A stretch of DNA of 8,797 nt, taken from IMG/VR virus record IMGVR_UViG_2531839180_000002, positions 1 to 8,797 of that record. The stretch is one strand, 5' to 3'. This DNA comes from a virus. Lineage: Duplodnaviria > Heunggongvirae > Uroviricota > Caudoviricetes. Below are positions 1 through 8,797 of the stretch, one piece after another (the stretch's first letter is position 1; the number at the start of each line of letters is the position of its first letter). The notes under the pieces are model-generated. The model did no database searches. It had not been told where the DNA came from and saw only the letters and a program-made list of their open reading frames with translations. The translations under genes were made by a program, and so were the position numbers.

Positions 1-990
1 TTATGTGGATGAAATGTGGATGCCTCCTTTTAACGGATTAAGTGAAATTGCATCCTGGAGGAAATCAGGAGCGAGGTGCGCATAGGTCATAGTTTGCTGG
101 ATCGTGGCGTGCCCCATAATTCGCTGGAGCGTAAGTATATTTCCTCCATTAATCATAAAGTGAGCAGCAAAGGTATGGCGTAGAACATGTACAGCCTGTC
201 CTTTTGGTAGGTCTGGCTTAACACTGCGAAGCACCTTGCGATATTCCTCATAATTGACGTCAAACAAAAGGCCGGATTTCTTTGTTTTGATCTCACTAAC
301 AACTTCATCAGAGACAGGAATAATTCGAACTTTTCCGTTTTTAGTTTTGTTAAACGTCACGCGATTATTGATGATGTGTTCCGCGCGCAGATTTTTCGCT
401 TCTCCCCATCTCGCCCCAGTACTGAGACAAAGTAGCGTAATCCGCCGGGCATCACCGCTTACTGCATCCAGTAATTTGGCGATTTCTTCCGTGGTGAGAT
501 ACGTCATTTCGGGTGATTTTCGTTTCAAAGAGGGGAGGGCGCGGAGCGGATTTTCTCCGTGAAATTCCCCGGCATTTGCCAGGAGTGTAAACATTCCTCC
601 GAGATCCGACTCATCACGCCGAACAGTAGACTCTTTTACTCCCAAGGATAAACGGGAGCTTCGATAAGCGGCCATGAAACGAGCATTAATCTGGCTAACC
701 CTTGGATCATTCATTTCTTTGATGATTTTTTTCAACCTGGTTAGAACGCCGTTAGCATATGGCTTATTGCGTCCACCCAATTCCCACCATAACGGAAGCA
801 GATCTGAGAGATGACGTTGCTCTGTTGGCTTTTCAAGCCATTCCTTATCGTGCATGTGGCTGAGAACATAACGCTCAAAGGCCACTGCATCTGCCTTTTT
901 CTTAAAAATCCGCTGAATCCGACGTCCACTTCGGCCACGCGGTCTAACATCCACTTTATACCGTCCACCATCGAGCGCTTTAATTGCCAT
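1..990 (-). CDS. int: Phage tyrosine integrase (P2 Int-like site-specific recombinase), 329 aa
   Basis: Minus-strand ORF ending in TAA at 1-3. N-terminus MAIKALDGGRYKVDVRP resembles P2-family Int. Tyrosine recombinase boxes are visible: TGARWGE, HVLRHTFAAH and the catalytic Tyr in MTYAHL. Start chosen at ATG 988-990 because GGAGGG (complement of 998-1003) lies 7 nt upstream; the track ORF begins 11 codons further up at 1023. Confidence 0.92.
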   Translation of the reverse strand: MAIKALDGGRYKVDVRPRGRSGRRIQRIFKKKADAVAFERYVLSHMHDKEWLEKPTEQRHLSDLLPLWWELGGRNKPYANGVLTRLKKIIKEMNDPRVSQINARFMAAYRSSRLSLGVKESTVRRDESDLGGMFTLLANAGEFHGENPLRALPSLKRKSPEMTYLTTEEIAKLLDAVSGDARRITLLCLSTGARWGEAKNLRAEHIINNRVTFNKTKNGKVRIIPVSDEVVSEIKTKKSGLLFDVNYEEYRKVLRSVKPDLPKGQAVHVLRHTFAAHFMINGGNILTLQRIMGHATIQQTMTYAHLAPDFLQDAISLNPLKGGIHISST

Positions 991-1056
991 TGGCAAGCCC
1001 TCCGGTGAAACGAGGAAAGACATTTCCAGTTTGTAAAACGTAAGAATAATAAAGGG

Positions 1057-1359
1057 TTAGCCAATTTTCCTTTCGGATGGGGGTAAGTCCGTTGGCTCTT
1101 GCCCATAGTGTGCGAGAGCCGGAGCTATCTGCCCGGATTCAGGCGCAATTTTCCCAGTCATAAACCACAACGCATATTTCTCAAATCTGGGGTTGTTTAG
1201 TATTTGCTCAATTACTTCAGCATTAGGGATAGTTTTACCGCTTTCATATCTCCACAGAGCATCACGGTTTAAACCAAGCATTTTTGCTGTATCCGGGAGG
1301 CTAGTAAGTCTCTCGCTTTCACGCATGATTTTTATGCGCTCTCCAATAGTCATACGCAT
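1057..1359 (-). CDS. C: Immunity repressor, P2 C-like, about 100 aa
   Basis: Minus-strand ORF immediately upstream of int, same orientation as in P2 (C then int). C-terminal segment WFMTGKIAPESGQIAPALAHYGQ closely matches the P2 C repressor as I recall it. Start chosen at ATG (complement of 1357-1359) with GGAG 8 nt upstream; the track ORF starts at a non-ATG codon at 1374. Confidence 0.8.
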   Translation of the reverse strand: MRMTIGERIKIMRESERLTSLPDTAKMLGLNRDALWRYESGKTIPNAEVIEQILNNPRFEKYALWFMTGKIAPESGQIAPALAHYGQEPTDLPPSERKIG

Positions 1360-1454
1360 GTTGCAATTCTCCAACGTCTGTATTAATGTTTATACAAATG
1401 AGTTTGATTTGGGGCATCCGTCGCAAGAAATACCCCAAACAGGGAGATTATCAC
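1360..1454. promoter_or_regulatory. Divergent switch region between repressor and early operon (expected face-to-face promoters and operators by analogy with P2 Pe/Pc)
   Basis: 95-bp AT-rich interval between divergently oriented C and cox-like genes. Contains TATTAAT (1381-1387) and TTGATT (1404-1409) hexamer-like elements and AGGGAG (1441-1446) before the cox-like start. Exact promoter and operator positions cannot be fixed from sequence alone. Confidence 0.4.
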
Positions 1455-1781
1455 ATGAATGAAGAACTATTGAGGGCATTGTTTAAGATCCCAGACCCCA
1501 TCACCGTCGATGAGTTTTCCCGCCGCACAGGTAAGACCGAATCAGCCGTAAGAAAGTTGGTAGAGCGTCGACTCATCCCTCTAACTACTGAGCGCGAGGT
1601 TTTAGGCGAGGAAGGGAGTTCGCGCCGTCTTCTCATCCTTTGGAATGAGTGGCTCGAAATGGTCTATGACGCAACGAAACAGCTTCCTCCTGAGCGTAAA
1701 GATTGGCGCAATCACTGGCTTAAGAAAGCCAAGAAGCTGGCGGAAGATTTGGGATTAGGCTTTCTTAATTTTGCTGCATGA
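1455..1781 (+). CDS. cox: Cox/excisionase-like small DNA-binding protein, first gene of early operon, 108 aa
   Basis: ATG at 1455 preceded by AGGGAG (1441-1446). Position is equivalent to P2 cox / 186 apl. The segment ITVDEFSRRTGKTESAVRKLVERRLIP looks like a helix-turn-helix of excisionase type. Assignment rests on position and fold-like features, not strong sequence identity. Confidence 0.6.
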   Translation: MNEELLRALFKIPDPITVDEFSRRTGKTESAVRKLVERRLIPLTTEREVLGEEGSSRRLLILWNEWLEMVYDATKQLPPERKDWRNHWLKKAKKLAEDLGLGFLNFAA

Positions 1782-1799
1782 GAGGCAGGGAGTTTTGAT

Positions 1800-2141
1800 A
1801 TGAAACAGCAACGTAATTCACGCTTTCGTAATGGTGCTGAACGCCACGCTAACCGTTTCGCTACCAGTGCATCACGCAGCAACATCCGCTACAGCCTAAG
1901 TGATACACACGCAACGCCGGATGGCTACCCAGTAAAACAAATCGGCGAGCATGCCTGGCTGATTGAGAAAGCTGGAATCGTGGTCCACAAATGCCCACGC
2001 AATCCGTTTACTGGAAACCGCATTTTTGCTCTAAGCAGCGGCGACAATCAGTTTGGGCAGGATTTCACATTATACGAAGCGCTTCGCACGGTTGATCGTC
2101 TGCTGCGTGGGCAGAGTTTTATTAAACAGGCTGATTTATAA
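1800..2141 (+). CDS. Hypothetical early protein, 113 aa
   Basis: ATG at 1800 with GGGAG (1788-1792) 7 nt upstream, 18 nt after the cox-like stop. No motif I can assign. Confidence 0.6.
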   Translation: MKQQRNSRFRNGAERHANRFATSASRSNIRYSLSDTHATPDGYPVKQIGEHAWLIEKAGIVVHKCPRNPFTGNRIFALSSGDNQFGQDFTLYEALRTVDRLLRGQSFIKQADL

Positions 2142-2151
2142 CAGGTGCTTT

Positions 2152-2430
2152 ATGACTAAAGACCATACTCAAGGTGTATTTATCCGCTTTATTGATTCTC
2201 GCGGTGAACTGTTATTGCGTGCATCAGCTATTAATGGTGTGGCCCAGGCAAAAGACGCAACCACTCATATTTATTTGGACAGCGCCGCACAACTGATCGT
2301 GGAACTTCCGTACCAGACCGTACGAGAAATCATTAGTGAAGCTGAAAAGGCACGCCAGGCTAATGGCGATGAACCCTATATCGAAATTATTTGTATGGAT
2401 TCAGAAACTGAAATTCAGAAAGCAGATTAA
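2152..2430 (+). CDS. Hypothetical early protein, 92 aa
   Basis: ATG at 2152, 10 nt after the upstream stop. The track ORF extends upstream to 2053 but that part overlaps the preceding gene. Function unknown. Confidence 0.55.
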   Translation: MTKDHTQGVFIRFIDSRGELLLRASAINGVAQAKDATTHIYLDSAAQLIVELPYQTVREIISEAEKARQANGDEPYIEIICMDSETEIQKAD

Positions 2431-2441
2431 AGGGCGTTGCG

Positions 2442-2684
2442 ATGGGTAAAGAATATAAAACTCTCATTAACAAAGCACTTGAGCGTTTTTATTTTCGCTT
2501 AAGTGCATCAGGCGCTCATGCTGAACGTGCAGCCCGTGACTCATTGACCAGGGCAATCCGGAGTCTGTATGACGTGGCTTTTTACGCTGATGATCTGGAT
2601 GCACTTAACGAACTTTCCGAGCTGATCTGTGCCGCAGAATGCGGGGAACATATTGAACCGTATAAGCTGGGGAATATTGCATGA
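2442..2684 (+). CDS. Hypothetical early protein, 80 aa
   Basis: ATG at 2442 with AAGGG 7 nt upstream. Contains a C-x-x-E-C-G-E-H segment. Function unknown. Confidence 0.55.
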   Translation: MGKEYKTLINKALERFYFRLSASGAHAERAARDSLTRAIRSLYDVAFYADDLDALNELSELICAAECGEHIEPYKLGNIA

Positions 2685-2794
2685 GTATATTTATCTCATG
2701 GCTTGTTCTGATTATTTCGGTGGCCTGCGCCATTGGGATTATGCGAATTATTCATTCAGTAAAAAAGATTGAACGCTTTTTCACTGGCGAATAA
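2681..2794 (+). CDS. Putative small membrane peptide, 37 aa (MSIFISWLVLIISVACAIGIMRIIHSVKKIERFFTGE)
   Basis: Not in the supplied ORF track (too short). ATG 2681-2683 overlaps the upstream TGA (ATGA junction), the same coupling pattern as at 3081 and 3323. GGGGA lies 7 nt upstream. One predicted hydrophobic helix followed by a basic tail. Hand-translated, so lower confidence. Confidence 0.35.
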   Translation: MSIFISWLVLIISVACAIGIMRIIHSVKKIERFFTGE

Positions 2795-2880
2795 CAGAGC
2801 AAATAAAACCACAGGTTAAATAAGAAAATGTAAAAACAATCCGCATTCGCGGAGGTATTCGCACACGCCAAGGAGGCGTA

Positions 2881-3084
2881 ATGGCAATTAAGCATTTTCC
2901 TGTCGTTCGTTTTACCTCCAGAGGACGTGAATACGAAGTCGACGAACGCCTGATTACCACAATCGACAAACACCGTTCAGAAAAGGATGCACATCACATC
3001 TATCTCACTGACGGCACTTACTTCTGCGCCACGAATGTGGTGCGGGTGAACCTTATCCGACAGGTACAGGAGTCACGCAGATGA
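2881..3084 (+). CDS. Hypothetical early protein, 67 aa
   Basis: ATG at 2881 preceded by a strong AGGAGG (2871-2876). First gene after an 86-bp A-rich gap. Confidence 0.65.
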   Translation: MAIKHFPVVRFTSRGREYEVDERLITTIDKHRSEKDAHHIYLTDGTYFCATNVVRVNLIRQVQESRR

Positions 3085-3326
3085 CCATTCTGGACTATAT
3101 CGCCGCCAATCCGGGGTGTAGCGGTGGAGAAATCGCCGCAGCACTGAATACCCCAACCACAGCCATTAATGCGGAGTTACGCCGACTCTGGCGCAGCGGT
3201 TCAGTCATAAGAAAAGAACGCAAAACAGGCGGTCGCTTTTCTTACCAGATAAACCCGATGCCGTTCGGGTGCGGCAATCCACTTACCAACATGTTTAACC
3301 AGCTACTGAAGGAAGCCAGAGCATGA
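3081..3326 (+). CDS. Small winged-helix-type putative DNA-binding protein, 81 aa
   Basis: ATGA overlap with the upstream gene; AGGAG at 3068-3072. N-terminal segment DYIAANPGCSGGEIAAALNTPTTAINAELRRLWRSGSV has the pattern of a winged helix-turn-helix. Inference from motif appearance only. Confidence 0.6.
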   Translation: MTILDYIAANPGCSGGEIAAALNTPTTAINAELRRLWRSGSVIRKERKTGGRFSYQINPMPFGCGNPLTNMFNQLLKEARA

Positions 3327-3622
3327 GCGCCATCAACCACCAGGAATTACGCGAACTGGCGATTGACCTGCAACGAATGGCAACGCATCAAAAATTACTG
3401 GCGTTTCGCGCAATGCTCTCGCCGTCTGCCGTGCTGGCACTGCTGGATGAGCTGGAGCACGCCAGAACCATGTCTCCAGCCATTCGCCTGACGCTCCGTC
3501 ATGAAATCGAGGATTTCTGCGCGACGTTGGAGGCACCAGGCGAACCGGAAACGCCGGAAGCAATACAGAAAGAGCTGCTGCAACGCATTGACAAGGTTTT
3601 TGATTTTTTTCTGAACCACTAA
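3323..3622 (+). CDS. Hypothetical early protein, 99 aa, acidic, predicted helical
   Basis: ATGA overlap with the upstream gene. Last of three translationally coupled ORFs (2881-3622). Confidence 0.6.
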   Translation: MSAINHQELRELAIDLQRMATHQKLLAFRAMLSPSAVLALLDELEHARTMSPAIRLTLRHEIEDFCATLEAPGEPETPEAIQKELLQRIDKVFDFFLNH

Positions 3623-3691
3623 GAAACCAGAACATGCACACACAAAAAAACCGCTTGCCATGCCGCAATCAGTCAGGTTACATTTCCGCTG

Positions 3692-3739
3692 CACCTCACA
3701 AAACGGGTGCCGGGTTTCGCAGCCTGCTGACTACACAAG
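3692..3739. repeat. Direct repeat copy 1 (CACCTCACA ... GTTTCGCAGC ... CTACACAAG)
   Basis: Shares the exact 10-mer GTTTCGCAGC (3714-3723 vs 3890-3899), the exact 9-mer CTACACAAG (3731-3739 vs 3926-3934) and a CACC(T)CACA block with copy 2, in the same order but with indels. Confidence 0.5.
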
Positions 3740-3744
3740 CGCAC

Positions 3745-3765
3745 AACCGCGCCAGCGGTTTTTTT
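3745..3765 (+). terminator. Candidate intrinsic terminator (AACCGC-GCCA-GCGGTT stem-loop followed by a T7 run)
   Basis: CCGC (3747-3750) pairs with GCGG (3755-3758) around a GCCA loop, extendable by two A-T pairs, then TTTTTTT (3759-3765). The stem is short, so this may be a partial or leaky terminator. An alternative fold pairs CGCACAA (3740-3746) with TTGTGCG (3764-3770). Confidence 0.35.
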
Positions 3766-3805
3766 GTGCGTACTGTATTGCCACGTTTTTTTCGCGTCAG
3801 AATTA

Positions 3806-3883
3806 TGGCGGGGCGTACGGGGCCGACTTCGGTCGGGCCGGGTTCTTGTGTAGCCGGTACTGCGAACCTCGTACGTCTCGCCA
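3806..3883 (+). ncRNA. Candidate structured RNA element, about 78 nt: 14-bp closing helix enclosing a cUUCGg tetraloop hairpin
   Basis: 3806-3819 (TGGCGGGGCGTACG) pairs antiparallel with 3870-3883 (CGTACGTCTCGCCA) as 12 Watson-Crick plus 2 G-U pairs, valid only on the plus-strand RNA. Inside, CCGAC-TTCG-GTCGG (3823-3836) is a C(UUCG)G tetraloop hairpin, and CCGG (3838-3841) can pair with CCGG (3854-3857). No RBS-supported ORF is present. Does not fit tRNA geometry. Confidence 0.3.
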
Positions 3884-3934
3884 CCCACAGTTTCGCAGCT
3901 CTGGATGGTGAGTTTTCACAACTTACTACACAAG
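3883..3934. repeat. Direct repeat copy 2 (CACCCACA GTTTCGCAGC ... CTACACAAG)
   Basis: See copy 1. The two copies bracket the terminator-like hairpin and the structured element, about 145 bp between them. Confidence 0.5.
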
Positions 3935-3944
3935 GGGCCACACC

Positions 3945-4175
3945 ATGGCAAACCGCAAACCACACCGCGCTATCGCGGAGCGTCGTCACATCCAGACTGA
4001 AATCAACCGCAGACTTTCCCGCGCATTCCGCGTCGCTAAAATCATGCACATCAATATGCTGCATGAGCGTAGCTGCGAACTTTCAAACCTCTACTCATCC
4101 GCTGTTTTCAGTTATCTGGCGGATGATCTGCGCGAGCTTCAGCAGCTCATCCAGCAGCAAAACAAACTCCATTAA
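3945..4175 (+). CDS. Hypothetical basic protein, 76 aa
   Basis: ATG at 3945 with AAGGGG (3932-3937) 7 nt upstream. Arg/Lys-rich N-terminal half, helical C-terminus. Function unknown. Confidence 0.6.
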   Translation: MANRKPHRAIAERRHIQTEINRRLSRAFRVAKIMHINMLHERSCELSNLYSSAVFSYLADDLRELQQLIQQQNKLH

Positions 4176-4247
4176 TTCCTGTTCCGGGCCTTTCCTGCAC
4201 CTTGCGGCGGGAGGCCTTCGCACATCTGTAACAAGAGGATTGCCGCA

Positions 4248-4613
4248 ATGATTCTCGCCAACGACTTTCTTGAATACCTGCTCAACACAGAACGTGATCT
4301 TGCCGCTCGCGTGCGTGATCGTTATGACATGTACCTGAAATCCCTGCCTGTACCGCAGCTCGCTGACGGAAAAATTGTTATTGATGGTCGCTACGTGATC
4401 GACAGCCATGAGGGAAATTACAGGCTTTACCGCATTGAAGGTGGCACCCCGTCCGTTATTGGCATTTACCAGCGCCCATCCTCTGCAATCGTCGATGTGA
4501 TTGCCGACAGCATCCGCATCACACATCGCCATGCCGACACAGAAAACACCGTGCTGGAAATTCAGCGGCTGGCTACAGTCTGCCGCGACACCCTGAATGG
4601 CATGACGAAGTAA
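4248..4613 (+). CDS. Hypothetical protein, 121 aa
   Basis: ATG at 4248 with AAGAGG (4233-4238). Ends 6 nt before the start of the replication gene. Function unknown. Confidence 0.6.
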   Translation: MILANDFLEYLLNTERDLAARVRDRYDMYLKSLPVPQLADGKIVIDGRYVIDSHEGNYRLYRIEGGTPSVIGIYQRPSSAIVDVIADSIRITHRHADTENTVLEIQRLATVCRDTLNGMTK

Positions 4614-4619
4614 ATCACT

Positions 4620-7442
4620 ATGACGGCAGAGTACATCAGGGACTGGCAACAACCGCGCCACGCAGTGGGGCGTGAAGGAACGGGGATCCCCGCTCCTGAA
4701 TCCGCGCTTTCCTCCTGGCTGGATGCCTACCGGGTAGAGAACGAGCGCCGCCAGGAAATGGCTGATGCGGCGTTCTCCGCCACGCCGCTGGGCAACCTGA
4801 TTAATAAAAGCCTGGACGCACAGGAAAAACAGGACAAAACCATCACACTGGCAGGAGACGCCAGAAAACAGGCACGCGGCGCGGTGGATGAAGCCATGGC
4901 CTCGCTGCGCCTGCTGCCGTCCTATCTGCGTGATCCGCTTATTCGCCACCTCTCCTTCCTGCGCAAAAAACAGGAAGCCGATCGCCGGAAAGACAAAAAG
5001 AGCTGGCAGGCTGAACGCTACGCGCGCGGAACCCTGCGCAAAATATTCGAACGTCTGGACCGCACCGACCACCGCTGGCTGACACCGGGTTATCGCTCCC
5101 TTGCAGGACGCGAACGCCTGGATGATTTGCTTTACCTGCCGCAGCTCAACAAGCACCAGATACAGACGCTGGCCACCATGACGGCGGCGATGTTCAGCAG
5201 CACCTTCGAAAAACTCTGCGATGGCTTTGGCGCGACTGATGGCGAGCTGACCATGGATGTAACCCTGAAGGCGTATCAGATGCTGGCCCGCATGGCGTTA
5301 CACCTGCACGCCATGCCTCCGCATTATGACGCACTGACAACAGATAAAGACCGGAGGAACGAACCGGACACGGAGCTGCTGCCGGGCGCAGTCCTTCGCC
5401 TGACCTGTGCGGAATGGTGGAAACGCAAACTGTGGCTGTTACGTTGCGAGTGGAGAGAAGAACAACTCCGCGCCGCCTGTCTGGTTTCCAGAAAAACATC
5501 GCCCTATCTGAGCCAGGACGCATTAAGCGAGTTTCGCGCACAGCGCGAGAAAACACGCGATTTCCTGAAAAGTTTCATGCTGGAAAACGAAGACGGGTTC
5601 ACGATTGATCTCGAGACAGTGTATTACGCGGGAGTAAGTAACCCGGTTCACCGTAAGGCAGAAATGATGGCCACCATGAAGGGTCTGGAACTTCTGGCCG
5701 AAGCCCGTGGCGACAAAGCGGTGTTTCTGACCGTCACCTGCCCGTCAAAATACCACGCCACAACAGAGAACGGTCATCCGAATCTCAAATGGAACGGGGC
5801 CACCATGCGCGACTCCAGCGATTACCTGGTTAACACGTTTTTTGCGGCGGTCCGCAAAAAACTGAACCGCGACGGCCTGCGCTGGTATGGCATCCGCACG
5901 GTGGAGCCTCACCATGACGGCACCGTGCACTGGCACATGATGGTCTTTGCTCATCCGGAAGAAATCGACAGCATCGTGGCCATCACCCGCGATATTGCCA
6001 TTCAGGAAGACCGCCACGAGCTGGGCGATGACATAACTCCGCGTTTTAAGGCGGAGTACGTCGACGGCTCAAAAGGCACGCCAACCAGCTACATCGCCAC
6101 CTACATCGGAAAGAACCTGGACAGCCGCGCCGTGGATGGCATCGACCCGAAAACGGGCAAGCCACGCGTTGACCACGAAACCGGAAAATCAATGGCCGAG
6201 AGTGTGGAACGCGCCATCGGCTGGGCGCGCCTTCACCGGGTCCGCCAGTTCCAGTTCTTTGGCATCCCCTCCCGTCAGGTATGGCGTGAACTCCGCCGCC
6301 TTGCCAGCCAGATGGCACGCAACCCGGAAGGCCCACAACGGCTGAAGGATGATGCAATGGATGCGGTACTCGCTGCCGCTGATGCCGGGTGTTTTGCCAC
6401 CTACATTGAGAAACAGGGCGGCGTACTTGTTCCACGCAAAGACTACCTGATTCGCACCGCTTACGACCTCGCAGATGAGCTGAACGATTACGGCGAACAG
6501 AGCGTACAGATTTACGGGATCTGGTCACCACTCATCGGGGAATCCTCCCGTGTGTGCACGCACCCGGATAACTGGAAGCTGGTAAGACGTAAACCGGAAG
6601 CGGAAGACAGCGCCCGCGAAAATGGTTTTGACCTTCAGGGCGGCCCAGCCGCCCCTTGGACTCGTGGCAATAACTGTCCCCGTGTACAGGAAACGGACAA
6701 CAACGGGACAGAACAGCCGGAAGAACGGCCAGCACCGTGGTCGCAGCTCCCTGACGGCGTTGAAGTGAACGAATGGATGCGCTCACTGAAACGGCACGAA
6801 CGCCGGGCGCTGATGCGTTCGCTTCGTGACAAACAGGCAAAAAACAGCCGTGATGAAATGCAGAGCTGGACACAGAGCCGCAAACAGCAGCGGCCTTTGC
6901 CTGATAACCACGAATTACTCGCTAAAGAATGGCGGGAGTCTGCTGAATCTCTCGGCCTGCATATCGGTGAACAGCAGATGCAGCACCTGTTACGGGGCGG
7001 CAGTCTGTACGTTGACGGCAGCATCATTGCACCGCAGGGATTTGAAATTGTACGCAAGCCGGATACCCGACCGGACAGCCGGATCACGCAGCTCTGGCAG
7101 CGCCTGAGCCGTAACCACGGCGTAAGCAGCACGGAGATCCGCCATAACCCGGTCGCCAGCTATCTGGAACAGCTGGGGGCATCAGACCCCGAAGCCGCCG
7201 CACGCCTGGCATCCACACTTCAGCAAGACCAGAACACCATGAAAACACCCGTTACCGTGCTTTCTGACATGCTGCGCGCCATCCGCGACGCAGAGCACGC
7301 GCAGAGAATCAGTGAAACTGCTGAACGCGCCCGCCGCAAAGCAGACCTGCTGCGGGGTGGCCTGACCAGCGGAAACAAAAAACAGACAGAAACGGGATTC
7401 ACAAATCCCGTAAATGAGCAAAAAACGCGCCGCGATATATGA
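4620..7442 (+). CDS. A: Rolling-circle replication initiator, HUH endonuclease of the P2 gpA / phiX174 gpA family, 940 aa
   Basis: HUH metal-binding motif in EPHHDGTVHWHMMVF (HWH at 5928-5936). Paired catalytic tyrosines plus lysine in SYIATYIGKN (Tyr codons at 6090-6092 and 6102-6104), i.e. the Y-x3-Y-x2-K signature. Sits at the end of the early operon as P2 A does. Long N- and C-terminal regions flank the catalytic core. Confidence 0.9.
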   Translation: MTAEYIRDWQQPRHAVGREGTGIPAPESALSSWLDAYRVENERRQEMADAAFSATPLGNLINKSLDAQEKQDKTITLAGDARKQARGAVDEAMASLRLLPSYLRDPLIRHLSFLRKKQEADRRKDKKSWQAERYARGTLRKIFERLDRTDHRWLTPGYRSLAGRERLDDLLYLPQLNKHQIQTLATMTAAMFSSTFEKLCDGFGATDGELTMDVTLKAYQMLARMALHLHAMPPHYDALTTDKDRRNEPDTELLPGAVLRLTCAEWWKRKLWLLRCEWREEQLRAACLVSRKTSPYLSQDALSEFRAQREKTRDFLKSFMLENEDGFTIDLETVYYAGVSNPVHRKAEMMATMKGLELLAEARGDKAVFLTVTCPSKYHATTENGHPNLKWNGATMRDSSDYLVNTFFAAVRKKLNRDGLRWYGIRTVEPHHDGTVHWHMMVFAHPEEIDSIVAITRDIAIQEDRHELGDDITPRFKAEYVDGSKGTPTSYIATYIGKNLDSRAVDGIDPKTGKPRVDHETGKSMAESVERAIGWARLHRVRQFQFFGIPSRQVWRELRRLASQMARNPEGPQRLKDDAMDAVLAAADAGCFATYIEKQGGVLVPRKDYLIRTAYDLADELNDYGEQSVQIYGIWSPLIGESSRVCTHPDNWKLVRRKPEAEDSARENGFDLQGGPAAPWTRGNNCPRVQETDNNGTEQPEERPAPWSQLPDGVEVNEWMRSLKRHERRALMRSLRDKQAKNSRDEMQSWTQSRKQQRPLPDNHELLAKEWRESAESLGLHIGEQQMQHLLRGGSLYVDGSIIAPQGFEIVRKPDTRPDSRITQLWQRLSRNHGVSSTEIRHNPVASYLEQLGASDPEAAARLASTLQQDQNTMKTPVTVLSDMLRAIRDAEHAQRISETAERARRKADLLRGGLTSGNKKQTETGFTNPVNEQKTRRDI
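7376..7414. repeat. 39-bp repeat copy 1 containing the palindrome ACGGGATT-caca-AATCCCGT; lies inside the 3' end of gene A
   Basis: Matches copy 2 at 32 of 39 positions. Palindrome arms at 7392-7399 and 7404-7411. Confidence 0.55.
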
Positions 7443-7448
7443 AGCGCG

Positions 7449-7487
7449 CACAAAACAGGCAAAAACGGGATTTCAGAATCCCGTAAA
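7449..7487. promoter_or_regulatory. 39-bp repeat copy 2 containing the palindrome ACGGGATT-tcag-AATCCCGT; candidate parC-like centromere/operator overlapping a putative parM promoter
   Basis: Palindrome arms at 7465-7472 and 7477-7484. A possible -35 TTCAGA (7472-7477) and -10 ATTAAT (7494-7499) with 16-bp spacing would place the palindrome over the -35. In the plasmid R1 parMRC system, ParR binds repeats that overlap the par promoter. Confidence 0.45.
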
Positions 7488-7518
7488 CGATTAATTAATC
7501 AACATAAGGAAAAGCGAC

Positions 7519-8478
7519 ATGAAAATTTGTATCGACGACGGCTCCACCAACATCAAGCTGGCATGGACTGAGAACGGCGAACGCCGCAACGCCATCAGCC
7601 CGAACAGCTTCAAGTCGGAATGGTCTGCGCCGTTCGGCGGCACGCAGCCCGCGAACTACATGCTTGATGGCGTGCGCTATGGTTTTGATCCGGTCAGCGA
7701 TCGCTTTGTCCAGACGACCGACACGCAATACCAGTACAGCGATGTGAATGTCATTGCCATTCATCACGCGCTGGTCAAATCAGGCATCACGCCACAGGAG
7801 GTGGATGTGGTTGTCACCCTGCCACTGAGCGAGTATTTCGACACAAACGCACAGCCGGACATGGCCAACATCAACCGCAAAAAAGCGAACGTTATGCGCC
7901 CGGTGGAGTACCAGAACGGCGAAGCATTCACTATCCGTAACGTACGGGTTATGCCTGAATCCATTCCGGCTGGCTTTAAGGCACTGGCTGACATGAGTCC
8001 GTTTGAATCCCTGCTGATTGTGGATTTAGGCGGAACCACGCTGGATGTGGCAAAGGTTCAGGGACAACTGGCAGGCATCAGCCAGGTGTTTTGCGATCCA
8101 CACGTAGGCGTTTCCCTGATGGCCGATGCCGTACTGTCGGTGATGGCCACTAACGGTATGCGTACCAGTCACCATATCGCCAGTACCATTATCGAACATC
8201 GCCACGATGAAGCCTGGTTGCACCAGCACATCCACAATGACGCGCATTACGCCAGCCTGATGGCGGTTATTCGTGAAAAGGAAGAAACACTGAAACAACG
8301 CGTGATCCGCGCGCTGGCGGGTTTTTCGGGTTACGGGCGGGTGATGGTTGTCGGTGGAGGGGCAGAAATTGTGGCACCCGCTATCCGCGAAGCCTGCGGT
8401 GTTAATGCGACTTTCATCGCGGACGGGGTGCCACAGTTTGCTCTGGTTAATGGGCTGTACGCAATGGACAAGGAGTAA
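7519..8478 (+). CDS. parM: Actin-like segregation ATPase ParM/StbA, 319 aa
   Basis: ATG at 7519 with AAGGA 8 nt upstream. Actin-fold signatures are visible: phosphate-1 DDGSTNIKL at the N-terminus, phosphate-2 IVDLGGTTLDV, adenosine motif VVGGGAE. Colinear resemblance to plasmid R1 ParM along the whole length, as I recall that sequence. Confidence 0.9.
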   Translation: MKICIDDGSTNIKLAWTENGERRNAISPNSFKSEWSAPFGGTQPANYMLDGVRYGFDPVSDRFVQTTDTQYQYSDVNVIAIHHALVKSGITPQEVDVVVTLPLSEYFDTNAQPDMANINRKKANVMRPVEYQNGEAFTIRNVRVMPESIPAGFKALADMSPFESLLIVDLGGTTLDVAKVQGQLAGISQVFCDPHVGVSLMADAVLSVMATNGMRTSHHIASTIIEHRHDEAWLHQHIHNDAHYASLMAVIREKEETLKQRVIRALAGFSGYGRVMVVGGGAEIVAPAIREACGVNATFIADGVPQFALVNGLYAMDKE

Positions 8479-8482
8479 ACCA

Positions 8483-8797
8483 ATGAGGTCACCAACCAGA
8501 CGGATAAGTTTCTATCTGAAGCCAGCCGCCGTCAAGAGTGAACAGGAGGCGTGCAATTACCTCGACAACCTGCCAGCCTCGGAACGCAGCCGCGCACAAC
8601 GCGCGGCCTTTCTGGCGGGACTGGCACTCATAAAACGTGCCCCCGCACTGGCGTATTCGCTGGCAGAATGGTCAGAAGACGAAATACGGATGCCATCGCT
8701 GCCAGTGCAGCCTGAAAAACAGGCGCAACCAGCAACAGCCAGCGCCACCCCTATGCAGCAGGTGAAAAAGAATATTCAGGCGTTTTTTCCAGAATAA
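8483..8797 (+). CDS. parR: Partition adaptor ParR/StbB (ribbon-helix-helix centromere-binding protein), 104 aa
   Basis: ATG at 8483, 4 nt after the parM stop, with AGGAG (8471-8475). N-terminal region RRISFYLKPAAV...LPASERSRAQRAAFLAGLAL parallels R1 ParR (TIAFKLNPDV...IPQGERSRLNRAALTAGLAL). Ends with TAA at the last base of the window; the track ORF starts upstream at 8348 inside parM. Confidence 0.85.
   Translation: MRSPTRRISFYLKPAAVKSEQEACNYLDNLPASERSRAQRAAFLAGLALIKRAPALAYSLAEWSEDEIRMPSLPVQPEKQAQPATASATPMQQVKKNIQAFFPE

Follow-up and report, generated by a model that had tools for sequence, protein, structure and literature searches.

Small genes in the early operon of a P88-like Escherichia coli prophage and their arrangement in two modules

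Which of the small open reading frames (ORFs) between a cox-like gene and the replication gene of a P2-like phage are genuine genes, and what do their products contribute to the phage? This question is raised by positions 2152-3622 of an 8,797-nucleotide stretch of phage DNA, referred to here as the window.

Gene content and phage identity

An initial annotation made from the sequence had described a cluster of "six or seven" small ORFs at this position. The cluster exists, but the ORF listing and the sequence give six ORFs on the plus strand and not seven (Table 1); the other plus-strand ORFs of the interval are nested in alternative frames, and support was found for none of them. The ribosome binding sites, all described as good, are of unequal quality: that of the 67-aa ORF is strong (AAGGAGG) and those of the 81- and 99-aa ORFs are good (AGGAG and AAGGA), whereas the sites of the 92-, 80- and 37-aa ORFs are merely moderate. 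The ATGA start/stop overlaps reported at 2681, 3081 and 3323 are present, and they are kept in 88 of 88, 74 of 74 and 63 of 63 related loci, respectively. We regard the ORFs as real genes because their start, frame and length are retained across 89 related loci, with intact reading frames in nearly all of them, and because dN/dS is low. The mean pairwise values are 0.20 (92 aa), 0.22 (37 aa), 0.13 (67 aa), 0.20 (81 aa) and 0.21 (99 aa). For the 80-aa ORF, a value of 0.012 was obtained in loci that had been picked by this very protein and are hence biased, and 0.024 in independently chosen loci. That some of the ORFs are untranslated chance ORFs is hardly credible even for the 37-aa ORF, to which the idea chiefly applies on account of its very short length: it is intact with its start codon in all 88 loci, the substitutions within its hydrophobic helix are conservative only, and it is still 70% identical in a lineage in which a flanking gene has fallen to 42%.

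The window comes from a P88-like E. coli prophage (Xuanwuvirus, Peduoviridae), of which it represents the early region. Over positions 2100-3700 the nucleotide identity is 95.5% to P884B11 and 93.3% to P88 (NC_026014), and the six ORFs match P88 gp05-gp10 in the same order and with the same overlaps. A P88-like early operon is defined here by the order cox, DUF4761, five to six small ORFs, derepression gene, A and ParM together with high identity; the window fits the annotation of P88 gp04-gp16 gene for gene. As had been proposed, the left flank is Cox-like (Pfam Phage_Cox, E 1.3e-5; BLASTP against P2 Cox, E 8e-8) and the right flank is the replication gene A (Phage_GPA, 434 bits). All six ORFs belong, as genuine genes, to the rightward early operon of this P88-like prophage; several are translationally coupled, and the description as co-translated early genes between cox and the replication gene holds. 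The genes have already been deposited and annotated, families such as DUF4754 and several PHROGs exist already, and the anatomy of the cluster holds nothing unexpected for a P2-like early operon; as a discovery it is ordinary.

An isrK/C4 antisense-RNA module directly follows the cluster. This module had escaped the initial annotation, as had the 93-95% identity to published phages and a pair of genes, the winged-helix (wHTH) gene and the 99-aa gene, that is shared with Stx phages.

A matching region was found in 1443 of 5426 complete E. coli genomes (about 27%), and the carriers include ST131, UTI89, O157:H7 and O104:H4 strains. For an early gene set of this frequency, the function of the six proteins is a gap in the biology of common prophages.

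Table 1. Features of the early gene cluster and its left neighbour (positions in the window)
Feature	Position	Strand	Remark
DUF4761 protein, 113 aa	1800..2141	+	Pfam PF15958, 231.9 bits; outside 2152-3622
92-aa acidic protein (phrog_3800), P88 gp05 equivalent	2152..2430	+	PHROG E 7e-48
DUF4754 protein, 80 aa, P88 gp06 equivalent	2442..2684	+	Pfam PF15946
37-aa single-pass membrane peptide, P88 gp07 equivalent	2681..2794	+	start overlaps DUF4754 stop (ATGA)
Conserved A-rich spacer	2795..2867	+	5-bp hairpin TCCGC-ATTC-GCGGA at 2840-2853
67-aa basic all-beta protein (phrog_3459), P88 gp08 equivalent	2881..3084	+	
81-aa minimal winged-helix protein, P88 gp09 equivalent	3081..3326	+	ATGA-coupled to 67-aa ORF
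99-aa acidic protein (phrog_4144), P88 gp10 equivalent	3323..3622	+	ATGA-coupled to wHTH gene

Two modules split by a hairpin and an empty cargo hotspot

The comparison of related loci showed that the cluster is not one functional unit but consists of two evolutionary modules, split by a conserved hairpin and an empty cargo hotspot. The left module (DUF4761, 92-aa protein, DUF4754 and transmembrane peptide) is specific to the P88-like lineage, its four proteins being found in P88-like phages only. The DUF4761 gene is the first of this conserved block and accompanies it in nearly all related loci. The right module starts with the older 67-aa barrel, which in a distant P2-like lineage, too, is found together with a gene A of this type. 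In some 90 related prophages that differ in immunity regions and cargo, the series of genes running from DUF4761 through the 67-aa gene is nearly invariant. Variation is seen in the immunity genes, the wHTH gene (missing from some P88-like prophages), the 99-aa gene, the C4 RNA and the derepression gene, and most relatives carry immunity genes (C and cox) of another type than the window.

A cargo hotspot at about 2868 is bordered on its left by the spacer between the modules, which is retained with or without cargo to its right. Compensatory changes occur at two of the five pairs of the hairpin stem and wobble pairs at two. Read on the minus strand, the hairpin precedes a run of T and was classed as terminator-like. 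A second hotspot lies after the stop codon of the 99-aa gene at 3622. Both are empty in the window, with gaps of 86 bp and 57 bp compared with 352-842 bp and 621-1154 bp elsewhere, where they hold a Dam methylase, an exonuclease, a ParE-like protein, an SPFH protein and unknown ORFs of 136-156 aa. In Escherichia phage P88, gp10 is followed by additional cargo (a small membrane protein and an SPFH/Band 7 protein), and in many other relatives an ORF of 136-156 aa separates the peptide gene from the 67-aa gene; the window lacks both.

P2 and 186 share with the window a leftward integrase and repressor and a rightward series of a Cox-type gene, small overlapping ORFs and A. The early operon of P2 reads cox-orf78-B-orf80-orf81-orf82-orf83-A and that of 186 reads apl-cII-fil-dhr-tR1-...-A. 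All three even have an interruption midway along this series, in the form of a terminator after B in P2, of tR1 in 186 and of the hairpin spacer in the window. Homology, in contrast, is confined to Cox and A. In searches with phmmer --max and BLASTP, the six proteins gave nothing significant against P2 orf78 and orf80-83 or against 186 cII, Fil, Dhr and gp31-34, and only Cox matched. The assignment to well-characterised P2 early proteins (B, orf80-83), against which the initial annotation had set its own reading, found no match in these homology searches.

The same applies to the P2 helicase loader B, of which the initial annotation had recognised no homologue. None of the ORFs belongs to B by phmmer or BLASTP, and the best pair, DUF4754 against B, was discarded as a B remnant (BLASTP E 0.004 in a set of 19 sequences; hhalign probability 1.8%). 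Given that B is missing from the window, one or more of the proteins (DUF4754, the 92-aa protein, the 67-aa barrel) might stand in for the loader or assist protein A (940 aa) at the origin. Such a role would suit the homologues of the 92-, 67- and 121-aa proteins that adjoin a GPA-type A gene and a ParM gene in distant P2-like loci, the faint similarity of the barrel to the DNA-binding Sac7d, and the extreme constraint on DUF4754, which would fit the binding of an invariant host protein such as DnaB. We nevertheless consider it quite unlikely. Sequence and profile comparisons show no similarity to B, in sister lineages the 92-aa slot is filled by another ORF or absent, and DUF4754 and the peptide are missing from a distant locus (L093) whose A gene is of the same type. 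Moreover, a P2-like phage need not carry B, because the annotated early operon of 186 has no gene of this type. Phage 186 uses the host helicase loader rather than a B-type gene of its own.

In searches of Pfam, PHROGs, NCBIfam, PADLOC and PDB, profile searches of the kind that the initial annotation had suggested included, no function could be assigned to the six proteins. In particular, the PDB sequence search gave nothing significant for five proteins used singly and for three profiles, NCBIfam gave nothing useful, no match to PADLOC-DB was better than E 0.01 (all were partial and to large unrelated models), and neither Pfam nor PHROGs contains an anti-defence annotation for any of the six. 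A literature search found no paper naming DUF4754, DUF4761 or the RefSeq accessions of these proteins. Of the structure predictions that had likewise been suggested, the one for the 67-aa protein was confident, but the AlphaFold2 model of the 92-aa protein reached a pLDDT of 49.5 and was not usable.

We favour, with a probability of roughly 0.55, the reading that these early-operon genes in two modules encode early regulators or host-takeover factors and are fixed genes of the lineage, not anti-defence cargo. A function as early regulator or in host takeover is the most likely one by position, not by homology: at the equivalent place the annotation of 186 lists cII, fil (a cell-division inhibitor), dhr (which inhibits DNA replication of the host) and then a terminator, and it is operon position only that likens the present genes to the host shut-off genes Fil and Dhr. 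By gene order and the P2/186 paradigm, the early promoter would drive transcription of the genes once lytic growth or infection begins, and the proteins of each coupled set would be made in fixed ratios. A simple promoter scan did not single out the early promoter, and in a consensus scan internal promoter-like sites did not exceed the chance expectation.

The initial annotation had thought instead of accessory genes for superinfection exclusion or anti-defence, that is, of small proteins that would block the immune systems of the host at an early stage of infection or keep out other phages. The early-operon position, the small size, the narrow taxonomic range and the lack of a known family are in line with this, and so are the Dam methylase, exonuclease and ParE-like genes that occupy the adjoining hotspots elsewhere; a membrane peptide is, in general, a frequent form of exclusion protein. 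For P2-like phages, defence hotspots have been described between gpA and gpQ and beside the integrase (PMC13586616). In the prophages compared here, the block from DUF4761 to the 67-aa gene is near-invariant and under purifying selection (dN/dS 0.01-0.22) despite differing immunity types and cargo, and the variable cargo is found in the two hotspots, which are empty in the window. Known counter-defence genes, by comparison, usually differ among close relatives. The fast-swapping defence and anti-defence cargo would then be the occupants of the two neighbouring hotspots in other prophages rather than the six genes. Matches in PADLOC or Pfam are lacking, and known anti-defence genes were found in only 28 of 8165 P2-like prophages surveyed (PMC13586616). 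Exclusion needs expression in the lysogen, but the genes lie in a repressed early operon in which no convincing internal promoter was found. In sum the suggestion appears rather unlikely to us, although an anti-defence role against a conserved host system may be compatible with purifying selection and constant presence.

The left module and its membrane peptide

Regarding the 92-aa protein, the N-terminal part of about 60 aa is strongly conserved and the C-terminal tail is variable. It has 94 close homologues, nearly all in Escherichia. Its slot is exchangeable: an unrelated 84-aa ORF takes its place in L096-L098, and the gene is missing from L094. A homologue with 28% identity adjoins cox in the distant P2-like locus L093. 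By eye, the 92-aa and the 67-aa proteins share a pattern (R-F-x-S-R-G ... H-I-Y-L), but as paralogues they had to be rejected (nothing in BLASTP; hhalign probability 0.35%).

The 80-aa protein is a clear member of DUF4754, with 181.7 bits against a gathering threshold of 27 and residues 1-80 covering the 80-position model. Within the P88 group its gene is the most constrained one, with 4 non-synonymous against 50 synonymous differences in the independently chosen loci. Among 185,579 species representative genomes, DUF4754 was found only in E. albertii and on one probably contaminated contig. In the sister lineages L094 and L096 its identity is only 42-43%.

The designation of the 37-aa ORF as a membrane peptide is well founded, with a single strongly hydrophobic helix (mean Kyte-Doolittle value of 2.68 for residues 3-21) and a basic tail after it; RefSeq lists it as a 37-aa hypothetical protein. 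Its identity is 70-86% in the lineages in which DUF4754 has dropped to 42-43%, which makes it the best conserved early gene between sister lineages. A short resemblance to the C-terminus of 186 Fil (IMRIIHSVKK and IIRIVHFVIK, about 10 residues) is not significant (E 0.38).

The size of the peptide, its layout of a helix and then a charged tail, which in general terms resembles toxins of the Ldr/Fst type, and its better conservation compared with the neighbouring genes might also be expected of a membrane-damaging type I toxin or a holin-like protein that serves abortive infection or host killing and is no partner of DUF4754. A type I toxin-antitoxin system is defined by a transcription unit of its own with a cis-encoded antisense RNA. 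The 37-aa ORF has neither its own promoter nor an antisense RNA, no protein family matches it, and Rfam finds no RNA at 2681-2880. In all 88 loci the ORF starts within the stop of DUF4754, which ties its translation to that of DUF4754. We therefore judge a toxin to be very unlikely.

Within the preferred reading of early regulators or host-takeover factors, DUF4754 and the peptide might act at the inner membrane, in the manner of 186 Fil/Dhr or lambda Kil, which halt host division or replication. As a more specific and doubtful proposal, the two could form a previously unrecognised two-protein module, in which a soluble helical protein is coupled to an inner-membrane peptide. If this were true, the peptide would engage a host membrane target that does not vary (in the division, transport or energy machinery, for instance) and reprogram the cell early in lytic growth. 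An invariant target would be suggested because the peptide remains 70-86% identical where its partner and neighbours have drifted to about 40-50%. The constrained pair of DUF4754 and the peptide is one of the two most attractive targets in the cluster; the other is the pair of the wHTH and Ea22-like genes common to Stx phages.

The right module and its relatives in Stx phages

For the 67-aa protein, a small SH3-like barrel of five strands was confidently predicted. In this predicted fold as well as in size and positive charge it is similar to the SH3-like barrels of the Sac7d/Sso7d type, and it has a V-x-F-x3-G-x-E-x-E-V-D motif in common with engineered Sac7d, a similarity that is faint. Within the preferred reading, the barrel would bind nucleic acid or a partner protein; as a separate possibility, it might serve the wHTH regulator or the replication initiator as a DNA-bending accessory of the Sac7d kind. 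A natural fusion of the 67-aa and wHTH proteins, at which phrog_19053 hints, was not supported: an exhaustive HMMER search with the 67-aa profile returned 17 representative clusters and no fusion, and the phrog_19053 profile probably joins neighbouring genes.

The winged-helix signature that had been noticed in the 81-aa protein was confirmed by scores above the Pfam thresholds for MarR_2 (28.2 versus 27 bits) and HTH_24 (25.9 versus 21.9 bits), and the protein belongs to phrog_1687 (E 1.9e-31). The database label "MarR family" overstates this relation. In the strict sense, MarR proteins comprise about 140-160 aa, with N- and C-terminal helices around the wHTH that form the dimer interface; the present protein of 81 aa has the wHTH core only (residues 2-52) and scores 13.7 against 24.6 bits for classical MarR. 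The wHTH protein is predicted to bind DNA. A repeat scan of the intergenic regions revealed no operator-like repeats for it, and the only notable results of the scan were those of the isrK/C4 module.

In the 99-aa protein, the N-terminal 45-55 aa or so are similar to the N-terminus of Ead/Ea22 and the remainder is unique. The score for the Ead/Ea22 family (PF13935) stays at 21.7 against a threshold of 27 bits, with residues 22-54 aligned to profile positions 56-86 of 139. In tblastn, residues 1-45 are 51-59% identical to Ea22-like genes of Stx and lambdoid phages, and the likeness ends at about residue 45, the C-terminal domain of the Ea22 type being absent; PDB searches with the C-terminal half gave no match. 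Ea22 has been reported to be an early, tetrameric and pro-lysogenic protein in which a coiled coil joins a short N-terminal to a C-terminal domain (PMC10834534, PMC7093339), the latter being a mixed alpha-beta dimer (PMC10834534). Lambda Ea22 is comparable in its early expression and in its short N-terminal domain with coiled coil (PMC10834534), but the 99-aa protein is half as long, has a different C-terminus and is encoded in a P2-like rather than a lambdoid phage. By analogy with lambda Ea22, it may oligomerise and either bias the choice between lysis and lysogeny or engage a host protein.

The wHTH gene and the part encoding the 99-aa N-terminus also occur together in Stx phages, between cI and xis/int. 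Adjacent Stx genes in the lambdoid exo-xis region of Ea22/Ead are 50-59% identical to the wHTH gene and to the first 45 aa or so of the 99-aa protein, the wHTH protein itself being 50% identical to the product of a "MarR family" gene in the early-left operon. The pair of wHTH and Ea22-N-like genes is exchangeable, and lambdoid Stx phages carry it in their early-left operon.

Gene content and conservation of the small-ORF cluster

The window represents the left end of a P2-related prophage. In its early region the initial annotation had noted a cluster of small ORFs of unknown function at 2152-3622, joined by ATGA overlaps at 2681, 3081 and 3323. These overlaps are present as described, and the Shine-Dalgarno sequences within the cluster range from strong (AAGGAGG at the 67-aa ORF) to moderate.

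Annotated features of the window, in map order
Feature	Position	Strand	Family, score or remark
Integrase	1-1023	minus	
C-type repressor	1057-1374	minus	
Cox-like gene	1455-1781		
DUF4761 gene	1800-2141		after Cox-like gene
92-aa ORF	2152-2430	plus	phrog_3800
80-aa ORF	2442-2684	plus	DUF4754, full length, 181.7 bits
37-aa ORF	2681-2794	plus	no family match
67-aa ORF	2881-3084	plus	phrog_3459; five-strand barrel predicted, pLDDT 88.9
81-aa ORF	3081-3326	plus	wHTH: MarR_2 28.2 bits, HTH_24 25.9 bits, wHTH core alone
99-aa ORF	3323-3622	plus	Ead_Ea22 21.7 bits (threshold 27), residues 22-54 only
isrK-like RNA	3691-3765		64 bits (threshold 50)
C4 antisense RNA	3801-3888		83 bits (threshold 45)
76-aa 'derepression' ORF	3945-4175		Pfam PF25738, 29.2 bits
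121-aa ORF	4248-4613		immediately upstream of A
Replication gene A			940 aa; Phage_GPA, 434 bits
ParM/StbA-like gene	7519-8478		actin-type segregation ATPase; after replication gene A

Between 2100 and 3700 the nucleotide sequence shares 95.5% identity with Xuanwuvirus P884B11, 95.2% with phage PhiR44_2 and 93.3% with phage P88, where the same genes are annotated in the same order as gp05-gp10. Of 5426 complete E. coli genomes, 1443 contain a match to 1400-4700, among them JJ1886 (ST131), UTI89 and O157:H7 and O104:H4 strains. In these genomes RefSeq gives the products the names 'hypothetical protein', 'DUF4754 family protein' or 'MarR family transcriptional regulator'; the 37-aa ORF, too, is annotated. 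The cluster is therefore already known at the sequence level; it is an ordinary, deposited and very common part of P88-like prophages. Three of the families, searched in a collection of 5.8 billion proteins, are all confined to Escherichia and a few close relatives, and an exhaustive HMMER search with the 67-aa profile retrieved only 17 representative clusters. Among 185,579 species representatives DUF4754 turned up twice, in E. albertii and in a contig of 'Vagococcus sp. WN89Y' (L011, NZ_JBQPOM010000071.1). The gene on this contig is 98% identical to that of E. coli and most likely represents E. coli contamination of the Vagococcus assembly.

In 89 related loci, taken from phage records, viral contigs and E. 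coli genomes, the six ORFs almost always begin at the same start codon and run in frame to the same length. Mean pairwise dN/dS in gene order is 0.20, 0.012, 0.22, 0.13, 0.20 and 0.21, the second value being biased by the choice of viral loci with DUF4754; in loci chosen by DNA similarity this gene shows 4 non-synonymous versus 50 synonymous differences. No disruption of the 37-aa ORF is seen in any of 88 loci; its variation is conservative (V/A/I in the helix, H/N, R/Q), and in seven loci the product has an altered tail and is 45 aa long. The three overlaps are kept in 88/88, 74/74 and 63/63 loci, respectively. ORF integrity, dN/dS and overlaps thus confirm the cluster far beyond chance: the six genes are real, are partly translation-coupled and make up a conserved block that is specific to the lineage and separate from the exchangeable cargo beside it.

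The 37-aa peptide is the shortest gene yet the best conserved (window 2681-2794 versus 3368-3493 and 5007-5120 in the related loci L094 and L096): identity across sister lineages is 70-86%, compared with only 42-43% for DUF4754 and 44-50% for the 67-aa protein. Several deposited variants of the 92-aa protein (P0111, P0113, P0114, P0141, P0142 and P0147) are frameshifted at differing points into an alternative frame, the +1 ORF 2336-2449 ending in ...KQIKGRCDGQRI. The long frameshifted form is rare (2 of 86 loci examined), and the variants are probably mutations or assembly errors, not products of programmed frameshifting.

Constant genes, mosaic neighbours and insertion hotspots

In the presence/absence comparison of the 89 loci, DUF4761, the 92-aa ORF, DUF4754, the peptide and the 67-aa ORF form a nearly constant set under every immunity type, and the wHTH gene, the 99-aa gene, the RNA region and the derepression gene are found in some loci and missing from others. 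The immunity region 1057-1781 (C repressor and Cox) is mosaic, the C/cox type of the window being found in only about 8 of 89 loci; the small-ORF block on its right does not change with the C/cox type. More distant loci differ in composition. The P2-like element L093 encodes ParM, a GPA protein of 789 aa and homologues of the 92-aa, 67-aa and 121-aa proteins, and lacks DUF4761, DUF4754 and the peptide; L094 keeps these three without the 92-aa gene, which is replaced by an unrelated 84-aa ORF in L096-L098. When the six proteins were compared by tblastn with 50,697 phage records, the first four were matched in P88-like phages only. Stx1/Stx2 phages also carry, together and at 50% identity, counterparts of the wHTH protein and of the 99-aa protein over its first ~45 residues; there the genes are located in the early-left operon between cI and xis/int.

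The early operon contains two insertion hotspots, at ~2868 and ~3623-3680, both empty in the window. Between the peptide and the 67-aa ORF, 46 loci have a gap of 85-87 bp and 43 a gap of 352-842 bp; after the 99-aa ORF, 40 loci have one of 56-58 bp and 22 one of 621-1154 bp. As described from L001, L006-L008, L094 and L096-L098, the first hotspot elsewhere holds a 136-138-aa ORF (JJ1886, O157:H7), ORFs of 142-156 and 109-112 aa, or a set of Rv2179c-like exonuclease, ParE-like protein and Dam-type methylase; the second holds a small membrane protein and an SPFH/Band 7 protein in P88. The A-rich spacer 2795-2867 behind the peptide is retained in all P88-like loci with or without cargo. It includes a hairpin at 2840-2853 (TCCGC-ATTC-GCGGA, 5-bp stem) with compensatory changes at two pairs, wobble at two pairs and a T run behind it on the minus strand; the hairpin may be a processing site, a terminator or a protein-binding palindrome.

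These patterns bear on the suggestion of the initial annotation that the cluster might serve anti-defence or superinfection exclusion, which found no support and which we regard as unlikely. The main argument against it, although not decisive, is the constancy and purifying selection of the block across prophages whose real cargo, adjoining it, differs. Furthermore, a survey of 8165 P2-like prophages recorded known anti-defence genes in only 28; in the portion considered here it names defence hotspots at gpA-gpQ and integrase-att, the two early-operon hotspots of the window not being among those named there (PMC13586616).

Relation to P2 and 186 and possible functions

Cluster proteins were checked against Pfam, PHROGs, NCBIfam, PADLOC and PDB and with AlphaFold2 and Foldseek. 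Both PHROGs in the table are of unknown function, NCBIfam and PADLOC added nothing, and solved structures gave no match by sequence or profile. The model of the 92-aa protein was unusable (pLDDT 49.5). For the 67-aa barrel, Foldseek against viral models returned only small uncharacterised barrels (E 0.01 or weaker), and a profile search of PDB sequences placed engineered Sac7d on top at E 0.05, with the motif V-x-F-x3-G-x-E-x-E-V-D in common; these two weak signals agree and suggest an SH3-like small barrel, but no more. The winged-helix signature noted earlier in the 81-aa protein was recovered by two profiles, and by family membership this is a presumptive DNA-binding protein.

Comparison of all proteins of the P2 and 186 early operons with those of the window yielded Cox as the sole match (E 8e-8), and none to P2 orf78, B and orf80-83 or to 186 cII, Fil, Dhr and gp31-34. 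DUF4754 and B formed the one borderline pair, with an hhalign probability of 1.8%. The tentative statement that no P2 B helicase-loader homologue is present therefore holds, and the view of the cluster as early genes of unknown function was right. A role of the proteins as replication accessories appears quite unlikely. The layout is nevertheless that of P2 and 186 (Cox-type gene, small-gene set, break, second set, A), with the break at the place of the terminator that follows B in P2 and of tR1 in 186. In 186, cII, fil and dhr stand where the DUF4754-peptide pair is found here, an analogy of position and not a homology. The 121-aa ORF shows faint similarity to DUF5405 (P2 orf83; E 0.095) and P2 orf81 (E 0.02). 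Since the distant loci L093 and L094 carry clear homologues of this ORF upstream of their A genes, it probably holds the place that orf83 takes in P2 and gp31 in 186.

Overall, with a probability of roughly 0.55, the cluster would be transcribed from the early promoter when lytic development begins, its products serving regulation and host takeover; beyond this reading and those of anti-defence or exclusion and of replication accessories, little weight falls to any other. The constant coupling of DUF4754 to the peptide, together with the peptide's unusual conservation, suggests that the two may act jointly at the inner membrane. Of Ea22-like proteins, the 99-aa protein shares the N-terminal module only. 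For lambda Ea22, published work describes a tetrameric early protein that is pro-lysogenic (PMC10834534, PMC7093339), and a similar oligomerising, decision-biasing role of the 99-aa protein is plausible.

The isrK/C4 module and the ParM-like gene

Directly downstream of the cluster lie the isrK-like RNA and the C4 RNA, each preceded by promoter-like hexamers. A hairpin and a T run come after the former, which is bracketed by a 21-nt inverted repeat (3638-3658 / 3751-3771). The 9-mer CTACACAAG is present at 3731-3739, inside isrK, and at 3926-3934, where it overlaps the Shine-Dalgarno sequence of the 'derepression' ORF; its exact complement is located in the C4 RNA (3845-3853), giving three occurrences versus 0.04 expected by chance. 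The P1 c4/ant system has the same arrangement. It is also found for IsrK of Gifsy-1 (PMC4825925). The module (3638-3944) looks like a second immunity circuit of P1 c4/ant or P4 type controlling an antirepressor.

The ParM-like gene after A is unusual for a P2-like phage. In L093, ParM likewise occurs, together with a Plasmid_stab_B gene. The ParM-like gene may indicate that the phage passes through a plasmid-like stage or partitions its replicating genomes.

Follow-up and report, generated by a model that had tools for sequence, protein, structure and literature searches.

The question raised by this locus was what is encoded by positions 3623-3944 of the window (the whole stretch of DNA that was analysed, 8,797 nucleotides in length), which an earlier note had described as a GC-rich non-coding gap in a tightly packed operon, carrying a strand-specific RNA structure. 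The tight packing of the genes was found as described, although a second gap of 72 nt is present at 4176-4247, and the GC content was found to be raised only mildly in the gap (0.54-0.56), with 65% GC in the C4-type RNA listed below. In public records the stretch was found to carry varying annotations, namely 'hypothetical protein', 'transcriptional regulator', 'ash family protein' or a reverse-strand ORF. The interval was concluded, with good confidence, to be an RNA immunity module of the P4/P1 type belonging to a P88-like (P2-family) prophage and acting by the mechanism proposed below. As judged from its sequence, the module is homologous to the seqA-CI-seqC region of P4 and to the c4 region of P1/P7. 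Of the two well-known phage regulatory RNAs present there, one is a leader of the IsrK type and the other an antisense RNA of the C4 type; the most likely role of the pair is to silence, in the prophage state, an anti-repressor gene together with the replication genes further downstream. The support in hand consists of homology, structure, complementarity and its co-variation, the position of one target on a ribosome binding site, and the conservation of an open frame across the interval. The features of the region were as follows.

3634-4251, plus strand: eta-like 'bridge' ORF of 205 codons (ORF list, Pfam Phage_ASH, conserved frame)
3655-3684, plus strand: sigma-70 promoter-like site TTGCCA-18-TACATT, analogue of P4 PLE (9-of-12 consensus match)
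3691-3765, plus strand: IsrK-type leader RNA, corresponding to the P4 'seqA' region (Rfam RF01394)
3691-3710, 3711-3726 and 3745-3765, plus strand: hairpin 1, hairpin 2 and, after an unpaired linker, the intrinsic terminator of the IsrK leader (fold)
3716-3722, plus strand: a1 target TTCGCAG, the complement of a', located in the loop and the 3' arm of IsrK hairpin 2
3731-3739, plus strand: b1 target CTACACAAG, the complement of b', located in the single-stranded linker of the IsrK leader
3801-3888, plus strand: C4-type antisense RNA, homologue of P1 c4 and P4 CI (Rfam RF01695)
3806-3822 with 3867-3883, 3823-3836, 3837-3858 and 3884-3887, plus strand: closing helix, UUCG hairpin, second hairpin and CCCA tail of C4 (fold)
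3845-3853, plus strand: b' specificity segment CUUGUGUAG, part of the 12-nt loop on the second C4 hairpin
3860-3866, plus strand: a' specificity segment CUGCGAA, at the single-stranded C4 junction
3892-3898, plus strand: a2 target TTCGCAG, just past the C4 3' end, part of the equivalent of P4 'seqC'
3926-3934, plus strand: b2 target CTACACAAG, running into the SD AAGGGG (3932-3937) of the epsilon-like gene
3945-4175, plus strand: epsilon-like 'derepression' (putative anti-repressor) gene of 76 aa, the first gene under the proposed C4 control (Pfam Derepression)
4248-4613, plus strand: orf121, whose start overlaps the stop of the bridge ORF (ATGA 4248-4251)
4620-7442, plus strand: replication gene A, next after ORF 4248-4613

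The C4-type RNA was found to match RF01695 on the plus strand with 83.2 bits against a threshold of 45 (E 1e-15, model positions 1-87 of 87), and P4 CI scored 74.9 bits in the same covariance search. The cUUCGg hairpin at 3823-3836 was present, as was the 14-bp helix of 3806-3819 with 3870-3883 containing two G-U pairs, both of which had been noticed earlier; the minimum-energy version of the helix was longer, at 17 bp, with three G-U pairs (3811-3878, 3813-3876 and 3820-3869). The plus strand of 3801-3888 folded at -47.7 kcal/mol (z = -4.46), which none of 200 shuffles equalled, and the minus strand at -33.6 kcal/mol (z = -1.92), which 8 of 200 equalled, in agreement with the strand asymmetry claimed before. 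The folding of the whole gap (3623-3960) gave z = -3.6. The expectation of a functional plus-strand RNA was thus upheld, but not as a single feature, since two separate RNA genes were found (IsrK-type at 3691-3765 and C4-type at 3801-3888), and better folding than that of shuffled controls was obtained for the C4 part but not for the IsrK part alone.

Among 55 distinct C4 sequences, 90.5% of the cells were found to be paired, against 33-55% in the slid controls. Double-sided changes were found in 15 of the 27 C4 pairs (199 cells), a level reached by 0 of 500 shuffles, a control that overstates the significance because the homologous sequences are related. The homologues had been retrieved by a pattern fixing hairpin 2 and the UUCG loop, and the invariance of the hairpin 2 stem and of the tetraloop is uninformative for that reason. 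Compensatory base changes in relatives were found both in the helix pairs of C4 and in hairpin 1 of the IsrK leader. An unpaired CCCA (3884-3887) directly follows the C4 helix on its 3' side, and its CC is conserved in at least 90% of the sequences. An RNA of the C4 family is expected to be matured from a longer transcript, with RNase P acting at the 5' end and a tRNA-like CCA at the 3' end. By analogy with P1 and P4, whose ends we take to set the mature ends here, the mature RNA probably covers about 3806-3886. A scan of the window for tRNA and tmRNA genes with ARAGORN found none.

The IsrK-type leader was found to match RF01394 over the full length of the model at 3691-3765 on the plus strand (64.1 bits against a threshold of 50), so that both RNA families lie well over their curated thresholds. 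Its intrinsic terminator, seen before as a terminator-like hairpin and present here, consists of a 6-bp stem (3745-3760, AACCGC/GCCA/GCGGTT) and a T7 run (3759-3765). The folding of the IsrK part alone was no better than that of shuffles (z = -1.16), and its support is therefore taken from the covariance model and from covariation, with compensatory changes found in 6 of the 6 pairs of hairpin 1 among relatives. Among 17 diverse loci scanned, isrK or c4-a1b1 was found upstream of C4 in most. The c4-a1b1 motif (Rfam RF03163) scored 20.9 bits at the present locus, below the gathering score of 46.7. It was observed that functional equivalents of a1 and b1 are present despite this sub-threshold score, the region being claimed by the isrK model.

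The promoter-like site at 3655-3684 was found to end 7 nt upstream of the start of the IsrK model, and its P4 counterpart (TTGCCT-18-TATAGT) likewise ends 7 nt before the isrK match. The site was nearly invariant across 28 P88-like loci and is presumed, by analogy with P4, to be the constitutive promoter of the immunity transcript. A second promoter-like site at 3778-3806 (TTGCCA-17-AATTAT) was rejected as a likely chance match, because its start site would fall in the C4 helix and because, in about half of the P88-like relatives, its -35 hexamer begins with C instead of T.

The segments a' (7 nt) and b' (9 nt) of C4 were each found to have exact complements twice, in the IsrK leader and downstream of C4. 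Within the window, CTACACAAG was found only at b1, at b' (as the reverse complement) and at b2, and TTTCGCAGC had exact matches only at a1 and a2, with one 1-mismatch match elsewhere. The pairing of b' with b2 reaches 3843-3853 on the C4 side with two G-U pairs; the predicted duplex (-20.4 kcal/mol, 0.7% of shuffled targets as good) covers 3925-3940. With b2 running into the SD (3932-3937) and the ATG following at 3945, the second b target falls on the ribosome binding site of the epsilon-like gene, the first one after C4. The duplex of a' with a2 comprises 7 bp only, and 7% of shuffled targets were equally good. In other phages, 40 specificity types were distinguished, each being a distinct (b', a') pair, and a cognate exact complement of at least 7 nt was found for a1 in 39 of 40 types, for a2 in 39 of 40, for b1 in 29 of 40 and for b2 in 32 of 40; for non-cognate pairs a complement was found in 1-3% only. 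At the level of sequence, antisense and target segments change together across the 40 specificity types. The P88-like group alone contained 11 of these types, and the variation among its loci was concentrated at six cassettes (a', b', a1, b1, a2 and b2). The segments a' and b' assort independently, with many heteroimmune specificities. The earlier reading had recognised neither that both RNAs are known genes nor that the main point of the region is the antisense pairing of C4 with two pairs of targets.

The ORF at 3945-4175 was found to match Pfam Derepression (PF25738) just over the threshold (29.2 bits against 27) and to share 29% identity with P4 epsilon over 66 aa (E 2e-8), and its P88 counterpart is annotated as 'derepression protein'. 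It is accordingly regarded as a likely homologue of P4 epsilon and a putative anti-repressor. A pN/pS of 0.41 was obtained together with a third-position excess, and the gene is under purifying selection. When the epsilon-like protein, the bridge ORF and ORFs nearby were scanned against NCBIfam, the first four gave no matches.

The bridge ORF was found to start 11 nt past the stop of ORF 3323-3622, with its ATG (3634) upstream of the -35 hexamer of the internal promoter (3655), and to span the IsrK leader, C4 and the whole epsilon-like gene, relative to which it lies in the +1 frame. A start upstream of the internal promoter and a span across both RNAs were also found in the P88-like, Rha-type and P4-like groups. 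The predicted product matched Pfam Phage_ASH (PF10554) marginally (26.4 bits against a threshold of 26, aa 16-109), and the equivalent old 'cI' ORF of P4 scored 59.7 bits. The pN/pS of 1.22 indicates no amino-acid constraint on the ORF, by which its reading as an ordinary protein gene was ruled out. Its frame was found to be conserved: over 3634-3944 in 28 loci there was 1 stop in the bridge frame against 45 and 70 in the other two frames, and the +1 frame of 23 distinct epsilon-like ORFs contained zero stops where about 2 per sequence are expected. The spacing differences between groups were multiples of 3, the ATGA stop/start junction was kept with three different downstream genes, and a conserved AUG at 3805 was in frame with the ORF. 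The nesting known from eta/kil, in which the C-terminal part is the first downstream gene in the same frame, was absent, the bridge frame being +1 and ending at the start of the next gene.

The conserved open frame was counted as evidence that the bridge ORF is translated. The description of the interval as non-coding, with no ORF supported by a ribosome binding site, was therefore half right, given that a 205-codon ORF with a conserved frame spans it. The earlier note had further set translation of a protein from this interval against a functional RNA; the interval is probably translated, and the RNA function is left intact, because RNA and translation coexist in the IsrK-C4 family. Record NC_049391 labels the ORF a 'transcriptional regulator', and the PGAP annotation calls it an 'ash family protein'. 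The reverse-strand ORFs 3696-4064 and 3673-3888 were unsupported as genes, and the family search gave no matches for them.

A mechanism is proposed in which several steps are inferred: that the promoter is used, that the RNA is processed, that termination depends on Rho, that IsrK serves as a decoy and that translation prevents termination. Transcription from the constitutive promoter at 3655-3684 would start at about 3691, and would for the most part stop at the intrinsic terminator (3745-3765); the product would be a short RNA of the IsrK type with a1 and b1 on it. Read-through transcripts would contain C4 (about 3806-3886), which would be excised as a stable tRNA-like RNA, and its a' and b' would pair with a2 and b2 on the read-through mRNA. 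As b2 overlaps the SD of the epsilon-like gene, translation of that gene would be blocked. The untranslated C-rich mRNA would then probably be terminated by Rho, as suggested by analogy and by the C/G ratio of 1.5-1.8 in the region weighed for this, and orf121 and replication gene A would consequently be silent from the internal promoter in the lysogen. The a1 and b1 sequences on the abundant IsrK RNA would act as a second binding site, a decoy tuning the amount of free C4. During lytic growth, transcripts from the early promoter would carry AUG 3634, and ribosomes on the bridge ORF, crossing the terminator, C4 and a2/b2, would keep these structures from forming and would be coupled to orf121 and A. 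Early transcription would thereby be insensitive to the immunity RNA. Such translation-based insensitivity of early transcripts was shown for P4 eta (PMC10111431).

Two readings that would dispense with a regulatory RNA were weighed against this one. It is highly improbable that the interval is simply protein-coding, for an 'Ash family protein' or 'transcriptional regulator', with the RNA structures incidental: ORF 3634-4251 does exist, has a Phage_ASH match at threshold, is annotated in some records and keeps its frame, but its pN/pS is 1.22, the variation sits in six short, mutually complementary cassettes while the stems change by compensatory substitutions, two covariance models score far over threshold, and the Phage_ASH family itself also covers the experimentally defined CI RNA of P4. 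That the inverted repeats, which are present in the DNA, form a DNA-level element such as an operator, origin or recombination site is barely conceivable, as the helix is specific to one strand through its three G-U pairs (-47.7 kcal/mol on the plus strand, -33.6 kcal/mol on the minus strand), the covariation includes G-C to G-U changes, and there is a direct relation to the SD sequence. The argument made earlier against a DNA-level protein binding site was in this way borne out by the strand-specific fold, the covariation and the SD relation.

Two further readings accept the RNAs and differ on their role. A positive control of the Gifsy-1 type, in which the module would be mainly an induction trigger and not an immunity lock, is compatible with the immunity-module reading and was judged rather unlikely as the main function. 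In Gifsy-1, IsrK and the next stable RNA (STnc1160/orf45) were studied experimentally, translation of anrP was raised more than 100-fold with IsrK in trans, and the isrK promoter was required for prophage induction (PMC4825925); the window likewise has the conserved AUG 3805 in frame with a long ORF, and IsrK sequences complementary to C4. However, the frame from AUG 3805 crosses the whole epsilon-like gene out of frame, where orf45 instead stops at the start of the next gene, the SD of the epsilon-like gene is itself covered by b2, so that repression by C4 would be expected, and the layout, with its open upstream frame and epsilon-like gene, is nearer to P4 than to Gifsy-1. A main role in conflict between mobile elements, in which a cassette taken from a satellite would let the C4 of a helper-type phage silence incoming P4-like satellites or related phages of the same specificity, or let its epsilon-like protein derepress rival P2-like prophages, is improbable. 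A defensive role of IsrK-C4 systems in non-P4 prophages was suggested earlier (PMC3632133), a P4 epsilon-like gene in the P2-like prophage Sp13 was already noted (PMC2669165), and the numerous heteroimmune specificities with independently assorting a' and b' would fit such a role; but 0 P4-like elements shared both a' and b' with any P88-like phage in a limited sample of loci, and the targets of each module lie in its own transcript, which is a sufficient explanation for them.

For the P88-like phages a broader reading is offered tentatively, as possible and somewhat short of probable. A satellite-type cassette would lie inside a 205-codon bridge ORF selected only for openness, whose translation would let lytic transcription ignore the C4 lock; the immunity/epsilon cassette of P4 would have been adopted by a helper-type phage as a second, RNA-based immunity layer controlling the phage's replication gene, with at least 11 specificities, possibly by way of helper-satellite conflict. 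If so, the bridge ORF would be the translational link from the upstream early genes to orf121 and replication gene A. Being unconstrained yet conserved in frame, the bridge ORF is a clean candidate for translation that serves as a pure anti-termination device.

The immunity-module reading gives a concrete, testable function to a stretch left blank or mis-annotated in public records. A P88-like P2-family prophage with the module was found in about 21% of complete E. coli genomes. The reading suggests how P2-family prophages of the P88/Sp13 type may control an epsilon-type anti-repressor and the replication gene, and it bears on the inducibility of some such prophages whose repressor lacks a cleavage motif. 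The co-varying a'/b' specificities would represent a natural set of orthogonal antisense/target pairs.

In comparison with known systems, the immunity region of P4 contains PLE, seqA, CI RNA/seqB, seqC and nested eta/kil, followed by epsilon, orf151, orf106 and alpha, and its immunity mechanism is described in PMC10111431 and PMC3632133. When P4 was run through the same searches, the same two Rfam families were found in the same order, strand and promoter-to-IsrK geometry. Two sets of targets were found in both systems, the second b target lying in each on the SD of the gene that comes next, and both have a long Phage_ASH ORF running from upstream of the internal promoter across the RNAs, followed by an epsilon-family gene and a replication gene. 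Unlike P4, which is a satellite, the phage that carries the module here belongs to the P2 family, is of the helper type and has a C repressor/Cox switch of its own, the C repressor being ORF 1057-1374 on the minus strand. The kil gene is absent here and the epsilon-like gene directly follows a2/b2. The spanning ORF is not in frame with this first downstream gene, runs over its full length and stops at the start of the gene after it. For replication a P2-type A protein is encoded in place of the P4 alpha primase, and the specificity sequences differ.

The order of elements in Gifsy-1 matches the one proposed here: an IsrK RNA, transcribed from a promoter of its own and ending in a leaky terminator, comes first, then a stable RNA produced by processing and containing a conserved AUG, then an anti-repressor gene. 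In both, conservation is seen at the nucleotide level but not in the amino acids of the overlapping ORF (PMC4825925). In Gifsy-1, however, orf45 is short and ends at the anrP start, and the upstream frame is closed in Gifsy-like loci; the IsrK effect supported there is activation in trans and not a decoy, and the anti-repressor is of a different family (PMC4825925). The prophage Sp13 of E. coli O157 Sakai is likewise a P2-family prophage with an epsilon homologue, and it was unexpectedly mitomycin C-inducible though its repressor is without a cleavage motif (PMC2669165); the description of Sp13 in that paper does not contain the RNA module.

The immI c4 region of P1/P7 also contains a C4-family RNA (reviewed in PMC12197685), with two unpaired recognition segments and target pairs upstream and downstream. 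The genes controlled in P1, which was compared by description only, are icd and ant1/2, in place of the epsilon-like gene found here. In P1/P7 the downstream pair reportedly covers the ribosome binding site, so that no anti-repressor is made, and sequence differences in the recognition segments are said to cause heteroimmunity. The C1 repressor of P1 acts on the promoter, and to our knowledge no IsrK-type terminated leader was described there as a separate sRNA. Phages P4 and P1 are already known to have this system, and the present locus, a clear but ordinary further example, leaves the established view of C4/CI-type immunity as it was.

The window corresponds to the early region of a P2-family prophage; in the stretch queried, identity was 97.7% with Xuanwuvirus P88_4B11 and 88% with phage P88. 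The genes were found in the following order:

1-1023, minus strand, integrase
1057-1374, minus strand, HTH repressor
1386-1781, Cox-like gene, followed by several small early genes and then by the RNA interval
3945-4175, 76-aa ORF (epsilon-like), after the RNA interval and followed by a 121-aa ORF (orf121)
4620-7442, GPA-type replication protein (gene A), after the 121-aa ORF
downstream of the replication protein gene, ParM-type partition genes

The replication protein (940 aa) contained the GPA domain only at residues 179-503, and its C-terminal ~440 residues were without Pfam assignment. A ParM-type actin-like segregation protein was found at 7519-8478 (Pfam StbA_N, E 1e-82; ParM_N, E 1e-68) followed by a 'partition protein' at 8348-8797, both directly 3' of gene A. 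The partition genes hint at a possible plasmid state for this P2-family phage, a lifestyle known from P4.

The whole window was scanned with the Rfam models and two strong full-length matches were found, both on the plus strand and exactly over the features that an earlier note had described in the RNA interval. A sub-threshold c4-a1b1 match overlapped the isrK match, and no tRNA or tmRNA was found in the window.

3655-3684, promoter-like site TTGCCA-18-TACATT, ending 7 nt 5' of the isrK model start
3691-3765, plus strand, isrK (RF01394), 64.1 bits against a gathering score of 50
3801-3888, plus strand, C4 antisense RNA (RF01695), 83.2 bits against a gathering score of 45

The terminator-like hairpin with a T7 run (3745-3765) and the cUUCGg hairpin (3823-3836) were both present as claimed, and the long helix was also present, its length being 17 bp (3806-3822 with 3867-3883, three G-U pairs) and not 14 bp. 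By the extent of the isrK match, the 'terminator' forms the 3' end of an IsrK-type leader RNA; the C4 match takes in the tetraloop hairpin as well as the long helix, which make up the body of a C4-type antisense RNA. Folding of 3801-3888 gave -47.7 kcal/mol for the plus strand (z = -4.46; none of 200 shuffles was as good) and -33.6 kcal/mol for the minus strand (z = -1.92), and the strand asymmetry is therefore real. The reading as a functional plus-strand RNA was right, its known identity having been missed.

A second sigma-70-like match, TTGCCA-17-AATTAT, was found at 3778-3806, its -10 hexamer falling within AAUUAUGG, a conserved stretch at the 5' end of C4; the P4-like loci contained GATAAT in place of this hexamer. 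The -35 hexamer varies among relatives, so the site is probably a chance match; the A/T-rich block beside the conserved AUG at the C4 5' end is conserved all the same.

The C4 RNA was found to contain two recognition segments, and their exact complements were present twice on the same strand, within the IsrK leader and just downstream of C4:

3845-3853, b' (CUUGUGUAG), in the 12-nt loop of C4 hairpin 2
3860-3866, a' (CUGCGAA), in the unpaired junction after C4 hairpin 2
3716-3722, a1, within the IsrK leader, complement of a'
3731-3739, b1, within the IsrK leader, complement of b'
3892-3898, a2, just downstream of C4, complement of a'
3926-3934, b2, just downstream of C4, complement of b'

In the whole window, the 9-mer CTACACAAG occurred only at b1, b' (as reverse complement) and b2, and exact matches to TTTCGCAGC only at a1 and a2. 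The ORF that starts at 3945 has the Shine-Dalgarno AAGGGG (3932-3937), into which b2 extends. A b'-b2 duplex of -20.4 kcal/mol was predicted over 3925-3940 and was equalled by only 0.7% of shuffled targets, whereas the a'-a2 duplex of 7 bp is weaker evidence alone because 7% of shuffled targets equalled it.

A degenerate C4 core pattern was searched on viral contigs and 120 loci with 54 distinct C4 sequences were found; pairs were counted on 55 sequences, these 54 and P4. In this alignment 90.5% of the cells were paired, against 33-55% with the partners slid, and double-sided changes were found in 15 of 27 C4 pairs (199 cells), a covariation reached by 0 of 500 shuffles. The search pattern had fixed the hairpin 2 stem and the UUCG loop, so invariance there carries no information. 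The covariation between antisense and target is more telling than the pairing within C4. Among 40 specificity types (distinct b', a' pairs), an exact complement of the cognate segment, 7 nt or longer, was found at the expected offset for a1 and a2 in 39 each, for b1 in 29 and for b2 in 32; the non-cognate combinations gave 1-3%.

Across 28 P88-like loci, 3634-3944 was almost invariant outside the six cassettes (a', b', a1, b1, a2 and b2), which varied in concert and formed at least 11 specificities. The changes in the C4 closing helix were compensatory, and compensatory changes were also seen in IsrK hairpin 1; in IsrK hairpin 2 the stem was kept and the loop (a1) was variable. Most of the 17 diverse loci scanned contained isrK or c4-a1b1 upstream of C4. 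The a' and b' segments were found to assort independently (P88-like loci L017, L023 and L040 against the window; L018 and L044), a' ACUGCGAA being combined with four different b' sequences, which suggests that recombination shuffles the specificity cassettes. Some viral contigs contained two IsrK-C4 modules of differing specificity, in tandem 660 nt apart in L008 (4574-5421) and 870 nt apart in L045 (7050 and 7919), up to ~8 kb apart in L063 (266-463 and 8633-8720) and at 8624 and 10191 in L106. Other Rfam matches near the module in related loci were TwoAYGGAY RNA, int-alpA RNA (twice) and naRNA4 (L020 2832-2951; L066 1914-1980; L019 7978-8039; L063 14193-14270).

The 76-aa ORF matched Pfam Derepression (29.2 bits against a threshold of 27) and P4 epsilon (29% identity over 66 residues, E 2e-8). 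Its pN/pS of 0.41 and third-position excess (55 against 31 and 28) indicate that the gene is under purifying selection. The most negative GC skew of the window (-0.23 to -0.15; C/G 1.5-1.8) was found at 3901-4350, a stretch that takes in this gene with the spacer that follows and would fit a site of Rho loading.

The description of the interval as non-coding needs correction, since it is spanned by a 205-codon ORF (3634-4251, the bridge ORF) whose frame is conserved and whose protein is not. It matched Pfam Phage_ASH at threshold (26.4 against 26), and the old P4 'cI' ORF, which covers the CI RNA, matched it at 59.7 bits. In the stretch shared with the epsilon-like gene its pN/pS was 1.22 in its own frame, and no codon periodicity was found in its linkers. 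The bridge ORF is not conserved as a protein, and four lines of evidence indicate a conserved reading frame. Over 3634-3944 in 28 loci, its frame contained 1 stop; the other two contained 45 and 70, which appear and vanish at many variable positions. Among 23 distinct epsilon-like ORFs, the +1 frame contained 0 stops and the +2 frame 75, with ~2 stops per sequence expected in the +1 frame from synonymous randomisation. The bridge ORF ended in ATGA, overlapping the next gene's start, also after replacement of that gene (three different next genes), and indels of 14 and 4 nt compensate, keeping the frame. The a1-C4 spacing differed among open-frame groups by 6, 9, 30, 36 and 78 nt, all multiples of three, whereas closed-frame groups differed by other amounts. 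The spacer of 72 nt that separates the epsilon-like gene's stop from the next gene (4176-4247) varied strongly among relatives (indels of 1, 3, 4 and 14 nt), the bridge frame and ATGA junction being usually restored. The Pfam 'Ash protein family' PF10554 matched the translated IsrK/C4 stretch in the window (3634-3960) and in P4 (L123, 8168-8584), and the family is therefore largely a model of a translated RNA-gene region (eta-type ORF) and not of a conventional protein domain.

A constitutive promoter would give a short terminated IsrK RNA, and read-through would give a precursor from which C4 is cut out; we infer this processing from P1 and P4, and the unpaired CCCA after the helix fits an RNase P substrate. 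The a' and b' segments would pair with a2 and b2, whose complementarity and position are observed directly, and by masking the Shine-Dalgarno C4 would repress the epsilon-like anti-repressor gene. The untranslated mRNA is C-rich and G-poor (C/G 1.5-1.8 over 3920-4200) and, by analogy with P4 timm, would probably be terminated by Rho before orf121 and A. The a1 and b1 segments in the IsrK RNA may be a second site titrating or guiding C4; the IsrK effect demonstrated in Gifsy-1 is activation in trans (PMC4825925). Transcripts from the early promoter would include the AUG at 3634; the conserved frame and the P4 precedent suggest that translating the bridge ORF may override the C4 lock.

Of 5426 complete E. 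coli genomes, 1153 contained the module, in most cases without annotation, and no description of it in P88-like phages was found in the literature. In NC_049391 (4635-5252) the 205-aa spanning ORF is called 'transcriptional regulator' and the epsilon-like gene is omitted, whereas P88 contains the annotated epsilon-like gene and a reverse-strand hypothetical protein across C4 (4556-4744, minus strand). In PGAP the region is blank or 'ash family protein', and the RNAs are annotated in none of these public records.

Phage P4 was analysed with the same tools as the reference system. The isrK model matched its seqA leader and terminator (8692-8615, minus strand) and the C4 model its CI RNA (8507-8420), and, as in the window, 7 nt separate the end of a promoter-like site (PLE) from the isrK match. 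The b2-type target of P4 lies on the Shine-Dalgarno of the first downstream gene, kil, whereas that of the window lies on that of the epsilon-like gene; kil is followed in P4 by epsilon ('helper derepression protein'), then by two small ORFs and by alpha, the replication gene. The eta of P4 is in frame with kil, whereas the bridge ORF is in the +1 frame relative to the gene that comes first downstream and runs through that gene's entire length. The c4 of P1/P7 blocks anti-repressor synthesis at the ribosome binding site (PMC12197685), and experimental work has been done on a further member, the isrK-orf45-anrP locus of Gifsy-1 (PMC4825925). A P4 epsilon-like gene was noted in Sp13, a P2-like prophage of O157 Sakai whose unexpected inducibility has been tentatively connected with this gene (PMC2669165). 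The element belongs to a family described since the 1990s and detected with curated models, and what it adds to the textbook account is confined to the helper-phage context and the out-of-frame position of the bridge ORF.

Follow-up and report, generated by a model that had tools for sequence, protein, structure and literature searches.

A two-dyad candidate parC-like site upstream of the ParM/ParR module of a P88-like prophage

The DNA analysed here is a stretch of 8,797 nucleotides (the window; IMG/VR record IMGVR_UViG_2531839180_000002) from the early region of a P88-like prophage (Xuanwuvirus, P2-like), in which the genes follow one another in the order A, parM, parR. Gene A (4620–7442, + strand), taken from the list of open reading frames, encodes a P2-type replication endonuclease of 940 amino acids (Pfam Phage_GPA, 3.3e-130). 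The parM gene (7519–8478, + strand) encodes a 319-residue actin-like segregation ATPase (StbA_N PF06406, 1.7e-82; ParM C-terminal domain PF21523, 6.6e-68). The 104-residue product of parR (8483–8797, + strand) is a presumed RHH adaptor that matches Plasmid_stab_B (Pfam PF10784, 3.6e-25). The locus has the components of a type II (ParMRC) module: Pfam identifies an actin-like ParM ATPase gene at 7519–8478 and a small ParR (PF10784) directly downstream of it, and a repeated cis site lies beside the operon, between −143 and −29 relative to the parM start codon. ParM is 97–100% identical across more than 100 related loci. Of 5426 complete E. coli genomes, 1304 (roughly one in four) carry the junction of gene A and parM, and 1441 of the 1443 copies in these genomes are chromosomal. 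A 34.5-kb circular record that is labelled as a plasmid and contains the locus is a whole phage genome.

The cis site is built from two direct repeats. The first-pass annotation had described them as copies at 7376–7414 and 7449–7487 that are 32/39 identical and 73 bp apart, each containing ACGGGATT-N4-AATCCCGT, with the first copy located in the last codons of gene A. All of these coordinates and sequences proved exact: the palindromes are present at 7392–7411 and 7465–7484, and the tail of the gene A reading frame, KQTETGFTNPVNEQKTRRDI followed by the stop codon, reads through copy 1. A repeat search extended the copies to 42 nucleotides (81% identity) with a start-to-start spacing of 73. 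Copy 1 (7376–7417), which is made up of dyad 1 between an A-rich arm and the first part of a 3′ flank, sits within the last 22 codons of gene A, and copy 2 (7449–7490) is located in the 76-bp intergenic spacer between A and parM. Dyad 1 (ACGGGATTCACAAATCCCGT, 7392–7411) has 8-bp arms and a 4-bp centre, and its GGG is positioned 125 nucleotides upstream of the parM ATG; the GGG of dyad 2 (ACGGGATTTCAGAATCCCGT, 7465–7484) is 52 nucleotides upstream. The 31-bp spacer between the repeats (7418–7448) holds the gene A stop codon (7440–7442) and varies more than any other part of the element in a variability profile of 66 distinct sequences. The ACGGGATT-N4-AATCCCGT motif has no further occurrence in the window when as many as three mismatches are tolerated, and two matches to it arise in 0 of 200 dinucleotide shuffles. 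Its core, GGGATT-N4-AATCCC, is limited to these two sites in the whole 35.8-kb P88 genome when up to two mismatches are allowed. No other repeat array adjoining parMR was found in the window or in P88.

AAA tracts between positions −150 and −20 are phased at 10.5 bp, with the observed power being reached in 4 of 2000 shuffles. Such phasing was sought in the related sites of Hafnia and Plesiomonas and is absent there. Each 42-nucleotide repeat can be read as four degenerate 11-bp iterons (CAnAAAYSSS); because the A-tract phasing in the E. coli lineage is its only support and is not shared by Hafnia and Plesiomonas, this reading is kept as a possibility and was not adopted.

The region between dyad 2 and parM contains additional signals. 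A perfect 12-bp palindrome, GATTAATTAATC (7489–7500), is located directly 3′ of dyad 2 and may belong to a promoter or an operator. The sequence ATTAATCAA from the palindrome region is kept in Hafnia and Plesiomonas, and several loci contain a two-sided variant of the palindrome, GGTTAATTAACC. A Shine-Dalgarno-like AAGGA (7506–7510, + strand) is positioned eight nucleotides before the parM ATG, and the corresponding TAAGGA/AAAGGG is conserved among relatives. A scan of 7200–7700 predicted no sigma-70-like promoter. The earlier suggestion that copy 2 overlaps a plausible −35 element of parM is therefore weak, and an operator role of the site is uncertain for the same reason. A weak −10 element could lie within the conserved ATTAATCAA...AAGGA segment downstream of dyad 2.

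It had been asked whether the repeats travel with parMR or with gene A. Comparison of related loci answers in favour of parMR, because recombinants with exchanged upstream genes keep the repeats. In locus L046, the A protein is only 32% identical and is accompanied by an extra open reading frame, and both repeats are kept in an intergenic position, which indicates that copy 1 overlaps gene A incidentally and not for functional reasons. Locus L065 has a different upstream reading frame and both repeats, and locus L020 has copy 2 only, with the recombination junction at the left edge of that copy. Conservation of the repeats together with parMR extends to over 100 loci and to two further genera. 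The comparison favours the view that they are a putative protein-binding cis element of the parMR module. One locus (L113) contains the repeats without an intact parMR; it has undergone a recent internal deletion that fuses codon 25 of parM to the tail of parR and is therefore uninformative about function. An exact palindrome also occurs once in each of five viral contigs that have neither A nor parM; these occurrences were taken as chance or unrelated, and the one in L117 is a classical terminator.

Two P2-like prophages, one from Hafnia (L129) and one from Plesiomonas (L131), encode ParM proteins with 61–63% identity, and their flanking sequences are otherwise unalignable. Both contain two GGG-N10-CCC dyads, spaced 73 bp in Hafnia and 72 bp in Plesiomonas, and located at −128/−55 and −131/−59 from the parM ATG, respectively, compared with −125/−52 in the window. 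Such a pair of dyads arose in 0 of 200,000 shuffles of the upstream 200 nucleotides of Hafnia and in 3 of 200,000 of those of Plesiomonas, statistics that are partly post hoc because the GGG-N10-CCC motif was defined after the sequences had been seen. A ParM scan of genome contigs returned only three loci, none below 97% identity, so that the diversity was not enlarged; among viral contigs, Hafnia ParM had no match and Plesiomonas ParM matched one locus, which belongs to the NRK class described below. Within 30 distinct E. coli-type site variants, positions G4, G5, A13, A14, C16, and C17 never vary, and G4, G5, C16, and C17 of dyad 1 are invariant in 17 distinct variants. The hairpins in the window have stabilities of about −10.5 kcal/mol (−10.7 on the + strand and −10.2 on the minus strand), and those of Hafnia and Plesiomonas, with 10-nucleotide loops and three to four GC pairs, reach only about −4.5 to −5 kcal/mol, or about −4.5 to −8.5 kcal/mol when assessed as minus-strand terminators. 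Two-sided compensatory changes are absent from the 16 pairs (eight at each of the two sites) in the 30 E. coli-type variants. The conserved feature of the dyads is base identity, not pairing.

ParR of the window aligns to ParR/StbB of plasmid pB171 (PDB 2JD3) with residues 6–62 corresponding to residues 8–63 (E = 0.011). The match, which is to the only solved structure found for this protein, lies over the RHH region and takes in the ERSR/ERGE helix start as well as an AGLAL-like helix. Homologues of ParR are 48–96% identical, and residues R6–P14 (RRISFYLKP) are invariant in 26 diverse homologues. The N-terminal segment TRRISFYLKP, which does not vary, is taken to be the DNA-reading strand of the RHH fold; the remainder of the protein is about 50% identical. 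In the nucleotide sequence, gene A, the repeats, parM, and parR up to approximately codon 19 form one conserved block, after which the identity drops to about 50%. An AlphaFold2 model of the ParR monomer has a mean pLDDT of 65 and shows, at low confidence, a disordered and extended N-terminal segment followed by two or three helices and a further one at the C terminus; a Foldseek search of the model against the PDB gave no meaningful match. The monomer model is uninformative because the RHH ribbon forms only in the dimer. No association was found between the ParR families (I, IIa, IIb) and variants of the dyads or palindrome; this fits the invariance of the strand and means that there is no covariation signal within the E. 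coli lineage.

Beyond that lineage, the repeats differ together with the strand. Prophages of Serratia, of the Enterobacter type, and of locus L222 have the ParR strand NRKISFYLKP and lack GGG-N10-CCC; the same interval, −120 to −50, is occupied there by a long inverted repeat, CGGGAACGATATAGAAAAAT ... ATTTTTCTGTTTCGTTCCC. In an R1-type plasmid, the strand RRTIAFKLNP goes with AAACCC iterons, which are of the classical kind at the R1-type locus (L125), and IncL/M and IncF plasmids combine the strand NRKCSFYIYP with T-rich iterons. This comparison favours a dependence of the type of site on the ParR strand class, as judged from few independent lineages (about three of the TRR type and three of the NRK type).

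The reading that best accommodates these observations is that the 115-bp segment 7376–7490 is a parC-like centromere, and probably also an operator, of the prophage type II ParM/ParR module; its probability is estimated at about 0.65. In the proposed mechanism, each 20-bp dyad (core GGGATT-N4-AATCCC) would be bound by ParR through its N-terminal RHH β-ribbon, probably by a pair of dimers with one dimer per half-site. The spacing of 73 bp corresponds to approximately seven helical turns and therefore places the dyads on the same face of the helix, and the helically phased A-tracts around them may favour a bent or wrapped ParR–DNA complex. The complex would capture the ends of ParM filaments through the conserved C-terminal tail of ParR (NIQAFFPE), and it may also repress the transcription of parMR. 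That ParR is the binder, in what stoichiometry it binds, and that the site acts as centromere and operator are predictions from sequence comparison. The first-pass annotation had placed a parC-like centromere or operator here and noted that it is unlike the 11-bp iterons of R1 parC; the difference in architecture stands, and the parC role is favoured by comparison of loci.

Dyad symmetry and conserved spacing point to protein binding without naming the protein. The dyads may be sites for a phage regulator or host factor other than ParR that controls parMR, with the true ParR centromere located elsewhere. The helices and linker of ParR are highly variable and the sites nearly constant, and the characterised relatives of ParR bind direct iterons and not dyads, as would be expected if another protein recognised the dyads. 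Nevertheless, such a binder is considered unlikely, since the repeats move with parMR when upstream genes are exchanged, their type changes with the ParR strand class, the invariant N-terminal strand of ParR is encoded within the same conserved nucleotide block, and the window and P88 offer no other repeat array beside parMR.

Still less probable is a role in RNA: the palindromes would form hairpins in the sense (+) mRNA that extends from gene A into parM and could serve in its processing, its stability, or the coupling of translation. Read-through transcripts from A to parM are plausible because the + strand has no terminator between the genes, the + strand hairpin is the more stable one given above, and in several common variants (A1 to G, C18 to T) G-U pairs preserve the + strand stem (−8.8 kcal/mol, versus −3.3 kcal/mol on the minus strand). 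However, the lack of compensatory double changes speaks against selection for pairing, one-sided changes occur in both directions, and the stems of Hafnia and Plesiomonas collapse, with GGG/CCC and the 72–73 bp spacing kept. A search of 7250–7650 against Rfam returned no match at E ≤ 1.

The first-pass annotation had offered, as an alternative, minus-strand terminators against antisense transcription; as rho-independent terminators, they would stop it from entering gene A. Both dyads fit the pattern of a stable GC hairpin and U-run on that strand (two pattern matches, −10.2 kcal/mol), with an 8-bp stem containing four GC pairs followed by UUUUGCCUGU or UUCUGUCUGU, and the A-rich arm that would give rise to the U-run forms part of the direct repeat. 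The alternative is disfavoured, and very improbable, because neither the hairpin stability nor the A/U run is conserved in Hafnia and Plesiomonas. Furthermore, two sites are no excess over the 1.3 ± 1.1 found in shuffled sequences, the common E. coli variant GCGGGATTTAAAAATCCTGT lowers the stability of the minus-strand hairpin to −3.3 kcal/mol, and a pair of identical terminators would not be expected to keep its spacing across genera. Nor does an obvious antisense transcript reach the repeats, since the annotated P88 genes over more than 2 kb downstream of them are all on the + strand. The idea that the repeats are the origin or accessory sites of the gene A endonuclease, to which the position of copy 1 inside gene A and the location of the P2 origin inside its own gene A lend some appeal, can practically be dismissed, because the P2 origin region (nick at 29892) matches window positions 6640–6677 (30/38), about 700 bp upstream and not at 7376–7490, and the repeats are retained where the A protein is only 32% identical and where they are intergenic.

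The parC-like site most likely belongs to a known kind of centromere/operator, of which it would be an unusual form with two dyads, as predicted from the comparisons above. In searches of a paper library, no account of the parC of P88 or of P2-like phages was found. The same locus is known from Rousset et al. (2022) as a putative plasmid partitioning system in the gpA–gpQ hotspot of P2-like phages; the passages of that paper retrieved by a term search mention the genes only and describe no cis site. The compact candidate centromere of 115 bp makes the role of phage ParM and ParR directly testable. If two dyads suffice to couple DNA to ParM filaments, the site would be among the smallest type II centromeres and would offer dyads as an alternative to iteron arrays, with consequences for models of how ParR assemblies cap ParM filaments. 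A speculative and rather doubtful extension is that the minimal two-dyad centromere and the ParM spindle move or hold the excised or replicating genome of a P2-like phage, either for carriage as an episome once excised or to position rolling-circle replication, rather than serving the usual plasmid inheritance. The body of ParR (48–96% identity) would then diversify by recombination while its strand and ParM-binding tail, ParM (97–100%), and the dyads stay fixed.

The candidate site resembles parC of plasmid R1 in its position immediately upstream of parM–parR, in the ParR family shared by the two systems (PF10784), and in its bipartite layout, which is 42 + 31 + 42 bp here and 55 + 39 + 55 bp in R1. 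A-rich, helically phased DNA is common to both, and R1 parC is reported to be strongly curved (PMC2241845). By contrast, R1 parC consists of ten direct 11-bp iterons in two sets of five, each binding one ParR dimer, whereas the prophage has two long repeats with internal dyads, that is, two 20-bp dyad-symmetric sites. In this respect, it departs from every characterised enterobacterial parC, and the presence of two dyads rather than about ten iterons raises doubt over the formation of a filament-capping ParR ring. A clear promoter lies in the central 39 bp of R1 parC, whereas here no sigma-70 promoter is recognisable, the A-tract periodicity is only degenerate, and the upstream gene has its stop codon in the central spacer. 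R1 is a plasmid, and the element studied here is a P2-like prophage that integrates.

ParR of pB171 par2 (2JD3) matches the window ParR in the RHH region with weak sequence similarity, and parC1 and parC2 of pB171 are arrays of short direct repeats. In the dyad operators of the RHH repressors Arc and Mnt and the 20-bp centromere repeats of pSK41, a site of about 20–21 bp is bound by two RHH dimers, which by analogy would be the mode proposed for each 20-bp dyad. The Arc, Mnt, and pSK41 proteins are not known to be close relatives of the window ParR, and the pSK41 centromere is composed of tandem direct repeats. The AlpA–AlpC–alpS system of the Corynebacterium prophage CGP3 likewise combines an actin-like filament with an adaptor that binds repeats upstream of the operon (PMC4446434). 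It differs in that its proteins are unrelated in detail, the adaptor gene comes first, and alpS consists of 24 short TTAAnnG repeats. AlpA–AlpC is needed for efficient replication of phage DNA and not for plasmid inheritance (PMC4446434).

The DNA is the early and replication region of a P88-like prophage (Xuanwuvirus, Peduoviridae, P2-like). In megablast searches, Xuanwuvirus P884B11 matches positions 1790–8537 at 96.5% identity and phage P88 at about 95%. The integrase gene on the minus strand (1–1023) is separated by early genes from gene A, encoding the replication endonuclease (4620–7442; Phage_GPA, 3.3e-130), which is followed by parM (7519–8478; StbA_N, 1.7e-82) and parR, with an ATG at 8483 and its end at 8797 (PF10784, 3.6e-25). 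A GC-rich hairpin, CATCAGGGCGCATCCGCCCTGATG, located just after the parR stop codon in P88 (about 330–375 of the P88 locus L223) and outside the window, may be where the parMR unit ends.

Two direct repeats flanking the end of gene A, 7376–7414 and 7449–7487, are identical in 32 of 39 positions with a spacing of 73 base pairs, as described in the first-pass annotation, and the pair extends to 42 nucleotides with 81% identity. Each copy contains the palindrome ACGGGATT-N4-AATCCCGT (7392–7411 and 7465–7484). Two such matches were reached in none of 200 shuffles, and a search of the window allowing up to three mismatches found no others. The dyad core, with up to two mismatches, is restricted to these two places in the whole 35.8-kb P88 genome. 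Copy 1 does lie within the last codons of gene A, where it encodes the protein tail KQTETGFTNPVNEQKTRRDI. The GC content of 7376–7518 is 41%, lower than that of gene A (58%) and parM (55%); therefore, the end of the A reading frame resembles intergenic DNA. Its last 67 nucleotides (7376–7442) are intergenic-like in composition, and the same DNA is intergenic in L046, a recombinant junction variant. The 20-residue tail of A specified by these nucleotides is probably incidental, arising where the reading frame runs into the control region of parMR.

When viral contigs were scanned for the exact pattern, 119 loci were identified. Of these, 114 are A-parM(-parR) junctions, and the remaining five, which have a single palindrome each and no relation to the junction, were rejected. 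The A protein of L046 is 32% identical, an additional open reading frame ends 57 nucleotides before dyad 1, and the sequence departs from that of the window directly left of repeat 1; both repeats are present and intergenic. Another variant, L065, has a different upstream reading frame and both repeats, whereas L020 retains copy 2 alone, with the junction at the left edge of that copy. These junctions indicate that the overlap with gene A is incidental and that the conservation of the repeats is not explicable by protein coding. The comparison of relatives called for earlier is thus answered: judged from the junction sequences, the repeats follow parMR, not gene A. In a further variant, L113 (reverse complement of about 6900–7250), a natural deletion joins parM near codon 25 to the part of parR that encodes the C-terminal end (ending in ITSQMAGNIRALFPE), and both repeats are retained in this decayed version of the parMR module.

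Homologues of ParM with 60%–95% identity are rare. P2-like prophages of Hafnia (ParM 61% identical), Plesiomonas (63%), and Serratia (58%) have the common order gpA-(orf)-parM-parR-...-portal. The window and the Hafnia and Plesiomonas prophages contain two GGG-N10-CCC dyads at matching positions despite otherwise unalignable flanks. Sites 1 and 2 are ACGGGATTCACAAATCCCGT and ACGGGATTTCAGAATCCCGT in the window (spacing 73; GGG at -125 and -52 from the parM ATG), TGGGATTGAGGAAACCCA and CGGGTTCATTAAATCCCA in Hafnia (73; -128 and -55), and GCGGGACAACAAAAACCCGA and GCGGGACAACACTAACCCAC in Plesiomonas (72; -131 and -59). The spacing is constant within one base pair in the three genera, and because 73 base pairs correspond to about seven turns of B-DNA, both dyads are on the same face of the helix. 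Dyad pairs spaced 70–76 base pairs occurred 5, 0, and 3 times per 200,000 shuffles of the 200-nucleotide upstream regions of the window, Hafnia, and Plesiomonas, respectively, for a motif defined after the sequences had been seen. The sites of L221, a locus with 94% ParM identity, are GCGGGATTCATGAATCCCAA and ACGGGATTTGAAAATCCCAT. AAA tracts between -150 and -20 of the window are phased at 10.5 base pairs, with the observed power reached in 4 of 2000 shuffles; the phasing is also present in L221 (18 of 2000) and absent, in the same test, in Hafnia and Plesiomonas.

ParM is 97–100% identical among more than 100 related prophages, whereas ParR is only 48–96% identical. In a sliding comparison, a block of about 95–98% identity includes the 3' half of gene A, the repeats, and parM, and extends to about codon 19 of parR, past which (break at about 8540) the nucleotide identity falls to about 50%. 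This suggests that recombination at the border of the gpA-gpQ hotspot has diversified the body of ParR. Two parts of the mosaic ParR (8483–8797) stay constant, the strand RRISFYLKP at the N terminus and the NIxAxFPE tail at the C terminus; across 26 diverse homologues, R6–P14 (RRISFYLKP) do not vary, nor do several helix residues or the C-terminal N97, I98, F102, and P103. The N-terminal strand is the DNA-reading part of ribbon-helix-helix proteins. Residues 6–62 of the window ParR align to ParR of pB171 (2JD3). Within the E. coli lineage, ParR family and site variant are not correlated, which would be expected of a specificity determined by the strand. Between lineages, the type of upstream site follows that of the strand in the sequences compared. 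TRR(I/V)SFYL(K/N)P accompanies two GGG-N10-CCC dyads in E. coli, L221, Hafnia, and Plesiomonas. NRKISFYLKP, in Serratia L132, Enterobacter-type L134, and L222, accompanies a long inverted repeat CGGGAACGATATAGAAAAAT...ATTTTTCTGTTTCGTTCCC at about -120 to -50 together with GCCGTTTAAACGGC; the GGG-N10-CCC dyad is absent upstream of parM in these three loci. NRKCSFYIYP of IncL/M and IncF plasmids occurs with T-rich TTTTTCTAT-type iterons, and RRTIAFKLNP of an R1-type plasmid with AAACCC iterons, 5+5 around a TTGACA promoter. The elements of the NRKISFYLKP class (3880–3975 in L132, 2884–2950 in L134, and 1384–1450 in L222) have the same position relative to parM, a GCCGTTTAAACGGC-like palindrome, and a left end, AAAAACGGGA, common to the window repeats.

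The likeliest explanation of 7376–7490, with a probability of roughly 0.65, is that a ParMRC module carried by the phage has its centromere/operator here, as the predicted binding site of ParR. ParR would occupy each 20-bp dyad through its ribbon-helix-helix ribbon, and the two dyads would cooperate across seven helical turns.

Site variants were pooled from a pattern-selected scan and a ParM-selected scan independent of the palindrome. G4, G5, C16, C17, A13, and A14 are constant in all of them, one-sided changes occur in both directions, and no two-sided compensatory change is found among the 17 distinct variants of site 1 and 13 of site 2. Conserved base identity with unconserved pairing fits a dyad-symmetric protein-binding site, and there is a small but real chance that the protein using it is one other than ParR. 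The same pattern counts against both an RNA hairpin of the sense strand and minus-strand terminators. The window sites fold at -10.7 (plus strand) and -10.2 kcal/mol (minus strand), but Hafnia and Plesiomonas hairpins reach mostly about -4.5 to -5 kcal/mol, with 3–4 GC pairs and 10-nucleotide loops, and one minus-strand site as low as -8.5 kcal/mol. Given this weak folding, the missing compensatory changes, and no Rfam match for the repeat region, a sense-strand hairpin role is improbable. The terminators offered earlier as an alternative are less probable still, since the A-run encoding the U-tail is missing at the Hafnia and Plesiomonas sites, the minus-strand hairpin of the frequent variant GCGGGATTTAAAAATCCTGT drops to -3.3 kcal/mol, and P88 has only plus-strand genes for more than 1.2 kb 3' of parR. 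A function of the repeats as gene A-related origin sites is rejected as very improbable, because the homologue of the P2 nick site, annotated at 29892 within P2 gene A, is located about 700 base pairs upstream of them, at 6640–6677 (GCGGCCCAGCCGCCCCTTGGACTCGTGGCAATAACTGT, identical to P2 in 30 of 38 positions). This segment, probably the origin of this phage, belongs to an island (6636–6697) that is the sole part of the window also matching distant Klebsiella P2-like phages in megablast.

No sigma-70-like promoter candidate passes the scan, which leaves the proposed -35 element of parM overlapping copy 2 unsupported. The sequence ATTAATCAA...TAAGGA 3' of dyad 2 is kept in the window, Hafnia, and Plesiomonas. 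In E. coli-lineage loci, this stretch forms a perfect palindrome of 12 bp, GATTAATTAATC (7489–7500), which follows dyad 2 and precedes the Shine-Dalgarno sequence of parM. Several loci have GGTTAATTAACC in its place, with both sides altered and the palindrome preserved, and others a one-sided variant, GGTTAATTAATC. The palindrome may serve as a -10 or operator element. Transcription of parMR may start at a promoter of its own repressed by ParR, or may enter from gene A.

Among 5426 complete E. coli genomes, 1304 carry the A-parM junction (query 7340–7560), with up to three copies per genome, and 1441 of its 1443 copies are chromosomal. A 34,461-bp circular E. coli "plasmid" record (L224, NZ_CP148288.1) is a complete P88-like phage genome with int, cox, A, parM, parR, and structural genes. 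It hints that the phage is recoverable as an episome, or may be induced phage DNA that was assembled separately.

Rousset et al. (2022) reported a putative partition system at the gpA-gpQ hotspot of about a quarter of P2-like phages and suggested that it might permit maintenance as plasmids (PMC9122126); no description of its cis site was found in the literature searched. AlpAC/alpS of prophage CGP3 demonstrates that an actin-like filament and its adaptor can serve phage DNA replication, not plasmid inheritance (PMC4446434). The parC of R1 is 159 bp long, with two sets of five 11-bp iterons, a 39-bp promoter region between them, and about one ParR dimer per iteron; it has strong curvature and forms a U-shaped complex (PMC2241845). 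The first-pass proposal of a parC-like site differing in architecture from that of R1 gains comparative support and holds for the difference, while ParR binding remains a prediction. The candidate element is, like R1 parC, bipartite (42 + 31 + 42 bp); however, it is made of dyads and falls outside the R1-type definition of direct 11-bp iteron arrays. Therefore, with its predicted parC-like role, it is classed as a variant of parC.

Follow-up and report, generated by a model that had tools for sequence, protein, structure and literature searches.

The gene analyzed here raised the question of why a P2-type replication initiator carried so much sequence beyond its catalytic domain, and whether the additional sequence was tied to the partition genes located immediately downstream. 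The window (the whole stretch of viral DNA that was analyzed, 8,797 nucleotides) contained a plus-strand ORF at positions 4620 to 7442, which was listed as the gpA replication initiator CDS and encoded 940 amino acids followed by a stop codon. A sequence-only reading had described the product as an unusually long gpA with extended, highly charged flanks and had proposed that the extra residues might form a host-factor interaction domain or couple replication to partition. As described below, we consider it highly likely that the ORF encodes the usual rolling-circle initiator, gpA, of a P88-like Escherichia coli prophage (Xuanwuvirus, P2 family) in the integrated state, with the origin inside the gene, an accessory tail, and last codons derived from parMR. 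The features of the locus are listed in Table 1.

The family assignment was straightforward. The Pfam profile Phage_GPA (PF05840) was matched over all of its 321 positions with 434.3 bits (cut-off, 31.4; E = 3.3e-130), phrog_91 ("nicking at origin of replication") aligned end to end with the 940-aa protein, and the protein shared 97 to 98% amino acid identity with the annotated replication endonucleases of P88 and Shae_phiSM. The HUH motif (HWH, residues 437 to 439) and the Y-x3-Y-x2-K motif (YIATYIGK, residues 491 to 498) were found where the first reading had placed them, at about residues 430 to 500. Moreover, H437-W-H439, Y491, and Y495 were invariant in 17 homologues, including P2, in which the tyrosines are Y450 and Y454. 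When the full-length AlphaFold model was compared to the PDB with Foldseek, the best matches (ISDra2 TnpA, parvovirus NS1, AAV Rep, and Helitron) were all HUH nucleases; these matches were weak (E values of 0.005 to 0.1) and the model was of low confidence (mean pLDDT of 54.8). A sequence search of the PDB with the whole protein gave no relevant match, neither the full-length sequence nor its two flanks corresponded to an NCBIfam family, and a literature search on Xuanwuvirus returned nothing on gpA. The gene is routinely annotated as a replication endonuclease.

Positions 1790 to 8680 of the window showed 94 to 97% nucleotide identity to, and the same gene order as, P88, P884B11, and related phages. 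Based on this identity and synteny, which concern the early region only, the window is assigned to Xuanwuvirus (P88-like Peduoviridae). The proposal that the protein was unusually long did not hold, because forms of 940 to 946 aa with the same termini were annotated in P88, P884B11, and Shae_phiSM, and gpA homologs of at least 900 aa with these termini proved to be common. The long-form protein clusters contained 707, 203, 16,881, and 3,025 member sequences. Tail DNA was present in 1,368 of 5,426 complete E. coli genomes (25%), where 1,527 of its 1,529 places were chromosomal, and nearly all copies were integrated prophages. The finding of a long initiator is of small importance in itself, as roughly one in four complete E. 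coli genomes carries this routine gene.

Table 1. Features of the gpA-parMR locus (window positions)
Feature	Position	Strand	Basis or remark
N-terminal variable module, residues 1 to ~101	4620..4922	+	Allele comparison, dN
Phage_GPA catalytic (HUH) domain, residues 179-503	5154..6128	+	Pfam, motifs
HUH codons	5928-5936	+	Motif
Y491-x3-Y495-x2-K498 codons	6090-6113	+	Motif
Acidic, proline-rich linker around and after ori, residues ~660-745	6598..6854	+	pLDDT, variability
Putative origin of replication island, codons 677-687 (AAPWTRGNNCP)	6648..6680	+	P2 nick-site homology, synonymous conservation
Conserved C-terminal domain, residues ~760-870, ~110 aa	6897..7229	+	Tail-only AlphaFold, dN/dS
Clade-specific long alpha-helix, residues ~876-911	7245..7352	+	AlphaFold, relatives
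Junction/cassette-derived last 29 codons + stop, residues 912-940	7353..7442	+	Relatives' divergence point, L008 ORF
parC-like repeat 1 (palindrome 7392-7411)	7376..7417	.	Inside last gpA codons
parC-like repeat 2 (palindrome 7465-7484)	7449..7490	.	Intergenic, 29 nt upstream of parM start
parM, actin-like segregation ATPase	7519..8478	+	Pfam StbA_N 1.7e-82, ParM C-terminal domain 6.6e-68
parR/stbB-like adaptor, 104 aa + stop, ends at window edge	8483..8797	+	Pfam Plasmid_stab_B 3.6e-25

One short island within the gene stood out at the DNA level. Third-codon-position identity in the island was 0.95, the maximum of the gene, versus a gene mean of 0.36. The 30 nt at 6651 to 6680 were identical in 6/6 non-P2 relatives compared, and the GCC codon at 6648 to 6650 was kept in all of these except the Fels-2-type cores (Fels-2 and the chimera L013, which had TGC). 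In addition, positions 6636 to 6697 were the sole part of the gene that matched distant Klebsiella P2-like phages via megablast. The counterpart of the P2 nick site falls within the island, at about 6658, and the P2 record annotates a "nick site at ori" inside A, in homologous codons. By homology, therefore, the 33-nt island is the predicted origin of P88-type phages, with a nick near 6658. The P2 A protein makes a site-specific single-strand nick, becomes covalently attached to the 5' end, acts in cis, and depends on the host Rep helicase. By analogy with P2 A, the HUH/two-tyrosine domain would nick one strand at the origin in its own gene and would then be covalently linked to the DNA via a tyrosine, after which host enzymes would perform rolling-circle synthesis. 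The island also serves as the point at which divergent gpA cores and tails recombine: L013 combined a strongly divergent, Fels-2-like core (dS of about 2) with a P88-like tail (dS of 0.03 to 0.18), and the switch fell at the island.

An origin inside the gene raises the possibility that selection has preserved the post-origin region chiefly at the DNA level, for cis-acting origin-auxiliary sequence such as binding sites or an unwinding element, and that the peptide is dispensable. The textbook cis action of P2 A and its site-specific nick at ori fit such an arrangement, and the tail by construction always accompanies the 3' flank of the origin. However, high synonymous-site conservation was limited to the 33-nt island, and the tail had a dS similar to that of the core with a low dN/dS. 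No iterons, significant repeats, or inverted repeats were found near the origin or across the DNA that encodes the tail (6450 to 7380), and the single-strand fold at 6610 to 6720 was not unusual (z = -0.74). Whole tails were also exchanged on the same core in two relatives (L008 and L012). We regard conservation as DNA as quite improbable.

The substitution patterns pointed to the peptide instead. Residues 745 to 912 had dN/dS values that were mostly 0.0 to 0.38, and the tail is under purifying selection. The tail-only AlphaFold model (mean pLDDT of 75) contained a domain of two helices, a three-stranded sheet, and further helices, with a dN/dS of 0.00 to 0.38 among close relatives; P2 and Fels-2 aligned solely to its first half. 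The long helix that follows was common to the P88-type lineage and a Hafnia relative, and its dN/dS was 0.08 to 0.35 versus E. coli and Salmonella relatives and 0.64 versus the Hafnia relative. The linker between the catalytic core and the domain had a dN/dS above those of neighboring segments and differed in sequence and length among relatives. In the full-length model, its pLDDT was below 50 at residues 660 to 706 and 736 to 757 and 61 to 65 in blocks 711 to 730, with a helix modeled at 716 to 752. The linker is probably flexible or disordered, and this reading is soft because the full-length model was poor. In terms of composition, the C-terminal 300 residues were indeed rich in Arg, Glu, and Gln (27.3%; catalytic domain, 16.3%; whole protein, 22.1%), but "highly charged" was an overstatement because charged residues accounted for 30% versus 26.8%. 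Likewise, the tail was not purely helical or disordered, since the AlphaFold models placed a small three-stranded sheet at about residues 796 to 814.

The C-terminal domain, which was conserved across several gpA lineages, matched no Pfam or NCBIfam family, and Foldseek searches of the PDB and BFVD with the tail model yielded no match with an E value below 0.04. A search of 1.84 billion representatives with the tail returned only 22 matches, and the credible ones were all gpA C termini. Among the 22 was a 2,998-aa protein with cadherin repeats (P0146), which was set aside as an artefact of those repeats. When the tail and its alignment were used in word-indexed searches, the matches were mostly contig-end fragments. 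The accessory domain may bind a replisome partner or origin-flanking DNA; because no relatives of it were detected by structure or by family, this role is a guess. It may also act as the host-factor interaction domain proposed in the first reading. With its roughly 110 conserved residues, its lack of a family or structural assignment, and its occurrence in a highly abundant phage protein, the domain is a reasonable experimental target.

The N-terminal flank had also been described as extended. This was not so relative to Fels-2, in which the catalytic tyrosine is at residue 503 (491 here). The N-terminal end was variable, with two alleles among close relatives: dN was about 0.9 in this module versus L010 to L012, and the core dN was 0.03. 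DNA homology to L011 began at 4923, and the ORFs upstream of gpA were 22% identical. Hence, the module was swapped jointly with the upstream 121-aa ORF (4248 to 4613).

Downstream of gpA, the ParM and ParR-like adaptor genes (the parR start was inferred from the P88 annotation) and the repeats upstream of parM correspond to a type II ParMRC partition system, for which ParR binding and segregation are predicted from the sequence. Each of the two 42-nt direct repeats contained a palindrome, ACGGGATT-N4-AATCCCGT, and none of 200 shuffles reached that number of palindrome matches. As the first reading had noted, the final gpA codons overlapped the first repeat, and the gpA stop fell between both palindromes. 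The repeats lie 73 bp apart, and both they and this spacing were conserved in three relatives (L009, L010, and L013). A sigma-70 scan between the repeats detected no promoter. Both palindromes were scored as minus-strand terminator-like hairpins, a number that was not above that in shuffles (2 versus 0.9 +/- 1.0).

Comparisons with relatives suggested where gpA proper ends. Two relatives without parMR (L005 and L007) kept the tail, including the long helix, to about residue 911 but diverged from about position 7353 onward and carried other cargo. In L008, parMR followed a gpA tail of another type and an unrelated 155-aa ORF, and this ORF ended in the same 21 residues, KQT(K/E)TGFTNPVNEQKTRRDI. 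The gpA genes of the Hafnia relative and L013 used other frames and stopped within or at palindrome 1, which gave three different stop positions and frames relative to this palindrome. Residues 912 to 940, which had a pLDDT below 50 and were predicted to be disordered, are thus foreign to gpA proper, and the last 21 residues correspond to the left edge of the parMR cassette. Published work describes the interval between gpA and gpQ as a hotspot, in which roughly one in four E. coli P2-like phages carries a partition system (PMC9122126). The parMR cassette is one of many alternative cargoes in this gpA-portal hotspot, and the last 29 residues would arise from the ORF reading over the left edge of the cassette. 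Because the cassette boundary lies there, the overlap with repeat 1 would be a by-product rather than a coupling device. The gpA 3' end would be the physical left border of the hotspot, with the final codons and the stop contributed by the cargo, which would account for the length classes of 910, 916, 925, and 940 aa. The 925-aa variant differed by one A in the A6 run at 7376 to 7382. Programmed frameshifting at this run was considered and rejected, since there was no canonical in-frame slippery heptamer and the variant came from a single read-assembly.

The foreign origin of the last 29 codons, together with the separate 155-aa ORF at the equivalent position in L008, could also be taken to mean that gpA and a downstream small gene were joined artefactually or recently into the 940-aa ORF, whether by frameshifting, stop loss, or an error in sequencing. 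This idea is barely credible, because the same 940- to 946-aa frame was present in thousands of independent sequences and in several phage isolates. Furthermore, residues 745 to 911 were never a separate gene in the relatives examined; they were contiguous with the core and under purifying selection.

The remaining question was whether the C-terminal extension couples replication to ParMR, either by binding ParR or ParM or because the end of gpA is translated across ParR site 1. The position of the stop between the palindromes is consistent with this idea, as is the distribution of the tail: in complete E. coli genomes, the parMR junction adjoined about 96% of the P88-type tails, with at least 80% of the tail query in 1,357 genomes and at least 80% of the junction query in 1,299. 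The linkage is therefore strong and may reflect a functional tie. The helix at residues 876 to 911 was observed in no lineage other than the P88-type one with its Hafnia relative, where most members carry parMR, and the chimera L013 had the tail and parMR together. Several relatives contradicted the proposal, however. The tail was retained with a dN/dS of 0.09 to 0.25 in L005 and L007, which carry other hotspot cargo, and the conserved tail domain was present in the 841-aa gpA of phage L017, which has no parMR downstream. Conversely, the parMR genes of L008 follow another tail and ORF. The predicted disorder of residues 912 to 940 and the integrated state of nearly all copies also argue against coupling. 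Since the last 21 residues are the edge of the cassette and the repeat is read in other frames elsewhere, a coupling role is poorly supported, and we consider it very unlikely. A more far-reaching idea, to which we give very little credence, is that the folded domain and helix form a specificity module co-inherited with the origin, tethering gpA to its own template or recruiting the host helicase, and that, in P88-type phages, translation of the last codons through ParR site 1 ties the expression of gpA to a derepressed parM promoter. If true, an integrated P2-like prophage would gain a replication-coupled partition step after excision.

The locus was also compared with known systems. P88 (YP_009113059.1, 940 aa) and Citrobacter phage Shae_phiSM, both of the genus Xuanwuvirus, had the same gpA start and stop with a few amino acid substitutions and the same neighbors (a small upstream ORF, and parM and parR downstream); the integrase/repressor/cox module of the window (1 to about 1790) had no megablast match in their records. 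Plasmid ParMRC loci, such as parM-parR or stbA-stbB of R1/NR1, resembled the prophage locus in having the ParM and Plasmid_stab_B families and repeats upstream of parM, and an IncL/M plasmid locus also had two upstream repeats 73 bp apart. The prophage locus differed in its location in an integrated prophage and in having only two palindrome-bearing repeats, one of which was within the preceding gene. Its parM was about 67% identical in DNA to plasmid homologues, and this coding DNA was the only part that plasmid parMRC loci matched; the repeats were unrelated in sequence, and no parC homology was detected.

Fels-2 gpA-like protein (YP_001718753.1, 809 aa) and Klebsiella P2-like phages were 42 to 46% identical to the 940-aa protein through residue ~796. 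The NNC motif of Fels-2 was at residue 684, the same number as here, but only 123 residues followed the origin motif versus 254 in the 940-aa protein. Thus, practically all of the length added relative to Fels-2 was post-origin. In the case of P2, the A protein is shorter, as the first reading had stated (about 760 aa); the record gives 761 aa (NP_046795.1), 179 aa less. P2 gpA belongs to the same Pfam family, with about 32% identity, and has the same HUH (at residue 399) and Y-x3-Y-x2-K (Y450/Y454) motifs. The difference in length was made up of 41 residues on the N-terminal side of the tyrosines, 19 from there to the origin, and 119 beyond it. P2 retained the first half of the tail domain, and what it lacked beyond the origin included the rest of that domain as well as the long helix. 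The P2 hotspot carries orf91, tin, and old as cargo rather than parMR, and the P2 origin and nick site are likewise encoded in A, in homologous ..AAP..NNC codons.

The window came from a P2-family prophage in its integrated state and spanned the early region. From about position 1790 onward, its DNA was 94 to 97% identical to that of Escherichia phage P88, Xuanwuvirus P884B11, Citrobacter phage Shae_phiSM, and relatives, and the P88-type phage records annotated a "replication endonuclease" of identical length (940 aa), with parM and a partition protein next in order. Several E. coli chromosomes matched the full window length at 96%. Positions 1 to 1790 (integrase, repressor, and cox module) matched nothing in the phage collection by megablast, but several E. 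coli chromosomes carried them at 96% identity; they are thus an immunity/integration module that is absent from the sequenced P88-type phage isolates. P88-like genes, including those for a 946-aa gpA, parMR (parM and parR), and terminase, were also present in the 9.3-kb stretch examined of NZ_CP148288.1, a 34,461-bp circular "plasmid" in E. coli from a cat. The record is about as large as P88 (34.5 versus 35.8 kb), which suggests a complete phage genome; an episomal state, excision, and an assembly artefact are all conceivable explanations. Two of the approximately 1,530 places of gpA tail DNA in E. coli were plasmid borne.

Features of the window and cargo of three relatives' loci (L005, L007, and L011), each in the coordinates of its own sequence
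Sequence	Feature	Position	Strand	Remarks
Window	Integrase	1-1023	minus	
Window	C-type repressor	1057-1374	minus	
Window	cox-like gene, then several small ORFs	between C-type repressor and gpA		
Window	isrK Hfq-binding sRNA and C4 antisense RNA	3691-3765 and 3801-3888	plus	Rfam
Window	"Derepression protein" ORF, 76 aa	3945-4175		directly downstream of the adjoining isrK/C4 RNAs
Window	gpA ORF, 940 aa	4620-7442	plus	Pfam Phage_GPA match
Window	42-nt direct repeat	7376-7417		in last gpA codons; palindrome ACGGGATT-N4-AATCCCGT
Window	42-nt direct repeat	7449-7490		intergenic; same palindrome
Window	parM	7519-8478		
Window	parR/stbB-like gene	8483-8797		
L005	Cargo	6779-9306	minus	three genes of unassigned kind (269, 112, and 459 aa)
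L007	Cargo	6932-10302	plus	AAA ATPase and S8 peptidase, in place of parMR
L011	Cargo	8557-10826	plus	AAA ATPase and S8 peptidase, after parMR

The isrK and C4 RNAs scored 64 bits (gathering threshold, 50) and 83 bits (gathering threshold, 45), respectively. A 205-aa ORF (3634-4251), which is called a "transcriptional regulator" in NC_049391, overlapped both RNAs and looks spurious. This region suggests an antirepressor-like gene under RNA-based control in a P2-family prophage. Immediately before gpA, a 121-aa upstream ORF and the first 101 or so gpA codons (4248-4922) behaved as one exchangeable module: relatives in which the remaining gene was 94% identical carried a 129-aa upstream ORF (22% identity) and an unrelated gpA N terminus, and DNA homology to them began at 4923.

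The sequence-only reading had described gpA as an unusually long initiator with extended, highly charged flanks. The claimed ORF, length, and motifs were all confirmed (Phage_GPA at residues 179 to 503 in Pfam, H437-W-H439, and Y491-IAT-Y495-IG-K498), and the length of about 760 aa given there for P2 A agreed with the 761 aa of the P2 record. The protein was not unusual for its length, as forms of 940 to 946 aa were common, which is the kind of finding that the sequence-only reading had itself named as refuting it. Specifically, the full-coverage clusters of such proteins held 707, 203, 16,881, and 3,025 member sequences, and the DNA encoding the tail (the post-origin C-terminal part; 6837-7355) was present at an identity of at least 90% in 1,368 of 5,426 complete E. 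coli genomes, where it was chromosomal at 1,527 of 1,529 places. Lengths among relatives were 761 (P2), 761 to 765 (Salmonella), 809 (Fels-2), 830, 841, 872 to 879, 910 to 916, and 925 to 946 aa. Based on these cluster sizes, prevalence, and lengths, the window gpA is among the longest in a continuous, modular series of lengths and is the standard form for the genus.

Extra residues were located with three landmarks: the catalytic tyrosines, a conserved NNC motif, and the C terminus. Relative to P2, the window gpA had 41 more residues before the tyrosines, 19 more between the tyrosines and NNC, and 119 more after NNC; relative to Fels-2, the differences were 12 fewer, 12 more, and 131 more. 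These counts indicated that the N-terminal flank was not extended and that essentially all of the excess over Fels-2 was past NNC. The composition described for the tail was borne out only mildly: Arg, Glu, and Gln made up 27% of the last 300 residues versus 16% of the catalytic domain, and charged residues made up 30% versus 27%. The observation itself was confirmed, but what it describes is ordinary and had been annotated before; what the analysis adds is the internal anatomy of gpA, namely, the position of a predicted origin, a modular tail, and a cassette-derived C terminus.

In the P2 record, the ori nick site is annotated within gene A, in the codons for AAPRSPVNNC, which were homologous to window AAPWTRGNNC (residues 677 to 686). 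When the window was aligned by codon with P2, Fels-2, a Hafnia relative, and others, window positions 6651 to 6680 (CC CCT TGG ACT CGT GGC AAT AAC TGT CCC preceded by G) were identical in all six non-P2 sequences, and the GCC codon at 6648-6650 was common to all of these but the Fels-2-type cores, which had TGC. Third-position identity reached its gene maximum in the 10-codon window from residue 677 (0.95 versus a gene-wide mean of 0.36), and distant Klebsiella P2-like phages had a megablast match within gpA only at 6636-6697. From the homology to the P2 site and this conservation, we infer that 6648-6680 is the probable origin and that the predicted nick is close to 6658. The same 33-nt island was a recombination junction in the chimeric gpA of L013 (a Logan ERR2749070 contig; gene at 4001-6778). 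There, a Fels-2-like core that was highly divergent from the window (dS about 2) was joined exactly at the island to a P88-type tail (dS 0.03 to 0.18 versus the window), parMR included, and the early region was 186/Fels-2-like.

The full-length AlphaFold model was poor (mean pLDDT, 54.8; residues 660 to 706 and 736 to 757, around and after the origin, below 50). A tail-only model of residues 740 to 912 had a mean pLDDT of 75 and consisted of two helices, a three-stranded sheet, four further helices, and a long terminal helix. For residues 745 to 794, 795 to 875, and 876 to 912, dN/dS was 0.00 to 0.38 against the close relatives L001, L002, L005, L007, L010, and L011, which indicated purifying selection on the tail protein sequence. 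It is unlikely that the tail-coding sequence acts purely as DNA, since elevated synonymous-site conservation was restricted to the 33-nt island, and a search for iterons and special structure found none.

An exhaustive tail search across 1.84 billion representative proteins yielded only 22 matches, and the credible ones were all gpA C termini or fragments. The homologues defined a conserved, roughly 110-aa domain (..LG-x-x-L-S-x-x-Q-L-x-x-L-L-R-G-G..R-R-K-D..W..H..I-R-x-D-P-V-G-x-Y..), and P2 and Fels-2 aligned to its first half only. The helix at 876-911 was clade specific, being common only to the window type and the Hafnia relative. No Pfam, NCBIfam, PDB-sequence, or Foldseek match gave the tail a function. 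Some "replication proteins" of 340 to 345 aa, from Enterobacter mori (L015/L016, 5001-6023) and Klebsiella aerogenes (P0161), were gpA 3' remnants with the origin motif and tail domain. In both E. mori loci, the remnant was near an ogr-family gene, with genes for aldose-epimerase and glyceraldehyde-3-phosphate dehydrogenase on either side, and the surroundings resemble a decayed P2-like prophage.

P2 A nicks DNA, becomes covalently attached to it, and initiates rolling-circle replication. As a member of the same family, the window gpA would nick the origin inside its own gene, would be attached via Tyr491 or Tyr495, and would prime rolling-circle replication with host enzymes. Because the tail domain is small, folded, constrained, without catalytic motifs, and swapped as a unit together with the 3' flank of the origin, it would most plausibly be an accessory module that binds a replisome partner (e.g., host helicase) or origin-flanking duplex DNA.

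The tail had also been proposed to couple replication to the downstream partition cassette. The two did co-occur almost constantly (at a coverage of at least 80%, the tail was in 1,357 complete E. coli genomes and the tail-parM junction was in 1,299), as shared ancestry within a single genus would predict. However, the tail was under selection in L005 and L007, which lack parMR, and parMR was behind other upstream ORFs in L008. Moreover, the 841-aa gpA of L017 contained the 110-aa domain although the hotspot there had no partition genes, and the peptide overlapping the repeat varied in frame. Coupling therefore seemed very improbable.

The gpA-portal interval is a variable-cargo hotspot of P2-like phages, and about a quarter of those in E. 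coli have a putative partition system there (PMC9122126). Comparison of relatives shows that the last 29 gpA codons are cargo derived and not part of gpA itself and that the gpA 3' end is the hotspot border. In L005 and L007 (910-aa and 916-aa gpA, respectively), the tail was retained to about residue 911, divergence began at about nt 7353, and unrelated cargo followed gpA. This cargo, like that of L011, probably comprises defence systems. L008 had a 876-aa gpA with a different tail and then an unrelated zinc-finger-like 155-aa ORF, whose last 21 residues (KQTKTGFTNPVNEQKTRRDI) were those of the window gpA; the repeats and parMR followed as in the window. In the AlphaFold model, gpA residues 912 to 940 had a pLDDT below 50.

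As the sequence-only reading had noticed, the final gpA codons overlapped the first palindromic repeat. The gpA stop was a TGA within the palindrome 1 spacer in Hafnia, a TAA at the palindrome's end (in a different frame) in L013, and 31 nt (stop codon included) beyond palindrome 1 in the window, which indicated that the repeat was kept as DNA while the frame across it varied. On the minus strand, 7392-7411 and 7465-7484 formed 8-bp hairpins followed by T-rich tracts, with intrinsic-terminator-like scores; their count showed no excess over shuffles. The hairpins might also shield gpA from antisense transcription coming from the hotspot. Two such palindrome sites occurred in none of 200 shuffles, and the 73-bp repeat spacing was kept in all parMR-bearing relatives. 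The repeats fit a candidate parC/ParR operator; although their sequence is unrelated, two repeats with the same 73-bp spacing also lie upstream of parM at the locus of an IncL/M plasmid.

Follow-up and report, generated by a model that had tools for sequence, protein, structure and literature searches.

The stretch of DNA analyzed here (8797 nt, referred to as the window; IMGVR_UViG_2531839180_000002:1-8797) corresponds to the left end of a P2-family prophage, its early arm, where Pfam searches recovered the gene order int, C, cox, early genes, and A. The integrase gene (positions 1-1023, minus strand) is an intact open reading frame (ORF) encoding Int_N and Phage_integrase domains, and the ORFs for a C-type helix-turn-helix repressor (1057-1374, minus strand) and for Cox (1386-1781) are likewise intact and carry the Pfam domains expected of them, in agreement with an earlier note on this DNA that had described int and C as undamaged. 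A run of small early genes lies between cox and gene A (4620-7442, plus strand), which encodes a rolling-circle replication initiator of 940 residues with a Phage_GPA domain (E = 3.3e-130, residues 179-503); the corresponding gene is called 'replication endonuclease' in the annotations of phage P88 and of Escherichia coli prophages. A two-gene partition cassette comes next, with parM beginning 76 nt past the end of gene A and the parR stop codon forming the last triplet of the window, so the earlier statement that the window stops at this codon is borne out. The same note had equated this position with the variable site of phage P2 occupied by orf91, tin, and old; the P2 record agrees, with orf91 following A on the same strand and tin and old lying beyond it on the opposite strand. 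The late genes, which the earlier note had proposed to look for downstream of parR, are present as full sets in close integrated relatives. Over its whole length the window matched integrated E. coli prophages at 96% identity, and these carry portal, terminase, and P2-type capsid genes. In strain A2 the matching prophage sits between pheL and raiA, and its parR is followed by ogr and by portal, terminase, scaffold, P2-type capsid, and tail genes. Host genes flank close relatives (pheL/raiA, and dmsA on the int side). Judged from these matches, the element is a temperate phage of the P2 family (Peduoviridae) belonging to the P88-like group, with late genes known from its close relatives.

The first gene of the cassette, parM (7519-8478, plus strand), encodes a protein of 319 residues that was identified by Pfam domains, a structural match, and sequence motifs. 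Its Pfam scores were 1.7e-82 for StbA_N and 6.6e-68 for the ParM C-terminal domain, it matched the solved R1 ParM structure 1mwk over its full length (E = 3e-92), and it was 47% identical to an IncF (R1-type) StbA, also over the full length. In an alignment with three other ParM proteins, the nucleotide-binding motifs DDGSTNIK, PES, DLGGTTLD, and GGGA, which constitute the phosphate-binding and adenosine motifs, were invariant, as was E147. By these criteria the parM product is an actin-fold ATPase of the ParM type with intact nucleotide-binding motifs. The gene was intact at 319 codons in all 88 copies compared (the window and 87 related loci), with a mean pairwise dN/dS of 0.05.

The second gene, parR (also stbB; 8483-8797, plus strand), starts with an ATG at 8483, 4 nt past the parM stop, has its own ribosome-binding site, and encodes 104 residues. 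It matched the Pfam family Plasmid_stab_B (PF10784) at 1.8e-25 over residues 6-70, gave a weak match to the pB171 ParR/StbB structure 2jd3 (E = 0.011), and was 40% identical to R1-type StbB over residues 1-63. These comparisons identify the product, at the level of sequence, as a small ribbon-helix-helix adaptor of the ParR type encoded directly downstream of parM. The earlier description of an intact actin-type parM-parR pair immediately after gene A is thus correct, because the Pfam, structural, and StbA/StbB matches all agree with it.

Three parts of parR can be told apart by their selective constraint. The N-terminal domain (residues 1-65, 8483-8677, plus strand) is the predicted ribbon-helix-helix DNA-binding part and showed dN/dS values of 0.15-0.19. 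It is followed by a hypervariable linker (residues 66-92, 8678-8758, plus strand) with many alleles and dN/dS values of 0.5-0.7. The C-terminal tail (residues 93-104 plus the stop codon, 8759-8797, plus strand), ending in QVKKNIQAFFPE, is a candidate ParM-binding peptide; it is under strong purifying selection (dN/dS of 0.09) beside the relaxed linker. Alignment of the tail (KKNIQAFFPE) revealed a match to the C terminus of R1-type StbB (ETKKNAMKLIN) and to those of other ParR proteins, with N97 invariant. Gayathri and colleagues are said to have found in 2012 that the C-terminal peptide of R1 ParR binds ParM. By analogy, the conserved tail supports a putative conserved contact between ParR and ParM. 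DNA similarity to relatives ends within parR at about positions 8537, 8628, or 8680, which places mosaic breakpoints inside the gene. The parR allele of the window is one of the less common ones, being shared with only 1 of 87 comparison loci, and its linker and tail differ from those of P88, the overall ParR identity being 55%.

The region upstream of the cassette contains a pair of 42-nt direct repeats at a distance of 73 bp, and within each repeat is a perfect 8+4+8 palindrome of 20 bp with the form ACGGGATT-N4-AATCCCGT. The first repeat unit (7376-7417) falls in the last codons of gene A and contains palindrome 1 (7392-7411, ACGGGATT-CACA-AATCCCGT), and the second (7449-7490) occupies the A-parM intergenic region and contains palindrome 2 (7465-7484, ACGGGATT-TCAG-AATCCCGT), 54 nt before the parM ATG. 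Both palindromes were found in each of the 86 related loci with usable upstream sequence, and the 73-bp spacing was kept in 83 of these 86. No further copy with two or fewer mismatches was detected in about 690 kb of related phage loci. A Plesiomonas relative retains two CGGGA-N8-NCCC(G/A) sites 72 bp apart, and its ParR has the same TRRISFYL strand as the ParR of the window. Serratia and Enterobacter homologues, with more diverged ParR proteins, possess other symmetric repeats at the same place, as would be expected if sites and adaptor co-evolve.

We regard the palindromes as candidate ParR binding sites, that is, a parC-like element, with an operator as an alternative role for palindrome 2. 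If so, the candidate centromere consists of only two sites in a layout that does not resemble R1 (ten iterons in R1, about seven in phage D6). The E. coli palindromes also fit the pattern of an intrinsic terminator on the minus strand, with a predicted fold of about -10 kcal/mol. We ranked this assignment below that of binding sites: there is no obvious need for termination at this place, the palindrome variants seen are single, uncompensated changes, and Plesiomonas copy 1 keeps the half-sites while having lost any meaningful hairpin (z = -0.16). Retention of half-sites and spacing without a stem favors a protein-binding site.

The expression signals around the cassette were also assessed. 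A conserved ATTAATCAA box (7494-7502, plus strand) and a ribosome-binding site, AAGGAA (7505-7510, plus strand), precede parM, and the same two elements are found before parM in Plesiomonas and Hafnia. A promoter scan of positions 7200-8797 yielded no sigma-70 promoter, and a looser scan of the 140 nt before parM likewise gave none, while detecting the promoter of an R1-type control; a miss in such consensus scans is no proof that a promoter is absent. No plus-strand terminator was found between A and parM. In orientation the two partition genes agree with the early operon and with P2 orf91, in contrast to the lysogenic-conversion genes, or morons, tin and old, which P2 carries on the opposite strand. 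Since parMR shares its strand with A, has no recognizable promoter of its own, and is not separated from A by a terminator, it is most likely co-transcribed with the genes from cox to A from the early lytic promoter, the gene A transcript probably being the upstream source. Transcription of this kind would mean that ParM and ParR are made after infection or induction and that the genes are C-repressed and silent in the integrated prophage. Alternatively, the ATTAATCAA box could be a weak promoter under ParR control, in which case parMR might also be expressed in lysogens. ParM of prophage CP-933T had no entry in the transcriptome and proteome supplement for ciprofloxacin-treated EDL933.

The 1.4-kb cassette was 94-98% identical to 14 phage records, among them Escherichia phage P88 and Citrobacter phage phiSM, and the records of P88 (Peduoviridae, genus Xuanwuvirus) and phiSM already annotate these genes as ParM and partition protein. 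The match to the cassette of P88 itself was 96-98%. RefSeq uses the names 'plasmid segregation protein ParM' and 'plasmid partitioning/stability family protein'. Of 5426 complete E. coli genomes, 1303 (24%) carry the cassette, and the two main protein clusters at 90% identity have 1308 and 4287 member sequences. Scanning GTDB genomes with a single protein returned only three near-identical loci, and a scan of IMG/VR with a four-ParM alignment recovered the same close set and added nothing. One of the three GTDB loci is labeled 'Vagococcus' and is probably contamination. In the phiSM paper the gene appears in a list as a 'fitness factor' with no test of that role, the cassette goes unmentioned in the P88 paper, and the searched literature contained no functional study of it.

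The window therefore carries, in the usual place, a module that is known and already annotated, and this copy of it is ordinary and not new. It is standard in P88-like phages and occurs in 24% of complete E. coli genomes and in P2-like prophages of four other genera; the cassette is thus common across P2-like prophages, an outcome that the earlier note had named as counting against its interpretation. That interpretation is partly supported, since the gene identities and the comparison with P2 given in the note are correct. What the present analysis adds is the intactness and dN/dS of parM, the three-part constraint on ParR, the upstream palindromes, the A-parM-parR order in other genera, and the lack of a recognizable promoter belonging to the cassette.

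The distribution outside E. coli was traced by protein searches combined with contig look-ups. ParM identity is at least 92% within the E. coli clade, and the next relatives come from other genera. In Plesiomonas (ParM identity of 63%) the cassette lies in a P2-like prophage, after the GPA gene and before the portal and terminase genes, with int, C, and cox visible. Hafnia (61%), Serratia (58%), and Enterobacter ludwigii (53%) have the same arrangement. More distant ParM homologues occur in a plasmid-like context in Mangrovibacter (about 50%) and in a context resembling an integrative and conjugative element (ICE) in Dickeya (about 48%). In a neighbor-joining tree, which was built without support values, the prophage ParM proteins clustered apart from those of IncF, IncL/M, and other plasmids. 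The genes just past parR turn over among relatives and include HicAB, a KAP NTPase, and small ORFs. Gene A and parMR thus seem to have been associated for a long time and to be inherited together stably, since the synteny extends down to 53% ParM identity and the prophage ParM proteins group together.

The interpretation that we favor, at a probability of roughly 0.55, is that the cassette is a functional type II (ParMRC-type) module that acts on transient circular phage DNA and is typical of the P88-like lineage. It would be a long-standing constituent of the replication region of Xuanwuvirus and of related temperate phages of the P2 family. ParR dimers would occupy the two palindromic CGGGA-N8-TCCCG sites located on either side of the end of gene A, and the ParR C-terminal tail, as homology to R1 suggests, would capture the ends of ATP-ParM filaments; the growing filament would then drive the circular phage genomes away from each other. 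The DNA acted upon may be circles still awaiting integration, circles that have been excised, or the monomeric circles arising from A-dependent rolling-circle replication. Phages of the P2 type replicate to monomeric circles, which are their packaging substrate, and such circles, if one allows a speculative step, offer a natural substrate for the module. The advantage to the phage, which we infer in its entirety, could be that circles are replicated and distributed efficiently or that fewer genomes are lost at division prior to integration or lysis. Of the three possibilities offered in the earlier note, it is thus the last, a filament that positions phage DNA around replication, that we favor.

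A more far-reaching version of this scheme is tentative, and we hold it at somewhat below even odds: ParMRC would be an ancient, vertically inherited core module of integrating P2-family phages that drives a hitherto undescribed step of the life cycle by means of a minimal, two-site palindromic centromere. The clade would then span Escherichia, Plesiomonas, Hafnia, Serratia, and Enterobacter, and the genes would not be occasional cargo. The step in question could be the active separation or positioning of the monomeric circles from A-dependent rolling-circle replication or, as an alternative, the partition of genomes still to be integrated while lysis or lysogeny is being decided. If, as in the favored interpretation, the module does act on transient phage circles, a cytoskeletal partition machine would be routine in one of the commonest types of E. 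coli prophage, including those of O157:H7 and ST131, and the boundary between integrating phages and phage-plasmids would be blurrier than annotations imply, a situation already demonstrated in ICEs and in the corynebacterial prophage CGP3.

The earlier note had also raised an episomal state or a phage-plasmid hybrid, an idea already published for P88 that fared poorly here. It would have P88-like phages persist for many generations as low-copy plasmid prophages, with ParMRC conferring segregational stability, and we consider it unlikely. A phage-plasmid screen placed P88 among the putative phage-plasmids, suggesting both episomal and integrative states for it, and scored the rolling-circle A gene as 'plasmid-like replication' (Pfeifer et al. 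2021, PMC7969092). The presence of the cassette leads automated screens to call ordinary integrated P88-like prophages plasmid-like, or phage-plasmids. In complete E. coli genomes, however, 1441 of the 1443 cassette copies were chromosomal. A complete P88-like genome does exist as a 34,461-bp circular 'plasmid' record, pZ1323PEC0009-2, but this is the only phage-sized circle among 72,556 plasmid records, the other full-length plasmid matches being located in replicons of 0.2-1.4 Mb. Over its first 5 kb, pZ1323PEC0009-2 matched at 99.9% identity a prophage integrated in a different strain, so the record may represent an excised or induced, replicating copy that was picked up in assembly. A 26.7-kb Shigella 'plasmid' with a partial match was considered as a further episome and rejected as a linear, degraded, IS1-ridden prophage fragment. 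The phage-plasmid D6 uses an StbA/StbB pair, with 48% ParM identity, which lends the proposal some plausibility; against it, GPA is the only initiator in the window and in the P88 annotation up to 19.9 kb, neither of which shows an initiator of the plasmid type, and our scans revealed no promoter belonging to parMR itself.

We consider it quite improbable that the cassette is a moron, that is, that ParR and ParM expressed from the prophage in a lysogen hinder plasmids or phages with related partition systems or otherwise benefit the host. The cargo locus after gene A in P2 holds tin and old, the 'fitness factor' label in the phiSM paper would suit such a role, and variable cargo (HicAB, the KAP NTPase, and methyltransferases) adjoins the cassette in relatives. 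Unlike tin and old, however, parMR is on the early-operon strand with no recognizable promoter, and whereas the true adjacent cargo turns over, its linkage to gene A is stable across genera. Every copy of the module also retains, in cis, the upstream sites that belong to it. The ParR N-terminal domain is only 40% identical to that of R1-type StbB and R1-type iterons are absent here, making cross-binding unlikely. The remaining idea, that the cassette is a functionless leftover of past recombination with a plasmid, could draw on the mosaic breakpoints in parR and on the lack of a demonstrated function, but it is effectively refuted by the selection data (88 of 88 parM genes intact with a dN/dS of 0.05, and a dN/dS of 0.09 in the ParR tail), and synteny is held to 53% identity in other genera.

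Several known systems resemble the module to different degrees. P88 itself (Xuanwuvirus P88, NC_026014; gp17-gp18), together with the P88-like prophages found in E. coli, O157:H7 genomes among them, represents the same element: the DNA is 94-98% and ParM 95-99% identical, the cassette follows an A gene of 940 codons, and both palindromes are present; the window differs from P88 in the ParR linker and tail, for which it carries a less common allele. The type II archetype, ParMRC of plasmids R1 and R100 (StbA/StbB/parC), shares the two-gene order and the ATP-binding motifs, and the R1-type StbB has a C-terminal K-K-N-x-x-x-hydrophobic tail similar to that of the ParR of the window. The replicon differs, being an integrating phage with a rolling-circle initiator in the window, and so does the size of ParR (104 residues versus 117 in the R1 type). 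The centromere of R1 consists of ten 11-bp direct iterons around a promoter, and R1-type parC displays an A/C-rich iteron array, whereas the window has two 20-bp palindromes 73 bp apart and no recognizable promoter. Within a collection of 50,697 phage records, the P1-like phage-plasmid D6 was the only other phage with an StbA-type ParM (48% identity), and its depositors remarked on the likeness of D6 StbA to P88 StbA (MF356679). The D6 prophage, 91 kb in size, is extrachromosomal and has some seven TCTCAA iterons upstream, in contrast to the integrating P2-like phage of roughly 35 kb to which the window belongs.

Two further systems are carried by elements that normally reside in the chromosome. 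SrpMRC lowers the loss of the transient, rolling-circle-replicating excised forms of SXT/R391 ICEs (PMC4489591); it resembles the present case as a ParMRC-like system on a normally chromosomal element and differs in that the element is conjugative and that SrpM is distant from R1 ParM, to which the ParM of the window is close. AlpAC, from the integrated Corynebacterium glutamicum prophage CGP3, is induced early, ties circular phage DNA to filaments, and was found by experiment to be required for efficient replication of the excised CGP3 circle (PMC4446434). The host phylum and the phage type are different, and the function that is experimental in CGP3 is predicted here; what is alike is the presence of an actin-like ATPase (AlpC) and a DNA-binding adaptor (AlpA) on an integrating prophage. 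Together, AlpAC and SrpMRC provide precedents, both studied by experiment, in which the excised and rolling-circle-replicating form of an integrating element is served by a system of this kind, and AlpAC is the best functional analogy for the cassette.

Immediately 5' of parM (7519-8478), the window carries a ATTAATCAA box followed by an AAGGAA-type ribosome-binding site (7494-7510). The same box was located in two related loci, at positions 6441-6449 of L171 and 5976-5984 of L176, and the box and AAGGAA-type site together are kept in E. coli, Plesiomonas and Hafnia despite ParM identity of only ~60%. The box could act in regulation or form part of a weak promoter. The linker of parR (8678-8758, aa 66-92 of the protein) was hypervariable and mosaic; within parR, DNA similarity to most relatives ended at ~8537, 8628 or 8680, and of the 87 other loci compared, just one encodes exactly the ParR protein of the window.

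ParM relatives also occurred in other contexts. Pairs of ParM and StbB, with ParM identity of ~48-50%, were present on large chromosomal contigs of Dickeya (CM001975.1) and Mangrovibacter (CP134782.1). The Dickeya pair lies in ICE-like surroundings (integrase, TraG_N and TraU), and the Mangrovibacter pair in plasmid-like surroundings (Rep3 and ParA/ParB) that possibly represent an integrated plasmid. A ParM 97% identical to the E. coli phage protein was encoded on a 226-kb contig (NZ_JBQPOM010000071.1) labeled as the Gram-positive "Vagococcus sp. WN89Y", and this occurrence is likely explained by enterobacterial DNA contaminating that assembly.

One whole P88-like phage genome has been deposited as a "plasmid" (pZ1323PEC0009-2, NZ_CP148288.1). 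This molecule, from an E. coli isolate obtained from a cat, is circular, 34,461 bp in length and non-mobilizable, and its first 5 kb (int, C, cox and early genes) are 99.9% identical to an integrated prophage in another strain. The circle may be kept as an episome, or it may be a copy produced by induction.

Rfam searches of the early region identified two plus-strand RNAs: at 3691-3765 an isrK-like sRNA (64 bits), and at 3801-3888 a C4 antisense RNA (83 bits). They lie directly 5' of an open reading frame of the "Derepression protein" family (3945-4175, PF25738). Together, the features at 3691-4175 look like an antirepressor module under RNA control, in the style of P1/P7 ImmI, within a P2-like early region, and this module is possibly the induction switch of P88-like phages.

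Palindrome 1 of the candidate parC (7392-7411) sits within the final codons of gene A (4620-7442). By Pfam, the GPA domain of the A protein is confined to aa 179-503, and the long C-terminal half of the protein gave no Pfam match. The A protein is 940 aa in length in the window, compared with 761 aa in P2.
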